DNA from: a virus
Taxonomy: Duplodnaviria; Heunggongvirae; Uroviricota; Caudoviricetes
DNA: 3,890 bases
IMG/VR virus record: IMGVR_UViG_2690316115_000024
Reading direction: 5' to 3' (one strand)
Shown: positions 1 to 3,890 of the stretch, in pieces
Layout: each line of letters begins with the position of its first letter
How positions within the stretch are numbered: position 1 is the stretch's first letter
Notes under the pieces: model-generated
Told to the model about the DNA's origin: nothing
Database searches by the model: none
Seen by the model: the letters and a program-made list of their open reading frames with translations, nothing else
Made by a program: the position numbers and the translations under genes

Positions 1-573
1 ATGTTTTGCGAAGAAAAAGTAGCTCAAATGGCTGCATACCTACTTCTTAAGAGAGGTGGGCGCATGGCATATCTGAAATTGATGAAGCTGCTCTATCTGT
101 CTAACCGCCAGTCGATTTTGAAGCATGGCAGGATGATCGGCGAAGATAGCCTTTACTCTATGAAATTTGGACCAGTCATGTCGAATACGCTGAACTTGAT
201 TCGCGGTAAGGCTGAAGGCATTGGTGACTACTGGTACAACTTGATAGAGACGAACGGGCATAATGTATCGTTGCGTTCAGATCCGAGGGAAATGGATGCA
301 GACGAGGTCTTTGATGAATTGAGTCGTGCAGATATCCGGATTTTAGATGAAATCTATTCTCGGTATGGGCATATGAACCGATTTGATCTCGCAAATATGA
401 CGCATTTAGAAAGCGTTTGTCCAGAGTGGCACGATCCTGGCAATTCTCGTAAGCCTATAGACCTGAAAGAAATGCTGATCAGTGAGGGTAAAAGCGAGGA
501 TGAGGCTAATCGCATAATTGGCAAAATGGAAGAATCTCAGAAACTTAAGGAATTTTCTTTGCAATTATCATGA
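1..573 (+). CDS. Panacea/DUF4065-domain protein (SocA/GepA-like 'phage-associated protein'); putative antitoxin or regulatory partner of a two/three-gene cargo module; 190 aa
   Basis: Seen: ORF from ATG at 1 to TGA at 571-573. The N-terminal half shows the pattern I associate with DUF4065/Panacea proteins: an N-terminal VAQMAAYLL segment, the KLMKLLYL motif, and a GPV motif (MKFGPVMSNTL) about 30 residues later. The stop overlaps the next start in ATGA (570-573). Limits: the start codon is at the window edge, so the upstream RBS and promoter are not visible and the true N-terminus could lie upstream. Family call is from memory of the motif, not a profile search. Confidence 0.6.
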   Translation: MFCEEKVAQMAAYLLLKRGGRMAYLKLMKLLYLSNRQSILKHGRMIGEDSLYSMKFGPVMSNTLNLIRGKAEGIGDYWYNLIETNGHNVSLRSDPREMDADEVFDELSRADIRILDEIYSRYGHMNRFDLANMTHLESVCPEWHDPGNSRKPIDLKEMLISEGKSEDEANRIIGKMEESQKLKEFSLQLS

Positions 574-989
574 CGGATTATCAGCCATACAGGAAAGGAA
601 CTGTGCTTGCCCCAACTGGACCATGCAATCATCTTCATGTGATTTGTAATGATCCTGTTTATTACCCCGTTAACGATTGTTATTGTGTTTTAGTTGTTAA
701 TATTTCTAGTATCAAGGATGGTGTCCCCCACGATCCGTCTTGCGTCTTGAATTCTGGTGATCATCGCTTTATCAAGCATCCAAGTTATGTTGTTTACGCT
801 GAAGCTATAATTTGGCGAGTGGATAACATGGTTAGAAAGCAGCGATCGGGTGAGATTTCTGTTCATGATGATATGCCAGAAGCTACATTCAATAGAATTC
901 TGGACGGTTTTGATATCTCTGATGAAGTTACGCCAAAGAACCTTAAATTTAAAAATAAATATTGCGTATCATCTATTGATGATGAGTAA
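570..989 (+). CDS. Hypothetical protein, 139 aa, Cys/His-rich, no family recognised; candidate toxin/effector partner of the upstream Panacea-domain gene
   Basis: Seen: ATG 570-572 overlaps the upstream TGA (571-573), so translational coupling is likely and there is no independent SD. TAA stop at 987-989. Cys at residues 19, 26, 37, 39, 58, 132 and His at 21, 23, 54, 65, 70, 99 (motifs CNHLHVICND, DCYCVLVV, HDPSC, GDHRFIKHPSY), with an acidic C-terminal tail. Local GC is low (roughly 30-40% by hand count of sampled 60-nt stretches). Inference: operon position fits a toxin/effector role. I cannot assign a family. Confidence 0.6.
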   Translation: MTDYQPYRKGTVLAPTGPCNHLHVICNDPVYYPVNDCYCVLVVNISSIKDGVPHDPSCVLNSGDHRFIKHPSYVVYAEAIIWRVDNMVRKQRSGEISVHDDMPEATFNRILDGFDISDEVTPKNLKFKNKYCVSSIDDE

Positions 990-1028
990 ACAACAGGAAT
1001 TGTTTCGGTATAACTTCTGGAGTTTTCT

Positions 1029-1202
1029 ATGGAAGATCAAAAAGCAACCAAGCCACAGGTTAAGTTCGACACAATGAAAGCATTCGTAGGTATGGGTGCT
1101 GCTGTTGAAGTTCTGATGAAGGCTGCTCCTAATGCGTTCACTCACGCTACTGTCTCTGGTAAAGAGCAGCAGGGTAAGCTTCGTCGTCTCAAAGCAGCAT
1201 GA
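1029..1202 (+). CDS. Small ORF, 57 aa (MEDQKATKPQVKFDTMKAFVGMGAAVEVLMKAAPNAFTHATVSGKEQQGKLRRLKAA), unknown function; not in the supplied ORF track
   Basis: Seen: ATG at 1029-1031 preceded by GGAG (1019-1022) with 6-nt spacing. An in-frame TAA at 1011-1013 rules out a longer form. TGA stop at 1200-1202 is followed about 20 nt later by a strong intrinsic terminator. Codon choice is dominated by GCT/GTT/GGT/CGT/ACT/TCT, resembling highly expressed enterobacterial genes. Short ORFs are easy to over-call, hence moderate confidence. Confidence 0.4.
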   Translation: MEDQKATKPQVKFDTMKAFVGMGAAVEVLMKAAPNAFTHATVSGKEQQGKLRRLKAA

Positions 1203-1221
1203 TCATAGCTGGTGCTTTTTG

Positions 1222-1250
1222 AAAACCCGCCTTCAGGCGGGTTTTTTCTT
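1222..1250. terminator. Bidirectional Rho-independent terminator between convergent transcription units
   Basis: Seen: AAAA-ACCCGCC-TTCA-GGCGGGT-TTTTTCTT. A perfect 7-bp GC-rich stem (1225-1231 / 1236-1242) with a 4-nt loop is followed by a T-run (1242-1247) on the plus strand and preceded by an A-run (1222-1225), which gives a shorter U-tract for the minus-strand transcript. It lies directly after the plus-strand 57-aa ORF stop (1202) and the minus-strand gene stop (1250-1252). Confidence 0.8.
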
Positions 1251-1531
1251 TAGTGATTTTCTTTGCCCTTCTGTTTGACTGTTCTGACCTGTTCCCACTC
1301 GATACGTCCTTCTTCTCGCCTTTTGTCTATGTATTCCGCAAGATCCTGAATATTGATGCAACGTTTTGCTTTTTGTGATGTGCCGATGCGATATGTTGGA
1401 ACGGGCAACTTACAAGCGTTTGCTTTTGCTTCTGCCGTGGCTGGACTCATACCAAAGTACTTTTGGCTAACTGCTGAGAGTTCAATGTTTGGGGTATTGA
1501 ATTCAGCCATCAGTAAAAACAAGGTGTTCAT
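1250..1531 (-). CDS. PrtN-family / excisionase-like small DNA-binding protein (putative Xis), about 93 aa
   Basis: Seen: minus-strand ORF with TAA stop at 1250-1252. Preferred start is ATG at 1529-1531, preceded by GGAG with 6-nt spacing (GGAGAAAATT-ATG). The track's longer GTG start at 1556-1558 has no SD. It is the last gene of the leftward operon and is followed by the terminator. Established/inference: the sequence (AEFNTPNIELSAVSQKYFGMSPATAEAKANACKLPVPTYRIG...DLAEYIDKRREEG, basic C-terminus) resembles PrtN-like proteins annotated as excisionases in P22/Sf6/HK620-type prophages. From memory, unverified. Confidence 0.6.
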   Translation of the reverse strand: MNTLFLLMAEFNTPNIELSAVSQKYFGMSPATAEAKANACKLPVPTYRIGTSQKAKRCINIQDLAEYIDKRREEGRIEWEQVRTVKQKGKENH

Positions 1532-1567
1532 AATTTTCTCCATCAAAACCGGCTGCACCCGGGAAAA

Positions 1568-2140
1568 TCATAATTCTGTGCTGGTGGCAGGAATTAATTT
1601 CTGCCAGATAGCGGAAACATATTTTGCCTGATGACGGGCATCAGCCAGGGCGTTGTGCCGTTCGCCATCGAAAGGCATGTCCATTTTGGGGTCGAATCCG
1701 ATGGAACGCCCAAGCGTAACGATCGTGCGTACATCGTGGTCATTCCAGTATGCCCACGGGCAGATTTGTCCTGCTCGCTCATAAGCTCCACGTAAAATTA
1801 CGTTGTCGAAGGTGGCTCCGTTACCCCAGACTTTTAAATATTTCGTATTGTCTGCGTGCCGGTTAATGAAATGATTTAGTTCTGAGAGAGCATCGCTGAT
1901 CGACAAAGTATCATCAATACAGATTGCAGCTCGTGCTTCAGGGCTTTGTTTCAACCACCACAGGATGGTATCGCCGTCAGGTGTAGCTCCTTGCTCCATA
2001 GCACTTTCCAGGCTAACAACCGTATAGAATTCTTGTCCGATGTCTCCGATTTCTGGAGTGAAGAACACCGCGCCAATGGAAACGATCGGTGCATCCTTAT
2101 TTTTCCCCATCGTCTCAAGGTCGATCATTAAGTTGTTCAT
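1568..2140 (-). CDS. DnaQ-like DEDDh 3'-5' exonuclease (phage exonuclease), about 190 aa
   Basis: Seen: Exo I motif MIDLETMG (D-x-E) near the N-terminus, Exo II-like WGNGATFDNVIL, and Exo III-like H-x4-D (ERHNALADARHQAKY). ATG at 2138-2140 is preceded by a strong SD (GGAGGTGAAGTG-ATG). The GTG at 2141-2143 used by the ORF track is one codon longer and less likely. The upstream gene's TGA (2140-2142) overlaps this ATG by 1 nt. TGA stop at 1568-1570. Confidence 0.85.
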   Translation of the reverse strand: MNNLMIDLETMGKNKDAPIVSIGAVFFTPEIGDIGQEFYTVVSLESAMEQGATPDGDTILWWLKQSPEARAAICIDDTLSISDALSELNHFINRHADNTKYLKVWGNGATFDNVILRGAYERAGQICPWAYWNDHDVRTIVTLGRSIGFDPKMDMPFDGERHNALADARHQAKYVSAIWQKLIPATSTEL

Positions 2141-2706
2141 CACTTCACCTCCAGCGGCGGTTCCGGTAGCGGCATCCAGTGAGTTGCTTGCTCAATACCA
2201 TTACCCGGCTTAATCGTTGCATCTCCGCGCCGAAAGGTGCTTCCGGTATAGCGTGCGGAGCATATTAGCGGTTCAACCTGAGAGCTATCGAAATTCACCG
2301 AAATAAGCACGTTCTGGCCCTTTTCAGGCATTCGATCACTACAGCTTATCCAACTATCCGGAGTTCCCGGAGAGTTGCCATTTACATCGAAGTTTGGCTC
2401 TGCGTCCTGAACTAGGAGGATGTAACCATTTTTGGCTGTATCAAGTTCTAACGCCTCGGTGACGGTACCGAAATAGCGATTACCTAAATCAACATCACAA
2501 GTGCTTACATCAATGGAAACTTCCATGCCTTCGATTAATTCTGGCAAGTTGTAAGTTTGGCTTACAGGCTCTGCTTCCAGCGATACCAGTGCAATTCGTG
2601 CCAGTTCTTCCGCTTCTTCTGCTGGCAGTACAACGTTGCTGCCAGGTCCGTATGTTTCGCGCCACTGCTGGATTGTCAGCAGGCGTTCTTTGGTAATAGT
2701 GGTCAT
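2140..2706 (-). CDS. DUF551-domain phage protein, 188 aa
   Basis: Seen: ATG at 2704-2706 with upstream AAGGTGA SD; TGA stop at 2140-2142. The C-terminal ATHWMPLPEPP motif is the hallmark I associate with DUF551 proteins of enterobacterial lambdoid prophages. The N-terminal region is acidic. Family call from memory. Confidence 0.75.
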   Translation of the reverse strand: MTTITKERLLTIQQWRETYGPGSNVVLPAEEAEELARIALVSLEAEPVSQTYNLPELIEGMEVSIDVSTCDVDLGNRYFGTVTEALELDTAKNGYILLVQDAEPNFDVNGNSPGTPDSWISCSDRMPEKGQNVLISVNFDSSQVEPLICSARYTGSTFRRGDATIKPGNGIEQATHWMPLPEPPLEVK

Positions 2707-2708
2707 AG

Positions 2709-2900
2709 CTATTTCACCTTAATCTCAACATTTCGCAGCTTTAGCTCTACTGGCAGGTCTGACTTTCCTGTTAATGCTAATGCGAGATTTTCTGGAGTAA
2801 TGAGAGCAGTTATTGTTTTCCCCCTCGCCAGACGAATAATCATTCGTATTTCGCGATCGTCACATGCTCCCGGTCGAACAATTGATATTTGTCCGTTCAT
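2709..2900 (-). CDS. Small hypothetical phage protein, 63 aa (MNGQISIVRPGACDDREIRMIIRLARGKTITALITPENLALALTGKSDLPVELKLRNVEIKVK)
   Basis: Seen: ATG at 2898-2900 preceded by GGAGAGTGAG (SD GGAG, 6-nt spacer) and lying 1 nt after the TGA of the upstream Ea22-like gene (2902-2904). TAG stop at 2709-2711, 2 nt before the next start. The ORF track's 117-aa version (start 3062) would overlap the Ea22-like gene by 160 nt with no SD, so I prefer the internal start. Confidence 0.55.
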   Translation of the reverse strand: MNGQISIVRPGACDDREIRMIIRLARGKTITALITPENLALALTGKSDLPVELKLRNVEIKVK

Positions 2901-2901
2901 C

Positions 2902-3558
2902 TCACTCTCCTTTGATGCGAATGCCAGCGGCGCGCTCGGCTTCACTTTGTTCCCAAAACCACTTGTGAAGCTCCATAAGCTTTTCGTCAATCGGTGCATA
3001 TTTGCGATTAAAGTAGGCCTGAGCATCTTTCTCAGATTCGTCCGGTAATTCGCCTGGGCCAAACAGTGTGTTATAAATCCATGCCAGTCCGCTTTTAGCG
3101 TCGCCAGTCGATTGCCATTCGATAATCGCAGCCTGCATGACCAGAATGTTTTTCCCGATTAATAGGTCCAGTTCTTTGTACCGGTTGCGGATGTATGCAT
3201 TCTCTCTTTGTAATTTTGCGTTGCGCTTCTCTGCGGCTTCCAGCTCAACACGCAGTTTCCCTACCGTTAGCGCAATTTCCTCGTTCTCCTGGTCGCGGCG
3301 TTTTATGTATTGCTGGTTTCTTTCCCGTTCATCTAGCAGCGCCAGCACGGTAGCCGGATTAGCCCTGGCAACAAAATCCCGGACAGGCTTACAATCAATC
3401 TCCGCAATGGGTTGATACGATGTGTAGCCATGCTGTCTTGTATAACTACCGTGACGAATAACGAAAAAATCACCGTTTATTTTTTTAGCCTGCCACTTAT
3501 CTTCACCGGCTTTCACTGCCGCCTCACGCAGTGCCTGATAGTCAATTTTGTTTGTCAT
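2902..3558 (-). CDS. Ead/Ea22-like family phage protein, 218 aa, with a central coiled-coil-like segment
   Basis: Seen: ATG at 3556-3558 with SD GAGG about 7 nt upstream. It overlaps the upstream gene's TGA (3555-3557) in ATGA. TGA stop at 2902-2904. N-terminus MTNKIDYQALREAAVKAGEDKW and a heptad-like charged stretch (ERERNQQYIKRRDQENEEIALTVGKLRVELEAAEKRNAKLQRENAYIRNRYKELD) match my recollection of ead/Ea22-like proteins in lambdoid early-left regions. Confidence 0.75.
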   Translation of the reverse strand: MTNKIDYQALREAAVKAGEDKWQAKKINGDFFVIRHGSYTRQHGYTSYQPIAEIDCKPVRDFVARANPATVLALLDERERNQQYIKRRDQENEEIALTVGKLRVELEAAEKRNAKLQRENAYIRNRYKELDLLIGKNILVMQAAIIEWQSTGDAKSGLAWIYNTLFGPGELPDESEKDAQAYFNRKYAPIDEKLMELHKWFWEQSEAERAAGIRIKGE

Positions 3559-3731
3559 GTAACTACCTCTTCGAATTTCAACTCCAGTTGATCACCCCAG
3601 ATTTCACATGACTCTGAACACGAGCCGGTATCGAATCGCCCGGCCTGCACCATCGCCTGATACAAATTCCAGTAGTCGCTGTCGGCATACATTCTGGCAA
3701 TCCCTTCAAGACTCAGATGACCACGGTACAT
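3555..3731 (-). CDS. Small hypothetical phage protein, about 58 aa (MYRGHLSLEGIARMYADSDYWNLYQAMVQAGRFDTGSCSESCEIWGDQLELKFEEVVT); 5' region abutted by an IS insertion
   Basis: Seen: TGA stop at 3555-3557 overlaps the Ea22-like start. Candidate ATG at 3729-3731 has only a weak, distant SD (AGGT about 9 nt upstream). The ORF track's 83-aa version starts at 3804-3806, which is inside the IS end, so that form is a chimera of IS and phage sequence. The native gene may have been longer and truncated by the IS. Confidence 0.4.
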   Translation of the reverse strand: MYRGHLSLEGIARMYADSDYWNLYQAMVQAGRFDTGSCSESCEIWGDQLELKFEEVVT

Positions 3732-3757
3732 AACGTCTTTACCTGTTCTGCGATGAC

Positions 3758-3890
3758 TGAGGTAGCCTGAGTTTAACGGACACTCCTTCCTGAAATAGAA
3801 TGGCATCAGAAGGAGCTAATAATGAGCAGAAAAACCCAACGTTACTCTAAAGAGTTCAAAGCCGAAGCTGTCAGAACGGTTCTTGAAAAT
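3758..3890 (+). mobile_element. Left end of an IS3-family insertion sequence (best match from memory: IS600), including the terminal inverted repeat and the start of orfA; continues beyond the window
   Basis: Seen: terminal TGAGGTAGCCTGAGTTTAACGGACAC starting at 3758. It begins with the TG typical of IS3-family ends and has GGACAC 20 nt in, as I recall for the IS3 left IR. orfA starts 64 nt inside with a strong SD (AGGAG, 6-nt spacer). Limits: the right end is outside the window, so the exact boundary (3758 versus 3754) and the target-site duplication cannot be confirmed. Confidence 0.75.
3822..3890 (+). CDS. IS3-family transposase OrfA (HTH DNA-binding subunit), N-terminal 23 codons only (MSRKTQRYSKEFKAEAVRTVLEN), truncated by window end
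   Basis: Seen: ATG at 3822-3824 with AGGAG SD. The translation contains the Y-S-x-E-F-K-x-E-A-V motif characteristic of IS3-family OrfA N-termini and matches my memory of the IS600 OrfA start. Confidence 0.8.
   Translation, partial: MSRKTQRYSKEFKAEAVRTVLEN

Follow-up and report, generated by a model that had tools for sequence, protein, structure and literature searches.

The locus raises two questions: whether three small open reading frames (ORFs) lying opposite to the neighbouring genes of a lambdoid prophage form a single toxin-antitoxin or anti-phage module, and to which protein family the partner of the leading Panacea gene belongs. The stretch of viral (Caudoviricetes) DNA analysed, hereafter called the window, is 3,890 nucleotides long (IMG/VR record IMGVR_UViG_2690316115_000024). 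A first-pass annotation, made from the letters alone, had described an AT-rich, three-gene cargo cassette. The three plus-strand ORFs that it listed, of 190, 139 and 57 aa and opposite to the prophage genes, are present where it placed them (Table 1), and its ATGA overlap of the first two was confirmed at 570-573, where the ORF1 stop codon TGA (571-573) and the ORF2 ATG (570-572) share a segment of 4 nt. From position 1250 to about 3757 all genes are on the minus strand (the PrtN-like gene, an Rv2179c-like 3'-5' exonuclease, DUF551 and Ead/Ea22), and this block is typical lambdoid early-left cargo. Other claims stood in part. GC content is 36-45% across positions 1-1200 versus 44-51% in the remaining window, an AT bias that is real but modest. 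ORF3 has its own Shine-Dalgarno sequence, GGAG at 1019-1022, six bases 5' of its ATG, which is decent rather than exceptionally strong. The proposed strong bidirectional terminator is an 11-bp GC-rich hairpin followed by the T-run TTTTTTCTTT, with folding energies of -19.3 kcal/mol on the plus strand (z -3.0) and -18.1 kcal/mol on the minus strand (z -4.2); it is strong for the plus-strand unit but weaker in the opposite direction because the minus-strand tail is only UUUUC. Rfam gave no match anywhere in the window, and no operator-like inverted repeat was found in the cassette or upstream of it.

Table 1. Features of the panA-panT locus, in window coordinates.
Feature	Position	Strand	Basis
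panA (ORF1), 190 aa	1-573	+	ORF call; Pfam PF13274; RefSeq WP_000458584.1 'Panacea domain-containing protein'
panT (ORF2), 139 aa, predicted toxin, MazF/Kid/CcdB-superfamily fold, T6 PanT cluster	570-989	+	
Right-hand end of the swappable 1208-bp cassette	990-1015	none	Homology with O157:H7 and mEp460 restarts at 1016
ORF3, 57 aa, phrog_2741 (a function-less label), backbone neighbour	1029-1202	+	Genome distribution
Intrinsic terminator hairpin, between the convergent plus-strand unit and the minus-strand PrtN-like gene	1221-1246		Fold energies
PrtN-like gene	1250-1558	-	Convergent with panA-panT-ORF3

The profile search proposed for ORF1 was run, and ORF1 is a Panacea/DUF4065 protein, as first annotated, and a predicted antitoxin. 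SocA_Panacea was matched over residues 27-137 with E 2.2e-19 and 70.9 bits, against a cut-off of 25.7. The homologues of ORF1 are closely similar proteins, 185-190 aa long, that share the N-terminal motif MF(C/S)E(E/Q)KVAQ, which in ORF1 reads MFCEEKVAQ; since the N-terminus is conserved across them, position 1 of the window is taken as the true start of panA. The AlphaFold model (pLDDT 93.1) shows a Panacea core and two C-terminal helices, at residues 155-161 and 166-189, with no N-terminal domain. A Foldseek search of this model against the PDB returned nothing meaningful (best E 2.3), and a PanA profile found no match among PDB sequences. By analogy with the Phd-C helices found on another PanA (Ernits et al. 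2023), the C-terminal helices may contribute to neutralisation of the toxin.

The start codon of ORF2 probably needs correction. RefSeq begins the protein, labelled 'hypothetical protein', at GTG 603, giving 128 aa. Each of the 18 other distinct sequences compared has an in-frame ATG some codons further upstream, where panA ends, and most of the 18 have a non-start triplet at codon 12 (GTT, ATT, CTT, ATA, GTC, TTA). The residues upstream of codon 12, (Y/F)xP(Y/F)RKG, are conserved in the protein through synonymous codon changes. The GTG-603 start was rejected: its Shine-Dalgarno-like AGGAAAGGA is a good one, but these bases code for the conserved Arg-Lys-Gly, and most homologues have no usable start at codon 12. 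The true start is probably ATG 570, which would make the annotated start 11 codons short. As no Shine-Dalgarno sequence was found within range of ATG 570, and as this start overlaps the panA stop codon, translation of panT is probably coupled to that of panA.

Sequence searches with ORF2 were uninformative as to function. No match was found in Pfam, NCBIfam or PADLOC, and the only match, PHROG 19071, is to a group of unassigned function. Close relatives were found in 62 clusters from Enterobacterales, Vibrio and Shewanella, and a profile search recovered 2702 representative clusters (50% identity) at E <= 0.001; the family, in the sense of the wider T6 group introduced below, is thus large by profile. 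A Pfam scan of 50 diverse members matched no model for any of them, and the PemK_toxin model PF02452 matched neither ORF2 nor any of the 50 at E up to 1. The first-pass annotation had proposed profile searches of ORF2 for a toxin fold; by sequence these gave noise only, and the fold emerged from structure prediction. The family profile found no MazF among PDB sequences, only noise, and an hhalign alignment to E. coli MazF was not significant. The AlphaFold model, built from 29 homologues, has a pLDDT of 92.6 and a pTM of 0.86, and in a Foldseek search against the PDB its best 50 hits were all MazF structures (probability 1.00, best E 8e-4). The predicted structure confirms a MazF/CcdB SH3-like barrel fold for ORF2. 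In the same 50 members H21, C58, H65 and G113 are invariant, and D55, S72 and Y76 are at least 90% conserved, D55 being near-invariant. The key residues of MazF are instead Arg29 and Thr52 (E. coli numbering); the non-significant hhalign alignment pairs R29 with L22 and T52 with S46, and the catalytic Arg and Thr are not evidently kept in the family. The invariants of the ORF2 family are unlike the MazF Arg/Thr pair, and the chemistry may therefore differ.

The partner had been described as belonging to no recognised family, and this claim did not survive comparison with the catalogue of Panacea-linked toxins of Kurata et al. 2022 (PMC8832971, PNAS 119:e2102212119). In cluster T6 of that catalogue the PanA proteins, which lack an N-terminal domain, are encoded first and their 'hypothetical protein' partners second, with overlaps of -4 or -1. 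Dataset S1 of PMC8832971 includes in T6 a toxin from 'Yersiniaceae bacterium 2016Iso4', WP_101821906.1, with an overlap of -1. This strain, now Chimaeribacter coloradensis 2016-Iso4, encodes an ORF2 homologue (55% identical, tblastn E 3e-49) that was identified as WP_101821906.1 by exact-sequence look-up and that overlaps its PanA by one base. A pair from Pantoea septica LMG 5345 is also listed in T6, with an overlap of -4; its toxin is 56% identical to ORF2 and shares four bases with its PanA, as listed. The E. coli proteins themselves, WP_000458584.1 and WP_014640052.1, were not found in the accessible part of the supplementary files of PMC8832971. On sequence identity ORF2 is a member of the T6 PanT family, and the E. 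coli panAT pair is a predicted new member of an already described toxin-antitoxin family.

One T6 member was validated experimentally in PMC8832971, the pair from Pseudomonas moraviensis BS3668/LMG 24280 (PanA WP_083354365.1 and PanT WP_083201923.1). The toxicity of this PanT in E. coli was relieved by its PanA, the PanA-PanT complex was seen by pull-down, and the toxin specifically inhibited incorporation of 35S-methionine. HHpred analysis in the same work found the T6 PanT to be MazF-like. ORF2 is 43% identical over 120 residues (E 6e-34) to SDU72800.1, a T6-family protein of P. moraviensis BS3668 that may not equal the tested WP_083201923.1. The PanA of phage Sirocco begins MIFSEQKVAQ, the ten residues that the authors of PMC8832971 restored to the P. 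moraviensis PanA. The locus in the window resembles these T6 pairs in several respects: both have a stand-alone Panacea antitoxin, about 185-190 aa long and lacking an N-terminal domain, with similar N-termini (MFCEEKVAQ here against MIFSEQKVAQ in Sirocco and, as corrected, in P. moraviensis); both have a toxin of about 132-139 aa that gives no conserved-domain hit and is MazF-like only by fold or HHpred; and in both the antitoxin gene comes first and overlaps the toxin gene by 1 or 4 bases. They differ in setting, the E. coli/Shigella copy lying in a dusA-integrated lambdoid prophage and the P. moraviensis copy being scored 'NotPhage'.

The pairing of the two genes is conserved well beyond E. 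coli. Homologues of ORF2 were sought in species-representative genomes with the 29-sequence alignment, the 50-sequence alignment being too diverse, and all loci were scanned with hidden Markov models of PanA and of the ORF2 family. Homologues were present in 28 genomes, and all 26 loci with enough upstream DNA had PanA directly before the ORF2 homologue in the same orientation, the two genes overlapping or abutting, which bears out both the neighbourhood expected by the first-pass annotation and its toxin-antitoxin-type (predicted) reading of ORF1 and ORF2. The two loci without an upstream PanA call are contig ends. Pairs of PanA with an ORF2 homologue were found between tail genes K and I in prophages of Enterobacter, Klebsiella and Citrobacter, between AlpA and an integrase in a Shewanella island, next to the integrase gene in Yersinia phage YeP1, close to the portal gene in the P2-like Pseudomonas phage Sirocco, and in a Helicobacter prophage. 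Pfam finds Panacea in the upstream partner in each of these five phage or island contexts, and their flanks are unrelated. The antitoxin-then-toxin order with overlapping codons is kept from Gamma- and Alpha- to Epsilonproteobacteria. These neighbourhoods support the reading of ORF1-ORF2 as a conserved two-gene toxin-antitoxin-like module that occupies prophage cargo positions.

The E. coli copy also has a defined chromosomal setting. Several E. coli chromosomes, that of O103 strain RM8385 among them, match positions 1-1260 of the window at 100% identity, and phage Lys8385Vzw encodes ORF2 and ORF3 proteins with 100% identity to those here. The gene order in RM8385 is zur, a DUF2713 gene, a 105-bp dusA fragment, ORF1, ORF2, ORF3 and the convergent prophage genes, which places the cassette at the attachment-site end of a dusA-integrated prophage. 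The panAT DNA was found in 208 of 5426 complete E. coli genomes (about 4%). Pairwise alignment with O157:H7 and mEp460, which carry a different cargo gene, delimits an exchanged segment of 1208 bp that starts 192 bases before the window and ends at position 1015, between flanks that are 94-99% identical; the same break occurs at query positions 17-20. This segment contains a promoter-like site (TTGACC-17-TAAACT), panA and panT, and the candidate promoter lies upstream of the window. By distribution and by these boundaries the moving unit has two genes, not the three first proposed.

Several known systems invite comparison. MazEF and Kis-Kid (PemIK) pair their toxins with AbrB/SpoVT- or RHH-type antitoxins (MazE/PemI), whereas the partner here is a Panacea protein, and the PemK_toxin profile, as noted above, matches none of the 50 ORF2-family members. 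SocAB of Caulobacter crescentus is the original DUF4065 antitoxin system, and SocA and ORF1 have the Panacea/DUF4065 domain in common; as a SocA equivalog ORF1 was rejected, reaching only 14.4 bits on NCBIfam NF047745 against a cut-off of 190. SocA is a ClpXP adaptor through which SocB, a protein that targets the replication clamp, is degraded. The tested T6 pair of P. moraviensis, in contrast, forms a stable complex, and its toxin blocks translation. Cluster T25, represented by the PanT of Bifidobacterium ruminantium, likewise has a Panacea antitoxin, and its MazF-fold toxin inhibits translation. T6 and T25 are separate clusters in PMC8832971, and T25 relatives are assigned to the PemK/MazF family and the PemK_toxin superfamily of CDD, whereas T6 proteins, ORF2 included, go unrecognised. 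The first-pass statement that the combination is no named defence system agrees with PADLOC-DB v2.0.0, which matched none of ORF1, ORF2 and ORF3 at E up to 1.

Taken together, positions 1-989 with about 190 upstream bases very probably make up a self-contained PanAT-type (type II) toxin-antitoxin cassette, an exchangeable item of prophage cargo in which a predicted T6 toxin of MazF fold would block translation, most likely by cutting RNA, and would be neutralised by the binding of PanA. According to this scheme panA would give a stand-alone Panacea antitoxin whose C-terminal tail consists of two helices, and panT, starting inside the panA stop codon and probably translated by coupling, would give a toxin of 139 aa. 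By analogy with the P. moraviensis T6 pair, free PanT would arrest growth by blocking protein synthesis, most likely through RNA cutting, and PanA would neutralise it by direct binding; ORF2 would on this view be an endoribonuclease. The cassette lies, as replaceable cargo, at the end of a dusA-integrated lambdoid prophage where the attachment site is, and would probably be expressed from its own promoter in the lysogen, where it may stabilise the prophage or, once PanA is lost or inactivated, cause abortive infection. A caution as to individual pairs comes from Kurata et al. (PMC8832971), who tested 25 PanTs: 8 had no toxic effect in E. coli, and for 5 rescue failed.

Whether this toxin-antitoxin pair acts chiefly against phage is a separate matter. 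An abortive-infection system, in which PanA senses or is depleted by an infecting phage and the freed PanT stops translation, protecting the lysogen and the resident prophage, would fit the variable cargo spots that the pair occupies (the dusA attachment end, the integrase of YeP1, the portal end of Sirocco and the tail genes of Enterobacter), as well as the alternative cargo carried in the same slot elsewhere and the CoiA-like gene inserted close by in strain H10407, just beyond ORF3. The same prophage location is equally compatible with a simple addiction or stabilisation role, however, no PADLOC model matches panA or panT, and a literature search turned up no report of a T6 PanAT challenged with phage. 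A defence role is a reasonable possibility whose chances we place somewhat below even.

A more far-reaching proposal concerns the chemistry of the toxin. The predicted T6 PanT may have kept the MazF/CcdB barrel while its catalytic centre was swapped for the invariant His/Cys/His and the near-invariant Asp (H21, C58, H65 and D55), with an activity or target other than sequence-specific mRNA cleavage; the prophage pair might also serve in abortive-infection defence, with the Panacea domain sensing phage. We regard this proposal, with all its parts, as doubtful. The MazF/Kid/CcdB fold is by itself compatible with a CcdB-like activity, and ORF2 could accordingly be a CcdB-like poison of DNA gyrase or have some other non-RNase activity on the same fold, which we consider unlikely. 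It is also improbable that ORF1 and ORF2 are no toxin-antitoxin system but conserved accessory genes of phages, with an ORF2 that does the host no harm: the non-toxic candidates among the 25 PanTs of PMC8832971 give this idea some substance, but the T6 family includes a validated toxin with its cognate PanA in P. moraviensis, with the BS3668 relative SDU72800.1 at 43% identity to ORF2, and the strict gene order with overlapping codons reaches from Gamma- and Alpha- to Epsilonproteobacteria.

The preferred reading is thus of a two-gene toxin-antitoxin cassette, and it leaves ORF3 outside. The 57-aa ORF had been put forward as a possible third component, and a three-component system in which its product assists the Panacea pair as regulator, chaperone or second antitoxin would accord with the three genes sharing a strand and a single terminator after ORF3, and with the three-gene toxin-antitoxin architectures that exist in PMC8832971; it is largely refuted by distribution and has next to no likelihood left, as ORF3 DNA occurs in 562 of 5426 complete E. 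coli genomes versus 208 for panAT, is preceded in mEp460 and O157:H7 by a 177-aa gene that takes the place of panAT (WP_000956557.1, unrelated and without a Pfam match), is separated from ORF2 by the recombination boundary at 1016, just outside which its ribosome site lies, has a homologue in none of the 34 PanA-T6 loci from outside E. coli, and would be exceptional given that Kurata et al. (PMC8832971) found accessory third genes in small genome fractions only. Judged by this distribution ORF3, which matches PHROG 2741 (function unassigned there), is a separate phage-backbone gene and not a component of the module. No terminator was found between panT and ORF3, so that ORF3 may be co-transcribed by read-through.

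The E. coli panAT pair is no new kind of system; on the comparisons above it appears to be an ordinary copy of a known family. The dusA-adjacent cargo slot, cleanly bounded and with alternative inserts, could be used to seek other prophage accessory or defence genes. What further interest the pair holds may lie in the annotation gap, in conserved residues that are unusual for a MazF fold and in a possible defence role. Its main value is for annotation, the pair being present in about 4% of complete E. coli genomes with its predicted toxin labelled 'hypothetical protein'. Placement in T6 gives a testable function to a common prophage cargo gene of pathogenic E. coli, including O103, relatives of O157 and the ETEC strain H10407.

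Between the dusA remnant at the attachment site and ORF3, a 57-aa gene of PHROG 2741, lies a slot that was found to hold alternative cargo with sharp edges. In 208 genomes its content is panAT, the pair of the Panacea antitoxin gene panA (ORF1) and ORF2, a predicted toxin gene of the T6 cluster. In O157:H7 strains and phage mEp460, panAT is replaced by an unrelated 177-aa hypothetical protein, WP_000956557.1, which has no Pfam match. About 10% of the complete E. coli genomes carry ORF3 itself, always with the PrtN-like gene as its neighbor; ORF3 matched no Pfam, NCBIfam or PADLOC model. In ETEC H10407 an additional gene, WP_001128526.1, annotated as 'competence protein CoiA', lies between ORF3 and the PrtN-like gene.

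Coordinates of features in the window and in comparison loci (L001, RM8385 prophage; L043, ETEC H10407; L041 and L009, other-cargo loci of O157:H7 and phage mEp460)
Feature	Window	Comparison locus
Slot cargo segment, panAT	-192 to 1015	L001 7808-9015
Slot cargo segments, other cargo		L041 2695-3497; L009 1685-2487
Residues upstream of the annotated ORF2 start	570-603
H21, D55, C58 and H65 of ORF2	about 630-764
ORF3	1029-1202
CoiA-annotated insertion	1220-1229 (insertion point; site of terminator hairpin)	L043 3842-4876
Dissimilar genes past the DUF551 gene	2706-3560	L001 10706-11770
83-aa ORF	3555-3806 (-)
Segment past the end of prophage homology	3757-3890
First ORF of the insertion sequence	from 3822

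Past the DUF551 gene, the annotated genes of the RM8385 prophage are unlike the ORFs of the window: the prophage carries an Ead/Ea22-like gene of 182 aa, whereas the window has an Ead/Ea22 ORF of 218 aa. The entire stretch at window 2700-3757 was matched at 99.9% in only three complete E. coli genomes. This difference from RM8385 is ordinary lambdoid mosaicism. Prophage homology ends at about window 3757, where an insertion sequence (TGAGGTAGCC...) starts, the first ORF of which matches the HTH_Tnp_1 transposase. The insertion sequence interrupts a prophage gene of the phosphoadenosine-phosphosulfate-reductase family, and the 83-aa ORF is therefore a truncated remnant of that gene with a start derived from the insertion sequence.

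The RefSeq/PGAP start of ORF2 is the GTG at 603, giving a protein of 128 aa (WP_014640052.1). This annotated protein is probably 11 residues too short, because among ORF2 homologues the residues upstream of the equivalent position are conserved, the end of panA holds an ATG a few codons earlier, and at codon 12 most of the sequences have no start codon. One 90%-identity cluster of the protein collection, with 541 members, holds PanA sequences of 190 aa together with ORF2 sequences of 128 or 139 aa; this mixing is a database artefact, and the cluster sizes for ORF1 and ORF2 in that collection are to be read with it in mind. H21, C58, H65 and G113 (ORF2 numbering) do not vary across 50 diverse members of the T6 family, and at least 90% of these members keep D55. 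The H21/D55/C58/H65 set suggests a metal site, or a catalytic centre unlike the Arg/Thr of MazF.

Follow-up and report, generated by a model that had tools for sequence, protein, structure and literature searches.

A Panacea-linked gene of an Escherichia coli lambdoid prophage probably encodes a PanT-family toxin with a predicted MazF-type fold

The second open reading frame (ORF2) of a 3,890-nucleotide stretch of prophage DNA (IMG/VR record IMGVR_UViG_2690316115_000024, the whole of which is referred to here as the window) is best read as the toxin gene panT of a PanA/PanT module. In this reading, which we consider likely as a whole, the module is cargo of a lambdoid prophage located at dusA, and its toxin has a MazF-like fold and blocks protein synthesis. 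The parts of the reading carry different weight. We are highly confident that ORF2 is a PanT-family toxin neutralised by PanA, the product of the preceding gene. That the protein inhibits translation is probable by analogy with a homolog from Pseudomonas moraviensis, and for its being an RNase that acts in a MazF-type groove we see the chances as evenly balanced. The gene structure, the conserved synteny, the homology to a validated toxin and the predicted fold were established in this analysis. The two genes and their junction are the following.

1-573, plus strand: panA (ORF1), stand-alone Panacea-domain antitoxin, 190 aa, PF13274 match
570-989, plus strand: panT (ORF2), putative toxin of the T6 cluster, 139 aa, ATG start, predicted MazF-like fold
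570-573, plus strand: ATGA, the panT start codon on the panA stop codon, read from the sequence

The Panacea domain was named, and its partner toxins were catalogued, by Kurata et al. 2022 (PNAS 119:e2102212119; PMC8832971). Their toxin cluster T6 includes PanT of P. moraviensis (WP_083201923.1), an entry that bears the HHpred label 'EndoA/PemK/MazF-family RNAses' and counts there as a validated TA pair (PMC8832971). P. moraviensis PanT is toxic in E. coli, is neutralised by its own PanA and co-purifies with it; the toxin selectively inhibits incorporation of 35S-methionine, not that of thymidine, and the T6 proteins were termed 'putative RNases' (PMC8832971). Translation of the published cloning primers for PanT_Pse.mor gave M-P-G-N-I-L for the forward primer and the C-terminus I-R-Q-N-N-F for the reverse primer. 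The P. moraviensis protein SDU72800.1 agrees with both: it has 132 aa, starts with MPGNIL and ends with FIRQNNF. SDU72800.1 was missed by the first ORF2 profile search and was found with the homolog from phage Sirocco as query, after the cluster had been opened. Its ungapped alignment with ORF2 covers 120 residues at 43% identity (E 6e-34). Because of this homology to the toxic P. moraviensis PanT, ORF2 is, on the evidence of the alignment, the E. coli prophage copy of T6 PanT and belongs to a toxin family that has been validated by experiment.

The initial annotation had described ORF2 as an unrecognised protein and a possible toxin. The first description holds for the domain databases and for RefSeq and does not hold for the literature, where the family appears as the T6 cluster of Kurata et al. 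The second is supported by the 43% identity with the validated P. moraviensis PanT and by the conserved synteny with PanA. T6 also lists Pantoea septica LMG 5345 (overlap -4), Yersiniaceae bacterium 2016Iso4 (-1) and Corticibacter populi DSM 105136 (PMC8832971). All three were recovered as relatives of ORF2 in our genome scan, and the overlaps that we found in the first two loci were those of the T6 table. The T6 accessions were absent from the supplements of the NetFlax paper. Cluster T1 of Kurata et al. was ruled out as the home of ORF2: the protein of phage Emek was not matched by ORF2 at E <= 1e-3. As a separate observation, several T6 homologs from Pasteurellales (Histophilus, Haemophilus, Pasteurella) are named 'terminase' by RefSeq (table, PMC8832971), which is probably a naming error stemming from adjacent phage packaging genes.

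The translational coupling of ORF2 to the Panacea gene, as proposed earlier, agrees with the junction of the two genes. The panT start codon (ATG, 570-572) and the ORF1 stop codon (TGA, 571-573) overlap, and the same -4 overlap was present in 32 of the 49 related loci that have both genes. No Shine-Dalgarno sequence was found at a normal distance from ATG 570; an AAGGA lies 18 nt upstream. RefSeq places the start of panT at GTG 603, which gives a protein of 128 aa (WP_014640052.1). The eleven residues upstream of this GTG are conserved in homologs from other genera (M-T-x-Y-x-P-Y-R-K-G-T). Because of this conserved N-terminus and the recurrent ATGA overlap, ATG 570 is to be preferred as the start. 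AGGAAAGGA, which looks like a Shine-Dalgarno sequence ahead of GTG 603, merely encodes R-K-G. Many database copies of panT are thus annotated without their N-terminal residues. RefSeq has the protein as 'hypothetical', with a start 11 codons too late, in hundreds of genomes of E. coli, Shigella and Salmonella; PanT (T6) toxin is now a suitable name for it, and PanA antitoxin for the ORF1 product, which is a gain for annotation.

ORF2 is a real gene, since it is matched by phrog_19071 (function unknown, E 3e-31) and has homologs in other clusters. In a large protein collection these homologs formed 62 clusters at 90% identity. The ORF2 family profile, searched against 1.84 billion representatives, retrieved 3,478 representatives of 50%-identity clusters at E <= 1e-3 and 2,008 at E <= 1e-10. 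A scan of one genome per species yielded 55 ORF2 loci in Gamma-, Beta-, Alpha- and Zetaproteobacteria, Spirochaetes and others. At 50 of these 55 loci a homolog of ORF1 stands directly upstream of the toxin homolog on the same strand, and three of the five loci without an upstream PanA are cut off by a contig end. Pairwise identities of PanA and PanT co-vary across the loci (r = 0.85).

Homologs of ORF2 were also found in phages of Yersinia, Vibrio, Klebsiella, Pseudomonas and Helicobacter. Two of these loci were examined, Pseudomonas phage Sirocco and a Helicobacter prophage, and in both a PanA homolog lies directly upstream of the toxin. In Sirocco, a P2-like phage (Peduoviridae), the panA-panT pair (L002 929-1884) has a 1-base overlap and lies at the end of the genome, close to the genes for portal and terminase. 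The genome-end region of P2-like phages carries anti-phage cargo. The toxin gene is unannotated in the Sirocco record, which has a short opposite-strand ORF annotated instead. One toxin homolog, in a Methylococcales MAG (L041 2944-3294), starts with the PanA-like sequence MVFNERKVSQ and continues with the toxin from about residue 36 to the end. This gene looks like the product of a deletion that joined the beginning of panA to 3′ sequence of panT and left a decayed locus.

The partner gene, ORF1, matches Pfam PF13274 (SocA_Panacea) with residues 27-137 (E 2.2e-19), and RefSeq names its product 'Panacea domain-containing protein'. PanAs that are partnered with T6 toxins conserve the N-terminal 60 residues. 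They also conserve the motif C-x-E-W-x-D-P-x-G-S-S-x-P-I, which in ORF1 comprises residues 140-152 (window 418-456), outside the Pfam match. Their last ~40 residues are variable and net acidic. It is speculation that the motif or the acidic tail could be a contact for the toxin. Sequence searches detected no solved structure of PanA or of a T6 PanT.

If these genes act as their homologs do, panA and panT would be expressed from one transcript, and initiation on panT would be coupled to termination on panA via the ATGA, a step that is read from the sequence. PanA, a stand-alone Panacea domain, would bind PanT directly and hold it inactive, as in a type II system. PanT free of PanA would stop growth by blocking protein synthesis. 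The last two steps are transferred from the P. moraviensis homolog, for which binding to PanA and the block of translation are known.

It is rather improbable, in our judgement, that the E. coli prophage copy is inactive as a toxin, being attenuated, domesticated or in the service of another phage function, with PanA as its partner for some other reason. Two phage-borne genes adjacent to PanA, both of cluster T1 (from E. coli MOD1_EC5558 and from Salmonella phage Emek), were 'not toxic' in E. coli (PMC8832971), which speaks for such a copy, as does the name 'terminase' that RefSeq gives to some T6 proteins. The T1 proteins, however, are not homologous to ORF2, as the lack of a match to the Emek protein at E <= 1e-3 indicates. 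Every family-invariant residue is intact in ORF2, many genomes of E. coli, and two phage records as well, encode the identical protein, and the pair with its ATGA overlap is conserved across phyla. The E. coli copy is probably toxic as well.

The remainder of the window is prophage DNA of the lambdoid early-left type, with genes on the minus strand. The features outside the module are the following.

1029-1202: ORF3, 57 aa, phrog_2741, phage backbone
1221-1246 (L001 9221-9246), plus strand: intrinsic terminator, 11-bp stem with 6 GC pairs, T tract
minus strand: genes for a PrtN-type excisionase, an Rv2179c-like 3′-5′ exonuclease, a DUF551 protein and an Ea22-like protein

The first 1,300 bases of the window recur unchanged in E. 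coli O103 RM8385, an O157:H7 strain and others; of the phages, Lys8385Vzw has them unchanged as well, and SKA5 has them at 99.2% identity. In RM8385 panA-panT lies at the end of the prophage and adjoins a dusA fragment. A partial dusA (tRNA-dihydrouridine synthase) flanks the prophage end at L001 7643-7747, about 250 bp before panA and just upstream of the window. To judge by the sequence, this fragment marks a dusA-integrating prophage. The sole sigma-70-like promoter match upstream of panA, TTGACC-17-TAAACT, is at L001 7846-7874, outside the window. The strong terminator at 1221-1246 stands between orf3 and the convergent xis/PrtN gene and closes the rightward transcript panA-panT-orf3.

ORF3 was ruled out as a third component. 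It was found at no other PanAT locus, and it occurs in phage mEp460, where PanAT is lacking; since ORF3 is missing at the other loci, the module consists of two genes. Phage mEp460 (L059 2784-3687) shares ORF3 and the excisionase, and between int/attP and ORF3 it has an unrelated 177-aa protein, gp23. Because mEp460 carries an unrelated gene at this place, panA-panT can be regarded as exchangeable cargo in a variable slot. The module thus stands beside the attachment site of a prophage that integrates at dusA and that occurs in O157, O103 and further pathogenic lineages. Its place in this variable slot makes it a candidate for a module by which the prophage would defend against phages or stabilise the element. 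A literature search on DUF4065 together with anti-phage returned nothing specific.

At the other end of the window, positions 3758-3890 are the left end of IS600 (IS3 family), with the start of orfA at 3822 (MSRKTQRYSKEFKAEAVRTVLEN). Homology to the intact prophage of strain MSB1_9I ends at 3757. The insertion of IS600 has truncated the minus-strand gene 3555-3806 at its 5′ end, and the listed ORF therefore begins with codons that derive from the IS.

The AlphaFold2 model of ORF2, which was made with 25 family sequences, had a mean pLDDT of 93.2 and a pTM of 0.86, with disorder in residues 135-139 only (pLDDT < 50). In a Foldseek search with this model the top 31 matches were all MazF, with a probability of ~1.0 and target-normalised TM-scores of 0.60-0.66. 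In a search of a viral structure library PemK-like proteins came out on top. A MazF-type SH3-like barrel fold is thereby supported for ORF2 at the level of predicted structure. The barrel of the MazF/PemK/Kid type had been guessed by eye from the sequence; this guess is now backed by the AlphaFold2 model and Foldseek, and it agrees with the HHpred label of the P. moraviensis homolog.

CcdB, the gyrase poison of the F plasmid, belongs to the same fold superfamily as MazF and has its gyrase-binding residues in the C-terminus. PanT could accordingly be imagined as a CcdB-like gyrase poison, which would act on DNA replication instead of translation. We give this very little credence: nine MazF-type toxins, Kid included, outscored CcdB, the top of the Foldseek ranking consisted of MazF only, the C-terminus is variable or absent across the ORF2 family, and the validated homolog selectively blocks incorporation of 35S-methionine and not of thymidine.

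At the level of sequence, membership of ORF2 in MazF/PemK fails. PF02452 did not match ORF2 at E <= 1, and in a Pfam scan at E <= 0.1 it matched none of 98 diverse family members that might have served as a bridge. Alignment with hhalign of the ORF2 family against a MazF/Kid profile, made of three sequences confirmed as exact against the PDB, gave a probability of 0.4%, which is not significant. The ORF2 family profiles found no MazF among the PDB sequences. No Pfam, NCBIfam or PADLOC model matched ORF2, and its family as a whole has no model in these collections; ICMT, DapC and immunoglobulin fragments, which came up in the searches of these collections and of the PDB sequences, were at chance level only.

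A forced full-length hhalign alignment, which is not significant and whose register is a weak guide, was collinear with the secondary structure and placed S46 on T48 and S72 on S73 of B. subtilis MazF. By this alignment and the order of secondary structure elements, H21 is at most one residue from R25 of B. subtilis MazF. We take the catalytic residues to be R25 and T48 in B. subtilis MazF and R29 and T52 in E. coli MazF, with the Arg at the start of strand 2 and the Thr/Ser at the end of strand 3. In 98 representatives of the ORF2 family there was no conserved Arg at the position of the MazF catalytic Arg, and position 20 was variable (K, N, L, D and others). A hydroxyl residue is kept, as S or T at position 47. 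Because of the missing Arg, MazF-type chemistry cannot simply be assumed for PanT.

The same 98 representatives, which share at most 50% identity with each other, were used to determine which residues are conserved. H21 and D55 were found in all 98, H65 and G113 in 97, C58 in 96, Y76 and S117 in 95 and S72 in 94. Position 47 was S or T in 96 of the 98, position 46 was S, T or C in 93, and G63 was kept in 89. Three sites in panT stand out.

630-632, plus strand: His21 codon, family-invariant, near where MazF has its catalytic Arg, at the beginning of strand 2
705-710, plus strand: Ser46-Ser47 codons, end of the central strand, S46 opposite MazF Thr48 in an alignment that is not significant
732-764, plus strand: conserved loop D55-x2-C58-x4-G63-x-H65, with three of the most conserved polar residues

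In the model the D55-H65 loop has a pLDDT of ~96, and DSSP assigns almost no strand to residues 48-71. The model puts the conserved polar residues where strand 2 begins, where the central strand ends, in the long ordered loop 48-71 and where the following strand begins. From MazF-RNA structures, we take these strand and loop positions to be the elements that build the substrate groove of MazF. In terms of the model, H21, S/T46-47, D55, C58, H65, S72 and Y76 thus map to groove-forming elements.

The abundance of Cys and His in ORF2 had been noticed before, and six Cys and six His in 139 residues are correct counts (Cys 19, 26, 37, 39, 58 and 132; His 21, 23, 54, 65, 70 and 99). The quoted motifs CNHLHVICND, DCYC, HDPSC, GDHRFIKH, YCVLVVNISS and SYVVYAEAIIWRV were all found in the translation. 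The proteome of E. coli contains 1.15% Cys and 2.27% His. At these frequencies six Cys are more than expected by chance (binomial P = 0.006), and six His are not (P = 0.10). C19, C26, C37, C39, C132, H23, H54, H70 and H99 vary across the family, and the toxic P. moraviensis PanT lacks C19, C26, C37, C39, C132, H70 and H99. Because most of these residues vary and several are missing from the toxic Pseudomonas protein, the Cys/His richness is mostly a feature of the enterobacterial clade. A multi-Cys zinc cluster was discarded as a family trait: C19, C26, C37, C39 and C132 are clade-specific. H21, D55, C58 and H65 are conserved and could give four metal ligands; no matches to zinc-protein folds were found.

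Two further properties had been ascribed to the gene from its sequence. It is indeed the most AT-rich part of the window (38.3% GC; ORF1 has 43.1% and the remainder of the window 47%), and in a sliding window the GC minimum was 36%, at 751-1050. The acidic C-terminal tail is present (SSIDDE) and is not conserved across homologs.

The likeliest route by which PanT would block translation is endonucleolytic cleavage of mRNA, tRNA or rRNA in a MazF-type groove. From the positions of the invariant residues we infer a His-based acid/base chemistry, in which H21 and H65 would act together, D55 would orient one of them, and S/T47 and S72 would contact the phosphate. A translation-blocking toxin with the same fold and a different chemistry is a minority possibility, though one to be reckoned with. 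H21, D55, C58 and H65 would then form either a Cys-His-Asp triad, as in a hydrolase, deamidase or transferase whose substrate would be RNA or a translation factor, or a His2-Asp-Cys zinc site, which could be catalytic or structural. The near-invariance of these four residues (98, 98, 96 and 97 of the 98 representatives, respectively) fits this, as does the fact that no conserved Arg replaces the catalytic Arg of MazF. The long, confidently predicted loop 48-71, which has little secondary structure and holds D55, C58, G63 and H65, is moreover typical of a metal-binding or active-site loop. Against such chemistry, the searches run returned no fold or sequence match to a Cys protease, a deamidase or a zinc enzyme; the residues sit on the RNA-groove elements of MazF, and RNases with a pair of His residues are common.

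With the same modest likelihood, T6 PanT would be a MazF fold in which the Arg/Thr RNase centre has been swapped for a device of H21, D55, C58 and H65 on a long loop. If so, translation would be blocked by a reaction that is undescribed for the CcdB/MazF superfamily. The chemistry is the main scientific interest of the protein, a predicted MazF fold that lacks the catalytic Arg and has an invariant His/Asp/Cys/His set of its own.

Among known systems the closest is that of P. moraviensis. Both loci have panA followed by panT with an overlap of 1-4 bases, and both antitoxins are stand-alone Panacea proteins ('noNTD') with similar N-termini (MIFSEQKVAQ in P. moraviensis, MFCEEKVAQ in ORF1). The toxins have H21, H23, H54, D55, C58, H65, S72, G113 and S117 in common. 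They differ in the five extra Cys of ORF2 (C19, C26, C37, C39 and C132), in H70, which is W in the P. moraviensis protein, and in the 7-residue acidic tail of ORF2. ORF2 is located in an E. coli lambdoid prophage, whereas the P. moraviensis locus is tabulated as 'NotPhage'.

MazF, PemK and Kid (PF02452) have no detectable sequence similarity to the ORF2 family. In place of the catalytic Arg of MazF the family has an invariant His and no conserved Arg. The loop between strands 1 and 2 is much shorter in the ORF2 model than in MazF, a beta hairpin of MazF is replaced by loop 48-71 with its invariant D, C and H, and ORF2 has an additional C-terminal helix (122-131). The antitoxins are different as well: PanA, with its Panacea domain, for ORF2, and MazE, PemI or Kis for the MazF/PemK/Kid toxins. 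CcdB scores below the MazF proteins against ORF2, and the ORF2 family is without the conserved C-terminal gyrase-binding residues of CcdB; CcdB hits replication, whereas the P. moraviensis homolog of ORF2 hits translation.

The SocA-SocB pair of Caulobacter, a type VI TA system with the founding Panacea antitoxin, resembles the present module in that PF13274 is found in the antitoxin. The NCBIfam SocA equivalog model gives ORF1 14 bits, against a cut-off of 190, and SocB is unrelated to the ORF2 toxin. SocA is a ClpXP adaptor, whereas PanA proteins bind their own toxins directly.

What the first reader, a model, noticed from the sequence alone, without database searches (positions are those of the whole stretch)
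1029..1202. Unlisted 57-aa ORF with strong SD, expression-like codon usage and a dedicated terminator
Seen: GGAG with 6-nt spacing before the ATG, a stop followed by a near-ideal intrinsic terminator, and codon choices typical of well-expressed genes. The protein has a Gly/Ala-rich amphipathic middle (AFVGMGAAVEVLMKAAP) and a basic C-terminus (KLRRLKAA). It lies below the ORF track's length cut-off. Inference: a real small protein, possibly a third module component or an independent small regulator or modulator.
Basis: partly seen in the sequence, partly recalled or inferred. Interest (0 to 1): 0.45.

Follow-up and report, generated by a model that had tools for sequence, protein, structure and literature searches.

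The report
Orphaned small phage gene with terminator
The 57-codon reading frame is a genuine, already annotated phage gene of unknown function whose usual neighbour, an acetyltransferase-like gene, has been swapped here for an unrelated toxin-antitoxin pair, leaving it as a stranded and probably decaying leftover.

Summary
In detail: GGAG sits 6 nt before the ATG at 1029, a strong intrinsic terminator lies at 1221-1246, and codon adaptation (CAI 0.54) is far above the neighbours (0.23-0.32).

The ORF is a real protein-coding gene. Across Enterobacterales, dN/dS is 0.07-0.16, third codon positions vary in 52 of 58 codons, and all indels are in frame.

It is not unlisted. RefSeq annotates it as WP_000390073.1, phage mEp460 as gp24, and it matches phrog_2741 over its full length. 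Its function is unknown.

It is not a third part of the Panacea toxin-antitoxin pair. That pair stands alone in Yersinia and Klebsiella phages.

In every other lineage except one in Cronobacter, the small gene follows a ~178-aa acidic GNAT-fold gene. There it has its own promoter-like element, a 110-157 nt leader and a terminator. All 80 viral loci with the GNAT gene also carry the small gene.

In the window lineage the GNAT gene and leader were replaced by the Panacea pair. The junction is at base 1016.

In this lineage the small gene shows 9 nonsynonymous to 3 synonymous changes, against 40:80 in its neighbours (p=0.009). This suggests relaxed selection.

Inferred, not shown: it is an abundant, basic, possibly ClpXP-labile binding partner of the GNAT protein, most likely its neutraliser.

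The parts
1..573 (+). Panacea-domain (PanA-type) antitoxin gene. It belongs to the swapped-in cassette, not to the small gene's unit.
   Evidence: Pfam SocA_Panacea, E = 2e-19. RefSeq name 'Panacea domain-containing protein'.
570..989 (+). 139-aa partner of the Panacea gene (putative toxin). Its start overlaps the Panacea stop as ATGA.
   Evidence: Matches phrog_19071. Homologues are paired with a DUF4065/Panacea gene, and nothing else, in Yersinia phage YeP1 and Klebsiella phage phi12.5.
1016..1016 (.). Right-hand junction of the cassette swap. To its left, the window lineage and the mEp460-type lineage are unrelated. To its right they are 98% identical.
   Evidence: blastn of Lys8385Vzw against mEp460: homology resumes at L003 4057, which is window 1016. 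The megablast match to mEp460 starts at query base 57.
1019..1022 (+). Shine-Dalgarno GGAG, 6 nt before the ATG.
   Evidence: Read directly. An SD-like GGAG/GAGG/GGGG lies 5-8 nt before the ATG in every context examined.
1029..1202 (+). 57-aa gene (phrog_2741, WP_000390073.1). The protein is basic (pI 10) and soluble, with an invariant helical core FDTxxAFxGMGAAVEVLMKAAPxAF and a C-terminus RRLKAA.
   Evidence: dN/dS; AF2: helices at 15-37, tails disordered, pLDDT 65; CAI; pI; no transmembrane segment.
1189..1222 (+). Predicted hairpin spanning the stop codon and ending in UUUUUG. Its sequence is conserved across genera. Its role is unknown.
   Evidence: MFE fold. In the RNAalifold consensus, 8 of the 10 pairs of this hairpin are kept in at least 11 of 12 sequences, with almost no covariation.
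1221..1252 (+). Intrinsic terminator (GAAAACCCGCC-TTCA-GGCGGGTTTTT plus T-run). It closes the + strand unit and sits against the stop codon of the convergent excisionase gene.
   Evidence: A G+C-rich hairpin followed by a U-run follows the ORF in all other lineages except Photorhabdus, with different stem sequences in Hafnia, Cronobacter and Edwardsiella.
1250..1558 (-). Convergent PrtN-family excisionase gene. It is part of the backbone block shared with mEp460.
   Evidence: Pfam PyocinActivator, E = 4e-23. phrog_1300 excisionase. Annotation.

Best explanation
Bases 1029-1202 are a real gene of a small phage protein family restricted to Enterobacterales (phrog_2741).

In its native state it is the second gene of a two-gene 'moron' cassette (an accessory cassette in a phage genome). 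The cassette consists of an acidic ~178-aa GNAT-fold protein (phrog_4350), then a promoter-like element overlapping that gene's stop codon, a 110-157 nt leader, the 57-aa basic protein, and an intrinsic terminator. This cassette moves between accessory slots of different phages: attP/int-xis, Q-lysis, and among tail genes.

In the window's lineage, the GNAT gene, the promoter-like element and the leader were replaced by a Panacea antitoxin + 139-aa toxin pair. The swap left only the Shine-Dalgarno site, the ORF and the terminator attached to the xis-side backbone. The ORF can now be expressed only by read-through from the Panacea operon. The terminator still ends that + strand unit in front of the convergent xis gene. 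Here the ORF appears to evolve nearly neutrally, so it is an orphan.

Inferred mechanism in the native cassette: the small protein is made in large amounts, is largely disordered apart from one helical core, and may be turned over through a ClpX-type C-terminal tail. It binds the GNAT-fold partner and most likely neutralises it, in the way an antitoxin or immunity protein would. An orphan copy is then harmless and dispensable.

Sub-confidences:
- Real gene family: about 0.95.
- Orphan of the GNAT cassette, and not a Panacea component: about 0.85.
- Relaxed selection here: about 0.6.
- Neutraliser of a toxic GNAT partner: about 0.35.
For: Coding (shown).
- Among 24 distinct nucleotide versions, variable columns by codon position are 24/25/52 of 58. 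Median dN/dS is 0.16, and 0.07-0.12 for the most divergent pairs.
- Length is 51-61 aa with an invariant core.

Pairing with the GNAT gene (shown).
- A GNAT-family gene lies upstream in E. coli mEp460, Salmonella, Enterobacter, Pseudescherichia, Franconibacter, Hafnia, Edwardsiella, Photorhabdus and Serratia, and at a 44%-identical metagenomic relative.
- 80 of 80 viral loci found with the GNAT profile carry an intact small ORF 179-197 nt downstream.
- The partner's AF2 model has pLDDT 89.6. All top Foldseek PDB hits are GNAT enzymes, including SpeG, AtaT and TacT3, at E about 1e-6 and TM about 0.55.

Swap (shown).
- Homology blocks break at L003 2848-4057, which places the right junction at window 1016.
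- Among 5426 complete E. coli genomes, 205 carry the Panacea junction and 358 the GNAT-leader junction.
- The Panacea pair stands alone elsewhere. PanAT is described as a two-gene system (PMC8832971).

Native promoter-like element. TAGAC[GC]-N16-18-TA[GC][GT]AT was found in 18 of 21 distinct spacers.

Relaxed selection. The small ORF shows 3 synonymous to 9 nonsynonymous changes. panA, the 139-aa gene, xis and exo in the same loci together show 80 to 40 (Fisher p = 0.009). Against the long-term omega the binomial p is 0.004. One genome has a 1-bp frameshift.

Partner inference.
- Occurrence is asymmetric: GNAT is never found alone, while the small gene is found alone in two lineages.
- Charges are opposite: pI about 10 against about 4.7.
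- CAI is high, 0.48-0.60 in Escherichia and Enterobacter relatives.
- The conserved C-terminal ...RRxKAA, VAA or AVA resembles the ClpX degrons of ssrA (LAA), RseA (VAA) and MuA (RRKKAI) listed in PMC8138137 Table 1.
Against: - No experiment shows that the GNAT-fold protein is toxic or that the two proteins bind each other.
- The fold match is generic GNAT. It is no closer to the AtaT/TacT toxins than to SpeG.
- An acidic GNAT would be unusual for a tRNA-acetylating toxin (my own recollection, not tested).
- Known GNAT antitoxins carry an RHH/DUF1778 domain and are encoded upstream. This protein has neither feature.
- The co-occurrence and relaxed-selection data fit an enzyme-substrate pair equally well.
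- The relaxed-selection count rests on 12 mutations. Diversifying selection would give the same ratio.
- The ORF is still intact in all but one of about 205 Panacea-context E. coli genomes and keeps its Shine-Dalgarno site, so a residual function is not excluded.
- The degron resemblance is pattern matching only.
- The loci sampled are many near-identical prophages, giving roughly 15 independent lineages.
Confidence: 0.5

Rival explanations
1. Enzyme-substrate pair. The small basic protein is the effector or precursor, and the acidic GNAT-fold enzyme acetylates it on lysines or on its N-terminus to switch it on or off. Without the enzyme, the window's copy is an unmodified and functionless leftover.
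For: The co-occurrence is strict. The charges are opposite and the small protein's tails are lysine-rich. GNAT hits include protein and peptide N-acetyltransferases, among them a lasso-peptide acetyltransferase (9iy3). Relaxed selection on the orphan fits this reading as well.
Against: If neither protein were harmful alone, GNAT-only remnants should turn up about as often as small-gene-only remnants. None was seen in roughly 100 loci. A separate promoter-like element, very high CAI and a degron-like tail fit a labile neutraliser better. No export or maturation genes are nearby.
Confidence: 0.17
2. Autonomous small protein. It acts on its own, for example as a regulator, a modulator of a host factor or a superinfection-exclusion factor, and that is why it was kept when its neighbour was exchanged.
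For: It is intact with its Shine-Dalgarno site and terminator in about 205 E. coli genomes without the GNAT gene. It also occurs without the GNAT gene in Cronobacter prophages. In relatives it has its own promoter-like element. Its CAI is high.
Against: In the window lineage its mutations run 9 nonsynonymous to 3 synonymous, while its neighbours are clearly constrained. Some of these changes hit otherwise invariant residues (L29M, K50E). The Cronobacter copy has lost the conserved C-terminus. The window copy has lost the native promoter-like element and leader.
Confidence: 0.13
3. Third component of the Panacea toxin-antitoxin module, such as a chaperone, a second antitoxin or a regulator.
For: The ORF lies 39 nt downstream on the same strand with no terminator in between, so it is probably co-transcribed. 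Three-gene toxin-antitoxin architectures do exist (PMC8832971).
Against: Homologous Panacea + toxin pairs in Yersinia phage YeP1 and Klebsiella phi12.5 are followed directly by a convergent gene, and no homologue of the ORF is present in those genomes. Homologues of the ORF elsewhere never accompany a Panacea gene. The recombination junction separates the ORF from the pair.
Confidence: 0.03
4. The region functions as RNA, not as protein: a small RNA or a 3'UTR element ending at the terminator. On this reading the ORF is incidental.
For: The sequence around the stop codon and the 3'UTR (GCTGGTGCTTTTTG) is conserved across genera and can form a hairpin.
Against: The substitution pattern is codon-periodic, with strong purifying selection on the amino-acid sequence. 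No Rfam family reaches its gathering threshold, and the weak hits cover only the terminator. The hairpin shows no covariation.
Confidence: 0.02

Closest known systems
GNAT-type type II toxin-antitoxin systems (AtaT-AtaR, TacT-TacA, KacT-KacA)
   Same: In relatives, a GNAT-fold protein is strictly accompanied by a small partner. AtaT and TacT3 are among the fold matches. In those systems a short, largely disordered segment of the antitoxin binds the toxin; the 6gtr and 7ak9 entries are toxin plus antitoxin C-terminal peptide. The cassette lies on mobile elements next to other defence or toxin-antitoxin genes.
   Different: The small protein has no RHH/DUF1778 domain. It is encoded downstream rather than upstream. 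It has its own promoter-like element and a long leader instead of translational coupling. The GNAT partner is acidic and matches no Pfam GNAT model. Toxicity is untested. In the window itself the GNAT gene is absent.
PanAT (Panacea antitoxin + toxin) modules
   Same: The ORF sits immediately downstream of a PanA-like gene and its overlapping partner, on the same strand.
   Different: PanAT is a two-gene system (PMC8832971). Homologous pairs lack this ORF, and the ORF's family is linked to a different gene.
Orphan antitoxins and immunity genes left on mobile elements
   Same: A small partner gene persists after its cognate gene is lost. It is tolerated and shows relaxed constraint.
   Different: Its antitoxin identity is inferred only. 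No protective role against incoming GNAT-cassette phages has been tested.
Phage morons (promoter-gene-terminator units in accessory slots of lambdoid phages)
   Same: The cassette occupies the classic slots (int-xis, Q-lysis) in different phages. In relatives it carries its own promoter-like element, and it carries its own terminator.
   Different: The window copy has lost its promoter-like element and leader. Only the gene and the terminator remain.

Membership tests
phrog_2741 (PHROG family of unknown function) | Significant full-length match to the family profile | tested here: met
   E = 1.1e-34, residues 1-57 aligned to profile positions 1-57 of 57.
PanAT module (as a third component) | Conserved co-occurrence with Panacea antitoxin + toxin pairs across species | tested here: not met
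   Seven of nine phage records with a homologue of the 139-aa toxin have no homologue of the ORF. The YeP1 and Klebsiella phi12.5 loci show a two-gene unit only. Other homologues of the ORF have no Panacea neighbour.
GNAT-type type II toxin-antitoxin (as the antitoxin) | Adjacent GNAT-fold partner | tested here: not met
   The window has no GNAT gene, because the cassette was swapped. The feature is met only in relatives: 80 of 80 viral loci plus about 15 genomic lineages, with the GNAT fold supported by AF2 and Foldseek.
GNAT-type type II toxin-antitoxin (as the antitoxin) | RHH/DUF1778 DNA-binding domain, and a gene upstream of and overlapping the toxin gene | tested here: not met
   No Pfam or NCBIfam domain was found. 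The gene lies 95-197 nt downstream of the GNAT gene, behind a promoter-like element.
GNAT-type type II toxin-antitoxin (as the antitoxin) | The partner is toxic and the small protein neutralises it by binding; the antitoxin is proteolytically labile | not testable with these tools
   The support is indirect only: asymmetric occurrence, opposite charge and a C-terminal tail resembling ClpX degrons.
Type I toxin (small membrane peptide with an antisense RNA) | A hydrophobic transmembrane segment | tested here: not met
   The best 19-residue Kyte-Doolittle window averages 1.13. GRAVY is -0.36. The core contains Glu and Lys.
Rho-independent (intrinsic) terminator | A G+C-rich stem-loop directly followed by a U-run, placed after a stop codon | tested here: met
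   11-bp stem with 6 G-C pairs, a 4-nt loop and T6. Fold z = -3.1. A functionally equivalent hairpin plus U-run, with a different sequence, occurs in Hafnia, Cronobacter and Edwardsiella.
Any Rfam RNA family | Score at or above the family's gathering threshold | tested here: not met
   The best hits overlapping 1151-1376 score 19-30 bits against thresholds of 43-80 and cover little beyond the terminator.

The most novel reading that the evidence does not exclude
The GNAT-fold protein (phrog_4350) and the 57-aa basic protein (phrog_2741), together with the conserved promoter-like element and the long inverted-repeat-rich leader between them, form an undescribed phage-borne toxin-antitoxin or abortive-infection system. 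In it, a ClpXP-labile mini-protein with no DNA-binding domain holds an acetyltransferase in check. The window's copy would then be an orphan antitoxin, which might still protect the lysogen against phages carrying the full cassette.
Probability: 0.3. Interest if true: 0.55.

Novelty: new variant of a known kind. Interest (0 to 1): 0.3.

Why it matters
For this window the result is mostly a correction. The ORF is real but already annotated. It is not part of the Panacea module and is probably a drifting leftover, so it should not be counted as a component when that module is tested.

The wider point is that about 10% of complete E. coli genomes, and many Salmonella and Enterobacter prophages, carry this small gene. 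Two thirds of the E. coli copies sit in a strictly conserved pair with an uncharacterised GNAT-fold protein that no Pfam, NCBIfam or PADLOC model recognises. That pair is a cheap and well-defined candidate for a new toxin-antitoxin or defence cassette.

The two natural states, a full cassette and an orphan, offer a ready-made comparison for experiments.

Tried and rejected
- **Domain and family searches.** Pfam, NCBIfam and PADLOC gave nothing for the small protein. Pfam and PADLOC gave nothing for the GNAT partner. PDB sequence searches found only noise.
- **Exhaustive profile search.** A profile search of 1.84 billion representative proteins found only 13 representatives, all short and of the same family, so no link to a characterised family emerged.
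- **Structure of the small protein.** The AF2 model was too uncertain (pLDDT 65) to justify a fold search.
- **Rfam.** The window and ten related loci gave no relevant family.
- **Leader covariation in relatives.** 85% of cells pair, against 21-45% for slid controls. But only 2 pairs show double changes, and 48 of 500 shuffles reach the observed score. The inverted repeats are conserved as sequence, RNA structure is not established, and they could equally be protein-binding sites.
- **Relaxed selection, first comparison.** Comparing with the GNAT-context E. coli copies alone was not significant (p = 0.24), because those copies barely vary. The comparison with neighbouring genes in the same loci was used instead.
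- **Similarity between cassettes.** The 139-aa protein and the GNAT partner show no similarity, so the swap was not a like-for-like exchange.
- **Literature.** Searches for the protein accession and for mEp460 found no study of this gene. The NetFlax paper does not mention GNAT.
- **Rejected readings.** A type I membrane toxin was rejected because there is no hydrophobic segment. An incidental ORF on an RNA gene was rejected because the substitution pattern is codon-periodic.

Full report
**What is in the sequence.** The window is the accessory end of an E. coli lambdoid prophage. It is 100% identical over the queried stretch (window 960-1270) to phage Lys8385Vzw and to the prophage of E. coli O103 RM8385, which sits beside zur and a dusA fragment.

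On the + strand lie:
- a Panacea-domain gene (1-573);
- an overlapping 139-aa gene (570-989);
- the 57-codon ORF (1029-1202);
- a stem-loop plus T-run (1221-1246).

On the - strand a PrtN-family excisionase gene ends at 1250. Behind it come a 3'-5' exonuclease gene, a DUF551 gene and an Ea22-like gene.

- GGAG is at 1019-1022 with a 6-nt spacer.
- The terminator has an 11-pair stem and a T-run. Its fold energy is -24.2 kcal/mol, z = -3.1.

**Is it a gene?** Yes. Homologues exist in Escherichia, Salmonella, Enterobacter, Pseudescherichia, Atlantibacter, Franconibacter, Cronobacter, Hafnia, Edwardsiella, Serratia and Photorhabdus. They are 51-61 aa long and share an invariant core, FDTxxAFxGMGAAVEVLMKAAPxAF.

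In 24 distinct nucleotide versions, the third codon position varies in 52 of 58 codons, against 24 and 25 for the first two positions. Pairwise dN/dS has a median of 0.16 and falls to 0.07-0.12 for the most divergent pairs. All indels are in frame.

An SD-like motif lies upstream in every context. A hairpin plus U-run lies downstream in every context except Photorhabdus, with unrelated stem sequences in Hafnia, Cronobacter and Edwardsiella.

The gene is not new to the databases. It is WP_000390073.1 in RefSeq, gp24 in mEp460, and a full-length member of phrog_2741, which has no known function. It has no Pfam, NCBIfam or PADLOC match. An exhaustive profile search found only 13 representatives, all of the same short family.

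**What it belongs to.** It does not belong to the Panacea pair.
- Homologues of the 139-aa protein, preceded by a DUF4065/Panacea gene, form a stand-alone two-gene unit in Yersinia phage YeP1 and Klebsiella phage phi12.5. YeP2 and YeP3 have the 139-aa homologue and no homologue of the ORF, but their loci were not inspected. The ORF has no homologue in any of these phages.
- PanAT is described as a two-gene system (PMC8832971).
- In every other lineage except one Cronobacter prophage, the small gene lies 95-197 nt downstream of a 176-184-aa gene of phrog_4350.
- This holds even for a relative whose large protein is only 44% identical.
- All 80 viral loci retrieved with the large protein's profile carry an intact small ORF.

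The large protein matches no Pfam model. Its AlphaFold2 model is confident (pLDDT 89.6), and all its top PDB neighbours are GNAT acetyltransferases, including SpeG, AtaT, TacT3 and protein N-acetyltransferases. The matches are generic, at E about 1e-6 and TM about 0.55.

The pair occupies different accessory slots in different phages: between attP/int and xis, between the Q antiterminator and the lysis genes, and among tail genes in Photorhabdus. It therefore behaves as a mobile two-gene cassette.

**The swap.** Aligning Lys8385Vzw with mEp460 shows 97-98% identity on both sides of a non-homologous segment. That segment holds Panacea + 139-aa in one phage (1208 bp) and GNAT + leader in the other (803 bp). 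The right-hand junction is at window 1016, 13 nt before the ATG.

The small ORF, its Shine-Dalgarno site, the terminator and xis therefore belong to the shared backbone. Among 5426 complete E. coli genomes about 562 carry the ORF: 205 with the Panacea junction and 358 with the GNAT-leader junction.

**What the window copy has lost.** In relatives, the spacer between the two genes starts with a conserved promoter-like element, TAGAC[GC]-N16-18-TA[GC][GT]AT. Its -35 hexamer overlaps or abuts the GNAT gene's stop codon. The element was found in 18 of 21 distinct spacers, and its key positions are nearly invariant across genera.

A 110-157 nt leader follows, with several conserved inverted repeats such as CCAATCG...CGATTGG. 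I could not establish RNA structure by covariation.

None of this is present in the window, where the ORF is 39 nt from the 139-aa gene's stop codon. No promoter-like site was found nearby. Expression here would depend on read-through from the Panacea operon.

**Selection in the window lineage.** Across 63 Panacea-context loci the small ORF has 12 distinct mutations, 9 of them nonsynonymous. These include changes at otherwise invariant residues (L29M, K50E).

In the same loci the Panacea gene, the 139-aa gene, xis and the exonuclease gene together show 40 nonsynonymous and 80 synonymous changes. Their omega-like ratios are 0.04-0.17, against 0.88 for the small ORF (Fisher p = 0.009). Against the family's long-term ratio the binomial p is 0.004.

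One complete genome has a 1-bp deletion in codon 23 and no annotated ORF. The counts are small, and diversifying selection would look the same. The simplest reading is relaxed constraint on a stranded gene.

**How it most likely works (inference).** The small protein is soluble and basic: pI about 10, with no transmembrane segment. Only residues 15-37 are predicted helical, and its tails are lysine- and arginine-rich. Its partner is acidic, with pI about 4.7.

Four further points bear on the mechanism:
- The small gene's CAI is two-fold higher than that of the other genes in the window.
- In relatives it has its own promoter-like element.
- Almost all family members end in AA, VA or VAA preceded by basic residues. 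This resembles the C-terminal ClpX degrons of ssrA (LAA), RseA (VAA) and MuA (RRKKAI) listed in PMC8138137.
- The GNAT gene is never seen without the small gene, whereas the small gene is seen without the GNAT gene in two independent lineages.

This asymmetry, together with high synthesis and a possible degradation tag, is the pattern expected of a neutraliser of a harmful partner. I therefore favour an antitoxin-like or immunity-like role, at about 0.35. An enzyme-substrate relationship is the main rival, at about 0.17. Nothing here shows binding, toxicity or lability.

**Comparison with known systems.** The nearest known kind is the GNAT-type type II toxin-antitoxin family (AtaT-AtaR, TacT-TacA). 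This cassette fails that family's defining features on the antitoxin side:
- it has no RHH/DUF1778 domain;
- it is encoded downstream;
- it has its own promoter-like element and a long leader.

The GNAT partner also matches no existing family model. It may work like a GNAT toxin-antitoxin system, but it is not a member of that family. In the window itself only the orphan small gene and its terminator remain, next to a bona fide PanAT-type pair to which it is unrelated.

**Verdict.** Interest for the window is low to moderate. The GNAT + small-protein cassette found in relatives is the part worth an experiment.

Noticed in passing
L002 3815-4016 (mEp460), L098 3805-4003, L102 3820-4003, L007 3815-4003 and others; absent from the window: The spacer between the GNAT-fold gene and the small ORF carries a conserved promoter-like element, TAGAC[GC]-N16-18-TA[GC][GT]AT, overlapping the GNAT stop codon. 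It also carries a 110-157 nt leader with several conserved inverted repeats (TTACCT..AGGTAA, CCAATCG..CGATTGG, AAGGTTAGC..GCTACCTT, GAGAC..GTCTC next to the SD). It matches no Rfam family. The covariation test was inconclusive, so it could be a structured leader, a small RNA or a set of operator sites.
   Followed up: partly
window 1189-1222: A predicted hairpin spans the stop codon and ends in UUUUUG, immediately before the main terminator. Its sequence (GCAGCATGA..GCTGGTGCTTTTTG) is conserved from Escherichia to Franconibacter, although synonymous sites elsewhere in the ORF vary in 52 of 58 codons. There is no covariation and its role is unknown.
   Followed up: partly
L090 2150-3109 and L091 2051-3109 (Hafnia prophages): A RelA_SpoT-domain gene (319-352 aa, toxSAS- or CapRel-like in size) sits directly upstream of the GNAT + small-protein cassette in the Q-to-holin slot. 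That slot therefore appears to collect toxin or defence genes.
   Followed up: no
window 3758-3890: Homology to related prophages stops at 3757. The last ~130 bases are a multicopy element found in 4124 of 5426 E. coli genomes, with up to 43 places per genome. An ORF starts at 3832 (MSRKTQRYSKEFKAEAVRTVLEN), which by my recollection looks like an IS3-family transposase orfA. An insertion sequence appears to interrupt the prophage's PAPS-reductase-family gene (the 83-aa ORF at 3555-3806).
   Followed up: partly
L096/L097 3658-4156 (Cronobacter prophages): This is a second, independent case of the small gene without the GNAT gene. It lies between the portal and terminase genes, preceded by an 88-aa ORF (phrog_11049). 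It is shortened to 51 aa and has lost the conserved C-terminal ...KAA tail.
   Followed up: no
L001 4684-5042 (E. coli RM8385), left of window base 1: In the lysogen the Panacea gene lies about 250 nt from a truncated tRNA-dihydrouridine synthase (dusA) fragment at the prophage-host junction, reading inward. Host transcription could therefore enter this + strand unit, with the terminator at 1221-1246 as the first strong stop before xis.
   Followed up: no

What the first reader, a model, noticed from the sequence alone, without database searches (positions are those of the whole stretch)
3732..3890. IS3-family (IS600-like) element inserted 26 bp upstream of the first visible gene of the phage early-left operon
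Seen: the IS left end (from ~3758) abuts the 5' side of the minus-strand gene chain, and the ORF track's 83-aa ORF is an IS/phage chimera. Inference: the insertion either truncated a longer phage gene or cut the operon off from its upstream promoter (pL-like). That would make this prophage transcriptionally crippled (cryptic or domesticated) or dependent on an IS-derived outward promoter. IS600 is most abundant in Shigella, which hints at the host.
Basis: partly seen in the sequence, partly recalled or inferred. Interest (0 to 1): 0.45.

Follow-up and report, generated by a model that had tools for sequence, protein, structure and literature searches.

The report
IS600 insertion inside a prophage gene
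A common mobile element (IS600) has landed inside an accessory gene of a lambda-like prophage in an E. coli draft genome; this is an ordinary gene disruption, and the sequence stops there only because the assembly broke at the repeat.

Summary
Window 3758-3890 is the left end of IS600, 133/133 identical to annotated 1264-bp copies. The 83-aa ORF is a mechanical IS/phage chimera.

The anatomy was misread. The IS is not in a spacer upstream of a small gene. It sits in codon 226 of a 292-aa PAPS-reductase-family gene. An E. coli prophage that is 100% identical over window 1-3757 carries that gene intact, which gives a clean empty site. The "first visible gene" (58 aa) is only the tail of that gene, starting at internal Met235.

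The window is the last 3890 nt of contig CYAY01000031.1, so position 3890 is a contig end inside the IS. The IS right end and the target duplication (expected GAC) cannot be seen, and I could not find them elsewhere.

The host is E. coli, not Shigella. The chromosomal flank is 100% identical to bovine E. coli, and the IS600 end occurs in about 55% of complete E. coli genomes.

The operon reading holds. In relatives a pL-like promoter lies about 2.9 kb upstream, and the downstream chain ends in an excisionase. Polarity on those genes is plausible but untested. No outward IS promoter was detected.

This is ordinary and of low interest.

The parts
3758..3890 (+). Left end of IS600 (IS3 family). 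It holds the terminal inverted repeat beginning TGAGGTAGCC, the element's own inward promoter-like site, the ribosome-binding site and the first 23 codons of orfA. It is cut off at 3890 by the end of the source contig.
   Evidence: 133/133 identical to L002 2011-2143, the start of a 1264-bp annotated IS600. 100% hits in E. coli genomes. Window = reverse complement of L006 1-3890, which is the end of contig CYAY01000031.1.
3758..3784 (+). IS600 left inverted repeat (IRL), an imperfect match to the right inverted repeat of full copies.
   Evidence: IRL TGAGGTAGCCTGAGTTTAACGGACACT compared with the reverse-complemented IRR TGAGGTGTACTGGCAATAGCGGACACT of L002.
3773..3801 (+). Promoter-like site TTAACG-17-TAGAAT facing into the IS, towards orfA and away from the phage genes visible in the window.
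   Evidence: Consensus scan; the same site is found in the reference copy. This is a consensus match only.
3822..3890 (+). First 23 codons of IS600 orfA (MSRKTQRYSKEFKAEAVRTVLEN), preceded by AGGAG at 3811-3815.
   Evidence: Sequence. The offset of 64 nt from the IS end is the same as for the annotated transposase CDS in L002.
3755..3757 (.). GAC, the target triplet expected to be duplicated at the unseen right end if this is a simple insertion.
   Evidence: Inference. The reference copy L002 is flanked by a 3-bp duplication GAA, and PMC9397093 describes a 3-nt target sequence for IS600. Not observed here.
3555..3757 (-). 3' remnant of a 292-aa PAPS-reductase-family gene, running from codon 226 (second base) to the stop; 66 residues plus the stop are retained.
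   Evidence: Identical to the end of the intact gene in L016 and L001. The intact protein hits PF01507 and PHROG 'phosphoadenosine phosphosulfate reductase'.
3555..3806 (-). 83-aa chimeric ORF: 16 IS-derived codons, one hybrid codon and 66 phage codons. It has no Shine-Dalgarno sequence before its ATG and is probably not a gene.
   Evidence: The sequence upstream of the ATG on the minus strand is AGCTCCTTCTG. The exact product is absent from the protein collection.
3555..3731 (-). It starts at internal Met235 of the PAPS-reductase-family protein. Some pipelines call it wherever the gene is broken.
   Evidence: deposited as CTT39678.1 and others, named PAPS reductase family protein [Escherichia coli].
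1250..3558 (-). Operon genes downstream of the insertion, which would be subject to any polarity: Ead/Ea22-like (3558-2902), 63-aa protein (2900-2709), DUF551 (2706-2140), 3'-5' exonuclease (2143-1568), and PrtN-family excisionase (1531-1250).
   Evidence: Pfam and PHROG hits. Same gene order in uninterrupted relatives. No same-strand promoter-like site between the insertion point and the excisionase gene in the identical relative L016.

Best explanation
**What it is.** A copy of the insertion sequence IS600 (IS3 family, 1264 bp when complete) has transposed into a lambdoid prophage integrated at dusA in an Escherichia coli strain. It landed inside codon 226 of a 292-aa PAPS-reductase-family accessory gene.

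**Orientation.** The IS transposase genes point opposite to the phage operon.

**Shown:**
- The exact left junction at 3757|3758.
- The empty site in a 100%-identical relative.
- The identity of the interrupted gene.
- That the window ends at a contig end inside the IS. The assembler most likely stopped there because the IS is repeated in that genome.

**Inferred:**
- The IS is full length and flanked by a 3-bp GAC duplication, with the gene's first 676 nt and the rest of the operon on another contig.
- The PAPS-reductase-family gene is inactivated.
- Transcripts from the pL-like promoter, about 2.9 kb upstream, must cross about 1.26 kb of untranslated antisense IS. Expression of Ea22-like, 63-aa, DUF551, exonuclease and especially the excisionase would therefore be reduced by Rho-type polarity, unless the phage antiterminates.
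- The gene itself looks dispensable in lysogens, because relatives carry nonsense and frameshift alleles of it.
For: - **Junction and empty site:** (L016 is 100.000% identical over 1-3757 with an intact 879-nt gene). The insertion falls after gene nt 676.
- **IS identity:** 133/133 to an annotated IS600. The reference copy is 1264 bp with TG..CA inverted repeats and a 3-bp duplication. PMC9397093 describes a 3-nt target.
- **Contig end:** the window equals the reverse complement of L006 1-3890, and L006 position 1 is the last base of CYAY01000031.1. The same contig is seen in 2 samples, with 2 further similar places.
- **Host:**
- **Operon layout and pL-like promoter:** TTGACA-18-TACATT lies just after the cI-like gene in L016, and there is no further same-strand promoter-like site down to the excisionase. 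The last gene is an excisionase (phrog_1300, E=1e-39).
- **Dispensability:** C126* in L004, L007-L013, L018 and L023; a frameshift in L005; an independent IS600 insertion in the homologue of strain CFSAN004176.
- **Hint that upstream genes persist in an IS-carrying assembly:** a CTT-prefixed 178-aa YfdR-like product exists without a CTT-prefixed 125-aa product.
Against: - The right end of the IS and the target duplication were not seen. Exact-pattern scans for either junction found nothing in the genome, viral and metagenome collections.
- The fusion products predicted for a simple insertion (duplication of 0, 3 or 4 bp; three N-terminal alleles) are not in the protein collection.
- Look-ups of the upstream proteins did not return the partner contig.
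- Polarity is inferred only. The two hairpin-plus-T sites on the antisense strand of IS600 are no more than chance predicts. Lambdoid antitermination, if this phage has it, classically suppresses IS polarity (my knowledge: Adhya, Gottesman and de Crombrugghe 1974, not checked here).
Confidence: 0.8

Rival explanations
1. The IS600 end marks a rearrangement or deletion breakpoint, not a simple insertion. IS-mediated deletion or recombination between IS600 copies would have removed or relocated the upstream part of the prophage (PAPS-reductase N-terminus, YfdR/YfdQ/YfdP-like genes, immunity region). The visible genes would then be an orphaned prophage end with no phage promoter.
For: - The right junction was never found.
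- E. coli genomes with a chromosomal flank identical to the source show IS-associated decay of the prophage at this same locus: IS903B lies next to the Panacea gene in strain 7_33_46A.
- Strain CFSAN004176 shows nested and multiple IS600 copies around a truncated homologue.
Against: - A draft contig ending in a repeated IS is what any simple insertion looks like in a short-read assembly.
- A YfdR-like protein with a CTT-series accession exists without the C126* product. This fits the upstream genes being retained in an IS-carrying assembly, although it is not proven to be the same assembly.
- Prokka-style gene calling does not report ORFs that run off contig ends (my knowledge), which would explain the missing fusion product.
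Confidence: 0.17
2. One reading: the IS sits in a non-coding spacer 26 bp upstream of an intact small first gene and merely separates the operon from its promoter.
For: An ATG at 3731 opens a 58-aa ORF that some annotation pipelines call.
Against: In every uninterrupted relative this stretch is the in-frame interior of a 292-aa gene. The 58-aa ORF is called only where that gene is broken by a stop, a frameshift or an IS.
Confidence: 0.01
3. The downstream phage genes are now driven by an outward-reading promoter in the IS600 left end.
For: Outward or hybrid promoters are known for several IS elements (general knowledge).
Against: - No promoter-like site on the minus strand in 3300-3890, or anywhere on that strand of a complete IS600.
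- In IS3-family elements the outward -35 element lies in the right end, whereas the left end carries an inward -10 (my knowledge of IS911/IS2/IS3 junction promoters). Here it is the left end that faces the phage genes.
Confidence: 0.03
4. The junction is an assembly artefact, a chimeric contig end.
For: It lies at the very end of a short-read contig.
Against: - The break falls exactly at the first base of the IS terminal repeat (TG).
- The contig is seen in 2 samples, with 2 more similar places.
Confidence: 0.01

Closest known systems
IS600 (IS3 family, IS3 group), as annotated in E. coli and Shigella genomes and plasmids
   Same: The terminal 133 nt are identical. They include the TG-initiated inverted repeat, the inward promoter-like site, the ribosome-binding site and the start of orfA. 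The insertion leaves a clean empty site in a relative.
   Different: Only the left 10% of the element is visible. The right repeat, orfB, the frameshift site and the 3-bp duplication are beyond the contig end.
IS600 insertion in lacZ of STEC O121:H19 (PMC9397093)
   Same: The same IS is inserted inside a coding sequence in antisense orientation to the operon, in a non-Shigella E. coli.
   Different: The lacZ case has a demonstrated phenotype and demonstrated IEE-mediated precise excision. Here no phenotype is known, and whether the host carries IEE is unknown.
IS600 insertion in the homologous PAPS-reductase-family prophage gene of E. coli CFSAN004176 (L003)
   Same: Same IS, same gene family (93.5% nucleotide identity) and same orientation relative to the gene.
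   Different: Different position: 647 nt of the gene are retained there against 203 nt here. That site is also compounded by a second IS600 nested in the first. It is an independent event.
Polar IS insertions in lambda early operons and in gal (classical IS1/IS2 polarity)
   Same: An IS sits within a long phage early transcript upstream of int/xis-type functions, so reduced distal expression is expected.
   Different: Polarity and its suppression by antitermination were shown experimentally in those systems. Nothing was measured here, and no N homologue was recognised among the called genes of the relatives.

Membership tests
IS600 / IS3 family insertion sequence | Near-identity of sequence to reference IS600 | tested here: met
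   133/133 nt identical to an annotated 1264-bp IS600. ISfinder itself was not available.
IS600 / IS3 family insertion sequence | Terminal inverted repeats beginning 5'-TG and ending CA-3' | tested here: inconclusive
   The left repeat starts with TG at 3758. The right repeat lies beyond the contig end. In the reference copy both are present.
IS600 / IS3 family insertion sequence | Two overlapping ORFs (orfA, orfB) joined by a programmed -1 frameshift, encoding a DDE transposase | not testable with these tools
   Only 23 codons of orfA are in the window. Reference copies are annotated with a programmed frameshift.
IS600 / IS3 family insertion sequence | 3-bp direct target duplication | not testable with these tools
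   The right junction was not found in any collection. GAC is expected. The reference copy has GAA/GAA, and a 3-nt target is described in PMC9397093.
IS600 / IS3 family insertion sequence | Existence of an uninterrupted (empty) target site in a close relative | tested here: met
   L016 is 100.000% identical over 1-3757 and continuous across the site. L001, L017 and L020 behave the same way.
Lambdoid early-left (pL-type) operon | A co-directional gene chain downstream of the cI-like repressor gene, with a strong promoter just past the repressor gene | tested here: met
   In L016 the cI-like gene (6107-6760) is followed by TTGACA-18-TACATT at 6847-6876, the mirror of the pR-like site at 6072-6043. 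Then come the YfdP-like, DUF2303, YfdR-like, PAPS-reductase and Ea22-like genes and so on. The promoter is a consensus match only.
Lambdoid early-left (pL-type) operon | The operon includes recombination/excision functions at its distal end | tested here: met
   The 93-aa PrtN-family protein matches PHROG excisionase (E=1.1e-39), and a 3'-5' exonuclease lies upstream of it.
Lambdoid early-left (pL-type) operon | N/nut-type antitermination of the transcript | not tested
   No N-like gene is among the called genes between the pL-like site and the YfdP-like gene in the relatives. No Rfam hit in that leader. No specific search was made.
   The 6446-nt flank is 100.0% identical to bovine E. coli strains and 99.9% to O103 RM8385. 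The deposited proteins are labelled Escherichia coli.

The most novel reading that the evidence does not exclude
The IS600 copy acts as a polar block between the pL-like promoter and the excisionase gene, locking this dusA prophage into the chromosome as a step in domestication. In addition, the repeated independent inactivation of the PAPS-reductase-family gene (nonsense, frameshift, two IS600 sites) would reflect selection against that gene in lysogens and not neutral decay.
Probability: 0.12. Interest if true: 0.3.

Novelty: already known. Interest (0 to 1): 0.08.

Why it matters
It matters little beyond annotation. The 58-aa and 83-aa ORFs should be annotated as the remnant of a disrupted PAPS-reductase-family pseudogene. 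The window edge should be recognised as an assembly break at a repeated IS. IS600 should not be used to infer a Shigella host. If the polarity inference were confirmed, this would be one more example of an IS contributing to prophage immobilisation in E. coli, which is a well-known theme.

Tried and rejected
- **Exact-pattern scans.** I scanned for the left junction and for the predicted right junction (IS600 right end, 0-6 nt, then CGTCCCTGACG...). Genome contigs (2 scans), viral contigs (2) and metagenome contigs (1) all gave zero hits.
- **83-aa chimera.** An exact-protein look-up found it is not on record.
- **Predicted N-terminal fusion products.** I tested a simple insertion with a duplication of 0, 3 or 4 bp on three alleles. 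None is in the collection. This is uninformative if the partner contig ends before the stop codon or carries another allele.
- **Partner contig.** I looked for it through the 125-aa C126* product and the 178-aa YfdR-like product. Only IS-free contigs were returned.
- **Homology search with the predicted fusion protein.** It returned only cluster representatives, and none was the fusion.
- **Complete genomes.** No complete E. coli genome or phage record carries this junction. The single 99%-coverage hit (CFSAN004176) is a different insertion site.
- **Shigella host.** Rejected.
- **Outward IS promoter.** Rejected on scan evidence.
- **Rfam.** No family in the window.
- **IS600 target motif.** An apparent GATG(A/T)(A/C) motif in left flanks was set aside. 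The compared copies were selected by BLAST precisely because their flanks resemble the query.

Full report
**1. The observation**

The window carries a minus-strand chain of phage genes and, at its right edge, a sequence that changes character at 3757|3758.

BLAST of the whole window against complete E. coli genomes gave a 99.9% match over 1-3757 in strain MSB1_9I. That match stops exactly at 3757. The last 133 nt match elements annotated as 'IS3-like element IS600 family transposase' at 100% identity.

A three-way alignment shows the switch:
- window: ...GCGATGAC|TGAGGTAGCCTGAG...
- uninterrupted prophage: ...GCGATGAC|CGTCCCTGACG...
- IS600 copy: ...|TGAGGTAGCCTGAG...

A reference copy (L002 2011-3274) is 1264 bp. 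It has imperfect terminal repeats (TGAGGT...CGGACACT), ends in TG...CA, and is flanked by a 3-bp duplication GAA. The window's 3758-3890 equals its first 133 nt exactly.

The 83-aa ORF (3806-3555, minus strand) is therefore a chimera. It consists of 16 IS codons, one hybrid codon (A|GT) and 66 phage codons. It has no Shine-Dalgarno sequence, and its product is not on record anywhere.

**2. What was hit**

In MSB1_9I the stretch continuing leftward from the junction is annotated as a 292-aa 'phosphoadenosine phosphosulfate reductase family protein'.

A look-up of the window's Ea22-like protein returned many related prophages. One of them, L016 (GCA_019589685.1), is 100.000% identical to window 1-3757 and carries the intact 879-nt gene. 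This is a perfect empty site.

The IS lies after gene nt 676, inside codon 226. The window keeps only the last 66 codons. The intact protein hits Pfam PF01507 and the PHROG 'phosphoadenosine phosphosulfate reductase' families, which are classed as moron/auxiliary genes.

It is the internal Met235 of this protein. Pipelines call that 58-aa ORF only where the gene is broken.

**3. Why the sequence stops**

The 58-aa look-up returned L006, the end of contig CYAY01000031.1 of assembly GCA_001286405.1. The window is exactly the reverse complement of L006 1-3890, and L006 position 1 is the contig's last base.

Position 3890 is therefore a contig end inside the IS. This is the usual signature of a repeated element in a short-read assembly. 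The same contig is seen in two samples, with two more similar places, so the junction is not a one-off artefact.

**4. The right end**

I could not find it.
- Exact scans for the left junction and the predicted right junction found nothing in the genome, viral or metagenome collections.
- No complete E. coli genome or phage record has the junction.
- Fusion proteins predicted for a simple insertion are not on record.
- Look-ups through the upstream products returned only IS-free contigs.

There is one weak hint that the upstream genes persist. The 58-aa product has an accession in the CTT series (CTT39678.1), and so does the upstream 178-aa YfdR-like product (CTT82004.1). No CTT-series 125-aa (C126*) product exists.

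I rate a simple full-length insertion as most likely and an IS-bounded deletion or rearrangement as the main rival. The locus is prone to IS-associated decay. A strain with an identical chromosomal flank has IS903B next to the Panacea gene and has lost the early-left genes.

**5. Host**

The 6.4 kb of chromosome next to the prophage in the source contig is 100.0% identical to two bovine E. coli genomes and 99.9% to O103 strain RM8385. The deposited proteins are labelled Escherichia coli.

The 133-nt IS600 end is present, nearly always at 99% identity or more, in 3004 of 5426 complete E. coli genomes, with a median of one copy. IS600 is expanded in Shigella but also occurs in other E. coli (PMC7373316), and it is active in STEC O121:H19 (PMC9397093). 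The Shigella hint is not supported.

**6. Operon context and likely consequence**

In uninterrupted relatives the order is: cI-like repressor, a variable segment, YfdP-like, DUF2303/YfdQ-like, YfdR-like 5'-deoxynucleotidase, PAPS-reductase-family, Ead/Ea22-like, 63-aa protein, DUF551, 3'-5' exonuclease, PrtN-family protein. All are co-directional, and the prophage sits at dusA. The PrtN-family protein matches PHROG excisionase (E=1e-39).

In L016 a 10/12 promoter-like site (TTGACA-18-TACATT) lies just past the repressor gene. It mirrors an identical site facing the cro-like gene. No other same-strand promoter-like site occurs down to the excisionase. The 'early-left operon' reading is therefore supported, and the IS lies about 2.9 kb into it.

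The IS is antisense to the operon. Its own promoter-like site (3773-3801) points away from the visible phage genes. No promoter-like site faces them, either in the visible end or in a full copy. The antisense strand of IS600 has only two weak hairpin-plus-T sites, as expected by chance.

Any effect on the five downstream genes would therefore be Rho-type polarity across about 1.26 kb of untranslated RNA. This is an inference. Classical work shows that lambda N antitermination suppresses such polarity (my knowledge, not checked here). Whether this phage antiterminates is unknown.

The Ea22-like gene keeps its own GAGG ribosome-binding site, though its ATGA overlap with the upstream stop suggests it was translationally coupled.

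**7. Is the hit gene important?**

Probably not for lysogens. The same gene carries a C126* nonsense mutation in many IS-free relatives (L004, L007-L013, L018, L023) and a 1-nt frameshift in L005. In strain CFSAN004176 a homologue has an independent IS600 insertion at another position.

**8. Verdict**

This is a correctly spotted but ordinary event: a known IS in a known kind of target, in E. coli. The anatomy was partly misread, and the regulatory consequences are plausible but untested. Novelty: already known. Interest: low.

Noticed in passing
window 1-989: A Panacea/SocA-like antitoxin-domain gene (1-573) overlaps by 4 nt (ATGA) a 139-aa ORF (570-989) that has no Pfam or PADLOC hit. This may be a PanA-type toxin-antitoxin pair at the prophage end next to dusA. 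Annotations disagree on the second gene's start (128 or 139 aa).
   Followed up: partly
window 1221-1246: A strong GC-rich hairpin (GAAAACCCGCCTTCAGGCGGGTTTTT) lies between the convergent plus-strand module (Panacea, 139 aa, 57 aa) and the minus-strand excisionase. It is likely the terminator that ends both transcription units.
   Followed up: partly
L004 9299-10177; L005 9300-10177; L003 4994-5974: The PAPS-reductase-family gene is inactivated independently several times in relatives: C126* nonsense, a 1-nt frameshift, and IS600 at a second site with another IS600 nested in it. This could be neutral decay or selection against the gene in lysogens.
   Followed up: partly
window 3740-3757; L002 ~1995-2010; L027 and L028 ~1485-1517: The left flanks of several IS600 copies end in GATG(A/T)(A/C) and share CTGC-like bases. 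This might reflect a target preference, but the copies were picked by BLAST because their flanks resemble the query, so the sample is biased.
   Followed up: no
L015 (E. coli MSB1_9I) 1052-13558: In MSB1_9I the whole dusA element is only about 12.5 kb. It runs from integrase through an Ash/pRha-like gene, the cro/cI-like pair, ParA and the early-left genes to Panacea, with no structural or lysis genes. It is a remnant or a satellite-like element sharing this early-left module.
   Followed up: no
L016 4657-4845: C4 antisense RNA (81 bits) and isrK (62 bits) lie upstream of the Phage_ASH/pRha gene in the identical relative. This is a P1/P7-type immunity (ant control) module inside a lambdoid prophage.
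   Followed up: no
L024 (E. coli 7_33_46A) 7290-9000: A strain whose chromosomal flank is 100% identical to the source has IS903B directly next to the Panacea gene and lacks the early-left genes. This prophage end is a recurrent site of IS-associated decay.
   Followed up: no
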